This document shows positions 1 to 64,000 of a stretch of 64,000 nucleotides of DNA, one piece after another. A model generated the notes under the pieces. The model had not been told where the DNA came from and searched no databases. It was given only the letters and a program-made list of their open reading frames with translations. This stretch comes from an uncultured Gemmatimonadaceae bacterium (lineage in GTDB: Bacteria; Gemmatimonadota; Gemmatimonadetes; Gemmatimonadales; Gemmatimonadaceae). Within the stretch, counting starts at the first letter, position 1; every line of letters starts with the position of its first letter. The translations under genes and the position numbers were made by a program. The stretch lies in assembly GCA_963761305.1 (NCBI GenBank), contig CAVXGK010000002.1:224001-288000 (forward strand). The letters run 5' to 3'.

Positions 1-1117
1 TGCCCGACGGCGTCGCGGCAGACCGGCAAGCGACAGGGCGTGTGGTCCTCGCGCTCGAAGCGCGAGCGTCAACCGTCCGCTCCCAGCGTGATGTCATGCG
101 AGCTGTATACACGGATGAGTATCCAGCGGTTCGCAACGCCCGAGCCGAGGATAGCGCGATCAGCGAGCGACTAGTCGAAATCCGCCGCAGTATGTGACGC
201 GTTTTCTCGAGACTCACCCCCGGATTGGCGCGGTCGAGTTTGGGTCGAGTTTCTCGCTGCGGAGTGCTACATCGTCGATCTGCGGACGGCCCGTTTGCGT
301 CGCCGATGTTTCAACGCGGACCAGCGGTCACAAGGAGCTGTCACCGCACTCGCCACATGAGCCGCCGTTCGGATGAAGACGTACTTCAACGGTTGGCTCG
401 GCCAGCGGCTGCACCCGGTCGGGCATCCGATTTGTCTCATCGATCAATCGACCGCCACCAAGCCGACTCTCCACGCCACCAGCGAACAAACGAGTTTTCC
501 GAACGACGAGCTGACTTTCCCGTCGATGCACGTCACCGGTAGCATCGAAGAGATCACCGACGTCGCACGAAGCATTCAAGGAGGCAAGGCGACGGCATCA
601 ATTGTTCGGAAACGCAGTTCACAACGACTGCAAGACAGTCGATGAGCGAGTTCAGTCCCATCACGCGAGTCAGTGATAGCGGAGGGCATTGAACCGCGCG
701 CGCCAACGAATTGGTCGCAATGCGGTGGGAGTTTACAAGAACGGATCACAACACGCGGACGCAGAGGCGATCCCAGACGTTCTCCATCCCACCAACGACG
801 GGTTAGCGCACCAGCCGTTGAGGTGAGCGGAACCGGCGCTGAGCCCTGTGGTCGCGCCACATCTGGTATCGGTCGCAACGCATAGGGCACCGCCACCACC
901 GCATAGCTGACGCGAACCACTCGATGCGTCTCAACGCCACCAGTCGAGAGATGACCTGACCCCTCCCCCAAGGTCACCGCCACCACCGCGCGCCTTACCG
1001 GTCGCCGCGCGTAGATGAGCGGCTCGCCTGCCGAGCCGATCGCCACCAACGGGAACATCGATGCGACCGTCTGTCGAACCCATCGCCACCATCTCGCGAG
1101 GCATCGCCACCAAGAAA

Positions 1118-1195
1118 TGTGCGGCATTGTGGTTTGGAGACAGGGGCGCCGCCGCGCCGACGCCGATGAATCAACACGGATCAGAACTCTACGCG
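1118..1195. repeat. 78-bp imperfect direct repeat, copy 1
   Basis: Aligns with 7104-7180; core 1158-1195 vs 7143-7180 is 36/38 identical; includes the asnB last codons and stop. Confidence 0.85.
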
Positions 1196-3044
1196 CACGT
1201 CCTGCCACCGTTCGCCGTGCACGAATATTCGACCCCACACCTCGAGCGCGATCAGTTTGTAGAGCAAACCCGTCTGCTCGCCACACCACGCTCGCAAGTC
1301 GGCCGGCGTGAGGCGTGTCCACTCCGCCACGAATCCATTCTCCAACAGCTTCGGCATCTTGGTGGAATAGGCGACAAACGGCACCGAGAACCCGACCTTC
1401 GGACGATTCACGACGCTTGCCGGGAGATGGCGGAGCGCCACTTGCTTGAGCAGTCGCTTGGTCTGCGAGCCGCGAAGCTTCTGGTCCAAGGGGAGGTTGA
1501 GGGCAAAGTCGAACAGGTCATGCTCGAGAAAAGGCACGCGGCCTTCGATCGAATGGAGCATCAACATGCGATCGAGCCGCTGGAGGAGTTGCTGCATCAA
1601 GAATCTTGCATTGAGGAGCATGAAGCTCTGGACCCGGGCGTCGCGGCGGTTGGGCATCCAGTCATAGCTCGCCACGGCCTGTCGCCAGCGGGACCACGAC
1701 TGAAAGCCTTGTCCGACGAAACTCAGCGCCTTGATGGGTTCGTCGAGGCTCCACGTGGCGAAGCCAAACCCTACGTGCGCATGCTCCTGGAAGTCGGAGG
1801 GGCCGTACTTGAAATAGAGGTACGGGTCGGGGCCTTCCGTCCGGGCGAGAAACCGGCGCACCGCGCCCGCCACGAAACGTGAAGGCCTCCACCGGGACGA
1901 AAGGCGGCTCAACGAGTTCTGATAGTGGCGATACCACCAATAGCCCCCGAACAGCTCGTCGGCGCCTTCGCCTGACAGCAGCACTTTGAGGCCGTCCTCG
2001 CGAGCCTTGCGGGCGATCAAGGCCAGACTCACGGAGTGGGGCTGCGCGACGGGCACATCCAGCGCGTACGTCACCTCCGGAAACATCTCCCAGAACTGAC
2101 CTTGGTCGATATGACTGGTCCGCAGTTCGGCGCCGACATGGCGAGCGACCTGCTGCGCGAAATGCGTCTCGCGACCTTCGCCCTCGAAGTCGGCGTGATA
2201 GAGCGCGACGCCGTGATCCCGCTTTGCCACGACCGCGGCGATGAGCGACGAATCGAGCCCGCCGCTGCACAACACGCCGATCGGCGCATCGCTCTGTTCA
2301 TGCAACGCGATGGATTGCTGCAATCGATTGTCGAGATCGTCGACCAGGGTGTTGCTCGCGAGCAGTCGCGCGTACGCGTCGCGGTCGACCCGGGACTCGA
2401 GCTCGCCGTAGATCGCGTCCGTCCGCTGCCCCGTGACCGTGTTCAGCGTCACATATCGACCGGGAAGCACCTCCTGCACATTGGCGAACGGCACAAAGTT
2501 CTCGCCGATGCGGTTGTACACGAGGAAGTCCTTCAGGCGATCGAGATTCGGCACGTATTCGAGATTCTTGATCTCCGAGGAGAACTCGAAGTGGCTGTCC
2601 GCGGCGACAAAGTACAGCGGCTTGATCCCCGTCGTGTCCCGCGCCAGCAGCAGCGTTCGCGTCGATGCCTTGTAATAGGCGAACGCGAACATCCCGTTGA
2701 GCAGCGGGAGGCACTCGCACTCCCAAGCGGTTGAGCAAGAGGAACAGCACCTCGGTGTCGCTGCGGCTCCGCAAGTCCTCGCCGACGAGATAGCGCTGCT
2801 GGAGGGCGCGCCAATTGTAGATCTCGCCGTTGAACACGAGCGACGCGTCGTCGTTCGCGAATGGTTGATTGCCCGCCGCCGTCAGGTCGAGGATGCTGAG
2901 CCGCGTGTGGCCCAAAAACACGTTGTCACGCTGCTGCGTCCCGAAGTTGTCCGGCCCGCGATGGCCAAGCATCCGGGTTCGGCGCGCGCAGTCGGAGTAG
3001 TCGATCGGCCGGCGGATGCCGACGCAACCGTAGATACCGCACAT
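1181..3044 (-). CDS. asnB: Asparagine synthase (glutamine-hydrolysing)-family amidotransferase; one frameshift near 2717
   Basis: N-terminal MCGIYG, HRGPD, LGHTRLSILDL, FNGEIYN, SDTEV in ORF 2298..3113; GMFAFA, LARDTTGIKPLY, SGGLDSS, SGEGADELFGGY, EGRVPFL in ORF 1181..2692. Confidence 0.9.
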
Positions 3045-3234
3045 GTTGTGGGGGCTTTGGGTAGCAGGGCGTGGAGAGAAACAAAAAAATACGAAGGTGC
3101 TCTCGTTTCGCACATCCCGATGACGGAGCGCGGGATCTCAGTCGCCCGAAGATCGTGGCCACCGGACGTTCGCCTTTTCCAACGTTCGGTAGCATGTTGA
3201 CAACTCTCCCGGTTCTTTTCGTGTCTCACTCGGC

Positions 3235-6200
3235 ATGAGATCTCTCCTCGTCCTTCTGGTCCCCGCCACGCTGGCCGCTCAGGTCGGCCAACCCGGCCCT
3301 GCGGAAACCGTCAGGGGTCACGTCGAGAGCGACTCGGCGCGGGCGATCGTCGCCGCCACCGTGATCGTCACTCGAGGACCCGACCGGCTTACCGAGCATA
3401 CCACCACCGACAGCGCCGGCAACTTTCGCGTCCACTTCGACACGGGAACCGGCGACTATCTCGTCTACGCCGCCGCCACGGGCTACAAGTCCGCGCGGCG
3501 GCGCGTACAACGGCAAGGTTCCGAGCGCGAGATCGTCGCGAACTTCACGCTGGTTCTCGATCTGACGAAGCTCGCGGCCACCAAGGTCACCGCGACCAAG
3601 CCCGTGCGCGCGAACAACTCGGTGGGCCCGATGCAGCAGGATCCCGGCGCGGCCGAGAAGTGGTCCGACGGCATCAACGGCCAGATACCGCCCACAGTCG
3701 CGGGCGACCTCACCGCGATCGCCGGCACCATGTCCAACGTCACAGTCACCGGCGGCGGCGTGTCGATTCTCGGATCCGATCCAAGCGCCACACTCGTCAC
3801 CATGAACGGCATGGCCAGCGCCGCGGCGTCGATTCCGCGCGCGACGCGCAGCGACACACGCGTCACCGGCGCCACGTTCGACGCCACCCGCGGAGGATTC
3901 TCCGGCGCGGCCATCGATACGCGCCCGGCGCAGGGCAATCGCAATTACGAAGAGCGAAACGGCTACTTCAGTCTCGACCCCACGTCGCTCCAATTCACCG
4001 ACCCCACGTCGCGCGCCCTCGGTGCCGCCAGCGGCGGCTTTCGTCTCAGCGCTGCGGCGGACGGCGAGCTCATTCGCGACGCGCTCACCTACAACACGTC
4101 GATCGACGTCCGCCGAGCGGTGGGCGACCCCGCGACGCTGCTCTCCGCCGACCCGGACGTTCTGTTGCGCGCCGGCGCGTCGCCTGACTCCGTGGCGCGT
4201 CTCGTCGCCACGGCGCGTCCGGCCGGCGTCCCGCTCACGGGCGCGAACATTCCGGGCAACCGTGAGCACCGCAACGCCACGTGGCTCACGCGCCTGGACG
4301 ACACCCGCGATACGCTCGATCATAGAATGCTCACGACGTATGTGAGCTATACTACCGACGGCGCGCTTGGGTTCGGCGCGCTCACGGCCCCATCGGCCGC
4401 GGGCCAGCGGCAACAGACGTCGTTGGGCGCGCAGTTCGTTCAGGATAAGTTTGTCGGGCCGGGTCGCCGCGTGCTCAACGAATCGCGCTTCAGCGTCGGC
4501 GACACAAAGACGCAGCAGTCGCCCTATCAGGCGTTACCGGGCGCCAACGTGCTGATCGATTCGCCGGATCCCACCGCGCCCGGCGGACAGGATGTGGACA
4601 TGGTGACGCTGGGCGGCGCCCCAGGTCTTGCGAGCAACAACACAAACTGGTTCGGCGAAGCGGCAAACGAAACCGATTGGTTCGCCCACGGCAACCGCCA
4701 CCGCTTTCGCGGGCTCGCGTGGTTGAGAATCGACGGGCTGAATCAATCGGCGAATCCCAACCAGTACGGATCCTACACCTACAACTCGCTCGCCGATTTC
4801 GCGGCGAACACACCGAGCACGTTCACCCGAACCCTCACCGAGCCGCCGCGCACGGGTCAGGTCTGGAATTCCGCGCTCGCTTTCTCGCACACCTTCGTGC
4901 CGAGCCAGTTCGTTTCCCTCATCTACGGCGCGCGCGTGGAGGGCGACGGGTTCTTCGGTGCGCCCACACAGAACCCGGCGCTCGAACAAGCGCTCGGCGT
5001 TACAACCGGCGCGGCACCGTTGCGCGTTCACGTCAGTCCGCGCATCGGCTTCACCTACCGCTACAACCGGGACCGCGACAACGGCAACGGCATGTCAGGG
5101 AACCGGGTGGGCAGCTTCTATAGAAGTCCCTTCGGCGTGATTCGCGGCGGCATCGGTGAGTTCCGCGATCTGCTCACGCCCGGCGTGCTCGCCAACGCCA
5201 AAGCCGCGACCGGACTCGCGAGCGGCACGTCGGTCCTTTCGTGCGTCGGCAGCGCGGTGCCGCTGCCCAACTGGAACAGATTCGTCGGCGACCCAAGCTC
5301 GATTCCGAGCACGTGCGCGGACACCACCGGTCCGCTGGCCGAGCGCGCGACGGCTGTGAACCTCATCAATCCGTCATACGACGTGCCGAGAAGCTGGCGC
5401 GCGTCGCTGGACTGGTCGACGGAGTTCGGTTCGTGGCTCACACAAATCAGCACGCTCGCGTCGTACAACCTGAATCAGCCCGGCCTGGTCGACGCCAACT
5501 TTGCCGGCGCGCAGCAGTTCACGCTCGCCGACGGCAGCAATCGTCCCGTGTTCGTCACGCCGGCGTCGATCGATCCCGCCACGGGCGCGCTGTCGGCATC
5601 GGCGGCTCGGCGTAGCACAGAGTTCGGCGCCGTCGACGAGCGAGTCAGTGATCTCAAGGGCTATGGTGGCCAGGTCACGTTCCGCGTGTCGCCGGACGTC
5701 TTCAAGTTCCGCGGCCGGTTCCAGCTCTACACCTCGTTGAGCTACACGCTGCAGAAAGTCGAGAGCCAGTTCCGCGGCTTCGACGGTGCGGGATTCGGCG
5801 ACCCGCGCACGATCGAGTGGGCGCCGAGCAACTACGACGCGCGTCACGTGCTGGTGCTGTCCGCTGGGATCGCCGTGCCGCGGGTCGGAAGCTTCACGGC
5901 GTTTTCGCGCATCCAGTCGGGCTTTCCGTTTACGCCCATCGTCCAAGGCGACATCAACGGCGATGGCGTGAGCGGAGATCGCGCGTTCATCCCGAACCCG
6001 GCCACCACGAAGGACAGCCTCGTCGCCGCGCAGCTCCGGTCGCTGCTCGCCAGCGGATCCCCGACGGCCAAAGACTGCATCTCGGCCAACCTCGGTCAAG
6101 TCGTGCCGCGCAACGGCTGTCGTGGTCCATGGACGCAGACGCTCAACGCGCAGTGGTCGCCGTACATGCCGCAAAAGTGGAACAATCGAGTGACACCCAC

Positions 6201-6948
6201 CGTGTACTTCAACAACGTGCTGGCGGGTATCGACCAGATGTTGCACGGCAGTTCGGGGCTGCGCGGATGGGGGTCGCCCGCCATACCAAACCCGACACTA
6301 CTGGTGCCGCGCGGTTACAGCGCCGGCGCGCAAGCGTTTCTCTATACGGTCAACCAGCGGTTCGCCGACACGCGGCCGGGTCACTCGCTGCTGTTCAACC
6401 CATTCCAGGTCATCGTCGATTTCCGCGTCGATCTGACGACGAATCCCGACCTTCAGCAATTGCGGCGCGCGGTGGAACCGGTGCACGGGCCGGCGGGCTG
6501 GATTCGTCGCAGCTCGGACTCCCTCACGGCGTTCTATCTCCGTCAGACCTCGAGCGTTTACAAGCTGGTGCTGTCCGAGTCGGACTCGCTGTTCCTGACG
6601 GCGCTGCAGACGACGGCGTTGCGTCGAGCGGACTCCGTATTCAGCGCGCGGGTGATCGCGGTCTACGGACCGCTGGGAGCGTACCTCGCCAAAGGCGAGG
6701 GCGCCGCCGGTCCGGCGGAGTTGGACAGCGTGGTCGCCACGCAGAAGCTCTACTGGACGAGCTTTTGGGAGCAGCCGGAGATCGTGGCCGACATCATCAC
6801 GCCGGAGCAGCGCGAGCTGATCCCGCTCGTCAAGAATCTTGTGAGCGTTCCGAAGGAAAATCGAGAGCACTCGCGATTCTTCTTCGGATCGCCCGTGACG
6901 GTCCCCAAGAAAGCCCCGCCCGCTCCTGTCGTACCCGAGGGTAACTAG
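3235..6948 (+). CDS. Large outer-membrane TonB-dependent-receptor-like protein with N-terminal carboxypeptidase-regulatory-like domain
   Basis: Signal peptide; TTTDSAGNF...GDYLV N-domain; plug-like FDATRGGFSG; SPRIGFTY, IRGGIGEF, GDINGDG motifs of Oar-type receptors. Confidence 0.75.
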   Translation: MRSLLVLLVPATLAAQVGQPGPAETVRGHVESDSARAIVAATVIVTRGPDRLTEHTTTDSAGNFRVHFDTGTGDYLVYAAATGYKSARRRVQRQGSEREIVANFTLVLDLTKLAATKVTATKPVRANNSVGPMQQDPGAAEKWSDGINGQIPPTVAGDLTAIAGTMSNVTVTGGGVSILGSDPSATLVTMNGMASAAASIPRATRSDTRVTGATFDATRGGFSGAAIDTRPAQGNRNYEERNGYFSLDPTSLQFTDPTSRALGAASGGFRLSAAADGELIRDALTYNTSIDVRRAVGDPATLLSADPDVLLRAGASPDSVARLVATARPAGVPLTGANIPGNREHRNATWLTRLDDTRDTLDHRMLTTYVSYTTDGALGFGALTAPSAAGQRQQTSLGAQFVQDKFVGPGRRVLNESRFSVGDTKTQQSPYQALPGANVLIDSPDPTAPGGQDVDMVTLGGAPGLASNNTNWFGEAANETDWFAHGNRHRFRGLAWLRIDGLNQSANPNQYGSYTYNSLADFAANTPSTFTRTLTEPPRTGQVWNSALAFSHTFVPSQFVSLIYGARVEGDGFFGAPTQNPALEQALGVTTGAAPLRVHVSPRIGFTYRYNRDRDNGNGMSGNRVGSFYRSPFGVIRGGIGEFRDLLTPGVLANAKAATGLASGTSVLSCVGSAVPLPNWNRFVGDPSSIPSTCADTTGPLAERATAVNLINPSYDVPRSWRASLDWSTEFGSWLTQISTLASYNLNQPGLVDANFAGAQQFTLADGSNRPVFVTPASIDPATGALSASAARRSTEFGAVDERVSDLKGYGGQVTFRVSPDVFKFRGRFQLYTSLSYTLQKVESQFRGFDGAGFGDPRTIEWAPSNYDARHVLVLSAGIAVPRVGSFTAFSRIQSGFPFTPIVQGDINGDGVSGDRAFIPNPATTKDSLVAAQLRSLLASGSPTAKDCISANLGQVVPRNGCRGPWTQTLNAQWSPYMPQKWNNRVTPTVYFNNVLAGIDQMLHGSSGLRGWGSPAIPNPTLLVPRGYSAGAQAFLYTVNQRFADTRPGHSLLFNPFQVIVDFRVDLTTNPDLQQLRRAVEPVHGPAGWIRRSSDSLTAFYLRQTSSVYKLVLSESDSLFLTALQTTALRRADSVFSARVIAVYGPLGAYLAKGEGAAGPAELDSVVATQKLYWTSFWEQPEIVADIITPEQRELIPLVKNLVSVPKENREHSRFFFGSPVTVPKKAPPAPVVPEGN

Positions 6949-7103
6949 TACTCATTCGGACTGGCCGGCCGGACGGCGCAGCCATCTAGCCGGTAGGTCG
7001 AAGCTGCATCGAGGACCGCGTCACCCTGACTCAGGTGATCGCGATCGAGCTGTGTCAGCCGCCGAACACGCCGCCACAATTCGTTCGGCGCGACGAGCCG
7101 AGC

Positions 7104-7180
7104 TGTGCGGCGCTCGTGGTCTGGACACAAGCGCTTCGGCGTCGACGCCGATGAATCAACCCGGATCAGAACTCCACGCG
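7104..7180. repeat. 77-bp imperfect direct repeat, copy 2
   Basis: Aligns with 1118-1195; lies about 30 bp beyond the epimerase stop. Confidence 0.85.
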
Positions 7181-7208
7181 TCGCGCGGGCAGATCCCGTC
7201 GTCCCGAT

Positions 7209-8123
7209 TCACGGGTCGACGACGGCGGCCGCGGACCATCCGCTTTCAACAGTCGGGTATTTCAAAACCCAGCTGGTCGCGGACTTGAGCCTGTCGTTGG
7301 AAATGCGAAGCGACCGGGCCATCATTGTGCCGAGGCTTCCCGTAAAGCGGATGATCCAGCGTGGCGGCAGACGCGGCGGGCGCACGCGTTGCATTCTGGC
7401 AAGCGCGTCGCCGAACTGGCGCCGCGTCAACGGCTCGTCATCGACGACGTTGTACGCTCCGGAGGGCGCGTCGAGTGCCGCGACGACCGCGGATGCAGCA
7501 TCCTCGTGATTCACCATCGAGAAGAAACCGTCGGGACGCCCGAGAAGCGGCAGCCAACCGCGACGCACGTATCGCAAGACATCGTGCGTGAAACCGTCGT
7601 GAGAGCCATAGAAGAACGCGAACCGCAAGGCCACACCCGCTCCCCCGGATTTCGCAAATCGATCGACCGAGGCTTCGGCGTCGAGCACGGAGCGATTATA
7701 GCGGACCGGTTGGAGCGGCACGTTCTCGTGGATCCACCGATCCCCGGAATCCGGGTAGACCGGCGCGAACGATTCCTGAACGAATCCGCGAACGCCCGCG
7801 GCCATCGCTGCGTCGACGAGGAGTTGTGATCCCTGGGTTCGGATCCGGTTCATCTCCTTCCACGACCCGTAAAGGAATTGCCGGAAGGTGGTGCTCGGCA
7901 CGTGCGTCGCGAGGTTGACCACAACGTCCTTTCCAGCGACTGCCTGGCGGACGGCGACGCGATCGAACAGATCGAGCACGATCGACGAGGCGCCAACGCG
8001 TTCGAGCTCGCGAAGCGATTCAAGCGAGCGACCCGCCCCGGTCACCTCGTGTCCGGCGCGGACCAGCAGCGGAATCGCGCGCCGTCCGATCACTCCCGTT
8101 GCTCCCGTGACGAGGATGCGCAC
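7209..8123 (-). CDS. NAD-dependent epimerase/dehydratase (atypical SDR)
   Basis: MRILVTGATGVIG Rossmann motif, VVNLAT, HEDAASA, YNVVDDEP. Confidence 0.9.
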   Translation of the reverse strand: MRILVTGATGVIGRRAIPLLVRAGHEVTGAGRSLESLRELERVGASSIVLDLFDRVAVRQAVAGKDVVVNLATHVPSTTFRQFLYGSWKEMNRIRTQGSQLLVDAAMAAGVRGFVQESFAPVYPDSGDRWIHENVPLQPVRYNRSVLDAEASVDRFAKSGGAGVALRFAFFYGSHDGFTHDVLRYVRRGWLPLLGRPDGFFSMVNHEDAASAVVAALDAPSGAYNVVDDEPLTRRQFGDALARMQRVRPPRLPPRWIIRFTGSLGTMMARSLRISNDRLKSATSWVLKYPTVESGWSAAAVVDP

Positions 8124-8132
8124 CGGTGAGCG

Positions 8133-8243
8133 TCACGGTTCGAGATTGAGCGTCGCGAAGACGTCGGCCCACGCTTTCCTTTTTTGCTCCGTGCGCAGGT
8201 ATTGCAGCGGCGGCACCAGGTCAAAGAAAGTGATGTCCGGGCA
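8133..8243 (-). pseudogene. Fragment resembling a YybH/SnoaL-like (NTF2) protein
   Basis: Manual translation PDITFFDLVPPLQYLRTEQKRKAWADVF resembles the family motif; truncated at both ends. Confidence 0.5.
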
Positions 8244-8524
8244 CGATACCGAGTGCAAACGCGGGACCGCGGTTCACGCCCGCACCTCGATGCATCACGA
8301 GGTACGAGTTCCCCTCGCGGTACGCGATGCTCGTGCAGCTGAGGCGCGGGAGAGAAGCGTTCTCGTCAGTCAGGATCAAGAGCTCTAATATTGAGCTGGG
8401 GCTGGCGCCGCGTTCGCCGCCGTTGCGCCCCTGTCGCGCACCGGAACAGACCTGGCGCTCCAGGGCTTGTCAGCGGCGGCGGCGGAGGCCCTTTCTACCA
8501 AACCCACATCACCCGAGGCCGACG

Positions 8525-10861
8525 GTGAGCGACGATCCCGCAGTGCGGTGGCGCCAGGCCCCTAACTGGGCGATCCGGATCGACCCAGCACGCGGCGACT
8601 ACTGGGAGACCGGGCACATTAACGATGTGGCAGTCCCGTCTAATGGGCCGTTGATCGTCGGCTCGCAAAGCGGTGGCGTCTGGTCCGTGTCGCCCGATGG
8701 TACCTCGGCGGTGCCGCTCTCTGACAGCTGGGATGTTCCCGACATCAACTGCGTGGCGTTCGGGCAGGACGGAGACAACCACGTTTTCGCCGGCGGGGGT
8801 TCCCAGAGCCGTAGTGCCCTCCATGTCACTGATCCCTCGGCTCCGGCGCCGCTGTTCGCGTGGCATGAGATCGCTTCTATCCAAACGCTCAAACCCGGAC
8901 AGATCTACTCAGTCGCCGTGCTACACGCTCCGCGCCGGATCGTGGTGGCCTGTGATGCTGGGCTACTCTGGGCCGAGGTCCCGCCGGCCGGTCCGCCGGC
9001 CCCCGGTTGTCTTGCCGCCCTGCTGGGGCTTGGCTCTGCGACCCCGTGGACGGACGCGTTCACATGGAAACCCGCGCGCGATGGCGACGGAACGTTCAAT
9101 GGCGCGATGTTCTCCGTCGTGATCGGGAGCAGCAACGCCAACCGCCAAGGACGGCCCGAGGGACTGGTCGGCACGACCGTTGTTTCGGGAGCAATGGGCA
9201 GCGACAGTTCCCGAGGCCTGTTCGTCGGAGCCTGGGAGGCATCCGGCGATCTCGTGATGCGCCGCGCACATCTGACCGGCCTCGACGACCTCGCGCAGTT
9301 GATGATGGGTGCCGTGTCTATGGACGTGTGCACAGGGCGGCCGTCGCGCTTGTACGCCGCGTGCAGCACTTCAAAAAACGACGGGGACAGTGGTCACCTC
9401 ATGACGGTGATCCGCTCCGACGACGGTGGGCAGAAGTGGGACCTGTGCGGCACGAAGCTCACTGGAACGACGACCGGCACGTTGTTGACGAATGCTGGCG
9501 CACAGGGAGCGAACGGTTGGAACAATTGCGTCGGCGTTTCCCCGATCAACGCGGATTTGGTGGCGGTGGGTTGGGAGTTTGGCCCGTTCGTGTCGGCCGA
9601 CGGCGGCGCCACCTGGTACAAAGCCGAAGGCACCAACCACGCTGACTATCACGCTTTGGTTTGGAGTCCGTCGATCGGCATCACAATCGAAGGTGCTATA
9701 CGGGAACGCCTTTACGTCTGTTCCGACGGCGGGATCATCTCGACCGACGACTTCGGTAAGACGTTCGACGGGTACTACAACAAGAGAATCCACGTATTGC
9801 AATGCTATTCCGCCGATGGTGGAAGGCAGGCGTGGGGATCGATCGGCGCTTCGGCGGCGATGCCCGGTATCCTTGGCGCCGGCACCCAGGACAATGGCAA
9901 CATCTGGTCGCCTGTTGAACCCGGTGCGGATCCCTTCGTGAAGTTGGACAACGGGGACGGTGGGTTCAATTGCTATCTACCGAATGGGTGGGCGTTGCAC
10001 AGCCTTGTTCTCGATGGCTCGGCTGTGATCGCCTCTCGCTGGGACCTGCCGTCGCAGACGTTCGTCGATACCCTCGTTCCGCCCATCAACGGGCCAAAAC
10101 CAGGAGCGGCCAAGGATTCGGCCGGCCTTAAAGGCGTACTCAGTCTCGAACCGGTTCTGCAGCCGCGCTTCAAGCATGGCCGCGAGCTCATGCACGCGAT
10201 TGCAGGCGTTTCGGACGGCGGCACCGGAGGTGACATCTACGGCCTTTTCATCGGCAGCGATCCGAAGACAATGGAGTGGCGATACCTCGGCTCCGTTGGA
10301 GGCGGTCCGTGGTCCGTTGCTTCGGTGGACGGAACCGCGGTCTTTGTTGGCACGGGCAACCGCCGCATTTACAACCTCGATCCGTCCACTGGCGGAGCTG
10401 TCGAATACCTCTACGATCCGAGCCTGAATGCGACTGGCACCATCTATCGAATCGTTGCTTACGGCAACGACCGCGCGTTTGCGATCCAGAACCGGGACAG
10501 CGACGGTGACATCATCGCCCTCCGGGATTTGGTCTGGTCGCCTGCGCGCCTTGGCATCCCCAGCACGGAAGGGGTGTTTTGGGGACTGACTGCCGCTCGC
10601 AACATCGACAATGACGTGCTCATCGCAGTGACGGACGCGAACGCCTGGATCTCCTACGACGAGGCTCGCAGCTGGCGCCGCGCGTCTCAGGGATTGCCCG
10701 CCCGTCCGCACTGTGCGGACGTCCGCTTCGTCCGCAACGACGATGGCAGTCAGCGGCTGCAGCTCGGCACCTACGGTCGCTCGACGTGGGTCGCAGACTT
10801 GCTCCCGGACTCAGACGGACAAGTCAACATTCCCGGCCAGCCGCCGCTGCGGTTTGGCTAG
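8525..10861 (+). CDS. BNR/Asp-box (sortilin/VPS10-like) beta-propeller protein
   Basis: Asp-boxes RSDDGGQKW, SADGGATW, STDDFGKTF, SYDEARSW; HADYHAL, DGG, GTQDNG, GTYGRS; GTG start at 8525 inferred. Confidence 0.8.
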   Translation: MSDDPAVRWRQAPNWAIRIDPARGDYWETGHINDVAVPSNGPLIVGSQSGGVWSVSPDGTSAVPLSDSWDVPDINCVAFGQDGDNHVFAGGGSQSRSALHVTDPSAPAPLFAWHEIASIQTLKPGQIYSVAVLHAPRRIVVACDAGLLWAEVPPAGPPAPGCLAALLGLGSATPWTDAFTWKPARDGDGTFNGAMFSVVIGSSNANRQGRPEGLVGTTVVSGAMGSDSSRGLFVGAWEASGDLVMRRAHLTGLDDLAQLMMGAVSMDVCTGRPSRLYAACSTSKNDGDSGHLMTVIRSDDGGQKWDLCGTKLTGTTTGTLLTNAGAQGANGWNNCVGVSPINADLVAVGWEFGPFVSADGGATWYKAEGTNHADYHALVWSPSIGITIEGAIRERLYVCSDGGIISTDDFGKTFDGYYNKRIHVLQCYSADGGRQAWGSIGASAAMPGILGAGTQDNGNIWSPVEPGADPFVKLDNGDGGFNCYLPNGWALHSLVLDGSAVIASRWDLPSQTFVDTLVPPINGPKPGAAKDSAGLKGVLSLEPVLQPRFKHGRELMHAIAGVSDGGTGGDIYGLFIGSDPKTMEWRYLGSVGGGPWSVASVDGTAVFVGTGNRRIYNLDPSTGGAVEYLYDPSLNATGTIYRIVAYGNDRAFAIQNRDSDGDIIALRDLVWSPARLGIPSTEGVFWGLTAARNIDNDVLIAVTDANAWISYDEARSWRRASQGLPARPHCADVRFVRNDDGSQRLQLGTYGRSTWVADLLPDSDGQVNIPGQPPLRFG

Positions 10862-11540
10862 GTGCGAACCATGGCGCTCGCGCAGCTTGCGTGTCTCGCT
10901 CGTCACCGCGAGTAGGCCCGCGAAGACGCGCCTGTGGTGATGCACGCGGCACCGGGCCCGCCGCCGCCATCGCGCTATTTTCGCCGCCCACCGCGGATAT
11001 GCGCCCGGTCTCCTGGCCCACTGTCGCGCGCGCGCCACGCCGCGCGATGTTTGATCGTCACCGCCCGACGTTTTGTCGCCATCTGCTCGAAGCCACTCGT
11101 CGACTGCCCGCGTTCAGTCGACGCACGACCGCCCTCATTGCGCGTAGCCCAGCCGCAGGTGCCCGACGGACCATGCGTCGCTCGCCGCAGACCGCGGGAC
11201 CGCGATCCGCTCCCGACCGCAATCCACATTTCAACACCGGAAAGCGCGACCACACCGGATCTGGCGAGCGATGCTCACCGCGGTGTCGGCCCATTCCGCG
11301 GCGGCGGCCTCGAGGACTCATCGATCGCTCGCCACGGACCGCCGAAAAACGACCGATCACCGTCCAGCCGGAGCGCGGGATGAAGTAGACGCCGCGCCAA
11401 CCCGCGGCGCGTCGTCAACGGACCGAACTACGCGCCACAAGTGTTGCGAAGACGCAGCAAAGGATCGAACTCTGTGAGCGAACGACCGAACTCACTGAGC
11501 TAACGACCGAACTCCGTCGTCGTCAGACCGCGTTCGCGTC

Positions 11541-12780
11541 TCAGATGTACGCCTGCTCCCCGTGCAGCGATTCGTCGAGCCCGACCGCTTCGTCGGCCTC
11601 TGTGACCGTGACCGGCGTGATGGCTTGGATCGCCGCCAACATCCCGTACGTGAAGATGGCCGCGTAGGCGGCCGCTCCGATGACGGCGAGCGACTCCTTC
11701 ACGAAAAACGCCGAGTTGCCGTGCAGAAGGCCGTCGGCCCCGCCATCCGGGTTCACCGCCTTCGTCGCAAAGATCGCCAGTGCGAAAACGCCGAGCATGC
11801 CGCCCACGCCGTGCACGCCCCAGACGTCGAGCGCGTCGTCCCATTGCATTTTGTTCTTGAGCGAAATGGCATAGTAGCACACGACGCTCGCGGCGATGCC
11901 GATCAGGATCGCCGTCGAGGTGGTCACGTAGCCGGCGGCCGGCGTGATGGCCGCCAGTCCCGCGATCGAACCGGTGAGCAGGCCGAGGAACTTCGGTTTC
12001 CGCTCGTAGGTCCAGGCCAGCGCCAGCCACGTCACCGCGGCGAAGGAGGCGGCGACGTCGGTGTTGAGGAACGCGAGCGCCGTGACCGAATCGACTTTCA
12101 GCTCGCTGCCGGCGTTGAATCCGTACCAACCGAACCAGAGCAGGCCCGTGCCCAGCGCGACGAGCGGAATGCTGTGCAGCCCCGCGTCGGGGACTCGGCG
12201 GCGGCCCGACGAAGAACACAGCGGCCAGCGCCGCAAACCCCGCCGTGGCGTGGACCACGATGCCGCCGGCGAAGTCGAGGACTCCATGTGCCTGGAGGAT
12301 CCCGCCGCCCCAGACCATGTGGGCGACCGGGAAGTACACAAGCAGCAGCCACGCCACGAGAAACAGCAGATACGCCTTGAAGGTCACGCGATTGGCGAAC
12401 GCGCCCGTGATGAGGGCCGGCGTGATCTGCGCGAACATCATTTGATAGGCGATGAACACGATGAGCGGAATCGTCGGCGAGCCGGCAAACGGCGTGAACG
12501 GATCGACGCCGCGGAAGAATGCCAGGTTGAAGTTGCCGATGATGCCGCCGATGTCGGGATTCGTCGCGCTCTGATAGCTCCCGCTGAACGCCATCGAGTA
12601 GCCGCAGACGACCCACAGCACCGTCGTCACGCCCATCGAGACGAAGCTCTGCAGCATGATCGTGAGGACGTTCTTGCGTCCGACGAGGCCTCCGTAGAAA
12701 AACGCGAGGCCGGGCGTCATGAGCATGACCAGGCTCGTCGAGACCAGCATGAACGCGATGTTGCCGGTGTCCCAGTGCAT
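11541..12780 (-). CDS. amt: Ammonium transporter; frameshift near 12205
   Basis: LVMLMTPGLAFFYGG, DFAGGIVVH in 11500..12780; LWFGWYGFNAGS, GLAAITP, DDALDVWGVHG, GLDESLHGE in 11541..12341. Confidence 0.93.
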
Positions 12781-12985
12781 CCTCTCCCCCGGTTTTTTGT
12801 GTTGTGAGCCGAGGGGAAAGTGACCGCCTTCCGATCGCCCGGCTAGTCGGCGCCCAGGAGGTGCTGGACAACGGTGTTACCGACAGCCACGATCACCAGG
12901 ATTGCCGCGTTACCCGAGGGCGTCACAGGTCGTCGCTGGACGCGCCCCCGCGCGAGTGAGCGAGCGACCGGAGACGACCCTGATA

Positions 12986-14489
12986 TTGGACACGACTGCG
13001 ATCGTCATCGGCGCGGGCCCCGCAGGGCTCACGGCCGGTTATCTCCTCGCCAAGGCCGGCGAGCCTGTCGTCGTCCTCGAGAGCGATCCGGAGTACGTCG
13101 GCGGAATCTCGCGCACGGCCGAGCACAACGGCTTCCGATTCGACATCGGCGGACATCGGTTCTTCTCGAAATCCGCCGAGATCGAGGCGTTGTGGACCGA
13201 GCTGCTCGGGGATGAGCTGCTTCAACGCCCGCGGCTCTCACGGATCTACTACAAGAAAAAGTTTCTCGCCTATCCCATTCGCGCCGGCGAGGTGTTGCGG
13301 AAGCTCGGACCCATCGAGGCGGCGCTCGCCGTGGCCTCGTATCTCCGAGCCCGGGCGTTTCCCATCGCGAATCCGCAGTCGTTCGAAGACTGGGTGACCA
13401 ACCAGTTCGGCGAGCGGCTGTATCGCGCCTTCTTCAAGACCTACACCGAAAAGGTGTGGGGCATGAGCTGCCGAGACATCTCGGCCGATTGGGCCGCGCA
13501 GCGAATCAGCGGACTGTCGCTCGCGTCGGCGGTACGACAGGCGCTCTTTCCGCCGCGAGCCGGGAAGAACTCCGCCGGCACGATCAAGACGCTGGTCACG
13601 TCGTTCCGCTATCCGCGGTTCGGGCCGGGCCAGATGTGGGATCGCTGCCGCGACAGAATCGTGGAGCACGGCGGCCAGGTCCTGCTCGGACATCGCGTGA
13701 GCGGCTGCCACTATCTCGGACCCGACGCCGGCTGGGAAGTCACTGCTCGCGACGCCCACGGCGACGAGCACACGTTCCGGGCTCCTCACGTGATCAGCTC
13801 GGCCCCGATTCGTGAGCTGGCGCGCATGATCTCGCCGGCGGTGCCGGCGCGCGTGCTCGCGGCCACCGACGCGCTCAAGTATCGCGACTTTCTCACCGTC
13901 GCATTGATGATGAAGGATCGCACGAACCTGCCGGACAACTGGATCTACGTCCACGATCCCGTCGGTGCGCGTCGGCCGGATTCAGAACTTCAAATCGTGG
14001 TCGCCCGATCTGGTGCCGGATCCGTCGATGGCCTGCTACGGCCTGGAATACTTCTGCTTCGAGGGCGACGGGCTGTGGACGTCCCGCGACGAGGAGTTGA
14101 TCGCGTTGGCCGCTCGCGAGCTCGCCGAGCTCGGACTCGGGTCGCCGGAGGACGTGCGTGACGCGTGCGTCGTCCGGCAACCGAAGGCGTATCCCGTCTA
14201 CGACGCCGACTACGCCGGGCACGTGGCGACGTTCCGAACGGAGCTCGCCGCCAATTATCCCGATCTGCATCTCGTCGGCCGCAACGGCATGCACAAGTAC
14301 AACAATCAGGATCACGCCATGATGACGGCGATCCTGACGGCCAGGAACATCCTGGCCGGGTCGCCTGTGTACGACCCGTGGCGAGTGAACCAGGACGCCG
14401 AGTATCACGAGTCCGGTGCCACGGATATCGAGACGGGCGGTCGCGCCGTTCCACGACCCTTGGCAGCGGCAGCCATACCGTCAGCGTGA
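12986..14489 (+). CDS. NAD(P)/FAD-dependent oxidoreductase (HemY/UDP-galactopyranose mutase-like family); frameshift near 13960
   Basis: VIGAGPAGL, FDIGGHRFFSK, KTYTEKVWG, WIYVHDP then GRIQNFKSWS, KAYPVYD, GRNGMHKYNNQDH; TTG start inferred. Confidence 0.85.
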
Positions 14490-16297
14490 ACCGGCCGGTT
14501 TCGCGCGCCGATTCGTGGATTCGAATCGGTCTCGTCGTCGCGGCGGTCGCGCCATTCGTGGGCACGCTCTTCTATGGATTCGTCTATGACGATTCCATGA
14601 TAATCCTGCGCAATCCGGTGCTCGTCGGATGGAAGTCGGTGTTCGACGTGTGGCGACACCCGTATTGGGTGAACGCCGGACCCGGAACGCCGGGGTTGTA
14701 TCGCCCGCTGCTCACGCTGTGCTTCGCGATCCTGGCGAACGGCGCGCACAAGTACGCGATCGCCTATCACCTGTTCGCGGTCGCGCTGCACGTGACGGCC
14801 ACGCTTCTCGTCGCCAGACTGTTGCGACGCGGCGTCGGTCGATGGCCGGCCGCCGGCGGCGCACTGTGGTTCGCCCTTCACCCCGTTCACGTGGAGGCCG
14901 TGGCGAGCGTCGCCAATGTCTCGGAAGTGCTCGTCTGCGTCTGGGCCATTCTGCTCGCGCTCTGGCTGCTTCCACCTCAGGACTCCGCGGACGAGCGATT
15001 CAGTCCTCCGGGATGGAGCAAGGCGATCGTCGCGGTGCTGCTCTACGCGGCCGCACTTTTCTCGAAGGAGTCGGGCGGCGTCGTGCCGGGGCTGGCGCTG
15101 CTGGCGGTGGCCGGCTGGGGAGCACCGGGAACGTTTTCCCTGCGCGACGCGCGTGCACGAGCACTCGGCTGGTCGCGCGTGGTCTCGCTTTGGGTCGGCG
15201 TGCTCGCGAGCGTGGTCGTCATTCGACGACTCGTGTTGGGCGGAGTGGCGGGGCACGTGTCGTTCGCCATCCCGGGCCTGGCCGAGCTCGACGGATGGCA
15301 TCGCATCGTGGCCGTTTTTTCGACTGGTTTGCGGGTGATGCAACTGCTCGTGTGGCCGACGACGCAGTCGCCGGACTACGGGCCGAGCGCTCTTCCTGCC
15401 GGGACCAATGGCTCGCTCGCGGCCGCGGCGACGGCGCTCACGGTTCTCCTGCTGCTGCTTTGGTCATCGCGTCTCGCGTTTCGATCCGACCGGCGCGACG
15501 CGCGACCGTTTGTCGCCGTCGTGTGGTGCTTGCTCGCCTACTTGCCGGCCTCCAACCTGCTCGCCGCAACGGGCGCCATCATCGCGGAACGCACGCTCTA
15601 CATGGCGTCGGTCGGCGTCGCAATGTTGCTGGCGTGGAGTCTGGAGCAGGCGCTGGCCTACGCGGCGGCCAGGCTCGACTCGCCCGCTCGGGTTACCTCG
15701 TCGATCGCCCGCGCTATCCCCGTGTTGGCCGCGAGCACCGTGATCGCGATTTGCGCCCGGAGCTACGTCCAGACGCGCGAGTACTCCCGCGTCTGGCGCG
15801 ACCGCCACTCACTATTCTCGCAAATGGTGAAGGCGGACCCGCTGGACTACCGCGGGTATCAGTTGTTGGCGATCGAGGCCAAGGACGAGCGCCGCTCCGA
15901 CGAATCCGCCCTGTTGTACGCTCGCGCCTATGCCCTCCGACCCTTCGATGAGACGCTTTTGCTCGACTATGGCGGCTACCTGCTCGACACCGGCCGGCGG
16001 CGCTATGCGCTCGCGATGGGCGAGCGGTTGCTGCGCTATCCCGACGCGTGGACCGACCCCGCAGCGATGACTCTCCTTCTCAACGCGACGGCGCAGGTGT
16101 GGGGCGTGGATTCCGTGCTCGCGGCTGCCCGACGACTCGATGCGCGCGCGCCAAGCGCGCGGGCGGCGCTGTTCACGGGCATGGCCTACGACGCCAAGGG
16201 CGATTCAGCGTCGGCGCAGGCGGCGTACCGCGTGGGTCTCTTGCGCGTCCCGTCGGACAGCGCTCTCAACGCGCATCTCGCGGCCCGCGCCCGCTGA
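14486..16297 (+). CDS. TMTC-like GT-C membrane glycosyltransferase with C-terminal TPR-like region
   Basis: GFVYDD, YRPL, FALHPVHVEAV, ALFSKE, AERTLY motifs; many TM helices; GTGA overlap with upstream gene. Confidence 0.82.
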   Translation: MNRPVSRADSWIRIGLVVAAVAPFVGTLFYGFVYDDSMIILRNPVLVGWKSVFDVWRHPYWVNAGPGTPGLYRPLLTLCFAILANGAHKYAIAYHLFAVALHVTATLLVARLLRRGVGRWPAAGGALWFALHPVHVEAVASVANVSEVLVCVWAILLALWLLPPQDSADERFSPPGWSKAIVAVLLYAAALFSKESGGVVPGLALLAVAGWGAPGTFSLRDARARALGWSRVVSLWVGVLASVVVIRRLVLGGVAGHVSFAIPGLAELDGWHRIVAVFSTGLRVMQLLVWPTTQSPDYGPSALPAGTNGSLAAAATALTVLLLLLWSSRLAFRSDRRDARPFVAVVWCLLAYLPASNLLAATGAIIAERTLYMASVGVAMLLAWSLEQALAYAAARLDSPARVTSSIARAIPVLAASTVIAICARSYVQTREYSRVWRDRHSLFSQMVKADPLDYRGYQLLAIEAKDERRSDESALLYARAYALRPFDETLLLDYGGYLLDTGRRRYALAMGERLLRYPDAWTDPAAMTLLLNATAQVWGVDSVLAAARRLDARAPSARAALFTGMAYDAKGDSASAQAAYRVGLLRVPSDSALNAHLAARAR

Positions 16298-16437
16298 AGC
16301 CCGACGGCCGTCGATTTGGCCTGAAGTCCGAGCTCTGGCTGAGAACGCCGGATTTTGTCGCGGTAGCCTTTGCTTCCCAACGGAACGGCAGAGAATTTTC
16401 GAACCATGACGCTCCTCGCTGACGTAGCGGTGATTCG

Positions 16438-17040
16438 ATGACGTTCCAGTCCGAGATGAGCGACGCGCTGCGCGCGCGGCTCACGACGGTGTGCGTCGAA
16501 GGGTGGACCCTCTGGGATCGGTTCGACGACGAGGTGCGCACGCACCACTTCCATCCCTTCGTGGCGGCGGAGTACGATTCCGTCGTCGACGCATTGATGC
16601 GGCACCGCGGCCCGAATCTTCGATTTCTCGAGTGGGGCGCGGCGACCGGAGTCATCACCATCATCGCCGATCTCCTGGGGTTCGACGCCTACGGCATCGA
16701 GTTGGATCGCGACCTTGTCGCGACGGCGCGCGATCTCGCGAAGAGGTTCGACTCCCGCGCCAAGTTCGTCGCGGGAAGCTTCATGCCGACGGGATACGTG
16801 TGGCGGCCACCGGACGGAGACGGACGTACCGGCACGTTGGGATCGGGGGTGTCGGGCTACCGCGAGCTCGGCCACGCCCTGGATGAATTCGACGTGGTCT
16901 TCGGGTATCCGTGGGATGGAGAGCGCGACCTCATGCTCGACCTGATGAACCGCTACGGCCGCGCCGATGCGACGCTGCTGCTGAACCACGTCAACGACGG
17001 AGTGGTGGCGTATCGTGGCGGGCGCATCGTCGACGCGTGA
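16438..17040 (+). CDS. Class I SAM-dependent methyltransferase-like protein
   Basis: FLEWGAATG motif I, AYGIELD motif II, FDVVFGYPW. Confidence 0.72.
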   Translation: MTFQSEMSDALRARLTTVCVEGWTLWDRFDDEVRTHHFHPFVAAEYDSVVDALMRHRGPNLRFLEWGAATGVITIIADLLGFDAYGIELDRDLVATARDLAKRFDSRAKFVAGSFMPTGYVWRPPDGDGRTGTLGSGVSGYRELGHALDEFDVVFGYPWDGERDLMLDLMNRYGRADATLLLNHVNDGVVAYRGGRIVDA

Positions 17041-18527
17041 CGCGCCTCGCCGACGTCGCGGTGATTGGAGGCGGGCCGGCGGGATCATCGGCCGCCCGCC
17101 TTCTCGCGTCGTGGGGGCAGTCCGTGATCGTGCTCGCGCGTGCGCCGCGACAGCCGCCGCTGGCTGAGTCACTGCCGCCGAGTTGCGTGAAGCTGTTCGA
17201 CGAGATCGGAGTGCGGGCGGCAATCGATCGCGCCGGATTCATTCGCGCCACGGGCAACACCGTACACTGGGCCGACGGCGCCCGACGCGTCGAGATGTTC
17301 GACCAAGCGGGGCTCGGATATCAGGTCGTCCGCGATCGATTCGACGAGCTGTTGCTCGACGGCGCGCAGGCGGCCGGCGCGTCGGTGGACCGTGACGTCT
17401 CGGTGCGCGAGGCGGAGCGCGAGGGCGATTTGTGGCGCGTGCAGATCGACCGCGCGGACAACGGTGCCGCGGAAACAGTGCGCGCGCGATGGCTTCTCGA
17501 CTGCAGTGGTCGGGCGGGCGTGATGGCCCGGCGAGGTTGGCGGCGCACGGAGTCCGCGGCGCGAACGATTGCTGTCGCAGGCGTATGGGAACGATCCGGC
17601 GCCTGGCCGCTCGAGGACGCGACGCACACGTTCGTGGAGAGCTACGAGAACGGATGGGCCTGGTCGATCCCCGTGTCCGCATCGCGCCGGTTCGTCACGG
17701 TGATGCTCGATCCGCGCGTGACGACGTTGCCGGGTCGATCGGAGCTCGCCGCCGCGTACCACGCTGAGATCGCGCGCGCGACGGCGCTGCGTACTCTCAT
17801 AGACGGCGCAACGATCGTGGATGCGCCCTGGGCGTGCGACGCCACGCCGTACTCGGCGACCCGCGTTGCCGGCGACGGAGTGCTGCTCGTTGGCGACGCC
17901 GCGTCGTTCGTCGATCCGCTGTCGTCGTTCGGCGTGAAGAAGGCGCTGGCCTCGGCGTGGCTGGCGGCGGTCGTCGTGCACACCGCGCTCGTCGACCCCG
18001 CGACGACCGATGCAGCGCTCGAGCTGTTCACCGCGCGCGAGGTCGCGATGGCCGAGCATCTGCGGCAGGGAGCGGCGGCCCTCGCGCGCGACGCGGCGGG
18101 CGCGCACGAGACTTCGTTCTGGTCCGCGCGAGCCGATCGAGACGCGTCGCCGCCGAGCGACGAGTGGGATGTCGACGCGCTGCGTACGGACAAACGCATC
18201 CAAACAGCGTTCGAGGATCTGAAGCGGCAGCCGGTCTTGCGGCTGCAACTGGCCGGCTCGCTCGAGTTCGTCCGCCGGCCGGTCGTACGCGGCCATCGCA
18301 TCGCACTCGAGGAGCACCTGTCGGCGCCGACGTCTGCGAACGCCGTTCGGTACTGCCGCAACGTCGATCTCGTGGTCTTGGCGCGCCTCGCTCCGGAGTT
18401 CGAGCAGGTGCCAGACCTCTTCGACGCGTACAACCGCGCCGCCGGCCCCGCGCCGCTCCCGGACTTCCTCGGCGCGCTGTCGACGCTCGTCGGATTCGGC
18501 ATGCTCACTGCGGCAGACGGCGCTTGA
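17037..18527 (+). CDS. qhpG: FAD-dependent monooxygenase, QhpG-like (CTQ biogenesis)
   Basis: DVAVIGGGPAG, ESLPP, RDRFD, LDCSGR, GWAWSIP, VGDAASFVDPLSSFGV, C-terminal extra domain; directly upstream of qhpA. Confidence 0.82.
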   Translation: MTRLADVAVIGGGPAGSSAARLLASWGQSVIVLARAPRQPPLAESLPPSCVKLFDEIGVRAAIDRAGFIRATGNTVHWADGARRVEMFDQAGLGYQVVRDRFDELLLDGAQAAGASVDRDVSVREAEREGDLWRVQIDRADNGAAETVRARWLLDCSGRAGVMARRGWRRTESAARTIAVAGVWERSGAWPLEDATHTFVESYENGWAWSIPVSASRRFVTVMLDPRVTTLPGRSELAAAYHAEIARATALRTLIDGATIVDAPWACDATPYSATRVAGDGVLLVGDAASFVDPLSSFGVKKALASAWLAAVVVHTALVDPATTDAALELFTAREVAMAEHLRQGAAALARDAAGAHETSFWSARADRDASPPSDEWDVDALRTDKRIQTAFEDLKRQPVLRLQLAGSLEFVRRPVVRGHRIALEEHLSAPTSANAVRYCRNVDLVVLARLAPEFEQVPDLFDAYNRAAGPAPLPDFLGALSTLVGFGMLTAADGA

Positions 18528-18543
18528 CGGCTTGACGTCTACA

Positions 18544-18589
18544 CCACCGGTCCACCGGTCCACCGGTCCACCGGTCTACCGGTCCACCG
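18544..18589. repeat. Octamer tandem repeat (CCACCGGT/CTACCGGT) x~6
   Basis: Read directly in the qhpG-qhpA spacer. Confidence 0.9.
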
Positions 18590-18590
18590 C

Positions 18591-18619
18591 TTGACAGCAT
18601 CGGGGCCGGGGCGTATCCC
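18591..18619 (+). promoter_or_regulatory. Possible sigma70 promoter upstream of qhpA
   Basis: TTGACA-N17-TATCCC; the -10 element is weak. Confidence 0.35.
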
Positions 18620-18667
18620 GTAGGGCACCTGGGAGCGTGTCACTTCCACCCCAAGCACCTTCAGGTC

Positions 18668-20425
18668 ATGTCGCGTCGACTGTTCGTCGCTCCATCGCGC
18701 GTTTGGCTCGCCGTAGGACTTCTCGCCTGGGCAGGCTCCGCGCACGCTCAGCGTGGCGGCGGAGGAGGCGGCGGCCGAGGTCGGGGCGCCGCGGCAGGAA
18801 CGGGCGCGGCCGCGGCGGATACGACGACTGGCTTCGTGATTCGCGACGTGACGACGCGGACGCGTTGCCAAAGTTGTCATCAGCGCGACTCGGCGGGCAT
18901 GCTCCAGCGCATCTCGTACGAGCGCAAGACGCCCGAAGGTTGGGAGATGACCGTGCGGCGCATGGTCGCGCTCAACAACGTCAAGCTGGAACCGGCCGAC
19001 GCACGCGCGATCGTGCGGTATCTGAGCGACAACCAGGGACTCGCACCGGCCGAGCTTCGACCGGGACGGTTCGAGGTCGAGCGTCGGACGATCGAGTATC
19101 GGTACACGGCGGATACCCGCACCGAAACGACCTGTCGCGCGTGTCACTCGATGGGGCGCGTGATCACGCAGCGTCGCACGCGGGGCGAATGGGAGCTGCT
19201 CGTCGCCACGCATCGCGCGCTCTATCCGGACGCCGACTTTCAGGCGTTCCGGCGCGGCGGCCCGGCGACGAACGACAGCGGAGCGGCGGTTCCACATCCG
19301 ATGGACGTCGCGATCAACCATCTCGCCCGCACGTTCCCGCTGCGGACGCCGGAATGGGCCGCCTGGTCGGCGACGATGCGGCCGCCGCATCTCGAGGGCA
19401 CGTGGTCGCTCAGCGGCAGCGAGCCCGGTCGCGGTGCGTTCTATGGAAGGATGACGGTCACGCGCGGCGCCGGCGATGGCGAGTTCGTCACCCAGGCGAC
19501 GTATCGCTACGCCGACGGCGGCAAGGTCGTGCAGCGCACCGGAAAGTCGATCGTGTACACCGGTTTCCAGTGGCGTGGCCGCTCGACGGATCCGGCGCTC
19601 AAGGCGACGGACACGGTCGGCCTGCGCGAGGTGATGTTCGTCGAGCCGGGCTGGGAAGAGATGTCCGGCCGCTGGTTCACCGGCGGCTACGACGAGGTCG
19701 GGATGGACGTGTCGCTCAAGAAGCTCGGCGCGAATCCCGTGCTGCTCGGCGTGGCGCCGCACGCGGTGCGCGTCGGAACGCGGGGCCAGGACGTCACGAT
19801 CTTCGGCGCGAATCTCCCGAAGAACATCGCGGCGACGGGCGTCGACTTCGGCCCCGGGGTGACGATCGAGCGCGTCGTCCGCGCGACACCGGACTCGATC
19901 ACCGTGCGCATGAACGTCGACTCGGCGGCGGTCATCGGCAAACGTGATCTCTACGCCGCCGGCGTGTCGCTGCGCGACGGCGCTGTCGTCTACGATCAGA
20001 TCAACCGCATCAAGGTCGTGCCGCTGGCCGGTCTCGCGCGCGTCGGCGGGAACGTCTTCCCGAAACAGCTCCAACAGTTCGACGCGATCGCCTACTACAA
20101 CGGACCCGACGGCAAACCGGACACCGACGACGATCTCGAGATCGGCCGCGTGAACGCCACCTGGTCGCTCGAGGAATACGGCGTCACGTACGACGACGAC
20201 GACGTGAAGTTCGTGGGCGCCGTCGACCAGACGGGGCTGTTCACGCCGAACGTCGACGGTCCGAATCCTCAGCGCAGCGCGAACCGCAACAACGTCGGCG
20301 ACGTGTGGGTCGTCGCGACGTATACACCCCCAGGCAAGTCGCCTCGCCCGCTGCGCGCTCGCGCGCAGCTCGTCGTCACCGTGCCGCTCTACATGCGGTT
20401 CGCACCCTGGAAAACGCAGCCATGA
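18668..20425 (+). CDS. qhpA: Quinohemoprotein amine dehydrogenase alpha subunit (diheme c)
   Basis: Signal peptide; CQSCH...RISYERKTPEGWEMTVRRM; CRACH...QRRT..EW; ARVGG, GLFTP..GPNP.R...NNVG, LVVTVP. Confidence 0.95.
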   Translation: MSRRLFVAPSRVWLAVGLLAWAGSAHAQRGGGGGGGRGRGAAAGTGAAAADTTTGFVIRDVTTRTRCQSCHQRDSAGMLQRISYERKTPEGWEMTVRRMVALNNVKLEPADARAIVRYLSDNQGLAPAELRPGRFEVERRTIEYRYTADTRTETTCRACHSMGRVITQRRTRGEWELLVATHRALYPDADFQAFRRGGPATNDSGAAVPHPMDVAINHLARTFPLRTPEWAAWSATMRPPHLEGTWSLSGSEPGRGAFYGRMTVTRGAGDGEFVTQATYRYADGGKVVQRTGKSIVYTGFQWRGRSTDPALKATDTVGLREVMFVEPGWEEMSGRWFTGGYDEVGMDVSLKKLGANPVLLGVAPHAVRVGTRGQDVTIFGANLPKNIAATGVDFGPGVTIERVVRATPDSITVRMNVDSAAVIGKRDLYAAGVSLRDGAVVYDQINRIKVVPLAGLARVGGNVFPKQLQQFDAIAYYNGPDGKPDTDDDLEIGRVNATWSLEEYGVTYDDDDVKFVGAVDQTGLFTPNVDGPNPQRSANRNNVGDVWVVATYTPPGKSPRPLRARAQLVVTVPLYMRFAPWKTQP

Positions 20426-21841
20426 TGCAGCTCCGGCGCGGTGAATATCACAGCTTTAGCGGTGGCGACGCGCGCTTTCTATACCTCGTGCCGTCGGCCG
20501 CTGTCGTGCGGCTCGACGACGTCGCCGAGGCCGTCCTCGAGACGCTGGCCGACGGAGATCGCACGGCGACCGAGCTCGCCGAGTCGCTCTCGACGCGGTG
20601 GGGTCCAGAGGTGATCCGCTCGTCGATCGATGAGTTGCTCGGCATGCGCGCGATTCATACGGTCGCGGCGCCGCCGCCCAAACCGGTTGCGGAGAAGCCC
20701 AAGCGACGCATTCCGCTCCAGACGCTCGTGCTCAACGTGACGAGCAAGTGCAACCTGTCGTGCGGCTACTGCTACGAGTACGGCGAGGATCGCATCGTCG
20801 AAGCCGCGAGCAAGCCCCGCTTCATGAACGAAGAGACGGCTCGGCAAAGCGTCGACTTCATGTTCAGCGAGGCGGGCGACTCGCCGGCGGTGAACTTGAC
20901 GTTCTTCGGCGGCGAGACGCTGCTCAACTTCAAGATGCTGAAGTCGGCGCTCGCCTACGCGCGGGAGCGCGCCGAGCCGTTGGGCAAGCAGGTGAACGCC
21001 AGCCTCACCACGAACGCGACGCTGTTGCGCGAAGAGATCATCGACTGGATCGTCGAGAACGACGTGGGCGTCACTGTGTCGATCGACGGCGCCAAGGAGC
21101 AACAGGACAAGTTCCGCGTCTTCGCGAACGGCATGGGGAGCTACGACCTCGTCGTGCCGAACATCAAAGAACTGTTACGCCGCCATCGTCGTCGCCCGGT
21201 CGGCGCGCGAGTCACGCTCACGGGACAGAATCTCGACGTCACCTCGATCTACCGGCACCTGTACGAGGAGCTGGGCTTCTGGGAAGTCGGCTTCGCGCCG
21301 GTGACCACGTCGTGGCAGCGCGAGTATGCGATCGAGGACGAGGGATTCCGGCAGCTGCTGTCCGGTTTCCAGACCCTCGCCGCCGACTATCTGAATGCGG
21401 CCCTGGCGGGCCGCCGTCATGGATTCTCGAACGTGCGCGATACGCTCGAGGAGATTCACAAGGGCATGAGCAAGGCCTATCCGTGCGGCGCCGGCCTCGG
21501 CCTCATGGGCGTGGCCACCGACGGCGACGTCGCGCTCTGCCACCGCTTCGCCGGATCGGACACGCACAAGCTGGGCACCGTGTTCGACGGCATCGATCAT
21601 TCGCGTCAGGACGACTTCCTGATGAAGCACCACATCGCCAACAAGACTGATTGCTCCACGTGCTGGGCGCGTCCGCTGTGCGCGGGCGGCTGCTATCATG
21701 AAGCACACACGCGCTACGGCTCGACCGTGGAGCCGAACCTGCACTACTGCGAGTGGATTCGCGCCTGGACGAACACCTGCCTTGAGATGTACGGCGTTCT
21801 CGCCGACAGAGAAGCCCGAGTTCCTGGCGCAGTTCGATTAA
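20422..21841 (+). CDS. qhpD: Radical SAM/SPASM thioether-forming maturase; frameshift in the last codons near 21810
   Basis: CNLSCGYC, FFGGE, TTNATLL, SIDG, CGAG...CHRF, CSTCWARPLCAGGC; N-terminal PqqD-like region; corrected end KPEFLAQFD*. Confidence 0.93.
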
Positions 21842-21878
21842 TCGTCCACCGTCCACCTGTCCACCCGTCCACCCGTCC

Positions 21879-22208
21879 ATGCGACACCTGACGCCGATCA
21901 ATCAAAAGGCTCGCCGGATCGAAGCGACGATCGAGAACGACGTCGTCGCGCTCCAGCAGGGCGGGCCGCAAAACGCGCCGCACGTCCCACTCGGCTGCAC
22001 GTTCGTCTTCTCGCCGGGATGGGAGGTCGACTCGAGCGGCGGCACCGCGGGTCTGTGCCAGCCGGTGGAACGCGATCTGTTCGACTGCCACCTCACGTGC
22101 TTCTGGCCGGCGCAGGTGCCCGATCTGTACAACTACGCCCCGGATTGGACAGGGAAGTGCGCGTCCGCGCAGAAGGACTGGCGCAAAATCGACCTCATCT
22201 TCCCATGA
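21879..22208 (+). CDS. qhpC: QHNDH gamma subunit precursor (CTQ-bearing peptide)
   Basis: Leader MRHLTPINQKA...DVVAL; GC..F.PGWEVD, LCQP.E.DL..C...C.WPAQVPD, DWRK motifs. Confidence 0.96.
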   Translation: MRHLTPINQKARRIEATIENDVVALQQGGPQNAPHVPLGCTFVFSPGWEVDSSGGTAGLCQPVERDLFDCHLTCFWPAQVPDLYNYAPDWTGKCASAQKDWRKIDLIFP

Positions 22209-23336
22209 GACACGCGTTTCGCACCGCCGCCGCGCTGATCACGCTTGTCGCGCTGGCGCCGCTCGGCATCGCCGCGCAGGCGCCGAGGCTCGCGTCGGCC
22301 GACCCGATTCCGTCCGGCGGCGACGGCAGCATCTACGTCGGCACGTACGCGCGCAACATCCTCGTCCTCGACGAGGCGACGATGCGCGTGCGCGACACCC
22401 TGCACACGTCGGTCGGCATTCCCGAGATCTCGCTCTCGTTCGACAGGAAGCACCTCTACGTAACCGATCCCGGCGACGAGAAGGTCGAGATTCTCGACCT
22501 CGCCACGAAGCAGTCGCTCGGCATGTTCACGCTGTCGCACGACAGCGTGAAGGTGCGCATGAACGGATTCAGCCTCGACCCGATGGAGCGCTTCGCCATC
22601 ATTTTGGTGAAGATCTACACCAAGCATCGTGACCGGTACGAGGTGAGCCGCCCCACGCTGCTCCGCTACGATCTCGCGAAGCGTGAGGTGACGGACACGA
22701 TCGCCTGGCCGCGCGGCGAAGAACGCGAGTTCGCCCAGATCATTTTCGCGCCCAAGGGCGACCTGATGTACTTCTTCACGCAGGACGACGTGTTGATCTA
22801 CGACTCCAACACGCTCAAGCAGGTCGATCACTGGGACATTTCGCGGACGCTGTTCGAAGAAGGCCTCGGCCGCATCAACTTCGGACTGCCGTACGACGTC
22901 TACGAGGAGCCGGGCTTCTACACGGGTCTCTTCCGCACCAACGATCCGGTGAACCACCGCACGCAAATGGGCGTCGCCCGCATGGATCTCGCGAACCGCC
23001 AGCTCGACTTCTATTCGCTCGGTCCGCAGCCAGGCGGTGAGCTTCCGACTCGCTCCGGATCGCAAGCGTGCCTATGGCATCCACAGCGAGGTCGGCAACT
23101 ATCAGTTCTGGACGTTCGATCTCGAGTCGCGCCGCGTGCTCGGCAAGACGGAGTTCCCTGGGCGGCCGCGCATGGGGCTCGTGGTCAGCTCCAACGGCAC
23201 GCAGCTCTACATCACGACAGCCGGGAGCACGATCGACCGGTTCGCGACGCAGGGCTTCGAGCGTCTGGGAACCGTGAACCTCGGGGCGGACATGACAAAC
23301 GTCATCTTGGTCCCGCGTGCGGCTGCCGCGAGATAA
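22205..23336 (+). CDS. qhpB: QHNDH beta subunit (beta-propeller); frameshift near 23030
   Basis: Signal peptide; YncE-type repeats (SFDRKHLYV, APKGDLMYF, APDRKRAY, SSNGTQLYI); ATGA overlap with qhpC. Confidence 0.85.
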
Positions 23337-23371
23337 CAAGTGAGTGCGGTGTACGGAGTGCGGAGACGAGC

Positions 23372-25124
23372 CTGCCGCGATTTTCGTTGCTAGACAGAGA
23401 TCTCAAGCGCGCGCTCAGCTACGTCACGCCGCACTGGAAGCGGCTCGCGTTGGTGCTGGCGCTGTCGCTCATCAGCACCGTCGCCGCGCTGTACATCCCG
23501 TACCTCTCGCGACTGCTGATCGATCGTGCGCTGCTCGGGCGCGACAGCGCGGCGCTCGTCAGGATCATTCTTCAGTTCACCGTCCTCACGCTCGGCAGCT
23601 TCGCGCTCAACGTCGTGAGCGGCCTGGTGTACACACGTGCGTCGGCCGAAATCCTGTTCGAGATGCGGCTCGGCCGTGTTCCGTCAGTTGCAGCGGCTGT
23701 CGCCGAGGTTCTTCGCGAACATGCCGGTGGGGCAGATCGCGACGCGACTCAATGCGGACATCGGCGAGATCCAGCGCGTGGCCGCCGAGATCGCGCTCGC
23801 CTGGTTGGGCAACGTGATCTTTCTCGTCGGCAGCGTGATCATCCTCTTCCGACTCGACCGCACGCTCTTTCTGGTCAGCTTCGCGCTGCTGCCGCTCGCG
23901 CTGTGGGCGCTCGTGCGATACCGCTCGCGCATGGAGACGGCCGTCGCGGGCGTCCGCGACAGAAGCGCCGACGTCGGCAGCTACCTGATCGAAGCCCTGC
24001 TTGGGATGAAGGTGATCGTGGCGTTCAACGCGCAGGAGCGCGAAGCGTCGCGGTTTCGCGCCAACAACGACGCCTTCATCGATGCGCTGATGTCGATGCG
24101 CCGGCTGACCTATCTCTCCGGCGGCGTGCCGGGATTGCTGCTGTCGGCCGGGAGCGCGTTGGTGTTCCTCGTCGGCGGCATGCGCGTGATCGACCACACG
24201 ATCACGATGGGCACGCTGGTCGCGTTCGTCGCGTATCAAATGCGGTTGGTCTGGCCGATCCAGGCCCTCATGGGATTGTACGCCAGCCTCGCGTCGGCGC
24301 GCGTATCGCTCAAGCGCGTCAGCGAGATCCTCGACGCGCCCGTGGACGTCGTCGAGTCACCCGCAGCTGTGGCGTTGCCCTCGGCGCGCGGGCGTATGAC
24401 GCTCGAACATGTCACGTACGCGTTCGGCCGCGGCGGACCGGTGCTCGACGGCGTCTCGCTCGACGTTTCGCCGGGCGAATGCGTCGCGATCGTCGGACGC
24501 AGCGGCGAAGGCAAGTCGACGATCGCCGATCTGCTCGTGCGACAGCTCGACCCGGAGAACGGGCGCGTGCTGCTGGACGGCGTCGACCTGCGCGCGGCGC
24601 GACTGGCGGACATCCGTCGGCACGTGCTAGTGGTGGATCAAGATCCGTTCGTGTTCAACGCGACGCTCGCCGAGAACATTCGCTATGCGCGACCAGGGGC
24701 CAGCGACGCCGACGTGCGCGCCGCGGCTGACTCGGCCGGCCTAGGTGCTCTTCTCGCGCGCACTCCGCGCGGGCTCGACACGAGCGCCGGTGAACGCGGC
24801 CGCGCGCTGTCGGCCGGCGAGCGCCAGCGCCTCGCGATCGCGCGCGCATTTCTCGCCGACCCGGCCGTGTTGGTGCTCGACGAGGCGACGGGAGCGTTGG
24901 ATCCGGCCACCGAGGCGCAGGTCGCCGCAGGCTACGAAGCCGTGATGGCCGGCCGCACGACGATCCTCATCACGCACCGGCTCGAGCTCGCGCGCCGCGC
25001 CGACCGCGTGCTCGTGCTCGCGCGCGGCCGGATCGTCGAGGAGGGAACGGCCGCGACGCTGCTCGGCCTCGGGCAATCGTTCGCCAGCCTCTTTTCGGCC
25101 GGCGTGTTGGCCCAGACGCTCTAG
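23372..25124 (+). CDS. qhpF: ABC exporter (TMD+NBD); frameshift near 23670; start uncertain
   Basis: TM domain; GRSGEGKST, LSAGERQR, LVLDEAT, ITHR; position in the qhp operon. Confidence 0.85.
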
Positions 25125-25127
25125 CCC

Positions 25128-25835
25128 GTGCGCTTCACGTTGGCGGACACACCATTTGCCGGACGCACCGGCCGCGGAGTGACCGTCGCGCTTCTCGACA
25201 GCGGCGTGCACGGCGACCATCCGCACGTGGGCGGCGTGCGAGGTGGAACGTCGTTTCTGCCCGGTAACAACGCCAGCGATTTCGTCGATCGCGTGGGTCA
25301 TGGGACGGCGGTTGCGGCGGCGATTCGCGAGAAGAGTCCCGCGGTCGACCTCATTGCCGCGCGAATCTTCGACCGGCAACTGGCGACGAACGTCGACGTC
25401 CTCGTCCAGGCGATTTGCTGGGCGGCCGATGAAGGCGCGCAGCTGATCAACCTCAGCCTGGGCACGACGAATCCCGCGCACGCCGAAAAGCTCGGGCCGG
25501 CGGTGAGCTACGCCGCGGAGCGGGGCTCGATCGTCATCTCGGCGCGGGAGTGGAACGGCACCACGTGGCTGCCGGGCAGTCTCGCCGGAGTCGTTGGCGT
25601 GGTGGCCGACGCCGAGCTGGATCGCGACGAAATCGATGTCACCACGGCGGGCGACCAGCTGCCACACTTCAAGGCGGCGCCGTTCCCGCGACCGATTCCC
25701 AACGTGCCTCGCGAGCGGAATCTCTCAGGTGTGTCGTTCGCGGTCGCGAACGTGACGGGCTTCCTGGCGCGAGCGACCGAAGCGTGCGGCGATCCGTTCA
25801 GCGCGGCGGCATTTGCACGGCGTTCGACGGTGTGA
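25128..25835 (+). CDS. qhpE: Subtilisin-like S8 leader peptidase
   Basis: VALLDSG, GHGTAVA, INLSLG, LSGVSFAV catalytic triad motifs; no signal peptide. Confidence 0.88.
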   Translation: MRFTLADTPFAGRTGRGVTVALLDSGVHGDHPHVGGVRGGTSFLPGNNASDFVDRVGHGTAVAAAIREKSPAVDLIAARIFDRQLATNVDVLVQAICWAADEGAQLINLSLGTTNPAHAEKLGPAVSYAAERGSIVISAREWNGTTWLPGSLAGVVGVVADAELDRDEIDVTTAGDQLPHFKAAPFPRPIPNVPRERNLSGVSFAVANVTGFLARATEACGDPFSAAAFARRSTV

Positions 25836-27282
25836 AGCGTCGTCCAAAATGGTAGTCCGACCACGAGAGGAAGTATTTCCAATTCGGCGCGTCGGTGTGG
25901 CCGCCGTCGTGTTGGCGCCACGCGAGCTGTCCGTCGAGCAGGCCGACGTTCACCGGCGGCATCTTCTCTTTCGTGTAGTCATCCGACACGCCGAGTCCTT
26001 TCGCGCCGAGCAGGCGAAAGACGGGCTGCGCGGCGACCGCCGCCATGAAGCTGCCCTGATGGTCGAGCCATTTCGCGTCGCCCTTCTCGGGAACACCGTA
26101 GCTCACGAAGGTGAGCCGGGGTGCGCAGAGCGCGAGCAGCTCGTGCGAATCCACGGGTAGGTCGCCGGCGTTCTTGCTGCCGAACGTCGCGTCGGATGCG
26201 CCGTACTCGAGGAAGTTGCCGGCCATCCAGTGGTATTCGCCGCTGCCGGTGAGACTCTCGACCGCTTCGCCCCAATTGCGACGGTTCAGTTTGGCGCCGC
26301 CCTCGCCGGACGATCCGATGAGCACTGTCGCGAACCGAACGTCGAACGCCATCGTGACGAGCGCCGCCTTGCCGTAGCGCGACACGCCCTCGATGCCGAC
26401 CTCGTTCGCGTTCACCGCGGCATCCGTCTCGAGATAGTCGAGCGTACGCGACGCGCCCCACGCCCAGGCGCGCAACGCACCCCAGTCGTCGGGCTTGCGC
26501 GGCTGTCCGCGGTTCGCGAGACCGATGATGCCTTTGGTGAGTCCGGCGCCGTTGTCGGCTTGAATGCTCGTGGGATTCAAGAACACGAATCCCCACCCGT
26601 CTACGATGAGTTGCTCGGTCGCCGGCGCGTCGCTGCCCGGTGGCGGCGGTGGAAACGTGAACGCCGGACGGCCCGGTGGCGGTGGCGGCGGCGGCGCGGG
26701 TCGGCCGAGCGCCTGGTCGAGGTTGCCCGGGCGAAACATGATCATGACGGGGGCGCGCGCTTTCGCGTCGGCCGGCACCACGAGCGTCGCCGGAATGTCG
26801 ATCGTGAGCGCCGGATACGCCGAGTTGTCGACGTGGCCGACGAGCTGCTTTCCGATGACGCGATGTCCGGCAATGGTGCCGGTGTCTGTCGCCGTCACCG
26901 TCCACGTCACCTTGGGCACGTCGCCCGGGATGCGCCCGTACACATCGCGCTCGAACAGCTTGACCAACTCGGCCCTTCGCGTCGTCCACTGCTGGGGCGT
27001 CGTCACTTTGTGCCCATTCGCCAGCGTGAGGACGTCCGGCAAGTTGGGGAAGGGATTTGCTTGCGCCTCGTCGTAGTTCGCGTGGTTCGCGTCCTGCTCG
27101 TTGCCGCTCGGTCCCGGGCGCAGCGCTCTGATGCCGAGTTGCTCCATCATTTGCTGGTGATCTTGCGCCGTCGTCCAATTCTTTGTGTCGGGCGCCGCCG
27201 GAGTGCCGGCCGGCTGCTGCGCGGTCGCGAATGACCCGGCGAGGGCGATGAGCGACAGCGCGCCGATCGCGGTCAACGTCAT
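25798..27282 (-). CDS. Secreted CE15 glucuronoyl/acetylxylan esterase-like protein
   Basis: Signal peptide; WGALRAWAWG, GVSRYGK, SSGEGG, PVDSHEL..L.APR, HDGGH. Confidence 0.85.
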   Translation of the reverse strand: MTLTAIGALSLIALAGSFATAQQPAGTPAAPDTKNWTTAQDHQQMMEQLGIRALRPGPSGNEQDANHANYDEAQANPFPNLPDVLTLANGHKVTTPQQWTTRRAELVKLFERDVYGRIPGDVPKVTWTVTATDTGTIAGHRVIGKQLVGHVDNSAYPALTIDIPATLVVPADAKARAPVMIMFRPGNLDQALGRPAPPPPPPPGRPAFTFPPPPPGSDAPATEQLIVDGWGFVFLNPTSIQADNGAGLTKGIIGLANRGQPRKPDDWGALRAWAWGASRTLDYLETDAAVNANEVGIEGVSRYGKAALVTMAFDVRFATVLIGSSGEGGAKLNRRNWGEAVESLTGSGEYHWMAGNFLEYGASDATFGSKNAGDLPVDSHELLALCAPRLTFVSYGVPEKGDAKWLDHQGSFMAAVAAQPVFRLLGAKGLGVSDDYTKEKMPPVNVGLLDGQLAWRQHDGGHTDAPNWKYFLSWSDYHFGRRFTPSNAVQMPPR

Positions 27283-27485
27283 CGGCGCACATGGCGAATT
27301 TGCGGGGAACACGATGGAGTGGCGCATGGAGTGGCAGTCGTGTCGGTGAGCGCGTTGACGCGTTGGGTCATCATATGGATTGCTGACGTCCGCCACAATG
27401 TCGAGACCGTCAGCAGGCTCGGCGCCACCTCGCACTCGGGCGCGCGCTCGCGTTATCTTGTCGGCTCAATGGCAGCACCGACACG

Positions 27486-28841
27486 ATGACGTGGCTCGCC
27501 GACGCCGGCGAAATGGGGCCGCTTCTCCGCAGCACCGACTGGTCGGCCACCGGCCTCGGGGCGCTCGACACGTGGTCAGCGAGCCGGAAGACGGCCGTTG
27601 GCATTTGTCTTCGTTCGCCATTGCCGACGGCGCTCTTTCTCGGACCGGAACAGCGACTCATCTACAACCAGCACTTCGTTCGGTTTCTGCCGACCGGCGG
27701 GCACCCGGCGGCGATCGGTCGCCCAGGAGATGCCGTCCGCGCCTCCATCAACGGTGCAGCGTTCGACTTCAGTCCGATCCTCGCTTCGGATGGCGAAACC
27801 GTCGATGGCACGCTCTGCGTTCACACCGGATTTCGCGCGTCGGCGATGGACGATGTGGGCGAGCTGCGGGCTGCGGTCGATCTCTTCAAGCTGGGGAGAT
27901 ATCGGCAGGATCCCGTCACACAGGTGATCGAGTGGGACGCGCACCTCAAAGCCATGTGGGGCCTGGCGCCCGACGCGCCGGTGGACCTCGGCGTCTTCAT
28001 CGCCGGAATTCATCCGGACGACCGTGAACGTGTTCAGGCCGCGCTGGGTCAGAGCGTGGATCCCGCGGGCGACGGTGTCTGCGACATCGAGTATCGTGTC
28101 GTCGGCGTGAACGGCGGCCCGGAGCGATGGGTAGCCACGCGCGGCAAGACCGTATTCGAGCAGGGACGCGTGGCGAGTTTTCACGGCGTGGTGCTCGACA
28201 TTTCCGAGCGCAAGCGCGCCGAGCATGCCAACCTCACCTTGATCGCCGAGTTGCAACACCGAACGCGCAATCTTCTCGCGGTCGTGGACGGACTCGCCGA
28301 GCAGACGCTTGCCTCGTGTGACACGCTGTCGGAGTTCTCCGGTCCATTCCGCGAGCGCCTGGCCACGCTGTCGCGCGTCCAGGGCTTGTTGTCGCGCGGG
28401 GAGTCGACATCCGTCATGATCAACCAGCTGGCGACGCTGGAACTGCGCGCGCTCGGCGCGGAGCCCGACGGCGAGCGTGTCGTCGTGGACGGACCCGAGG
28501 TCGCGCTTCCGAATCGGTCGGTTCAGATTCTTGCGCTGGGACTCCACGAGCTGGCCACGAACGCCCGCAAGTACGGGGCTTTGGCATCGCCCGTCGGACG
28601 TCTGCGCGTGACCTGGACCGTCACGAACGAGGCGAAACAGCGACGGCTCGTGCTGCATTGGCACGAGACCGGCATCTTTCCACGCACCGATGCGCCGCCG
28701 GGAGGCGCGCGCGTGGGGTTGGGTCGTACCCTCATTGAAAAGGCGTTGCCGTACCAACTCGACGCACTGACGCACCTCGAGATCGGCGACGATGTAGTGC
28801 ACTGCGTCGTGTCCATCGCGCTTGACCAGGAGCCGTCGTGA
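27486..28841 (+). CDS. PAS-domain HWE histidine kinase
   Basis: IHPDDRERV PAS/PAC; ELQHRTRNL; LHELATNA.KYGAL; WHE. Confidence 0.9.
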   Translation: MTWLADAGEMGPLLRSTDWSATGLGALDTWSASRKTAVGICLRSPLPTALFLGPEQRLIYNQHFVRFLPTGGHPAAIGRPGDAVRASINGAAFDFSPILASDGETVDGTLCVHTGFRASAMDDVGELRAAVDLFKLGRYRQDPVTQVIEWDAHLKAMWGLAPDAPVDLGVFIAGIHPDDRERVQAALGQSVDPAGDGVCDIEYRVVGVNGGPERWVATRGKTVFEQGRVASFHGVVLDISERKRAEHANLTLIAELQHRTRNLLAVVDGLAEQTLASCDTLSEFSGPFRERLATLSRVQGLLSRGESTSVMINQLATLELRALGAEPDGERVVVDGPEVALPNRSVQILALGLHELATNARKYGALASPVGRLRVTWTVTNEAKQRRLVLHWHETGIFPRTDAPPGGARVGLGRTLIEKALPYQLDALTHLEIGDDVVHCVVSIALDQEPS

Positions 28842-29200
28842 ATTTACCTGATTTGGATGGTCTTCGAATTCTTGTAATCGAAGACGAACACATAGTCGCT
28901 GAAGCGCTGTCGCGTTGCCTGCGAACGTCGGGCGCCGAGATCGTGGGGCCGGCCGCCACGGTGGAGCAAGCGCTCACGCTGCTCGCGACGTCGGACCGGA
29001 TCGACGGCGCGCTGCTGGACATCGACTTGAGAGGCATTCGCGCCTTCGCGGTGGCCGACGATCTGATCGCGCGCGGCGTGCCCTTCGTGTTCGCGACGGG
29101 ATACGAGACGATGATCCCGGATCGGTATCGCCACGTCGCCGTGGTGCAGAAGCCGTTCGACGTCGCCGAGACCGCCGCGGCGTTGTTTCCTACGCTGTAA
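28838..29200 (+). CDS. Single-domain response regulator
   Basis: LVIEDE, LLDIDL, FATGY, KPF; GTGA overlap with the kinase. Confidence 0.9.
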   Translation: MNLPDLDGLRILVIEDEHIVAEALSRCLRTSGAEIVGPAATVEQALTLLATSDRIDGALLDIDLRGIRAFAVADDLIARGVPFVFATGYETMIPDRYRHVAVVQKPFDVAETAAALFPTL

Positions 29201-29203
29201 GCC

Positions 29204-29968
29204 TCACGGGCCTTTCACGGCGCGCTCGAACAACTGCATGTCGTCGGTGGCCAGTACGGCATGCAGCGCGAACAGACTGGACGGCCCGTTCCACTCGCCG
29301 CCGGACAGCGCACGCGCCGAGTGAAATCCCGCCGCGCGAACGGCCGCCAGCACCTGTGGGTTCCATTCGCCGTATGGGTACGCGAATAGATCCGACGCCG
29401 AACCCATGTTCTGCTGAAGATCAGCGCGGCTGCCGGCGACTTCCGACTCGAGCTGCGCCGGCGTCATGGTCGTGAGCTTGGGATGCGTGCGCGTGTGCGC
29501 CGCGATCGTCATTCCGGCCGCCTGCATCGCCTTGAGCTGGTCCCAGCGCATGCAGCCATCGTCCTTCCCGACGGCCGACGTGATGGTGAAAAACGTCGCC
29601 GTGTAGCCGAGTTGATGCAGGATCGGAAACGCGAATTCGTACTGCGTGAGCCACGAGTCGTCGAACGTGAGCACCACCGCGTGATCGGGCACCGGGGTGT
29701 CGTGCTGTATCGCCGACACGAGCGCGTCGAGCGAGATGACCTTGTCGCCAATCTGGGCGAGATAGTTCATCTGCTTTCTGAAGACGCCCGTGTCCACGTC
29801 GAGTTGACGCTGGATTGCGTCCTGACCGGGACGATGCGCCGCGATGCTATGGTAGACGAGAATCGGGACGCGGATGGAATCGCCCGGCGGCGCCGCGCCT
29901 GGAGCCTGGGCGCGGGCTGACTCCGCCATCATCAAGAGCGCGCAAACACTGATCAACATTTTCATCAT
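29204..29968 (-). CDS. Polysaccharide deacetylase (CE4)
   Basis: VPILVYH, VLTFDD, AHTRTHP, FAYPYG; signal peptide. Confidence 0.88.
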   Translation of the reverse strand: MMKMLISVCALLMMAESARAQAPGAAPPGDSIRVPILVYHSIAAHRPGQDAIQRQLDVDTGVFRKQMNYLAQIGDKVISLDALVSAIQHDTPVPDHAVVLTFDDSWLTQYEFAFPILHQLGYTATFFTITSAVGKDDGCMRWDQLKAMQAAGMTIAAHTRTHPKLTTMTPAQLESEVAGSRADLQQNMGSASDLFAYPYGEWNPQVLAAVRAAGFHSARALSGGEWNGPSSLFALHAVLATDDMQLFERAVKGP

Positions 29969-30077
29969 ACGCCTACTCGCGACGCCTGCACGAAACGTGG
30001 CAAGCAGGTTGTGATCCACCGCACTCAAGTCTCCCGGACCGGCAGCCGCTACTTAAGGCGTATTCGCCTGCCTCCCC

Positions 30078-31280
30078 ATGGAGCCAAACATGATCCGTCG
30101 CTCTGCCATTTTTTCCTTGGCGCTCTCCACCGCTTTCGCGGCGCTCCCGCTCCGCGCGCAGGTGGGCGGCGCCGGCTCGGTCGTGAACGGCCGAGTCGTC
30201 GTTCAAGTGTTCGTCACGCTGTCCGATGACGCGACCCCGTACCATCCGATCTCGGGCTTGCCGCTCGGGTTCATCCGTACGCCGCGCGACACGTCGATGG
30301 CGGTCACCGATCGCTCGGGCTCGGCCATCGTACTTCTCCCGCCCGGCCGCTATCGCGTCGTGTCGCTCGTCCCGACGCATTGGAAGGGCGTGCGCTACGC
30401 GTGGAACACTCCTATTGAAGTCAAAGAGGACATGGGTCAGGTCAACCTGCGTCGCACTGACGCGATCGCCGCCAAGGTCGTTGCGACGACGGTCACGTCG
30501 ACCTCGAACGGTGAGACCGTCGAGCGCACCGTCGAACGAAAGGAAGTAGTGCGCGCGGCCGTGCCCGTTGCGGTCGCTCCGGTTGCTCCGGTCGCTTCGC
30601 AGGCGCCCGCGCCGACGCCTGCCGTTGCTCCTGCTCCGGCTCCTGTCGCCATTTCGGTTTCCGAAGCCATGGCGGAACGAGCGGACCCGGCTCCCGCCGC
30701 ACCGGTGAAGGTCGTCGACGCTCGGCCGGCGAAGGTCGCTGACGCTCGGGCCGCGATGCCTCGCCCCGCGCTCGGCAGCTCTCGGACGAAGGGCCTGTTC
30801 ATCGGGCTCGACGCCGAGGGCAATGGTCTCCAGACAAACATGGCCGGCAGCTCGGTGGAGTCGGGAGCGGGCGCGGGCGTCGTTCTCGGATATGGGTTCA
30901 CGCGGCGTCTGTCTCTGTACGCCGACGTGAGTGACGCGCAGATGAACGCGACGGCCGGCGGCACGTACATGCTGGGGAACGCCGACTTCGGCGCGCGCGT
31001 GCACTTCCGCAGCGGTCACGTGATCGTGCCGTTCATCGAGTTGGGCGCGACCGCTCGCCAAGTGTCCACGACTCAGAGCGGCGTGACGTACACGGCGAAC
31101 GGCATTGGCGGTTCGGCCGGCCTCGGCTTCAACATCTACTTCATGCGTGCGGTGGCGCTCTCGACGGCCGCCGATTGGTCGATGGGTAACATCAACAACT
31201 ACCAGGTCGACAACCTCGTGGGCTCGTCGGTGAGCGCCATGACGGCGCGCGTGCACGTCGGCCTCGTCTGGTTCCCGTAG
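30078..31280 (+). CDS. Exported protein: beta-sandwich domain, Pro/Ala linker, C-terminal 8-strand outer-membrane beta-barrel
   Basis: Signal peptide; TDRSG...LPPGRY; alternating beta-strands ending VGLVWFP. Confidence 0.7.
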   Translation: MEPNMIRRSAIFSLALSTAFAALPLRAQVGGAGSVVNGRVVVQVFVTLSDDATPYHPISGLPLGFIRTPRDTSMAVTDRSGSAIVLLPPGRYRVVSLVPTHWKGVRYAWNTPIEVKEDMGQVNLRRTDAIAAKVVATTVTSTSNGETVERTVERKEVVRAAVPVAVAPVAPVASQAPAPTPAVAPAPAPVAISVSEAMAERADPAPAAPVKVVDARPAKVADARAAMPRPALGSSRTKGLFIGLDAEGNGLQTNMAGSSVESGAGAGVVLGYGFTRRLSLYADVSDAQMNATAGGTYMLGNADFGARVHFRSGHVIVPFIELGATARQVSTTQSGVTYTANGIGGSAGLGFNIYFMRAVALSTAADWSMGNINNYQVDNLVGSSVSAMTARVHVGLVWFP

Positions 31281-31309
31281 TCGTCGTCGCGGCAAAGCAA
31301 GCGTAGTAC

Positions 31310-31341
31310 AAAGCGCCCGGTGCTCGTGCACCGGGCGCTTT
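31310..31341. terminator. Bidirectional intrinsic terminator
   Basis: aaagcgcccggtgc-tcgt-gcaccgggcgcttt perfect hairpin between convergent genes. Confidence 0.8.
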
Positions 31342-31343
31342 CG

Positions 31344-31862
31344 CTATCCGACGAGCTGGCCGCAGCGCGAGCAGACGTAGAGCGAGCGCCACCGCTTGCG
31401 GCGATCGTAGTAGTCGTCGCTGTAGCGGCGCAGCCTCGTCATGAACACGACGAGCGTGACGAGGGCCGCCGCGACGAAGGCGAACTCGCCAATGTTCGCT
31501 CCGAAGCGGCGAAACACGTAGAAGCCGGCGGCGGCGAGTGGGATGGCGACGAGCAGCGCGACGCCCACCGCGGATTTCCGCTTCGGCGGACGCAAGCGAC
31601 GAACGATCTGTATGTCGGTCATGCCGCCCGTGCGCGCCTCCTCGGGCGCGTTCGGCGCTTCCTCGAGGCGGCCGGCGCTCTCGTAGTACAGGTCGGCGGC
31701 ATTCACGAACGCCGACGCGTTGCACTTCGGACAGCGCGCGTCGCGAAGCGGGCTGTCGTCGTCGGAGTCGAGTTTCGAGACCGCGTTGACCGCGGCATGC
31801 AACCATTCGAGTCGATCGTCGCTCATCGGGACTGGGGCGGGCCGGCCATTGGAAACGTTCAC
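31344..31862 (-). CDS. Hypothetical 2-TM protein with CxxC motifs near both ends
   Basis: CPKC, two TM helices, CSRC. Confidence 0.65.
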   Translation of the reverse strand: MNVSNGRPAPVPMSDDRLEWLHAAVNAVSKLDSDDDSPLRDARCPKCNASAFVNAADLYYESAGRLEEAPNAPEEARTGGMTDIQIVRRLRPPKRKSAVGVALLVAIPLAAAGFYVFRRFGANIGEFAFVAAALVTLVVFMTRLRRYSDDYYDRRKRWRSLYVCSRCGQLVG

Positions 31863-31987
31863 CTGAGAAGTTAGCGACTGGCGCCGAGGCCGCGTGCCCG
31901 CCCGGGCAGGGCAATCTTTTTGCCTTTTGTGGGCGTCGAGGTACCAATGTCAACCACTGCGCCCGCATCGTGTCGGGGGAGGCGGGA

Positions 31988-32557
31988 ATGGACGGAATAC
32001 AAGCACGACTCTCTGATCTTCTTCAACTCCGTTGGTCAGCATTGCTGGTCCGGGGCCTCATTGCAATCGCCATCGGCGTGCTGTTCTGGTCGAGGCCGGC
32101 CTCCACGCTGGCCGTGATCGTGCTCGCGTTCGGCGCCTGGGCGTTCATCGACGGCGTCGTGACGGTTTGGCTCGCCTTTCAGGATCGGCCCCAGTCGTCG
32201 TGGGGATGGATGCTGCTCGACGGACTCCTCGGCATCGGCGTCGGCCTGTTCGCCTTCTTCCACCCAGCGGCGACGGCGATTGGCTTGCTCTTCCTCGTCG
32301 GCATTTGGGCGGTCTTTCGCGGCATCTTCGAGATCGCCGTCGCGATCTCCCTTCGCAAGGAACTGGAAGGCGAGTGGCGGCTGCTCATCGCCGGCGTTCT
32401 CTCCCTCCTGTTCGGCGTGACCGTCCTCGCCCGGCCCGGTGCGGGACTCATCGCCGTGCTCTGGCTGCTGGGCATGTACGCCGTGCTGTACGGAATCATG
32501 ATGGTGATGCTCGCGTTCAAGGCGCGCACCTGGGGCAAGCGTCTCTCGACGAGCTGA
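31988..32557 (+). CDS. HdeD/DUF308 membrane protein
   Basis: W..L.RG..AI..G.L....P repeats, FG.WA.IDG. Confidence 0.88.
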   Translation: MDGIQARLSDLLQLRWSALLVRGLIAIAIGVLFWSRPASTLAVIVLAFGAWAFIDGVVTVWLAFQDRPQSSWGWMLLDGLLGIGVGLFAFFHPAATAIGLLFLVGIWAVFRGIFEIAVAISLRKELEGEWRLLIAGVLSLLFGVTVLARPGAGLIAVLWLLGMYAVLYGIMMVMLAFKARTWGKRLSTS

Positions 32558-32575
32558 CGCGCCGCGATCACGCCG

Positions 32576-33361
32576 TCATTTCAGAATCGCGTGGAGATCG
32601 CTGAGCACTTCGTCCAGCGGGTCCACGCGAACCAGCCCGATGCGCGGGTACTCGAGGTCGAGAATGACGTACGCGGAAATTGAAACAGCGGACGCGACTC
32701 CGAGCATGTACAGCCAATTGCGCGTCGGGCTGCTCGCGAGCGCGTATCCACCGAGCAGTGCGGCCGCCAGCGCGGTGAGTCCGAGCATCGTGTAGATCAC
32801 GCTCGGCGGATGAATCCGCCGAGCGAGGGTCTCGCGTTCCGCCGATACGAACATCGAGCTGAGGGCAGGCAGGAGAACGAGGCGCGCTCGCTCTCCACTC
32901 GGAACGGTGGCTGCCGCGACCGCCTGCTCCCAGAGCCGGCGTCGCGCGGCGGTGATCTGAGGATCCTCGACGAACTTGTCGGGCGGTTCTACCCCGCTCA
33001 GGTCCGACGTGTACAGCGCGTCGATGTAGCGCCTGAAGCCGGCGCGGATGTCGGGCTGCGATTCCGCCGGCAGCAAGTCGATCGCCTCCCACCCGACGCC
33101 GATCGCGTGGACCTCGTCGCCGATGCGCTCGCGCCGGCTGTCGAATCGATCGGCCGCGCCCGAGAACGTGAATCCGATGAGCAGCCCGAGCAGACCGTAG
33201 ACGATGCGGTCGACGGTGCCGACGCCCGAGCGCGCTCCGGTTCCGTGTCGCGCGGTCTGTCGAAGGCCGAAGCGTCGTCCGGCCTCGAGCAGAAGCAGCA
33301 TGCCGAAGAACAAACCGAAGGCCTGCGCCAGAGTCAGCGCGACGAAGCGGACGTGCGACAT
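32576..33361 (-). CDS. DUF4239-like membrane protein
   Basis: GLLGLLIGFTFSGAADRFDSRR, ILDLEYPRIGLVRVD. Confidence 0.8.
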   Translation of the reverse strand: MSHVRFVALTLAQAFGLFFGMLLLLEAGRRFGLRQTARHGTGARSGVGTVDRIVYGLLGLLIGFTFSGAADRFDSRRERIGDEVHAIGVGWEAIDLLPAESQPDIRAGFRRYIDALYTSDLSGVEPPDKFVEDPQITAARRRLWEQAVAAATVPSGERARLVLLPALSSMFVSAERETLARRIHPPSVIYTMLGLTALAAALLGGYALASSPTRNWLYMLGVASAVSISAYVILDLEYPRIGLVRVDPLDEVLSDLHAILK

Positions 33362-33539
33362 GCCCGAGCGCGCCGCACGTTCTCTGCCACACGTCGCGTG
33401 CGACCAAAGTCCAGTATCGCGTTCGCGCCCCTGCCATAGACTGCGCGTCCCCTCCCACCACTCGGCGGACGTGGATCCGCCGAGAGTTGCCGTGATCGGC
33501 AACACAACCGTGACCTCATCGTAACACAGGAGAAGACGC

Positions 33540-34820
33540 ATGGTCAGGCAATCAGAAATTAGCGAAGTCTCATCGACGATCGACGTCGCCCGCGAGACGG
33601 GACGCAGTGGAGCGACGCGACGTGGCCGCGCCGGCGCCCCGAGAGAGCCGCGCGACGAAAGGGTCCAGGAGATCGCCGACCAGCTCCGCGACACGTTCGT
33701 GCGCGAAGCGATCGCCGAAAAGGTCGGCGAGCGGCTGGAAGGCGCGATTCGCGACCGCGTGCGCGACGCGCTCCGAGCCAGGCTCGCTCGTGACCTCCGC
33801 AACCGCTTGCGCGACGTGGCGACGGGCGACGCCGAGCCCGAAGAGGTCGCCGAGCTGCTGAACGACCGGTTGAGCGACGCGATCGAGCAGCGCGTGTCGG
33901 ACGGCATTCGCGAACGCCTCGGCGGCGCGCTCCGCGAGCGGTTCACCGATTCGATTCGCAGCGCGATATCGGAGAGCTCCCTCGCCGGGCAATTCACCGG
34001 CGAGGCGACAGACGACGTCGTCGACTCGTTCACGTGCCGCGTCGAGGACGCGATCCGCGATCGAGTGCGCGAAGGCCTTCGCGAGACGGTCCGCGAGCGC
34101 CTGCGCGAGGCATCGCGCGAGCGCGTCGGCGAGACGCTTCGCCAAGTCGCCGAGGCGCGAAGAGACGGCACGGACGACGTCGAGGCGATCGTCGCCCCCG
34201 CGGCGGACCGCTTGGAGAATGCGCTGCGCGAACGCATCGCCGACGCGGTGCGCGACCGCGTTCACTCCATTCTGGCTCTGACCATCGAGGACGCCGCGGG
34301 CGATCCGCTGCGCGAGACGCTTCGCCGAGCCGTGGTGCGTCATGCGATCGAGGCGCGCACCGACGGCAGCACCACCGGCAGCGCCACGGGCAGCACCAGC
34401 GGTACGTTCTTCGATCGTTCGGCTCGCGGCGGCAACGGCGGCACGCGAACACTCGGTAACGGCTCTGGCGCTGCGATCGCCGAGGCGCTCGGTGACCGCC
34501 TGCATCAGCGTCTCGCGACGACGATTCGGGACCGCGTCGCGAACGGGCTGCGCGACCGGGTCGAGCTGGCCATGCACGACTCGCTCGAGGAAGCGCTGCG
34601 CGAGCGGCTCGGCGGCGCCATCCGCGCCGCGATCGCCGAACAGCGCGGAGCGCACAACATCGACACGACTCGACTCGCCGAGTCGATCCGCTACCACCTC
34701 GGCGATTCGCTGCGCTCGAGGCTCGCCGACGGAATCCGCGAACGGATCGGTGACGCCCTGCGCGCTCGCCTCGCCGAAGCGATCGAGACGAGCGTCTCTC
34801 AAACCGCGATGACGTCCTGA
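33540..34820 (+). CDS. Hypothetical helical-repeat protein (4/8-residue periodicity)
   Basis: AGGAG RBS, 426-codon ORF, downstream terminator; repeats of R[LVI]xx[AG][IL]R[ED]. Confidence 0.7.
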   Translation: MVRQSEISEVSSTIDVARETGRSGATRRGRAGAPREPRDERVQEIADQLRDTFVREAIAEKVGERLEGAIRDRVRDALRARLARDLRNRLRDVATGDAEPEEVAELLNDRLSDAIEQRVSDGIRERLGGALRERFTDSIRSAISESSLAGQFTGEATDDVVDSFTCRVEDAIRDRVREGLRETVRERLREASRERVGETLRQVAEARRDGTDDVEAIVAPAADRLENALRERIADAVRDRVHSILALTIEDAAGDPLRETLRRAVVRHAIEARTDGSTTGSATGSTSGTFFDRSARGGNGGTRTLGNGSGAAIAEALGDRLHQRLATTIRDRVANGLRDRVELAMHDSLEEALRERLGGAIRAAIAEQRGAHNIDTTRLAESIRYHLGDSLRSRLADGIRERIGDALRARLAEAIETSVSQTAMTS

Positions 34821-34845
34821 TTCAGTTCGGAAGGGGAGAAAGAAC

Positions 34846-34878
34846 GGCGGGGCGCGTCTCGAACGCGCCCCGCCTTTT
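34846..34878 (+). terminator. Intrinsic terminator
   Basis: ggcggggcgcgt-ctcga-acgcgccccgcc-tttt. Confidence 0.85.
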
Positions 34879-34879
34879 C

Positions 34880-34971
34880 ACCGGTCTACCGGTCTACCGG
34901 TCTACCGGTCTACCGGTCCACCCGTCCACCCGTCCACCCGTCCACCCGTCCACCCGTCCACCCGTCCACCC
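34880..34971. repeat. Compound octamer tandem repeat (CCGGTCTA)x4, CCGGTCCA, (CCCGTCCA)x6
   Basis: Read directly from the sequence. Confidence 0.95.
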
Positions 34972-34976
34972 ACTGA

Positions 34977-36035
34977 CTATCGCTTCTTCGCGATCATGTT
35001 GTGCGTCTGGCTGATGTACGGGTTGCCGTGCAACGCCGCGGAGATGTCAGTGATCGCCTTCTGGCCGCGCACGCTGTTGCCGGCCGAGTCGAGCGGCGGT
35101 GAAACCACCGCGATGCCGAACCTGTCCGGTGACACGGCGATCAGGCCGCCGCCGACGCCGCTCTTGGCCGGAAGGCCCGTCACGTAGAGCCACCGACCCG
35201 AATCATCATAGAGCCCGGCGGTCGCCATCACGGCGAGGATCGCCGGCACGTGCTGGCTGCCGACCACCTGGCGTCCGGTGACGGGATTCAATCCACCGTT
35301 CGCCAGCGTCGCCGCCATCGTTGCCAGGTCGCGCGCGTTGACGTTCACCGAACACTGGCGCGTGTACAGATCGACCGCTTGAGGCCAGTTGGCCGAGATG
35401 TGGCCGTAGGCGAACATCAGGGCACCGATCGCCTGGTTGCGCTGATTGGTGGCCGCTTCCGACTTGTAGACCTCTTGATTGACGGTGAGCTGGCGGCCGG
35501 CGAATTCGTTGAGCGTGCCGATGATGTTCGCCCAGACGGCGTCGGCGCTGCCGCCGCCGATCAGGCTCGTCGTCGTGATGGCGCCGGCGTTGACCAACGG
35601 ATTCATCTGATGACCCTTGTACTGCTCGATGGCCACGATCGAGTTGAACGGCTGACCCGTGGCGTCGACGCCCATGTTCTTCTCGATGGACATCTCGCCG
35701 GAATCCTGCATCACCCTCGCCATCGTGAAGACCTTCGACACCGACTGGATCGAGACCTCGGAGGTGATGTCGCCGGCGGTGTAGACCTGGCCTTCGGGCG
35801 TGATCAGCGCGATGCCGAACAGGTTCGGGTTCACCTTGGCCAGGGCGGGGATGTAGTCGGCGTTCTTGCCCTCATTCAGATCCTTGTATTTCTCGTACGC
35901 CGCGTTCACGATGCGCTGGTAGTCGGGCGCGGTCTGCGCGGAGAGCGCTCGCGGCGCGCCGGCGAGTGCGACGAACGCGGCGAGCGTGCCAAGCCGCCGC
36001 ATGGCGACGGTGTCGAGCTGACTGACGGTCGTCAT
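34977..36035 (-). CDS. glsA: Glutaminase with predicted signal peptide
   Basis: GKNADYIPALA, SIQSVSK, NPLVNAGAI, YTRQCS, GLYD.SG, PAKSGVGGG, GNSVRG. Confidence 0.95.
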   Translation of the reverse strand: MTTVSQLDTVAMRRLGTLAAFVALAGAPRALSAQTAPDYQRIVNAAYEKYKDLNEGKNADYIPALAKVNPNLFGIALITPEGQVYTAGDITSEVSIQSVSKVFTMARVMQDSGEMSIEKNMGVDATGQPFNSIVAIEQYKGHQMNPLVNAGAITTTSLIGGGSADAVWANIIGTLNEFAGRQLTVNQEVYKSEAATNQRNQAIGALMFAYGHISANWPQAVDLYTRQCSVNVNARDLATMAATLANGGLNPVTGRQVVGSQHVPAILAVMATAGLYDDSGRWLYVTGLPAKSGVGGGLIAVSPDRFGIAVVSPPLDSAGNSVRGQKAITDISAALHGNPYISQTHNMIAKKR

Positions 36036-37384
36036 TGCTTTCCTCCAAAGGTCTGCGAAAAGGAATACTTGGCGGAGAACTGCATCCGGTAGTCGTTGAA
36101 GGAGAATCCGAACCCCTTGTTTTGGCGGTAGCCCCACTGGAACTCACCGCCCATCAAGATGTTCTTCACCGGGGTCCAGAGGAGATTCACGGACGCATAT
36201 TGGCCTATCCTGAACGCGTCCTCCGTTTGGAGGTCACTGTTCTGGATGTCGACGCGGGAATAGCCGAGTGAGCTGGTGAAACGGTCGTTCCACGTGTGGT
36301 CGAGCCAGAGGACCATGCCGAAATCGGGCAGCGCCTTCCCGGTGACCGGCGTCCGCGGATCGTCGAAGTTGGATTCGATGCCGATGTCGACCGGCGCGTC
36401 GTTGAAGTAGTTCTCGACGCCGGCGCCGTAGATGAACTGCCAGTGGAAGAGGTCCTTTTTGGTCGGCTTCCAACCGCCGCTCAGCGACACACCGCCACCG
36501 ACGGTGCCGCCGCTGAGATCGAACGTGTCGGCGGGGAACACGTCGTCCCAGCGAAAAATCCGCAGCATCGCGCCGATCTTCACGTACCCCCAATCCGCCC
36601 CATAGCGGTACGTGCCCGAGAAGTCGGGCGACGGAAAGCGCGGCAGCACGTTCTGGAGCTCTTCACGGTCGGCGAGCGTGCCGAGGTCGCCGCTGGCGCC
36701 GGGCCGTTCAAGCGCGAAAATGACGCGAGTGCCGTCCGGCTTGTTGATCGGCTCCCAGAAGAGTTGCACGTTGCGGAAGAACAGCATGCCGTTCGGGCCC
36801 CAATACTCGATGATGTTCGGAAAGACGTCGAGGTCCATGAACGGACTCTCCGTCTGGCCGGCGCCGAACTTTCCCCATTGGCCGTACATGTGCCGCGGTC
36901 GAATCGTCGTCTGACCCGCGTCCGGGCCGACGCCGAACAAGTCCCAGTCGATGACGACGGTGATCGGCGGCCCGCTGGTGGGTATGGTCGCCTTCGTGCC
37001 GAACCGCGTTTGGCGCGCGCTGAACCACGAATGCCCGTTGTGCCCGAATTCGTCGGTGAACGCCGGCAGCTTCGAGGGGCGGTTGACGTCGAACCAGTTC
37101 GGGTCGTTCGTCTTGAAATCGCCGATCGCGTCGGCCATCGCGAATCCGTAGATCTCGATCTTGGTCGACGTGTCGCCGCTCTGCCGCTTGACCGCCGGCG
37201 CCGGCGTGGAGTCGTTTGCCGAACGGCCTTGCGGCGCGATTCCCTGCGTCGCGCCGACGCTCGCTCCGACCACCAGCATCGCGGCCGCCTGCCCAAGACC
37301 GACACACCATCGCGCGACGTCTCGTCTCATCGAACTCCGCATTGCGTTCACCCTTGGTGTCGAGTTGCCTTGGCGCGCCGTCAT
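36032..37384 (-). CDS. DcaP-family trimeric outer-membrane porin
   Basis: EIYGF, RQTRFG, R.RH.YG, GQT.S.FMD.D.FP...EYWGP, NLLWTP, RMQFSAKYSF. Confidence 0.85.
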   Translation of the reverse strand: MTARQGNSTPRVNAMRSSMRRDVARWCVGLGQAAAMLVVGASVGATQGIAPQGRSANDSTPAPAVKRQSGDTSTKIEIYGFAMADAIGDFKTNDPNWFDVNRPSKLPAFTDEFGHNGHSWFSARQTRFGTKATIPTSGPPITVVIDWDLFGVGPDAGQTTIRPRHMYGQWGKFGAGQTESPFMDLDVFPNIIEYWGPNGMLFFRNVQLFWEPINKPDGTRVIFALERPGASGDLGTLADREELQNVLPRFPSPDFSGTYRYGADWGYVKIGAMLRIFRWDDVFPADTFDLSGGTVGGGVSLSGGWKPTKKDLFHWQFIYGAGVENYFNDAPVDIGIESNFDDPRTPVTGKALPDFGMVLWLDHTWNDRFTSSLGYSRVDIQNSDLQTEDAFRIGQYASVNLLWTPVKNILMGGEFQWGYRQNKGFGFSFNDYRMQFSAKYSFSQTFGGKQ

Positions 37385-38499
37385 TGCCACTTCGCGTGCG
37401 CCGCTTCCCACGCGCGGACCTTGCGTCGAGCCGCGTCGAACAGCCGTTCATAGTTCTCCACCCGCACCTTGGCTCGCGCCTCGGGCGTCAGCGCGTTCCA
37501 GAGCGGGCGGTACAACGCGTCGGTGATCAGGTACGCCGCGGCGTCCTTCGGCGCGACGGCGTCGGTGCCAAACAGGAATCGGTCGGGATACGTGTTGATC
37601 AGGGTCGCGGCCGCATGCAGCGCTTCGGGCGACGCGACGAGATAGCGCGCCACCACGTCCCACGAGATGTCGAAATACAGATTCGCAAAGGCGGGATCGG
37701 CGAGCATCGACGCGAGGATCGCCGCATGGCCGCGGACGGGCCGTACGACGCGGCCGATGCCGGTGTGGGCCCAGATGATGGTCGTCCCCGGGTGCCGCCG
37801 GATGAGTGCTTTCATCTCATCCAGGTACGCGGGATGTGCGACGACTTCGTCGCAGCCCTCGCACGGCTTCAGCGTCGCCGAGTCGGCGGCAAACGGCACG
37901 TCCATGTCGTTGTGGATGAGCGCCACGAGACCGATCTCGCCGGCCACCGACAACACGCTGTCCAGCGCCGGGTTCAACAAGCTCGCCGGCCCCGGGCGCA
38001 CCGCGTCGGAGACGAACTCCTTGTGGATCGTGAACTCGCCGATCCCGCTGAAGACGCCGGGGAACGTCCGCAGCACGCGGCGGATGTGGTCGGCCGCGTA
38101 CATGTCGCCCGGATTGAACCCGGTGATCATCGGGTCGAAGCGCGCCTGCTCGCTCGGCGAAAGCGATCGGTACTGCATCGCGATGTACGCGTCGGTGAAC
38201 GAGTAGTAGTAGAGCGGCGCGTCGGAGTGGAGGTAGTACGTCGGCGCATTCGCGCCGTTGACGGCGTCGAGCCACTCCTGCTGCAACGGGATGCCGAACA
38301 CGGCGACGCGCCCGATGCTGTCGCCGAGCAGCGAGAGGAACGCCTTGAGCGTCGGCCCGCGCTGGATGTAGTTCGTGAGGTGAAAGTGCGAGTCGGTGAG
38401 CACGACGTGGTTCGCGGGCGGCGCTTGACTTGCGAGCCGCGTCGGGAGGGACGCGAGCAGCGCGACGGTCAGCCAGCGAATCGGTGTGCGTGGCGGCAT
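37381..38499 (-). CDS. Exported amidohydrolase (TIM-barrel)
   Basis: DSHFHLTNY, GIGEFTIHKE, IHND, WAHTG, FDISW, FLFGTD; signal peptide. Confidence 0.88.
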   Translation of the reverse strand: MPPRTPIRWLTVALLASLPTRLASQAPPANHVVLTDSHFHLTNYIQRGPTLKAFLSLLGDSIGRVAVFGIPLQQEWLDAVNGANAPTYYLHSDAPLYYYSFTDAYIAMQYRSLSPSEQARFDPMITGFNPGDMYAADHIRRVLRTFPGVFSGIGEFTIHKEFVSDAVRPGPASLLNPALDSVLSVAGEIGLVALIHNDMDVPFAADSATLKPCEGCDEVVAHPAYLDEMKALIRRHPGTTIIWAHTGIGRVVRPVRGHAAILASMLADPAFANLYFDISWDVVARYLVASPEALHAAATLINTYPDRFLFGTDAVAPKDAAAYLITDALYRPLWNALTPEARAKVRVENYERLFDAARRKVRAWEAAHAKWQ

Positions 38500-38675
38500 C
38501 TACGGGGGTGCGAAGCGCGTTCGTGCGCGTCGCAAGGTCATGGGCGTGACTTGCGGCGCCCATTGGCACTTGGGCTCACGAGCGATCCGGGCCGCGCGAA
38601 CTTCACGGAACTTCGTGCGGTCTCGCGCGCATTTCGCGCGACGCGGCATATTCGTTGCGCTCGTCGTCCATTTCT

Positions 38676-39269
38676 ATGACTCATACCAACGCCAGCAGAA
38701 GCGCACGCGGCCGAGCCGGGATCGGGCGGTCCGTGGTGTTCGCCGCGACGCTCGCCGCCGGACTCGCCGCCCCCCTCGCCGCACAGGCCCGTATCGGCAA
38801 TCACACGCGACTCGAACGGTTCGGGATCGACCTTGGCTACGGCGTCCTCCTGGGGCTGGCGTTCGCCGCCTACGACCAGTCGCGCAACGATCCGCCGCAG
38901 TGGGGCAAGGGCGGCGAGGGCTACGCCAAGCGCGCCGCCTCGAACGTCGGACAATTCGTCATTCAAGAAAGCGTGACCGAGGGGCTCGCCGCCGCCATGA
39001 ATCGTCCGCTCGACTACACGCACTGCAAGTGTCAGGGCTTCGGTCCCCGCACTCGGCATGCGCTGCTCGGCGCGGTCACGGACGAGATGCCGAACGGCAG
39101 CCACCCGTTCGCCCTGCCGCGGGTGGTCGGGGCCTACGCCGGATCGTTCGCCCAGTCGGCGTGGCGTCCGGAGGGAAGCCGCAACTGGCTGCAACTGGGG
39201 CTCGGGCGCGGCACGGTGTCGCTGGCGATCGGCGCCGGCATCAACCTCTTTCATGAATTCGTGAAATAA
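38676..39269 (+). CDS. Hypothetical exported/membrane protein
   Basis: Signal peptide; PPQWG.G.EGY.KR, Y..C.C.GF..R..HA motif. Confidence 0.65.
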   Translation: MTHTNASRSARGRAGIGRSVVFAATLAAGLAAPLAAQARIGNHTRLERFGIDLGYGVLLGLAFAAYDQSRNDPPQWGKGGEGYAKRAASNVGQFVIQESVTEGLAAAMNRPLDYTHCKCQGFGPRTRHALLGAVTDEMPNGSHPFALPRVVGAYAGSFAQSAWRPEGSRNWLQLGLGRGTVSLAIGAGINLFHEFVK

Positions 39270-39279
39270 CGGATCCTCG

Positions 39280-40605
39280 CTAGAACAGCACGTCGCTGCC
39301 CAGCGAGATGATCGTTCCCGTGAGCCCGGCTAGATAGAACCCGAAGAACGAGCTCGCAGGCGACTGGTCGACGTGCATCACGTGGAGGTTGAGCCGCCAA
39401 CTCCGCGTGTGCGACGGGTAGTAGCTCGCGCCGCCGCCCAGCTCCCAGGGAAACCGCCGGAACTGGTCGTGCATGTAGCCGCCCGCGGTGTAGAGGAGCA
39501 CCGTCTTCGGCACGACCATGTATCCCGCCTCGGCCATGAAGCCGCGATCGAAGATCGAGTTGAGCGGCAGCGGCCCCGTAGCCACGAAGTCGTCGAGTGT
39601 GCGCCAGTAGAACTCACTCTGAAACGAAAAGCCGCGATACTTGGCGCCGGCGTCCGCGGCGACCTCCCGGTACGACAGCGTCGATACGATGACGCCGGGA
39701 GCGAGCGTCCCCAGCGCGAACGGATTGGTCCCGTCGGACAGGTCGATCTGCGTGTTGTTGGGTGGCTGGTCCAGCGGTGCGTAGCGACTCTCGCGGCTCT
39801 GCGCGCCTTCCACGCCAAACTGCGTGGCGAGCTTCGTGTGGTATTCGAAGTCGCCGAATCCGCCGCGCGGTCCGAACTCGCCCGTCGTCGGACGCCACCG
39901 TAGTTGCCCGCCGAACAGCATGTTGCGCGTGTCGTTGGCCTGGGTGACGCCGAGCTCGCTGATGTTGTTGTTGACGGTCAGGGTGTACGCCAGCCGCGGC
40001 AGGATGTCGCCCGTCGCGAAGAACCCCGACGAGAATCCGCCGCGAAAGGCTTCTTCCGCCATCTGGCGGTCGGAGCTCGCCCAGAACGGCCACGAGCCAT
40101 TCATCGAGCGCGCCGTCGTGCTCGGCGCTATGCCGACGCCGAACGTGAGCTGCTTCGCCACGATGTATTGGAGATTCCCGAAGAGCAGCGTCTGCTGCGT
40201 GGTCGGGAGCGACCAGAGCGTGATGTTGTAGCGAAAATGCGGGTCGTAGAAGAAACCACTCAGCCACACGATCGTGCGGTGCCAGTTGAGCGCGTTCATC
40301 GCGCCCACCGGCTGAACGTTGCCGAGGTGATCGGTGAACGTCTGGTTGCCCGGCACCTGGTCGACGTAGCGAAACAGGCCGTACGCGCTGATGTTCAGAC
40401 TCCCGAACGACGTCCTGACGATGGTGAACCCGGCGCCCGGCGTGAACTCGCCGGCCATCGTGTTCGGCAGTGTGAGCGTGGTGTCTGGGGAGGGCGGCCT
40501 CGGGTCTGCGTCCTGTCCCCACGCGGCGCATGGGTCGAACAGCGACCCCATGGTGAGCAGTGCGAAAGCAGGGAAGCGAACGCACGGCCTCGGCAATCGA
40601 ATCAT
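39280..40605 (-). CDS. Hypothetical porin-like outer-membrane protein
   Basis: Signal peptide, aromatic alternating beta-strands, C-terminal Phe. Confidence 0.65.
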   Translation of the reverse strand: MIRLPRPCVRFPAFALLTMGSLFDPCAAWGQDADPRPPSPDTTLTLPNTMAGEFTPGAGFTIVRTSFGSLNISAYGLFRYVDQVPGNQTFTDHLGNVQPVGAMNALNWHRTIVWLSGFFYDPHFRYNITLWSLPTTQQTLLFGNLQYIVAKQLTFGVGIAPSTTARSMNGSWPFWASSDRQMAEEAFRGGFSSGFFATGDILPRLAYTLTVNNNISELGVTQANDTRNMLFGGQLRWRPTTGEFGPRGGFGDFEYHTKLATQFGVEGAQSRESRYAPLDQPPNNTQIDLSDGTNPFALGTLAPGVIVSTLSYREVAADAGAKYRGFSFQSEFYWRTLDDFVATGPLPLNSIFDRGFMAEAGYMVVPKTVLLYTAGGYMHDQFRRFPWELGGGASYYPSHTRSWRLNLHVMHVDQSPASSFFGFYLAGLTGTIISLGSDVLF

Positions 40606-40725
40606 CGCGCCCTCGGTGCTGGGTAGCCTGCCCCCAGGGCGGATGATCGACCTTCGGCCAACTCACGACATATGCGACCTTCGGCCAACGAACGTCAGCT
40701 GGTCGCCGCCGTACAGCCCGCGCCG

Positions 40726-41883
40726 CTACGCTTGCAAGCTCAGCGCGTGCGGTCGCGCCGCGCCGCTCGCCGCCAGCGACAGTGCCTCATCCAGCACGTC
40801 GACGACGGCCGATGTCGGGAGATCGGCGAGCGACGCGTCGGTGGGGCCGAAGACGTTGACTCCAGGCGTGCGGTATGGCACCCACATCTCGGCCTCGGTG
40901 CGGCGGCGCATGAGCGCCAACGTCGGACGCGCGAACGCCGATGCGATGTGCGTGACCGCGGTGTCGGGGGTGACGATGAGATCCGCCTCGGCGATGAGTG
41001 CGATCAGCTCACGCAGGGTCGGTGTGCCGGCCCCGCCACCGATGGAGCCGGCGAGGTAGGCCGCGCTCGTCAGGTCCTGCTCGAGCGCGACGACGACGAT
41101 GCGCGCGTCCGGCGTCCGCGCCCGCAGCTCGCGCAGCACGATGGCGAATCGATCGTCGGGCCACCGACGGCACGGGTGTCCGGACGAGATGTTCACGAGA
41201 ATGCGTGGGCCGTATCCCGCGGCGGCGGCCCACCGCGCGCGCGCGGCCTCGCGCTCGAGCGTGGTGACGACGAGAATCGGCCGCCAGTCGGCGTCGCCGG
41301 GTCCGACGCCGAGCGGTTCCGCGAGGCGCGCCAGGTGTTGGACATGATGCTCGCGACACACGTTGCGGGGCGGAGCCACCGGCACGTTGTAGACGCCGTC
41401 GTGCGGCCGCCCGGCGCTCCCGACGCGCCAGCGCGCTTTCGAGGCGAGCATCAGCAACGTCGTATATGAATTGACGGATGGGCGAAGCACCAACCCGTCG
41501 ACGACGACGTCGTAACGCCGGGCGGCGAGGCGCCTGAACAGCGCCGGATAATCGCGCCACCGTTCGCGTTCGTGAGTGATCACCTCGTCCACGAATGGAA
41601 GGTGGCTCAAGACGTCGGCATTGCCGGGCGTCGTCAGCACGTCGAGCAGCATGCCGGGGTACGCGCGCGCGAGCGCGCGCAGCACGCCCGTGCAGAGCAC
41701 CATGTCGCCGACACGATCGTACCGGATGAAGAGCAGGCGGTCGGGGTGTGCATCCCATCCCCATAACGGACCGCCCTCCTGCGCGAACAGCGCGACCGTG
41801 CTGCGCAGCCAAGCCGAATGAATCGACGCTTCGAGGGCGCGGAACCCCCTCGGGACAACTCGAGTCAGTGAAGAAGACGGCAC
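40726..41883 (-). CDS. Glycosyltransferase family 9 (heptosyltransferase-like)
   Basis: IRYDRVGD, RRW...F, TPDTAVTHIASAF.RP; start uncertain. Confidence 0.88.
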   Translation of the reverse strand: MPSSSLTRVVPRGFRALEASIHSAWLRSTVALFAQEGGPLWGWDAHPDRLLFIRYDRVGDMVLCTGVLRALARAYPGMLLDVLTTPGNADVLSHLPFVDEVITHERERWRDYPALFRRLAARRYDVVVDGLVLRPSVNSYTTLLMLASKARWRVGSAGRPHDGVYNVPVAPPRNVCREHHVQHLARLAEPLGVGPGDADWRPILVVTTLEREAARARWAAAAGYGPRILVNISSGHPCRRWPDDRFAIVLRELRARTPDARIVVVALEQDLTSAAYLAGSIGGGAGTPTLRELIALIAEADLIVTPDTAVTHIASAFARPTLALMRRRTEAEMWVPYRTPGVNVFGPTDASLADLPTSAVVDVLDEALSLAASGAARPHALSLQA

Positions 41884-41988
41884 GGGTCAACCTTGTGGCG
41901 CTTGTCCCACGATACCCCGCACGTGAGAATCAGGCATCGCTCGGCCGGCTAAGAAACCGCTAAGGGTCACTTGGATAACTAAGAAAAC

Positions 41989-42744
41989 GTGAAGCAATCC
42001 GGACACGTGTCACCGCCCGACCCGACGATTCGAACGCGATTTGGGACGCTCCGAACGTTCGTCTCGGCGCGATTCGCCCGCGGCGAATACCTGGGATTCC
42101 ATCTCACGATTGGGTTACTCGTGAGCGCGGGAGCGCTGTTGGTGTTCGGAGGGATTACCGACGATGTCGTCCATCACGAGCGGTTCACGGCCATTGATCT
42201 GTCGTTCACCGCCTGGATTCGCGCGCGCGCAACCCCGCTGGGCGACGACCTTGGTGTCGCCATTTCATGGTTCGGCGGGGCCACGGTCATGGCGATCCTT
42301 TGCCTCGGCGTCGCGATCGTGCTCGCCTACAGGCGCTGGTGGATCACGCTGGCGGGCTGGATCGCCGCGTTCGTCGGCGGCAGCGTGCTGGATTGGGAGC
42401 TCAAACGCATCATCCGCCGCCCGCGGCCTGTCGGGGCCGAGCGGTTTCTGCACCAGCACGACATGACATTCAGCTTTCCCAGCGGACACTCGATGGGCTC
42501 GCTGATCGCCTATGGAATGCTGGCGTACGTGCTGGTCGTCTACTGGCCGCCGGGGAATCGTCATCGTGCGTCGATCATCACGTCGGCCGGCGTGCTCGTG
42601 ATCCTCATCGGACTGTCGCGCCTGTACCTGGGCGTCCACTACCTGACGGACGTCGTCGCCGGCTTCGCCGCCGGCACGCTGTGGTTGACAGCCTGCGTCA
42701 CCGGTGTGGAGATCGCGCGGCGTCGCCGCGGCGTCACCACCTGA
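41989..42744 (+). CDS. PAP2-family phosphatase
   Basis: K....RPRP, SFPSGH, SRLYLGVHY..DV. Confidence 0.92.
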   Translation: MKQSGHVSPPDPTIRTRFGTLRTFVSARFARGEYLGFHLTIGLLVSAGALLVFGGITDDVVHHERFTAIDLSFTAWIRARATPLGDDLGVAISWFGGATVMAILCLGVAIVLAYRRWWITLAGWIAAFVGGSVLDWELKRIIRRPRPVGAERFLHQHDMTFSFPSGHSMGSLIAYGMLAYVLVVYWPPGNRHRASIITSAGVLVILIGLSRLYLGVHYLTDVVAGFAAGTLWLTACVTGVEIARRRRGVTT

Positions 42745-42748
42745 CCGA

Positions 42749-44203
42749 TTACGACTCGTCCGCGAGCGCCAGCCACAGCGTGACCGATGCACCGCCGAGT
42801 CGTTCGCGCCCGGTCGGCGCGTCCTCTTCGGCGTCGACGGTCAGGTCCCCGCCCATGATGCGGGCCATACGTCGGCTCATCGCCAGACCGATCCCGAACC
42901 CTGGTGCGAGCGCGCGCGCGGTGGGAACACGCGCGTACTCCTCGAACACGCGCTCCCGCCAATCAGACGGGATACCAGGCCCTGAGTCCTGCACGGTCAC
43001 GCTCGCCCATCGGCGAGCGTCGCGCGTACGCGTGGTGACGTAGACGCGAACGCGCCCGCCGCGCGGCGTGTACTTGCTCGCGTTCGAGAGCAGGTTGTCC
43101 ACGATGTGACGAACACGCGCCGTGTCGCCCATCGCGCGCAATTGGGAGGCCGCGTTGAGCTCGACGGTCTGTTCCTTGGCGCCCGCCATGAAGCTGTGAT
43201 CGTCGGCCGCGGCACGGGTCAACGTGACGAGGTCGATGGGAGTCGCGTTGAGCACGAGTTCACCCGTGTCGCTGCGGGCGAGGGTGAGCAGCGACGCGAC
43301 CGTATCGCTCGCACGCTTGGTGAGCCGGCGAACGCGGAGCAGCGCGTCGCGCTGTTCGTCGGCCTTGGTGACGCCCTCGAGCATCAGGTCCACATTGCCG
43401 AGCGCGGCGCCGAGGGGATTTTGCAGGTCGTGCGAGATGCCTCGCATGAACGCGCTCTTCTGATCCATCGCGGCGGCGAGCGCGCGCCGATCCCGCTCCG
43501 CAGTCTCGGCGAGGCGCACCATGTGCCGGCCGGCGCGCACGACGAGGACGCACGCTAGGAGAGCGAGAGGAGCCAGGAAGAGCGTGATGAGCACGTCGAC
43601 GCGCTCCCACCGGCGCACGTCCGTGCGCGCCGAAACTCCCAATTGGTCCAGCCGCTGCACGAGGTGGCGCGCGGCAGTGATCGCGGTGTCGCCGTCCATG
43701 CGAGCGGTGTCGAGGACGGCCGAATTGGGAGAGACTGTCATCGACGATACGTCGTCGTGCCAGCGCGTGGACGCTTCACGATATTCGGCGAACCGCTCGA
43801 GGGCGTCGGCAGTGGAATACTGAAGCAGCGAGTCGAGCGCCAGGGCGCCGCGGTGTTCCGCGGCCAGTGCGGCGGCGTACCGCTGATCGGCGCTCGGCAA
43901 GCCCGAAGGCCCGCGCATCCCGATCGCGAACATCTGCTCGGCCAGGAACGACGTGACGTCGGTGGCGCGAAGCCGCGCAGGATCGATGAAGTCGGTGACC
44001 ATGGCGCGCTGGGCCTGAACGCGCGCGGTCACCACGACGGGCACGATCACGAACATGGCGAGCACGACGATGACCACGACCAGCGGAATCCACAGGGCGC
44101 GCGTCGACGGGCCGATCGGTTCGGCCGCTCGTGGCGTGGACCCGTTGTGCTCGACGGCGCTGATCGTAGCTTGCTCCTCCGGCGGCGAGATCGTACACCG
44201 CAC
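42749..44203 (-). CDS. Membrane sensor histidine kinase; start uncertain
   Basis: Two TM helices; SHDLQNPL, NLLSNASKYT, QDSGPGI, GFGIGL. Confidence 0.88.
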   Translation of the reverse strand: MRCTISPPEEQATISAVEHNGSTPRAAEPIGPSTRALWIPLVVVIVVLAMFVIVPVVVTARVQAQRAMVTDFIDPARLRATDVTSFLAEQMFAIGMRGPSGLPSADQRYAAALAAEHRGALALDSLLQYSTADALERFAEYREASTRWHDDVSSMTVSPNSAVLDTARMDGDTAITAARHLVQRLDQLGVSARTDVRRWERVDVLITLFLAPLALLACVLVVRAGRHMVRLAETAERDRRALAAAMDQKSAFMRGISHDLQNPLGAALGNVDLMLEGVTKADEQRDALLRVRRLTKRASDTVASLLTLARSDTGELVLNATPIDLVTLTRAAADDHSFMAGAKEQTVELNAASQLRAMGDTARVRHIVDNLLSNASKYTPRGGRVRVYVTTRTRDARRWASVTVQDSGPGIPSDWRERVFEEYARVPTARALAPGFGIGLAMSRRMARIMGGDLTVDAEEDAPTGRERLGGASVTLWLALADES

Positions 44204-44382
44204 TCGCCAGAGCGTTCGGGGCTCGGGCGTGGGGCCTGGGTTCGCAAATGACGGCCCGTCGAACACCGGCGGAGGCCCGCTTAGCGTGTCGCCTCGGCCG
44301 TTGAGCCCGAGTGTGCGCGGGGCGGAACGTGATGCCTGGCTGTGGGATACGTATGGTCGAACCAATAACGATGAGGATCTTA

Positions 44383-44505
44383 ATGCGTAAAGTGATGGCA
44401 GCCGCGCTACTTGTGTTGGCGGCGACGGCGATGGCGGCGTGCAAGAAGGGCGGTGCCGGCGGTTACATCCAGTCGGCGCCCGCGCCGGTGTCGGTCGCGC
44501 GTTGA
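44383..44505 (+). CDS. Small (40 aa) lipoprotein
   Basis: GAGGA RBS; MRKVMAAALLVLAATAMAAC lipobox. Confidence 0.55.
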   Translation: MRKVMAAALLVLAATAMAACKKGGAGGYIQSAPAPVSVAR

Positions 44506-45537
44506 GCGCGCGCAAGCGTCGCCGGCGTGAACGGTTTCTGCACGAACGCGGCGCCGGCGTCGATGACCCCGTGCCGCACCACGGCGGTCGGCGTGTACCC
44601 CGACATATAGAGCACCGTGAGCCGCGGGCGGATCGCCCGCAGCCGCTCGGCCATTTCTCGCCCCCCAGTGCGCGGCAGCATGACGTCGGTGAGCACGAGA
44701 TGAATCACGCCGTCGTGGCGCTGGGAGGCGAGCACAGCTTCGCCGACGTCCGCAGCCTCGAGAACGGTGTATCCGTTGTCTCGAAGAATTCGGCTCGCCA
44801 ACGACCGAACCCCCGCTTCGTCGTCGACGACCAGCACCGTCTCCTCACCCGCGAGACTCGCCCCGGTTCTGAGATCAGCGGCAACGGCGGTGTCGTCGTT
44901 CGCCGTCGCGACGGGGAAGTAGAGGCGGAACGTCGTGCCTTTCCCGAGCTCGCTCCCGACCCGGCTCGCCGGCGCCGCGGATCTCGTCGAGGATGTCGAG
45001 CATGGGGTCCTCGGTCGCCAGATCGGCGGCGAGCATTCCCGTGTAGCCGAGGATGACGCTCAACAGGTTGTTGAAGTCGTGCGCCATGCCGCCGGCCAGA
45101 CTGCCCAGCGCCTCCATCTTCTGGGCGTGCTGGAGACGACGCTCGGCGCCGCGCATCGCGTGTACGCCGATGATCACCGGAACGCGGCGGCCGTCTCGGT
45201 GCAGCAGCTCGGCTTCCCACGGTGCCGCGACTCCCGTGCGCTTGAGCGCGTCGAGGGCTACGCGGTGGGCGTCGGCCCACTCCGGCGGCGTCCGCTCGGA
45301 CCACTTCACCGCGCCGGCGTCGAACTCGTCTCGACTGAAACCGACGAGGCTCAGGAAAACATCATTTGCCTCGAAGGTGTCGCCGTGGACGTTGCCGATG
45401 CACACGCCGACGATGCCGGATTCGGCGAGCTGCGCGAACCGCGCTTCGCTCGAACGAATGGCGTGGGTCGACGTGCCGTGCTCGGGGCGCAGAGACGTCA
45501 TTGACGCCAACATACTAGCGCCTCGGCCCGGTGCCAA
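44463..45537 (-). pseudogene. PAS-HisKA-REC hybrid kinase remnant with internal deletion
   Basis: [19 protein letters not shown] joined out of frame to [14 protein letters not shown] near 44960; REC LVVDDE/LTDVMLP/KPF. Confidence 0.8.
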
Positions 45538-45639
45538 CCGGCGAGCGGTCAGAACCCATCTGTAGGCGCTCTATATTAAAATGCTATTAAACATTAAGAG
45601 TCTCTTTAAAGGAAAACGAAGGCAGCGAGCGCGGCCGCG

Positions 45640-47490
45640 TCACTGTCCCGCCGGCAGCCGGAAGATCGCCAACTGGGGTTTGAGCGTCGCCGGGAACGGC
45701 GCGCCGCCCGGACCTGAGAATTGTATGGAAACGGTCGCCGCCGTCGCCGGCGTGTCGAGGCGGAAATACGACGACGTACCCGGGTCGAGGATCGCGATCG
45801 ACGTGTCGGCGGTGATCGGGAACAGCGCCAACGGATCCGGCACCGGGATGTCGGTCTCGTTCGACGTTACGAAGAGACGATCCCACAGCTGTTTCACGTT
45901 CCGCGTGACGAACCGATTGGCCGCCGGCGCCGTCGTACGGGGCAAGCCCGGCAGGCTGTCGGTGTAGAGCGAAAGCCCGAAATTGGCGAACAGCGTCGGG
46001 AACGACTGCCCCGTGGTCGCTTCGATGTTCGCCACGCCCGTCTGCGAGCTCTGGTCGAGCTTCTTGAAGATGCTCGTGCCCATCTGGTCGCCAAGCCAGC
46101 GCATGAGCAGCCAGTCGCCGCCGCGCCACGAGAATCCGTCGTCCGAATCGCTGTGCAACGTCACGCTCGCTGTGTCGGGCAGCAGCGCGTACTGATAAGA
46201 GTCGTACAGAAAATCTTCGACGAAGCCTTGCGCCGAGTCGGGAAAGAGCTGCGACGGATCGCTGCGGCACGCCGTCCCGGGGCACCGCGTTTCATAGTAG
46301 AGCGACCCGAGCTCCTCGGCGACGATGCTCAGCCCCTCGTCGAGCCATCCGTACTCCGGCGCTCCCTGGTGCACGACGACGTGCTGCGAAAACGAGATCA
46401 GGTGCTGCAGCTCGTGCAGGAAGGTGCTCGGCACGGAGAAGCCGACGTCGTCCGTCGTGTGGGCGCAACTGAATTTGCCGGTCGGATCGGGGACGATCGA
46501 GTAGAAGATCTCACCCTGGTTGGAATTCGGATCGAGCGGTCCGCCGCCGAGGTCTTCGTCGTCGAAGAATCCGGCGACGTAGCCCTGGGTCTGACACTCA
46601 TCCGTCGTCACCAGCGCGTTTACCGCCGGCGACATCAGCATGATCACGTGACCGTTCTGGTCGATGTCGCTCGGCACGCCGAACGCGGTGGTGTCGATCG
46701 GATAAAGCGTCTGGTCGAAGTACGCGCCGAATGCCTGGATCTGCGCGGGAGTAAAGCCGCTCGCCGCCGCCGTCGTGTCGATGTACACGAGCACGTTTGC
46801 CCCGGCGTACGTGAGCCTCGCGGTGGCCGTCGTAAACGAGTTGCCGTCCGCCGTGAGGACGCGGAACGCCCGCGTGCTTCCCACCACCGGCACGGTGCCG
46901 ACGACACTGGCCGATCGAGACAGCGATGCGCGCGCACGCGAGCCCGAGCCCATCACCGGCCATTTTCTCGTGGCGAGGCTCCGCCGCGCGCGTGCATGCA
47001 GCGCGCCGGAGAATCGACGTTGCACGATGCCGGGACTCGCGGCGTTGGCGCGCCGCGGAGTGAGACCGAAACGCGCCGCGTTCAGCCGCGACGCGGAGAA
47101 GCGGCTGGCCGACGGCGCGAACGAGGCGGAGATCGCCGTGCCCGAGCTCAGTCGATAGTTCACGAACGTGTCGGGGACGAGATCGACGGGGAACTGCGTC
47201 AGGATCAGGTAGCTCGCGCCGTTGCCGGCGAGCGTCACCGTGGTGCCGCCGTTGCTGCAGTCCACGCGCGTGGCGGTGGCGACGGCCAGTTGCACCGTTC
47301 CGGTCGGAGCGCACGGCGACAACTTGAAGGAGTTGGATCCGGTCCCGGTGGGGACCGTTGTCGGTGTATCGGAGTTCGAGCAGGCCGCCGCGGCGAAGAC
47401 TGCGGTCGCGGCGAGCAAGACAAGGGAAGAGCGCGCGACGGAGCGCGGCAGCGAGGTGCGCGGGGGCACGAAGAGTCGTCGAGTATGCAT
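45640..47490 (-). CDS. Lipoprotein zinc metallopeptidase (M30/hyicolysin-like)
   Basis: Lipobox AAAC; SDIDQNG; HELQH...WLDEGLS. Confidence 0.78.
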   Translation of the reverse strand: MHTRRLFVPPRTSLPRSVARSSLVLLAATAVFAAAACSNSDTPTTVPTGTGSNSFKLSPCAPTGTVQLAVATATRVDCSNGGTTVTLAGNGASYLILTQFPVDLVPDTFVNYRLSSGTAISASFAPSASRFSASRLNAARFGLTPRRANAASPGIVQRRFSGALHARARRSLATRKWPVMGSGSRARASLSRSASVVGTVPVVGSTRAFRVLTADGNSFTTATARLTYAGANVLVYIDTTAAASGFTPAQIQAFGAYFDQTLYPIDTTAFGVPSDIDQNGHVIMLMSPAVNALVTTDECQTQGYVAGFFDDEDLGGGPLDPNSNQGEIFYSIVPDPTGKFSCAHTTDDVGFSVPSTFLHELQHLISFSQHVVVHQGAPEYGWLDEGLSIVAEELGSLYYETRCPGTACRSDPSQLFPDSAQGFVEDFLYDSYQYALLPDTASVTLHSDSDDGFSWRGGDWLLMRWLGDQMGTSIFKKLDQSSQTGVANIEATTGQSFPTLFANFGLSLYTDSLPGLPRTTAPAANRFVTRNVKQLWDRLFVTSNETDIPVPDPLALFPITADTSIAILDPGTSSYFRLDTPATAATVSIQFSGPGGAPFPATLKPQLAIFRLPAGQ

Positions 47491-47848
47491 CGTCCAGTCG
47501 ATGGTTGGAAGGGACGCGCCTGCCCCCCGGCGGCCGGATCCCTCGCATGAATGACACGCCAGCCAGGCGTCGCCCCGGCCGTACAGGGTGGACGCCCGCC
47601 AGGCGCGTCTTGTTAGTGCTGCTAGTGCTTAGTGCCTGAGATCGACGACGCGTTTGGCCTTTCCGGCCGGTCGATCGATGCCGCCGGGCCCGACGAGCCT
47701 CAGCCCCACCGTTCTCAGCGGGTCCCAAACGCGCCGAACGTTGGCCGCCGACGCCAGTCTCGACGGCACTAAATCTGCTCGACGTCGTTGCGATTCGTGC
47801 AAGAGCGAGAGTAAGGTCTTACCTCACAACTGTTCATCGAGGACACTC

Positions 47849-48391
47849 ATGGCGTCATCGTCGTCGAGCTACGAGAGCGTCGCGGTTCGCGACCCGCAGA
47901 TCGGCGCGGGCAAGCGACTCGCGGTGACGAGCGAGTCGATCAAGGACGGCGAGGTGATCGGACGCGATCACGTCTTCACCGGGTGCGGCGGGAAGAATCA
48001 GTCGCCGCCGCTCGCGTGGAGCGGTGCTCCCGAGGGGACGAAGAGTTTCGCCATTACGTGCTTCGATCCTGATGCACCGACCGGCTCCGGATACTGGCAT
48101 TGGCTCACGTGGGGGATTCCCGCGTCGGTGACGAAGCTCGACGCGGGTGCCGGCACCGGTCGCGCGCCGGCGGGCGGCCGCGGCGGGTACAGTGATTTCG
48201 GCCTGTCGACGTACGCCGGTCCCTGTCCGCCAAAGGGCGACGGCGAACACCGGTACATCTTCACCGTCTACGCGCTCGACGTCGACACGCTCGACGGCGC
48301 CAACGACCGCACGACGGGCGCGTCGGTCGTGTTCCAACTGCGCCGGCACGTGCTCGCGTCGGGTGCGATCACCGGACGGTTCGGCCATTGA
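47849..48391 (+). CDS. YbhB/YbcL (PEBP/RKIP-like) protein
   Basis: SPPLAWS, FDPDAPTGSGYWHW, GPCPP.GDG.HRY.FTVYAL. Confidence 0.93.
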   Translation: MASSSSSYESVAVRDPQIGAGKRLAVTSESIKDGEVIGRDHVFTGCGGKNQSPPLAWSGAPEGTKSFAITCFDPDAPTGSGYWHWLTWGIPASVTKLDAGAGTGRAPAGGRGGYSDFGLSTYAGPCPPKGDGEHRYIFTVYALDVDTLDGANDRTTGASVVFQLRRHVLASGAITGRFGH

Positions 48392-48406
48392 CGCCCTGAA
48401 AAGAAC

Positions 48407-48437
48407 AACCCTGGAGTGCGGGTGGCACCCCAGGGTT
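48407..48437. terminator. Stem-loop, putative terminator between convergent genes
   Basis: aaccctggagtgc...gcaccccagggtt. Confidence 0.55.
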
Positions 48438-48601
48438 GGTCGGCTCGGACGAGCCCACCGCGTGGGCTACGACCGCTGTGCTCAGCGGCGCCGAGCCTTT
48501 GTCGAAAATGCTGCTCCAGACACAGCGCGATCCCGACGCGAGGGCAGACCTCACGTCGCCACCGCGCGTCACATCCGACGCGCTCGCTCCCGCTCGCCAG
48601 G

Positions 48602-49693
48602 CTAGAAGACGCGAATCGCCAGCGACGATGGGCCGGATCCCACCGAAATGCTGTCGCTGAGTGCGTATGTGGCGGCCTTGAAGACGAACACGTACGGCGG
48701 AAGGCTTTGCGTCGGGCTGCCGAAGAAGGCCTGGTAGACGTTCCCCTCCTTGTCCGTCGTCGTCGCGAACGCGCCTCGGCAGCTCCCGTCCGGCAGCTTG
48801 GCGCAGACCCCGTTGCTCGGGGGCCGCACGAACTGCTGCGTCTTCGTGTTCCAGATGGCCGTGCCGAAGAAGAAGCCGGAGATGTACGCCAGCCCCGTCT
48901 GGTCCACGAAGATCGCGCCCGGTCCGACCCCGATGTCGGCCACCGTCGTCACGACCTGCATCGTGGCACCGTTGAGAACGGTGAGACTGCCGGGGTTCAC
49001 GAAATCGCCCGTGTTCACGACGTAAAGCAGACCGTCCGGGCCGACGCCGATGTCGGTCGAGTTCGTCCCGCCCATGGTCGCCGTGCCGAGGACCTTCATC
49101 GTCGCCGGGTCGATCGCCGTGACGATGCCGTTCCCGATCGGCTCGAAGTTCTCGTCGAGGTTCGACGACAGAACGAACGCTCGGCCGCCCGTGACGGCGA
49201 CGGCCGTCGGCTGCGGCGCGACGGTCACCGTATTGGTGATCGCGGTGGCGGTCTGTCCGGTCGTGAAACGGCCCGCGACGTTCGTCAGCAGGTTGGCCGC
49301 GATGATGGTCGTGTCGTCCACGAACGCCGATCCGGTGGCGTTCCCCGACGCAAAGGTGAAGAACCGCTTTACCGTGCCCAACTGAAGATCGATCACCGCG
49401 ACCGAGGCCGCGTCGCCCAGCGGGACCGCCGCCTGCCGCCCGCGCACGGACATGCCCGTCGGCGTGATCGTGGTGCTGGTGCCGAGCGCCACCTGCTGCT
49501 GCGTCGAAGGACTGCCGTGCTGAAACAGCGTGACGCTGCGGCTGAGCGAGTTCACGACGACGCCGACTTCGTGGTCGCTCGACGTGCCGCCGAGAAATCC
49601 CGGAGCGATCGGCGCGGTAGTGTCGTCCGAGCAACTCAGCGTGAATGCGACGGCGGCGGTGAGTCCGACAAGGCGAATTGGAAAGCGGTGCAT
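48602..49693 (-). CDS. YncE-type beta-propeller lipoprotein, putative BtuG-like cobalamin-binding protein
   Basis: Lipobox FTLSC; propeller repeats (AFVLSS, LLYVVNTG, VGSGP); directly downstream of btuB. Confidence 0.72.
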   Translation of the reverse strand: MHRFPIRLVGLTAAVAFTLSCSDDTTAPIAPGFLGGTSSDHEVGVVVNSLSRSVTLFQHGSPSTQQQVALGTSTTITPTGMSVRGRQAAVPLGDAASVAVIDLQLGTVKRFFTFASGNATGSAFVDDTTIIAANLLTNVAGRFTTGQTATAITNTVTVAPQPTAVAVTGGRAFVLSSNLDENFEPIGNGIVTAIDPATMKVLGTATMGGTNSTDIGVGPDGLLYVVNTGDFVNPGSLTVLNGATMQVVTTVADIGVGPGAIFVDQTGLAYISGFFFGTAIWNTKTQQFVRPPSNGVCAKLPDGSCRGAFATTTDKEGNVYQAFFGSPTQSLPPYVFVFKAATYALSDSISVGSGPSSLAIRVF

Positions 49694-49761
49694 GGCTATT
49701 TCGTGGTGAGTGAGTACGGTCGTGACAGAGTGTCCAAACGGTGAGCCTGATTCGCGCGCCG

Positions 49762-51975
49762 CTACGTGGTGTCTCCGATTCCTCTCCGGCTCGTGCGGAG
49801 ACCGAACGTCCAGCGTCGCCCGCCGAAGGGGAAATCGACGAGCATCGACGCCGGTCGATCGAAGACGTTTTCGACGCCGAGCATTCCCTCGAGACGCCAG
49901 TTGGCGCGCACGAGTGGCACGGCCAGATGGACGTCGGTGAGCCAGTAGGGTTCGAGCGAGTTGAGATCGGTGCCTGCGACGGTGCGCCGGCTGCCGACGT
50001 AGCGCGTCTCGACGTCGAGGCGCGCGAACGACCGCGCGACCGACTCGGTGACGCGCGCCGTGACCCGCGGGCGGTAGATGACTTGCCCCGTCTGCGCCGG
50101 ACCGACGTACGTCACGTCGGTGTGGTCGACGCTTCCGCCGATCGCCGCGCCCGAGAAGGTCGGCACCGAGAGTCGGCCGCCGAGTTGCCAGCCGGAGCGG
50201 CGCACGTCGACGTTCGCGGGGCTCCAGATGAACCGGAAATCCGGCGCCCAGAGGACCATGCCGTGGACGTCGGCGCGGAACACGGCCGCGTCGCCGCTGA
50301 GTGTCGCAACGCCGAGCGAGAAGTCGCGGACGGCGGCGCGAAGCTCCGTCTCGCCGCGCGTGCGCTCGGGCGCGAGCGACGGATTCGCCTTGACGAGCAC
50401 CCCTTCGTGGAAGAACTGATCGGCGAGCGAGGGCGGGGAATAGCCGTTGCCGATCGAACCGGAGAGCGAGGCGACGCCGCGAGTGACCTCGACCGACGCG
50501 CGCGGCGAGTTCGCGGTGGCGGCGAGGAGATCGTCGTGGTCGACGCGATCGTTGAGCGTCGCGGCAAGTCCGACGACGCCGAGGTCGCGCTCGGAGCGGA
50601 GATTCGCGTACGCGCCGACGATGCGCTGCAAACGAGGCGATCCGGGAGCCAACGACGTCGACGTCACGTCGATCTGCCGCGCGTCGGCACCCAGCGTCGC
50701 GTCGCCGATCGCGCTCGTCGCCCTGGCCGATGTCGCGCCGTGCGCTTCGGTGGCCCTCAGCACGTCGTCGTACGACGACCCGAACGGCGGCGTGGGGTCG
50801 GAGAAGTGAGCGTAGTCGCGCGAGACGCTTGCGGACCCGTCGAACGACAACGTGCCGGGGACCGACGTGAACTCGAGCGCGGCGGACGAGTGATTCTCGT
50901 CGTCGCGCCCCGTCAGCGACGGTTGCACGATGCTGCCGGCGACGCCTCGATCCGTCGAGTGCCAATCGGCCCGAAGGCGCAGGGCTCCGAGCGCGCCATC
51001 GAAGCCGCCGACGCCAAGCAGGTTCGTCGTCGACGCGTCGGAGTTGGCGCGACTCGCCGTGCCGCCGCCGCGAACCGCCGGCACGTCGTACGTGAAGTCC
51101 CCCTGAATCGTGCGACGCTCGGCGGAAACCAGCCCGCTGGGGCCGGAACCCGAATGCGCCGCGTCGCCGATGGACCCGCCGATCGCCCGCTCACCCCACG
51201 AGCCGGCGTCCATCGACAGCGATCCTTCGCCGGCGGCGCGACGCGTCTCGACGACGATCGCGCCCGCAAGCGCGCGCCCGCCGAAGCGCGACGACTGCGC
51301 GCCCTCGAGCACTGTGACCCGCTCGACGGTGGCGAGTGACAACTGGGAGAGATCGGCGACGCCGGTGAGCGGCGAGTTGGCGACGACGCCGTCGACGACG
51401 ACGAGCACCTCCGCTGCGCTCGATCCGCGGATCGACGCCTCAGTAGGTTGACCCGGGCCGCCGCTGCGCGTGACGACGAGCCCCGGTACCGCCGAGAGCA
51501 GCTCGCCCACGTCGTGGCGGCCGGAGGCCTCGATGGCCGCGCGGTCGAACGTGACTGCGTTTCGGTCGGCGTCGTTGCGTCGCGCCGAGCTCACGACCGT
51601 CGAGAGTTGCGCGGGGGTGGGTGTGAGTGAGGCGTCGAGCGTCGCCGTGCGGCCGTTCTCGATCGCGACGTCGCGCCGCAGCGGCGAATAGCCGACGGCG
51701 CGGACGGTGACCGTGTACGTCTGCGGCTCGAGCCCACGCAGGACGAACGAACCGTCCGCCTCGGCCCGCGCGAACTCGGCGCGGTCGGCGATCTCGATGC
51801 GCGCGCCGGAGAGGGCGCGCCCGGTCGTCGCGTCGGTGACGCGGCCGCGCAGTTCGCCCGGCACCTGTGCGGTCGCACGCGGTGCCATGAACAGGAACGC
51901 CAGCACGCACGCCGCGGCGCCGAGCGATCGCGTCGCTCGACGAACATGGCAGGCCATACCGGCGTCCAAAAACAT
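49762..51975 (-). CDS. btuB: TonB-dependent cobalamin receptor
   Basis: Plug motifs SIRG, VLVVVDG, ERVTVLEG...GAI; NPSLAPE; ENVFD; upstream cobalamin riboswitch. Confidence 0.82.
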   Translation of the reverse strand: MFLDAGMACHVRRATRSLGAAACVLAFLFMAPRATAQVPGELRGRVTDATTGRALSGARIEIADRAEFARAEADGSFVLRGLEPQTYTVTVRAVGYSPLRRDVAIENGRTATLDASLTPTPAQLSTVVSSARRNDADRNAVTFDRAAIEASGRHDVGELLSAVPGLVVTRSGGPGQPTEASIRGSSAAEVLVVVDGVVANSPLTGVADLSQLSLATVERVTVLEGAQSSRFGGRALAGAIVVETRRAAGEGSLSMDAGSWGERAIGGSIGDAAHSGSGPSGLVSAERRTIQGDFTYDVPAVRGGGTASRANSDASTTNLLGVGGFDGALGALRLRADWHSTDRGVAGSIVQPSLTGRDDENHSSAALEFTSVPGTLSFDGSASVSRDYAHFSDPTPPFGSSYDDVLRATEAHGATSARATSAIGDATLGADARQIDVTSTSLAPGSPRLQRIVGAYANLRSERDLGVVGLAATLNDRVDHDDLLAATANSPRASVEVTRGVASLSGSIGNGYSPPSLADQFFHEGVLVKANPSLAPERTRGETELRAAVRDFSLGVATLSGDAAVFRADVHGMVLWAPDFRFIWSPANVDVRRSGWQLGGRLSVPTFSGAAIGGSVDHTDVTYVGPAQTGQVIYRPRVTARVTESVARSFARLDVETRYVGSRRTVAGTDLNSLEPYWLTDVHLAVPLVRANWRLEGMLGVENVFDRPASMLVDFPFGGRRWTFGLRTSRRGIGDTT

Positions 51976-52088
51976 GAAACCCGTCCTGGCTCGATCGAGA
52001 GCGGGGACGGGGCGAAGGAGAGGGCACCGGGAGTCGGCGACTTCGCGTTCGACCCCGCGCCCCTCCCTCGAGGGGTTCTGTGCGGGAA

Positions 52089-52268
52089 TGAACGGGGACG
52101 GTCTCCTGGCTCGAGACAGTCTGGCTCGCCTTCCCAGCGCCGAACGCGCCAGTGGACATTGAGCAGACCTGGTCCGCGAACGACGACGAATCGTCGGTCG
52201 CGAAGTCTCTTACAGTGGCGGGGCCGCGCCGGATTCGCACCGGCTTCCTACAGCTTGCCCCCGTTCAC
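52089..52268 (-). promoter_or_regulatory. Cobalamin (AdoCbl) riboswitch
   Basis: Minus strand: AGGAAGCCGGTGCGAATCCGGCGCGGCCCCGCCACTGT, CCACTG...GGGAAGG, AGCCAGGAGACC (B12 box); P1 gtgaacgggg/ccccgttcat. Confidence 0.93.
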
Positions 52269-52325
52269 GTGGTTCGGTTGTGAAGGGGACTCTACACGGA
52301 GTTGGTCGCGGTGCGCAAGTCGGTC

Positions 52326-52450
52326 GACCGGTAGACCGGTAGACCGGTAGACCGGTAGACCGGTCAGATTTCAGAAGCACAGTTCGCTGTTGTCCTGTCC
52401 ACCCGTCCACCACCCGTCCACCACCCGTCCACCCGTCCACCTGTCCGCCC
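52326..52450. repeat. Octamer repeats (GACCGGTA)x5 and degenerate CCCGTCCA units
   Basis: Read directly; same units as at 18544, 21844 and 34880. Confidence 0.9.
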
Positions 52451-53041
52451 ATGACAGAACTCGAATCAGTCTGTGTTTTCTGCGCCTCGAGCCTCGGCGC
52501 GCGGCCGCTGTACGCGGAATCGGCGCGAGGCTTCGGTGCGGCGCTCGCGGCGCGCGGGATCACTCTCGTTTTCGGCGGCGGTTGTGTGGGGCTCATGGGC
52601 GAGCTGGCCGACGCGACGCTCGCGGCGGGTGGACGCGCGATCGGGGTGATTCCTCGGCCGCTGGTTGAACGCGAGATCGCGCACCGCGGGCTCACCGCAC
52701 TGCACGTCGTCGAGACCATGCACGAGCGCAAGCAGTTGATGGCGGATCTCGCCGGTGCGTTCGTGATGCTGCCGGGTGGATTCGGAACGTGGGACGAGTT
52801 CTGCGAGGTCGCCACTTGGGCGCAGCTCGGCATCCACCAGAAGCCGCTTGGCGTGTTGAACGTCGGCGGCTACTACGATCCGATGCTCGCGATGGCCGAC
52901 CGCGCCGTGGCCGAGGGCTTCGTGAACGCCGTGCGTCGCGACAACCTGGTCGTGGACGACGACGGGACGCGCCTCCTCGATCGCCTCGAGACCGTCCCGA
53001 GGCTCACCGAGGTGAAATGGGTGCCGGCTGTCGCCCCGTAA
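52451..53041 (+). CDS. LOG-family nucleotide phosphoribohydrolase
   Basis: VCVFCAS, GGG.VGLMG, MHERK, PGGFGTWDE. Confidence 0.93.
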   Translation: MTELESVCVFCASSLGARPLYAESARGFGAALAARGITLVFGGGCVGLMGELADATLAAGGRAIGVIPRPLVEREIAHRGLTALHVVETMHERKQLMADLAGAFVMLPGGFGTWDEFCEVATWAQLGIHQKPLGVLNVGGYYDPMLAMADRAVAEGFVNAVRRDNLVVDDDGTRLLDRLETVPRLTEVKWVPAVAP

Positions 53042-53158
53042 GGGACAACGAAGGGCGATTTCGCAGCGGATTGACCCGGGCGGTGCGTTTCTCAATTATC
53101 ACGTCGGATGGGTCGGCGTGCCGACCTGCTGATTTGCACACGATTCTCGGGGGACACC

Positions 53159-54172
53159 GTGCGCCGTTCGCCAAACGTGGTCTGCATCGCTCTCGTCGCG
53201 CTCGTGGCGACTTCACCCGTCGCCGCGGTCGCGCAGACACCGGCCGGAGCGCCGGCCGCGGGGGCGATGAGTCACGAGGATCTGATGACCTTCGCCAAAG
53301 CGCAGGTTGAGATCGGCGTCGCCCGGGACTCGATCGTCGTGAGACTGGCGTCGATTCGGAACACGAAGCCCGAGTCGCAGCAGGGCTTGCAGGACTCGCT
53401 CCGCGCGCAGATCGCGGAAATCCTGCACCACAACGGCCTGACCGAGGCGGATTACGAGCACAAGGTCTACCTGGTCAGCGTCGATCCGGGGATTCGAAGG
53501 GACTTCGACGCGATGGTGGCGCAGATCAGCGGCGTGCCGACGCCGGGACTGCTCCCGCCGCCGCCACCGCACGTGAACGTGATCCCGCCCGCCGACCTGC
53601 CTGCCGGCGCCGTCGGCACGCACATCGGCCACGTGATCAACGGGTTCAGCGACACGCCCAACGGCGACGGACTCCTGACGGTGGCGATCGCCGAGGCGAA
53701 GGTTGCGATCCAGCACGCCGGTCTCGCGGGACGACAGCCGGGGAATCTCGACGCGATGAAGCTGCACGCGGGGCACGTCATCAACGCCCTCGACCCCACG
53801 ATCGTGACGACGGGTCCGGGACTCGGCTATGGCCTCAAGAAGGCCGCGCTGGGTACGGCGACCCACATCGAGCTCGCCGCGAAGGCGCCGGGCGCGTCGC
53901 CCAACGTCACGATGCACGCCGGGCACATCGCTCAGGCCGCGAGGAACAGCGCGATGCGTGCGGACTCGGTGATCGCGATCGCCAAGCAGGTCCAAGCCTC
54001 GACGTCGGCCCCGGAAGCGGCGGCGCTGGTCAGCCGAATGGCGTCGATGTCGGAGCAGCTGATGGCCGGGTTCGACGCGAACGGCGACGGCCGCGTGACG
54101 CCGGACGAAGGCGGACTACAACTGGCGCTGGATCACGTCAAGCTGATGGTCGCGGGCGAGAAAAAATCGTAG
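53159..54172 (+). CDS. Exported protein: DUF4168-like N-domain plus His-rich helical C-domain
   Basis: Signal peptide; FAKA..EI...I...L..NGLT...Y; HIGH, HAGH x2; DANGDG loop. Confidence 0.65.
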   Translation: MRRSPNVVCIALVALVATSPVAAVAQTPAGAPAAGAMSHEDLMTFAKAQVEIGVARDSIVVRLASIRNTKPESQQGLQDSLRAQIAEILHHNGLTEADYEHKVYLVSVDPGIRRDFDAMVAQISGVPTPGLLPPPPPHVNVIPPADLPAGAVGTHIGHVINGFSDTPNGDGLLTVAIAEAKVAIQHAGLAGRQPGNLDAMKLHAGHVINALDPTIVTTGPGLGYGLKKAALGTATHIELAAKAPGASPNVTMHAGHIAQAARNSAMRADSVIAIAKQVQASTSAPEAAALVSRMASMSEQLMAGFDANGDGRVTPDEGGLQLALDHVKLMVAGEKKS

Positions 54173-54214
54173 AGACGTCTGACGTCAGACTTCTGACATC
54201 AGACGTCTGACATC
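54173..54214. repeat. 14-bp tandem repeat x3 (agacKtctgacRtc)
   Basis: Read directly between convergent genes. Confidence 0.8.
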
Positions 54215-54238
54215 TGTCCGCCGGACCGACCGGTCCGC

Positions 54239-54490
54239 CTAGTCGTCGTGACTCGCCTCGTACTCTCTTTGAGCGCGCGTGCGATCCGACGCCTGCTGCG
54301 CGTCACGGCGTTTGGCGGCACGCATCGCGAGGGCCTTGGTCGATTCCGACTTCACGCGCGGCATCGACAGCAAGCGCTCGGCGTCTTCCGACTGGCACTC
54401 CGGACACGTCGGAAGCTTGGAAGACGAACCGCGCGTGAGGGCCTCGAACTCGTGCCCGCACGCGCGGCATACATAGTCGAAAATCGGCAT
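54239..54490 (-). CDS. FmdB-family zinc-ribbon protein
   Basis: MPIFDYVCRACGHEFE...CPEC.S. Confidence 0.9.
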   Translation of the reverse strand: MPIFDYVCRACGHEFEALTRGSSSKLPTCPECQSEDAERLLSMPRVKSESTKALAMRAAKRRDAQQASDRTRAQREYEASHDD

Positions 54491-54508
54491 CGAACTGCTA
54501 GGCGTCCG

Positions 54509-56614
54509 TCAGCAGGAGACGCAGTGGTGCTGGTTCTTCGCGCCGAGCTTCTCGAGCAGCGCGATCGTTTCGGGGTAGGGCCGCAGGCGTTGCACCGGCC
54601 CGTTCGCCATGTCCACCGTCGTGTGTCCGTCGCGCGAAACGGCCCGCGGGTCGGCGCCGTGTGCGACGAGGTATAGGATCATCTCGTTGTCGCCACGCGC
54701 GGCGGCTTGGTGTAGAGGCGTATAGCCGCGCACGTCGCGCTGGTTCACGTCGGCGTGCAGTTCCTCGACGAGGTAGCGCACCGCCGGCATCCAGCCGTCG
54801 GGCGCGTGCCGGTGCGAGTTGCCGGCAAACCCGTTGCCGTAGCCCTCGCCCGCCGCGGCGTCAATCGGGTAGACGCCAAGACCGACGGGCGCCGCCTTGG
54901 CGGCTGAGTCGATCGCGGGATCGAGAATCGGCGCAGCCCCACGCCCGCCACCGCCGCCTCCCCCCCCACCACGGCCGGCGAACTGCGCGGCGCGCGTCGC
55001 GGAGTCGAACGCGGCGATGTCTCCGGGCGGCGCACCGCGCGCGGCACCGCCGCCGCCACGGCCACCGCGACCACCGCGGCCGCCACCTTGCGGCGCGCGA
55101 ATCGCCGGGATGTTCGGATCGGCGCCGTACTGCACGAGCAGCTTCATCGCGTCGACGTCCACGGCGTACGCCGCACGCCAGAACGCCGTCGAGCCGTCGA
55201 GATACTCGAGACCGCAGTTCGCGTTGCCGCAGTTGTTGAACGCGAAGTACCACGGCTGCGTGCCGAGCTTGGTGTTGACGTCGGCCTTGGCGTCGAGGAG
55301 CGCCTTCATGACATCGAGATACGTCGCCTTCTGGTTCTGAATCGCCTGCGGCTGCGGATAGCGCGACTTGGGGGCCCACTGCGTGTTGATCGTGGCGTAG
55401 AGCGGCGTCATGCCCACGTTGCTGGCGATGTTCGGATTGGCGCCGCGCTGCACGAGCAGCATGGCGACGTCGAACTGGCCGTTGATCGCGGCGATGAGAA
55501 GCGGCGTCGTGTGATCGACGCGGCTTGTGTCGTTGATGTCGGCGCCACCGTCGAGCAGCGCGCGCGCCGCTTCGACGTTGCCTTGGCGCGCGGCGTGATG
55601 CAGGGCGGTGAATCCGCCCACGCCGCCCACCGTCCCGTTGTAGCCGGCGACGCCGCCGTTCAGCGTGTCGACTTCCTCGGTCACTTGTGCGTTGGCGGCG
55701 GGACGCGCCGCTTCCGCGAGACGGCCGGAGTCGATCGCGGCTTCAATCTCGGCCGCGGTGAAGGGACCCTTGGGCTGCGGTCCGCCGCCACGCCCTCCGC
55801 CTCCGCCTCCGCCACCACCACGCCGCGCAAAACCAGCGGCAGCCGGACCCGCCTCGGCCGCGGCGATCGAGTCGGCGTGGGCCAGCGCCTTTGCCGCGGC
55901 CGCGACCGAGTCACGGCGCGACTGCGGTTCGAACGCGATGAGCACTTCGTTCCGTTTCTTCGTTCCGGCCTGATCGCGCGCCGCGTCTTCCTGCAGGTTC
56001 ATGACGTTCGAACGCAGCGTGGGATCGGCGCCCTTCGCGAGCAAGACCTTGATGGCCGACGCCCGATTGTTCTCGGCGGCGAAGAAGAGCGGCGTCTGAC
56101 CCCACTCGTTTTCTCGTGCGTTCGGGTTCGCGCCTTTCTCGAGCAACGCCGACACGGCATCCGGATTTCCGGCCGCGGCCGCGAGGTGCAGTGCCGTGGC
56201 ACCGCTAGCGTCGGGACGATTGGGATCGGCGCCGGCCGCGAGGAGCGCTTTCACGACGACCGGAGAGCCTGAGCGGCTCGCCAATTCCAGCGGCGTATAT
56301 GAGCCGATGCGCGTCGTCGCCTTCACGTTCGCGTGGGCGCGCAGCAATGTGCTGGTCATGGCCGAATCGCCGTGCTCCGCCGCCCAATGCAGGGCGGTCA
56401 TGCCGTCGCCTTCGGGCACGTTCACGTCGGCGCCCTGAGCGATCAGCTTTTTCATCGTCGCCGCATCTCTGTCTTTCGCGGCGTCGGCGACCGCCGGCGT
56501 GTGCGCCGGCGGGAGCGGGAGCGTGACTTTTCCGCGCGTGTCCTTCTGTTGCGCGAAGCCCTGTGCGCTCACCGCGACGAGCAGCGACGCACCGAGCAGG
56601 CTGATTCGTTTCAT
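54509..56614 (-). CDS. Exported ankyrin-repeat protein
   Basis: Signal peptide; multiple TALH/TPL...GADVN repeats; Gly/Arg linkers. Confidence 0.9.
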   Translation of the reverse strand: MKRISLLGASLLVAVSAQGFAQQKDTRGKVTLPLPPAHTPAVADAAKDRDAATMKKLIAQGADVNVPEGDGMTALHWAAEHGDSAMTSTLLRAHANVKATTRIGSYTPLELASRSGSPVVVKALLAAGADPNRPDASGATALHLAAAAGNPDAVSALLEKGANPNARENEWGQTPLFFAAENNRASAIKVLLAKGADPTLRSNVMNLQEDAARDQAGTKKRNEVLIAFEPQSRRDSVAAAAKALAHADSIAAAEAGPAAAGFARRGGGGGGGGGRGGGPQPKGPFTAAEIEAAIDSGRLAEAARPAANAQVTEEVDTLNGGVAGYNGTVGGVGGFTALHHAARQGNVEAARALLDGGADINDTSRVDHTTPLLIAAINGQFDVAMLLVQRGANPNIASNVGMTPLYATINTQWAPKSRYPQPQAIQNQKATYLDVMKALLDAKADVNTKLGTQPWYFAFNNCGNANCGLEYLDGSTAFWRAAYAVDVDAMKLLVQYGADPNIPAIRAPQGGGRGGRGGRGGGGAARGAPPGDIAAFDSATRAAQFAGRGGGGGGGGGRGAAPILDPAIDSAAKAAPVGLGVYPIDAAAGEGYGNGFAGNSHRHAPDGWMPAVRYLVEELHADVNQRDVRGYTPLHQAAARGDNEMILYLVAHGADPRAVSRDGHTTVDMANGPVQRLRPYPETIALLEKLGAKNQHHCVSC

Positions 56615-56626
56615 GCCGCGTCCTCC

Positions 56627-58028
56627 TCAGACGCTGAGTGCGAACTCACCCGTGCTGTCGCCGAAGCTCTTCACGTCGTCCATCCCAGCCTGTGCATCAG
56701 CGTGAGGAACACGTTGGCCATCGGCGTGCCGTCGGGCGCCTTGAGGTGCGTCTCGCCGGCGATGCGTCCGTTGCCGTGTCCGAGCACCAGGAGCGGGCAG
56801 CGACGATGATTGTGGATGTTGCCGTCGGCCATCGGCGAGCCGTACATGATCATCGTCTGCTCGAGCAGGCTCTGCTCGCCGTCCATCGTGTTCGCGAGCT
56901 TGTCGAGGAAGTACGGCAGCATGCTCACGTGGTAGCGATTGATCTTGTTGAAGTCGAGGATCGCCGACTCGCGGCCGCCGTGGTGCGACGCCGGGTGGAA
57001 GCCCTTGTCGGTGCCGCTCTCCGGAGATTGCGCGGCTCGACGCATCGCGGCCCGTCTTGAACGAGAACACGCGCGTCATGTCCGACTGGAACGCCAGCAC
57101 CTGGAAGTCGAACATCAGCTTCATGTGTTCGGCGAACGAATCCGGCACGCCGACCGGCGCCTCCGGCAGCTCGCGCGCCTCACCGCTCGAGTTGCGCGCC
57201 TCGACGGCCTGGATGCGGCGCTCGAGCTCGCGAATGTCCTGGAGATACTTGTCGAGCCGCTGCTGATCCGACGGACCGAGTTGGCGCTTCAGAGAATTCG
57301 TCTCGCCGGTGATCCAATCGAGAATGCTCTGATTCGCCTTGCGGCGCGACATGCGGTCGGCGTTGTTGTTGCCCGCGCCGAACAGCAGATCGAACGCCAT
57401 GCGCGGATTGCGGATCATCGGCAGCGGCTCGCTCGGGCTCGCCCAGCTGATCGTGTCCGTGTATGCGCACGCGTAGTTGTAGTAGCAGCCGCCGGCCTGG
57501 TCGAGATTCTCGATGCAGAGCTGCATCGACGGGATCGCCGCGTCGCCGCCGATGTGGCGCGCGATCAGCTGATCCATCGACGTGCCGACGTAGAGATCCG
57601 AGCCCTGGGTCTGCTTCGGGTGCGACTGCGTAAGGAACACGGCGCTCGACCGGAAGTGGTCGCCGCCGATCTCCGGCGCGTCGAACGCTTCGGCCATGCG
57701 CGTGTCGGTGTTGCTGACGATCGTGAGATGCTTGCGCCACGGCTCGAGCGGAATCAGCGCGCCGTCGGGATTGAGCACGAAATCCTTCCCGGTCGCCGGC
57801 GGGCGCCCAGAGGTTCTTGGACGCGCCCCAGATGTTGCTGCCGGCCGCGCCGTGCACCGACTCGATGGCGACGAACCGCGTCTTGCCGCCGGGCGCCGCG
57901 GCGACAGACCGCTTGGTCAGCGCGCCGAGTGTCGGCACCATCGCGTCGAGGTAGGGCAGTGCGACGGCCGCGCCCAGTCCGCGAAGGAACGTCCGCCGGG
58001 GCAACGCCTTTCCAGTGAGGATCTCCAT
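56627..58028 (-). CDS. DUF1552 protein (Tat-like N-terminus); several frameshifts
   Basis: LPRRTFLRG.G..VALP.LDAM, GDH, SMDQ, YTDTISW, FHPASHH, GNIH...P. Confidence 0.85.
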
Positions 58029-58054
58029 GGTCCGCCTTCCCCCGAGTCGGGTTG

Positions 58055-60568
58055 TTAGTGCTTCTCTTTGGTGTCCGTCACGACCGCTGCGTCTTCTGCG
58101 CGCTTCATCCTGAACGCATCACTCCGCACGACCCCATTCACGAACGACGAGAAACGGTAGTCGCTGCGTCTCAGCCTGCTTGGCGATGGCGCGGATCGTG
58201 GGCTGGTCGAAGTCCTCGACGCGGCGCCCGAGCGCGTATGCCATCAGGTTCTCGGTGAACGCACGCACGAGCGGGATCGGCCGCTTGAGCAGCGCGTTCG
58301 TCAGATCGACGGGCGTCTGGATCGGCGTGCCGTCGTACAGGTTGCCGCGCGTGTCGAGCAGCATCGCCGTTCTCGCGATACCGCCATTTGCCGGTGACGT
58401 CGAAGTTGTCCAGCGCGAGGCCGATCGGGTCCATGTACTGGTGGCACGCGTTGCACGTCGGATTCGTGCGATGGATCTCCATCCGCTCGCGCGTCGTGAG
58501 CGGATGGCCGTCCTTGCCGTCCTGCGGTCTCGTCGAGCGTCGGAACGTTCGGCGGCGGCGGCGGCGGCGGCATGCCGATCAGCACTTCCATCACCCACTT
58601 GCCGCGCAGCACCGGCGACGTGCGATTCGGCGAGCGACGTCTGCACGAGAGAGCTGCCCTGGCCGAGCAGGCCGCGCCGCGTGCTCGTCCGGATACTCGA
58701 CGCGGCGGAAGTCGGGGCCCGACACGTTCGGAATGCCGTAGTGGCGCGCGAGCCGCTCGTTCACGTACGTGTAGTTCGCGTTGAAGAACGTCGAGGATGC
58801 TCTTGTCGTTGCGCACGACGTCCTGGAAGAACAGCTCCGTCTCGCGACGCATCGTCGTCGGCGAGCTGCTGGTCGTAGTCCGGGAAGAGGAATGCGTCCG
58901 GATGAACCTTGTCGAGGTCCTGCAGCCGCAGCCACTGATCGGCGAACCGCGTCGCCAGCGCGCTCGGCTCGCGGATCGGCCAGCATGCGGTGCACCTGCG
59001 CGGTCGAGCGTTTTCGGGTCGGACAGCTTCTTCTGCTCGGCCGCCTTGAGCAGTTCGTCGTCCGGGATGCTGCCCCAGATGAAGAACGACAGCCGCGACG
59101 CGAGGTCGAGGTCGCTGATCTGATAGTTCTGGCCGGGCGCCACGTTCGCCGGCACCGGCTCGAATCGGAACACGAAGTACGGGCTGGACAGAATCGCCTG
59201 CAGCGCCGACCGGATGCCTTCTTCGAAGCCGCCGCTCTTGGCGCCCTCGGTGTAGAAGTTCATCAGGCCGTCGCGGTCGTGCTTGGTGAGCGGCCGGCGA
59301 TACGCGCGCGTGCCGAGTCGATCGACGATCTGTTCGGCGCAGGCGTGCTCGGACAGCGTCTTGGACGGGTGGCACGAGAAGATCAGGCGGCGGCTCTTCG
59401 AATCCGAGATGCCGGTGATCTTCGAGGGGCCGATGACCGTCAACTCCATGAGGTGCGGTGGCGTCGTCGTGCCGGCGCTCGCGTTGCCATTCGACGCCAT
59501 CGACCAATCGTGCGGCCGAATGAGATCCTCGTAGGGACCATCCGTGCGGCGCACGAACGCGGCCGACACGAGCTGCTGGCCGGCCTTCACCGGAATCGGA
59601 TCGCTGACGTAGAGGTCTGCGCCGAGTGGCGCGTCGGCGGACGCCGCCGTCCGGTTCACGCCCTTTTCGTAGTGAAAGAGCGACGCGCGCTGGCCGTCGA
59701 TCGAGATGTCGACGTCCTCGAGGTGCGTGCCGACGCCGCCTTCGATCACCATGCGGAACTGATAGAGGCCGTCGGCGGGGAACACGTAGTTGGCGACGAT
59801 CCCGCCGCGCGTGCCGAAGGGCGCACCCTCGACGTGATCCCACGGATGCTGCGACGCGAACGGCGAGGACTTGTACGTCGTCTGCGTGAGCGCCGCGTTC
59901 TTGTCGCCCAGCGCGAGCCGGCTCACCGACGACGCGGCGTTGAGGTACGCGTCCAGCAACGTCGGCGAGAGGATCTGCGCGTCGGCGATGTTGTCGAAGT
60001 TCGCGCTCTTGGTGTCGAGCGGCAGCCAGTCGCCGGCACTCACCTCGAGGCCGATGAGGTCGCGCACGGAGTTCTCGTACTCGGCGCGATTGAGACGCTG
60101 GAACGTGCGCGTGCCCGGATTGGGCTTGGCGGCGCGATCGATGACTTGTTCGATCGTCGCGACCAGCTGCGTCAGCGTGTCGCCTCCCGGACGCGGCGCG
60201 CCCGGGAGCGGCATCATCTCGGTGCGCAGCTTCTTGATCATCTTTTCCGACGCCGCCCACCGCGAAGGCGCGGCCGCGACGTCGTAGTGCTCTAATGAGA
60301 GATTGCCGACCATCATCTGGTCGTTGTGGCAATCGGTGCAGTATTGATCGACGACCGCGTTCAGGGCGCTGATCGGAATCGTCGGCGCGGGGCCGGGACG
60401 AGTCGCGTGGCGCGGTGGCTTCGCCGGATGTCTTGGACGAGGTGTTTCGTGCGACGTGTTGGGCCGCAAGTAGTTAGGGGCTCGTGTCCCCGTCGCGGTG
60501 CCGACCGAAAAGGCCACCGCGGCACTCACCGCCGCAACCGATGCAAACACGATCTTCATGCTCGACAA
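58055..60568 (-). CDS. Cytochrome c / DUF1587-1595-1592-1588-1585 (PSD) protein; several frameshifts in the 3' third
   Basis: CTDCH, RLNRAEYENS.RDL, RAYRRP, SPYFVFR, LASRLSFF.W.S.PD, SPVLRGKW, CNACH..MDPIG, L..YALGR. Confidence 0.88.
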
Positions 60569-60757
60569 TCTCCCGGAAGGGCCGGTTTGTCGCGTCGTTG
60601 TGTCGTGCGGCTACGCGTATGTCCAGTGGTCGCCAACGCTCGACAACGGGGGTGGGAGGCCCCGACGTCAAGATGCATACGCACCAACACTATCAAGCGT
60701 TTAGCCCCTCTTGGCAACCCTTGACCCGTCATCTATCCCGCGGCCGAGCTCCCTGGC

Positions 60758-60796
60758 AAAGAAAGAGGCGCCCGGCCGGCTGGCCGAGCGCCTCCT
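60758..60796 (-). terminator. Intrinsic terminator
   Basis: gaggcgc...gcgcctc hairpin with a U-rich tail on the minus strand. Confidence 0.6.
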
Positions 60797-60840
60797 GTCC
60801 ACTCGTCCCTCGGGCGTGTTCGCCCCGGACGGTAACTCGA

Positions 60841-61527
60841 TCAACCGCCGCCGGTGCAGTAGGTGCAGTTTTTTTCCTGCGCGCGGTTCACTCCCCACGT
60901 TCCGGACGGGATGAGCGGGATGCCCGGGATCAGGTTCGCCGCCCACTCCTTGGCCGCGGCCTCCTTGGTCACCTTGGCGTTGGCGGCAAACTCGGCGCTC
61001 AGGAACTGGAGCGCGACGTTGCAGGCGCCGAAGATGGTGCCCTTCGCCATGAGCTTGTCGATCGCCATGTCGTCGATCGGCAGCGAGCCCGGTTTGGGCT
61101 TGTACATGAGGTTCTTCGTGGCCGGCGCCTTGGTCCCCCCGTCCGTGAACTTGATGCCTTCGCCGATCTTGTACTTCGCCCACATGGCGTCGTTCAACGC
61201 GAACGGCATCGCGAAATGACGGAGCACCATCACCGTCCCGACCTGCGCCGGCGGTGGCTGGACGAGGTAGAACGAAAACACGAACGCAAACGGGAAGCCC
61301 TCATTGGGCTGGTAGGCGTCGACGAGCTGCTTGTGCGTGCCCTTCAACCCGTCGAGCCAATGCTCCGGGTCGGCAGCCCCATTCGCGCGAGCCTCGGCCC
61401 AAGCTTCCCACGGATCGATCGCCGAGGCGAGGGTCAACCCCGCCGCTCCCGCTCCCGCTGCCGCAAGCTTCCCGAAAAACGCGCGCCTGCCCTGGTTGTC
61501 CGACTCGGTCGGTGGACGATCGTGCAT
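60841..61527 (-). CDS. Tat-exported DsrE-like protein
   Basis: GRRAFF Tat motif; VLRH, GACNVAL, RAQE, C-terminal CTYC. Confidence 0.7.
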   Translation of the reverse strand: MHDRPPTESDNQGRRAFFGKLAAAGAGAAGLTLASAIDPWEAWAEARANGAADPEHWLDGLKGTHKQLVDAYQPNEGFPFAFVFSFYLVQPPPAQVGTVMVLRHFAMPFALNDAMWAKYKIGEGIKFTDGGTKAPATKNLMYKPKPGSLPIDDMAIDKLMAKGTIFGACNVALQFLSAEFAANAKVTKEAAAKEWAANLIPGIPLIPSGTWGVNRAQEKNCTYCTGGG

Positions 61528-61651
61528 GCTTCCTCCCCGGCGCGCTGGCGCCGCTGTGGTGGGTGGTTCCTTCAGCACGTCAGAGCAAAACCGAAGTGAC
61601 TTGGACCGCGGACAGCCCGTCCCCCGGCCCCCGACTCAGTACGACCCGCGA

Positions 61652-62623
61652 CTACGCCGGCTTCAGCTCGCGGTACCACGCCTCGAACGCACGCTGATAG
61701 AAGATCTTGTTGAAGAGCGTCCACTCTCCGAGAGACGGCGGCAGCGAGAACTTTGCGCCGAGATCCGCGGGTGTCGTTCCGGCCGCGAGTCCGGCGCGCG
61801 CTGCGTGTTCGACCTCGTCGAGCATCGACACGTAGCGATCGTACTCCGCACCGCGACCCAGCGGCCCGTGTCCCGGCACGTAGAGCGTGTCGCGCGTGCG
61901 GCGCAGGGCGCGGACCGAGCTTGCGAGCTTGGTTGGAATCGCGTCGACGAAGTTCGGAAACATGGCATTCCAAAACAGATCCCCCGCAAAAACGATCGAG
62001 GGCTCGTCGAGTTCCAACGAGATATCGCTTTCAGTGTGCCCGAGTCGCGGCACGACGTGGACGACGCGGCCGCCCAAGTCGAAACTGGTCGGTTCGGTGG
62101 CGGTGATCAGCACCGAATCGCGAACCGCGGCGCCGCGCGACGCATCATCCGGCTTGTTGCGCTCGATCACCAGGTCGCGAGTGCGCGCGGTCGCGCGCAC
62201 GACGGGATGGTCGTTCTCCGTGAGATATCCGGCGACCCCGTTCGCGTGGTCCGAGTGATAGTGCGTGAGCGCGACGTGTGTCGGCCATCGCCCCGTGAGC
62301 TCGCGCGATTTGCCGGCGAGCCACTGCGCGCCTGCCGGTTTGTTGAAGCCCTCGATCGCGAGGACGGCGTTGCGGCCAACGATGATGCCGCCGTTGGACA
62401 CGGTCGTACTGTCGCCGTTGAGCGGCGTCGAGACGAGAGCCCACACACCGTCGGTGATGCGCTCGAGGTTGCCGAACGGTTCGCGCGCGACGCTGCGCGA
62501 GGTAGACGCGGACCAGAGCGACTCGGCAGCCGCGGGCATGACTCCGGCAGCGAGCGCCAGATGCGCCGCGCACGAGCCTGATTGAGCAAGGAACTCACGG
62601 CGGCTGACGCTCGAATCTGTCAT
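61652..62623 (-). CDS. Tat-exported metallo-beta-lactamase-fold hydrolase
   Basis: SRREFL; THYHSDHANG; GHT; FAGDL; VPGHG. Confidence 0.9.
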   Translation of the reverse strand: MTDSSVSRREFLAQSGSCAAHLALAAGVMPAAAESLWSASTSRSVAREPFGNLERITDGVWALVSTPLNGDSTTVSNGGIIVGRNAVLAIEGFNKPAGAQWLAGKSRELTGRWPTHVALTHYHSDHANGVAGYLTENDHPVVRATARTRDLVIERNKPDDASRGAAVRDSVLITATEPTSFDLGGRVVHVVPRLGHTESDISLELDEPSIVFAGDLFWNAMFPNFVDAIPTKLASSVRALRRTRDTLYVPGHGPLGRGAEYDRYVSMLDEVEHAARAGLAAGTTPADLGAKFSLPPSLGEWTLFNKIFYQRAFEAWYRELKPA

Positions 62624-62842
62624 CTATGTGCTCGTGCGCGATTTCGTGGCTCGCGAGTGACCAAGCCGAACTACGTCGTTCGGCCAATTGCTCGACGCAC
62701 GAAGTCTCGCAAGTCAAGGCTCGGCGGGCAACTGAGCGCGGCGTGCTCAACCGAAGCTTCGGGTCCCTCGCGACGACGTGGGCGTACGAATTGCCTTGTC
62801 TTGGCGTCATTCAATTCACGTCGGTTACACGGAGGAGTTTGG

Positions 62843-63484
62843 ATGACGCGATACATGGCAATCACTTTGGGCGTGCTCGTTGGCGCGGCGGCGTGCGCGA
62901 CTGGCACGCGCGTCGAGTCCGCCGGCGAAGTCGCGCCGGCGACGCCGCGAACGGGAGCGGTGCTCCCAGCGGGCACAACGATGCGAGTTCGTCTGAACGA
63001 ATCAGTTGGTACGACGACCAGTCACGAAGGCGACCAGTTCACCGCGACGGTCGTCGAGAACGTCGTGGCGGAGAACGGCGTGGCCGCGGTGCCGGAGGGC
63101 TCGATGCTCTTCGGGCGTGTCACGGGAGTGCACCATTCGTCGATCGAGAACGAGCACTCGGTGATCCGCCTCGCATTTGACAGTATCCGCGTTCGCGGAA
63201 ACAGCTATCCGTTCGACGCCAGCATTACGAACGTCAACGTCGACCAAGAGGTGACGGATCCGACGAAGGCGTCGGTGGCCAAGGACGCGGGCGTCGGCGC
63301 GATCGCCGGCGCGGCGTTCGGCGCGATCCTCGGCGGCGCCGAGCTGTCGAAGATCATCACCGGCGGTTTGTTGGGCGCGGCGGCCGGCACGGTCGTCTCG
63401 CTTGGAACGGGAACCACGCAGTCGGTGATTCCGTCCGGCACGCACATGACCGTTCGTTCGGTCGAAGTCGTGCGGATGCGATAG
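62843..63484 (+). CDS. Lipoprotein with VirB10-like beta domain and glycine zipper
   Basis: GGAGGAG RBS; lipobox AAAC; LPAGT...RL...GD.F.A.V; GAIAGAAFGAILGG. Confidence 0.72.
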   Translation: MTRYMAITLGVLVGAAACATGTRVESAGEVAPATPRTGAVLPAGTTMRVRLNESVGTTTSHEGDQFTATVVENVVAENGVAAVPEGSMLFGRVTGVHHSSIENEHSVIRLAFDSIRVRGNSYPFDASITNVNVDQEVTDPTKASVAKDAGVGAIAGAAFGAILGGAELSKIITGGLLGAAAGTVVSLGTGTTQSVIPSGTHMTVRSVEVVRMR

Positions 63485-63490
63485 CGCCGT

Positions 63491-64000
63491 CTACTTCGGC
63501 GCTTTCCAGGTTCCGGAGTCGGGCAGCACTGGGGCAATGTTGACCAGGGTTGCCCGAGCTGCCATCGACGGGACGCCACGGATGAACGTGACGAGCCCGT
63601 CGATCGGCGCGTGGATCTCGCCGGTCGGGCGGCCGAGGAAGTCGGTCGTCCGGCCGAGGACCTGTCCTTTCGTCACCCGAACGTCACGCGCCACCAGCGG
63701 GAAGAACACGCCGGCGCTGTCGGCCAGCACGCGTGAGCCGGCGCCAGCCAGCCAGGTGACGTGTTTGACCGGCGTCACCCGCCGGTCGAGCATCTTGAGC
63801 GCGGCGAGCACGTTGAGAGAACCATCAACGAGAGACGCTAAATCCGCGGCGCCGACGATTCCGCTGCGGCCAGCTTCGGCCACGAGCACCGTCTTCCCGC
63901 GCACGAGCGCCTGCCCCGACAGCGACCGCCCGGCTGTGGGCGACGACGGATCCACGTCGGTGACGATGATGTGGTCGAGCCCGAAGGCGAGCGCGAGGCG
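63491..64000 (-). CDS. Succinylglutamate desuccinylase/aspartoacylase-family protein (3' part; 5' end outside window)
   Basis: ALAFG, EAG, G.LN.L..L.M, C-terminal lipoyl-like V.KGQ.LG...I.AP.DG. Confidence 0.78.
   Translation of the reverse strand, partial: RLALAFGLDHIIVTDVDPSSPTAGRSLSGQALVRGKTVLVAEAGRSGIVGAADLASLVDGSLNVLAALKMLDRRVTPVKHVTWLAGAGSRVLADSAGVFFPLVARDVRVTKGQVLGRTTDFLGRPTGEIHAPIDGLVTFIRGVPSMAARATLVNIAPVLPDSGTWKAPK

Follow-up and report, generated by a model that had tools for sequence, protein, structure and literature searches.

In the stretch of DNA analysed here (64,000 nucleotides from an uncultured Gemmatimonadaceae bacterium, called the window below), the gene for the gamma-subunit precursor of QHNDH encodes one Cys more than the crystallised enzymes contain, which raises the question of whether this residue, C94, stays free, pairs with another Cys, or is joined by the maturase QhpD in a further thioether. 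The gene, qhpC (21879–22208, + strand; 109 amino acids), was identified from its ORF, which matches NF037958 in NCBIfam (130.7 bits; cut-off, 50) and PF08992 in Pfam (116.4 bits; cut-off, 25), and from alignment, in which residues 38–109 correspond without gaps, at an offset of 33, to residues 5–76 of 1JMX chain G and 1JJU chain C. An earlier note, made from the letters alone, had mapped the residues of this protein, and because the alignment to both solved gamma subunits is gap-free, its mapping proved exact. The three canonical thioether pairs and the CTQ residues fall where it had placed them (all on the + strand): C40–E49 (21996–22025), equivalent to C7/E16; C60–D66, a C-x5-D pair (22056–22076), equivalent to C27/D33; and, within 22086–22124, the CTQ precursors C70 and W76 (C37/W43) together with C74–D82 (C41/D49). 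The additional C94 lies six residues before D100, as it had said; the two form a candidate fourth thioether, C94-x5-D100 (22158–22178, + strand), nominated by its conservation among QhpC cores, in which the TGC codon at 22158–22160 stands at Ala61 and the GAC codon at 22176–22178 at Asp67.

The window protein resembles QhpC of Paracoccus denitrificans (1JJU/1PBY, chain C) and Pseudomonas putida (1JMX/1JMZ, chain G) in its canonical Cys residues and their partners, in the equivalent of D67-W68, in a leader with N-x-K-A and [DE]V-x-A, and in an operon with qhpA, qhpB, qhpD, and genes like qhpE, qhpF, and qhpG. Unlike these proteins, it carries Cys61, Phe for Trp42 (F75, 22101–22103, the Phe that the earlier note had placed beside the CTQ Trp), Ser for Asp12 (S45, 22011–22013), Asp for Gly36 (D69), and Leu for Asp39; the changes at Asp12 and Gly36 were additional to those noted before. 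It also has nine more residues before the first Cys: the segment between DVVA and C40 (21951–21995, + strand) comprises 15 residues, a variable Gly/Pro/Gln linker followed by a conserved PH[IVFY]P[LM]G, as against the usual six (six to seven in 66 four-Cys loci), and the excess of about nine first reported is thus borne out. The predicted leader (residues 1–24 of qhpC, + strand) ends at DVVA by analogy with the model enzymes, whose gamma subunits have a 28-residue leader according to the accessible parts of PMC7876137; the leader motifs are kept among relatives, and the cleavage site is placed by inference only. The first Cys is just five residues further from the start than in the Paracoccus loci, because the window leader is shorter. 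Three residues before it lies P37 (21996 minus 9), at a position where six of seven five-Cys clades have Pro as their consensus residue and the four-Cys clade has Val.

The gene lies in a qhp cluster ordered G-A-D-C-B-F-E, an order that differs from those of Paracoccus and P. putida, with all members on the + strand within 16911–25835. Upstream of qhpC are a qhpG-like flavoprotein monooxygenase gene (16911–18527; NF049967, 239.3 bits against a cut-off of 240; start uncertain), qhpA for the di-heme alpha subunit with two CxxCH motifs (18668–20425; TIGR03908, 481.8 bits, above the cut-off), and qhpD for the radical SAM/SPASM maturase (20422–21841; TIGR03906, 524.5 bits; cut-off, 453). Downstream, the start of qhpB (22205–23336) overlaps the stop of qhpC (ATGA), and the gene encodes a divergent beta-propeller subunit with G-R-P-R-M where the four-Cys enzymes have H-[TS]-Y-Y; it is followed by a qhpF-like ABC exporter gene (23384–25124; assigned from general ABC families and synteny, start approximate) and a qhpE-like subtilisin protease gene (25128–25835; NF049966, 146 bits; cut-off, 165). 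QhpG and QhpE score below their cut-offs, as does the intact qhpB relative L007 (53 bits on TIGR03907; cut-off, 223), which marks this clade as divergent. QhpB proteins of the clade with Phe or Tyr at position 42 (the F/Y clade), to which the window belongs, gave no phmmer match to the solved beta chains, whereas Paracoccus QhpB matches them with an E-value of 4e-146. The closest loci to the window cluster come mostly from Gemmatimonadaceae MAGs. The maturase has an extra Cys at residue 453 counted from 20422 (approximately 21778–21780), ten residues past the last SPASM Cys, which is found in 118 of 119 F/Y-clade QhpD proteins and in none of 35 other five-Cys and 58 four-Cys ones. The spacer between qhpD and qhpC (21841–21878) contains short GTCCACC-type repeats, with similar ones near 18530–18580.

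Single extra bases set the window apart from three close relatives: one at the end of qhpD (21809–21811, where the last few codons are shifted), one in qhpB (at about 23027), and one in qhpF (at about 23672–23673). Contigs lacking these bases were found among four soil runs (in two runs at 21811, three at 23027, and three at 23672) in a comparison of low depth between strains 90–99% alike, and the three insertions are likely consensus or assembly errors. The genes for an ammonium transporter (11500–12780) and a flavin-dependent oxidoreductase (12902–14489) also look split across overlapping frames, which fits scattered indel errors in the assembly. One soil-run contig covers all of qhpC, with six differences and no gap.

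The fifth Cys is a family-wide feature and is not peculiar to the window gene. Of the 121 closest proteins, 120 have C94 and the remaining one is truncated; the CTQ precursors C70 and W76 occur in all 121. For wider sampling, a 50%-cluster search was combined with a profile built from eight divergent matches and a DNA pattern scan, the last of which contributed 121 loci, including many four-Cys genes that it had picked up in the wrong frame. The resulting 667 sequences yielded 460 unique intact cores with the N-terminal and CTQ motifs; seven without the tail DW (truncated or frameshifted) were left out and 453 were scored. A tail Cys upstream of the Asp was found in 331 of these and in none of the other 122, a ratio that is not a family frequency, because the sample is biased toward five-Cys forms, and that, like the conservation of the E49, D82, and DW columns, arises partly by construction, since E49 and D82 were demanded by the extraction patterns and DW and the Cys codon by the DNA pattern scan. 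DW was nevertheless present in all of the scored closest and profile-search loci, which were not selected on it.

The position of this Cys is fixed relative to the acid. It lies six residues before the Asp in 312 cores and seven before it in 19, with no other upstream tail Cys, and an Asp or Glu occurs at C+6 in all 331 five-Cys cores, the acid being Glu in the 19 with the longer spacing; in the Binatia-type group with spacing 7, Glu precedes the Asp in 17 of 17. The distance from D82 to the fifth Cys does vary (12 in 323 cores, 11 in seven, and 18 in one), so the indels fall before the Cys. Both the Cys and DW were invariant in eight cores of just 35–58% identity to the first core. With C94 in 120 of the 121 closest proteins and at a fixed position in the tail, sequencing error or chance was rejected as its source. 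According to the lineages in the database records, five-Cys loci occur in Gemmatimonadota, Acidobacteriota, Bacilli (Bacillota), Thermodesulfobacteriota, Binatota, Myxococcota, and some Beta- and Gammaproteobacteria; 71 of the 73 four-Cys loci belong to Pseudomonadota. Gram-positive qhp operons were reportedly surveyed by Nakai in 2014, who may have noted the extra Cys.

Several variants of QhpC turned up in the same sampling. Some Binatia-type (L231, L232, and L233) and Bryobacteraceae (L090 and L132) genomes contain two qhpC paralogs, both of the five-Cys form. In the 557-residue protein P0260, a very divergent QhpC-like N-terminal domain is fused to about 450 further residues; the C41 equivalent is absent and C-x5-D-W is kept. 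One QhpC clade (DLFGTTDMYCWW; P0173, P0356, and P0362 and L172, L197, L213, and L258) has Thr at the CTQ cysteine C37 and, despite this change, retains the remaining three canonical Cys as well as the fifth; it may bear a different tryptophylquinone cofactor.

What, then, would C94 be joined to? The reading to which we assign a probability of about 0.65 is that QhpD installs a fourth thioether between C94 and D100, a link that is likely ancestral and was likely lost in the proteobacterial branch of the crystallised enzymes. The earlier suggestion of such a link is partly supported by the comparison, in which the Cys–acid spacing is fixed across distant clades and a conserved disulfide partner is lacking. 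Among 232 unique cores from genome loci, the only columns acidic in every row were E49, D66, D82, and D100 (E49 and D82 being subject to the selection described above), whereas D51, E64, D69, D89, and D105 were each non-acidic in at least one five-Cys clade. The joint conservation of C94 and D100, which the earlier note had proposed as a check, held in all 331 five-Cys cores, if the acid at C+6 is counted, but this check has little power to discriminate, since 122 of 122 Cys-less cores have D100 as well. D100-W101 is in fact invariant in all of the latter, so this motif has another role and its conservation is non-specific; Glu at the same position is common in the four-Cys sister group too, and the Binatia Glu at C+6 may just be inherited. 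An AlphaFold2 model from a 65-sequence alignment (pLDDT 52.6, pTM 0.21) was too poor to judge the C94–D100 geometry; at this low confidence, it has a short helix after C60 and another after C94. The only QHNDH structures found, 1JMX/1JMZ and 1JJU/1PBY, all have four-Cys gamma subunits.

The alternative that C94 remains a free, probably buried thiol, serving in packing or in a transient iron–sulfur contact within QhpD, with three thioethers in the product, appears unlikely. It accords with the conservation of D100 regardless of the Cys and with the replacement of the Cys by Ala or Val throughout a functional branch to which the crystallised enzymes belong: of 68 Cys-less forms, 42 have Ala and 22 have Val at position 61, and Ala61 occurs in both crystallised gamma subunits. 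A packing Cys should, however, drift to Ser, Ala, or Val, and only one of 214 F/Y-clade cores lacks it; the Cys is also kept across clades in which the neighbouring residues differ widely, and a free conserved thiol is unusual in an exported subunit.

We consider it very unlikely that C94 is cross-linked elsewhere, to D105, D69, D89, or W101. Within the F/Y clade, D105 and D69 never vary, and W101 is invariant throughout the family, but D105 is replaced by Lys, Gln, or Asn and D69 by Gly or Ser in other five-Cys clades, D89 varies, and all three known QhpD links run from a Cys to an Asp or Glu six to nine residues downstream. As for QhpA and QhpB as sources of a disulfide partner, an alignment of 204 QhpA rows contained no conserved Cys beyond the two CxxCH motifs and one of 228 QhpB rows no Cys column common to the five-Cys loci, the highest non-heme Cys column in either subunit reaching 17 of 127 in the F/Y clade and 12 of 41 in other five-Cys loci. 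Least probable is a disulfide linking C94 to another subunit, to a second gamma chain, or to an outside partner, which would suit a periplasmic enzyme and the many QhpA and QhpB ORFs with some non-heme Cys (none in just seven of 143 five-Cys loci, a raw count to which the column-level counts are preferred because extracted ORFs may begin too far upstream), but which is opposed by the lack of a shared Cys column, by the window proteins themselves, in which QhpA has only its four heme Cys and QhpB, in either piece, none, and by the NPGYE clade, which keeps C94 though it lacks the C70 equivalent.

If the C94–D100 thioether is formed, its maturation would extend a known pathway. In the model enzymes, according to the accessible parts of PMC7876137, PMC8172795, and PMC11951088, QhpD forms three thioethers from Cys to Asp or Glu one after another, Trp43 is dihydroxylated by QhpG, the leader is cut off by QhpE, and the peptide is exported by QhpF. 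Their CTQ arises in the periplasmic alpha–beta–gamma complex. By analogy, the window QhpD would bind the leader and form C40–E49, C60–D66, and C74–D82, and would then close C94–D100 as an S-Cbeta ring equal in size to that of C60–D66. QhpG would hydroxylate W76, QhpE would remove the leader, QhpF would export the peptide, and CTQ would form in the periplasmic alpha–beta–gamma complex. The fourth ring, probably structural in its role, would staple the C-terminal helix. The system resembles the ranthipeptides freyrasin (PapB) and thermocellin (CteB) in combining a radical SAM/SPASM maturase, a leader-bearing peptide, and S-Cbeta rings between Cys and Asp, as described in the accessible parts of PMC11002830; the window QhpD also matches NF047865 (285 bits, below the cut-off of 340) and 5WGG. 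Unlike ranthipeptides, QhpC matures into an enzyme subunit that carries a quinone cofactor and not into a free peptide, and its rings span i+6 to i+9. Neither a fifth Cys nor a fourth QhpD link was found in the accessible parts of PMC7876137 and its supplementary files, PMC13692751, PMC8172795, PMC11951088, and PMC11002830, a scope that leaves out the main primary papers; where PMC8172795 uses the phrase "four thioether", the passage on QhpC, as far as accessible, counts three QhpD links plus CTQ.

On a FastTree phylogeny of QhpA and QhpD from 192 loci (137 five-Cys and 55 four-Cys), the Cys label changes only once, with support of 100, as against a mean of 48 changes when labels were shuffled. 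In QhpD trees rooted on SCIFF maturases (46 and 26 hand-picked rows; quick-search tree), the four-Cys branch was nested inside five-Cys lineages, where it joined Binatia and two more loci of the five-Cys kind (SH-aLRT 99). These trees favour a loss of the fifth Cys in the proteobacterial four-Cys branch, and favour is the most that can be said, because only a quick tree was used and the AU test retained the alternative rooting, in which the five-Cys forms are one clade (p = 0.118).

The remaining peculiarities of the window protein belong to its clade. W42F, D12S, and the long N-terminus define an Acidobacteriota/Gemmatimonadota clade independently of C94. The segment from DVVA to the first Cys comprises 12–19 residues in 129 of 130 F/Y-clade loci and 26 in one, as against six to seven in four-Cys forms, Binatia, and Bacilli and 11–15 in a separate clade. 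Position 42 is Phe or Tyr in 213 five-Cys cores and Trp in 118, of which 89 also have Asp12, which led us to reject any link between C94 and W42F, D12S, or the long N-terminus; the short N-terminus of the Bacilli and Binatia five-Cys forms argued separately against a tie to the last.

A difference in substrate, which the earlier note had also raised, concerns this clade. Asp12, Trp42, and Tyr298 of the beta subunit presumably line the QHNDH substrate pocket. The accessible parts of PMC7876137 describe Asp12 as a surface acid and Trp42 as docked in a QhpG pocket, and cite a catalytic role for Asp33, whose equivalent is kept in the window QhpC as D66. In QhpB of the F/Y clade, two positions are Arg (in 120 and in 123 of 126 rows) where the four-Cys enzymes have H-[TS]-Y-Y, a segment that holds Tyr297-Tyr298 in P. 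putida, and the window QhpB likewise has R-x-R for H-x-Y-Y. F75, S45, D69, and the Arg-x-Arg of QhpB would then be separate, clade-level changes that likely alter the pocket. It is plausible from these residues that the F/Y-clade substrate differs from that of the model enzymes; that it is an anionic amine is a guess read from the two QhpB arginines, which might instead be paired with acids of the gamma subunit. The composite scenario, in which four thioethers are ancestral, three are derived, and the F/Y-clade pocket was rebuilt (D12S, W42F, and beta R-x-R) for an amine with an anionic group (an amino acid or aminosulfonate, for example), seems doubtful.

Clustering of the gene neighbours of 130 F/Y-clade loci and the window yielded no common substrate gene: an outer-membrane barrel was the most frequent neighbour (22 loci), followed by lineage-specific genes, and the window fell into none of the top 25 clusters. 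Genes of the U32 family adjoin the qhp genes in 10 F/Y-clade loci (L155:5236–6711 and nine others, mostly in Blastocatellia and Bryobacteraceae). As a separate observation on QhpB, a Cys pair occurs in 50 of 60 four-Cys QhpB proteins (e.g., L204, L226, and L238) and in no five-Cys one; it is possibly a disulfide gained in the branch without C94.

The type of thioether chemistry considered here is already known, and the fifth Cys is a conserved feature of a known family. In the accessible parts of reviews and a primary paper, QhpC is described with three QhpD thioethers; if C94–D100 forms, this count would describe only one branch of QhpC, and the QhpD proteins of other phyla would be natural four-ring peptide cyclases. 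The F/Y clade is common in soil Acidobacteriota and Gemmatimonadota, and its substrate therefore bears on soil nitrogen turnover.
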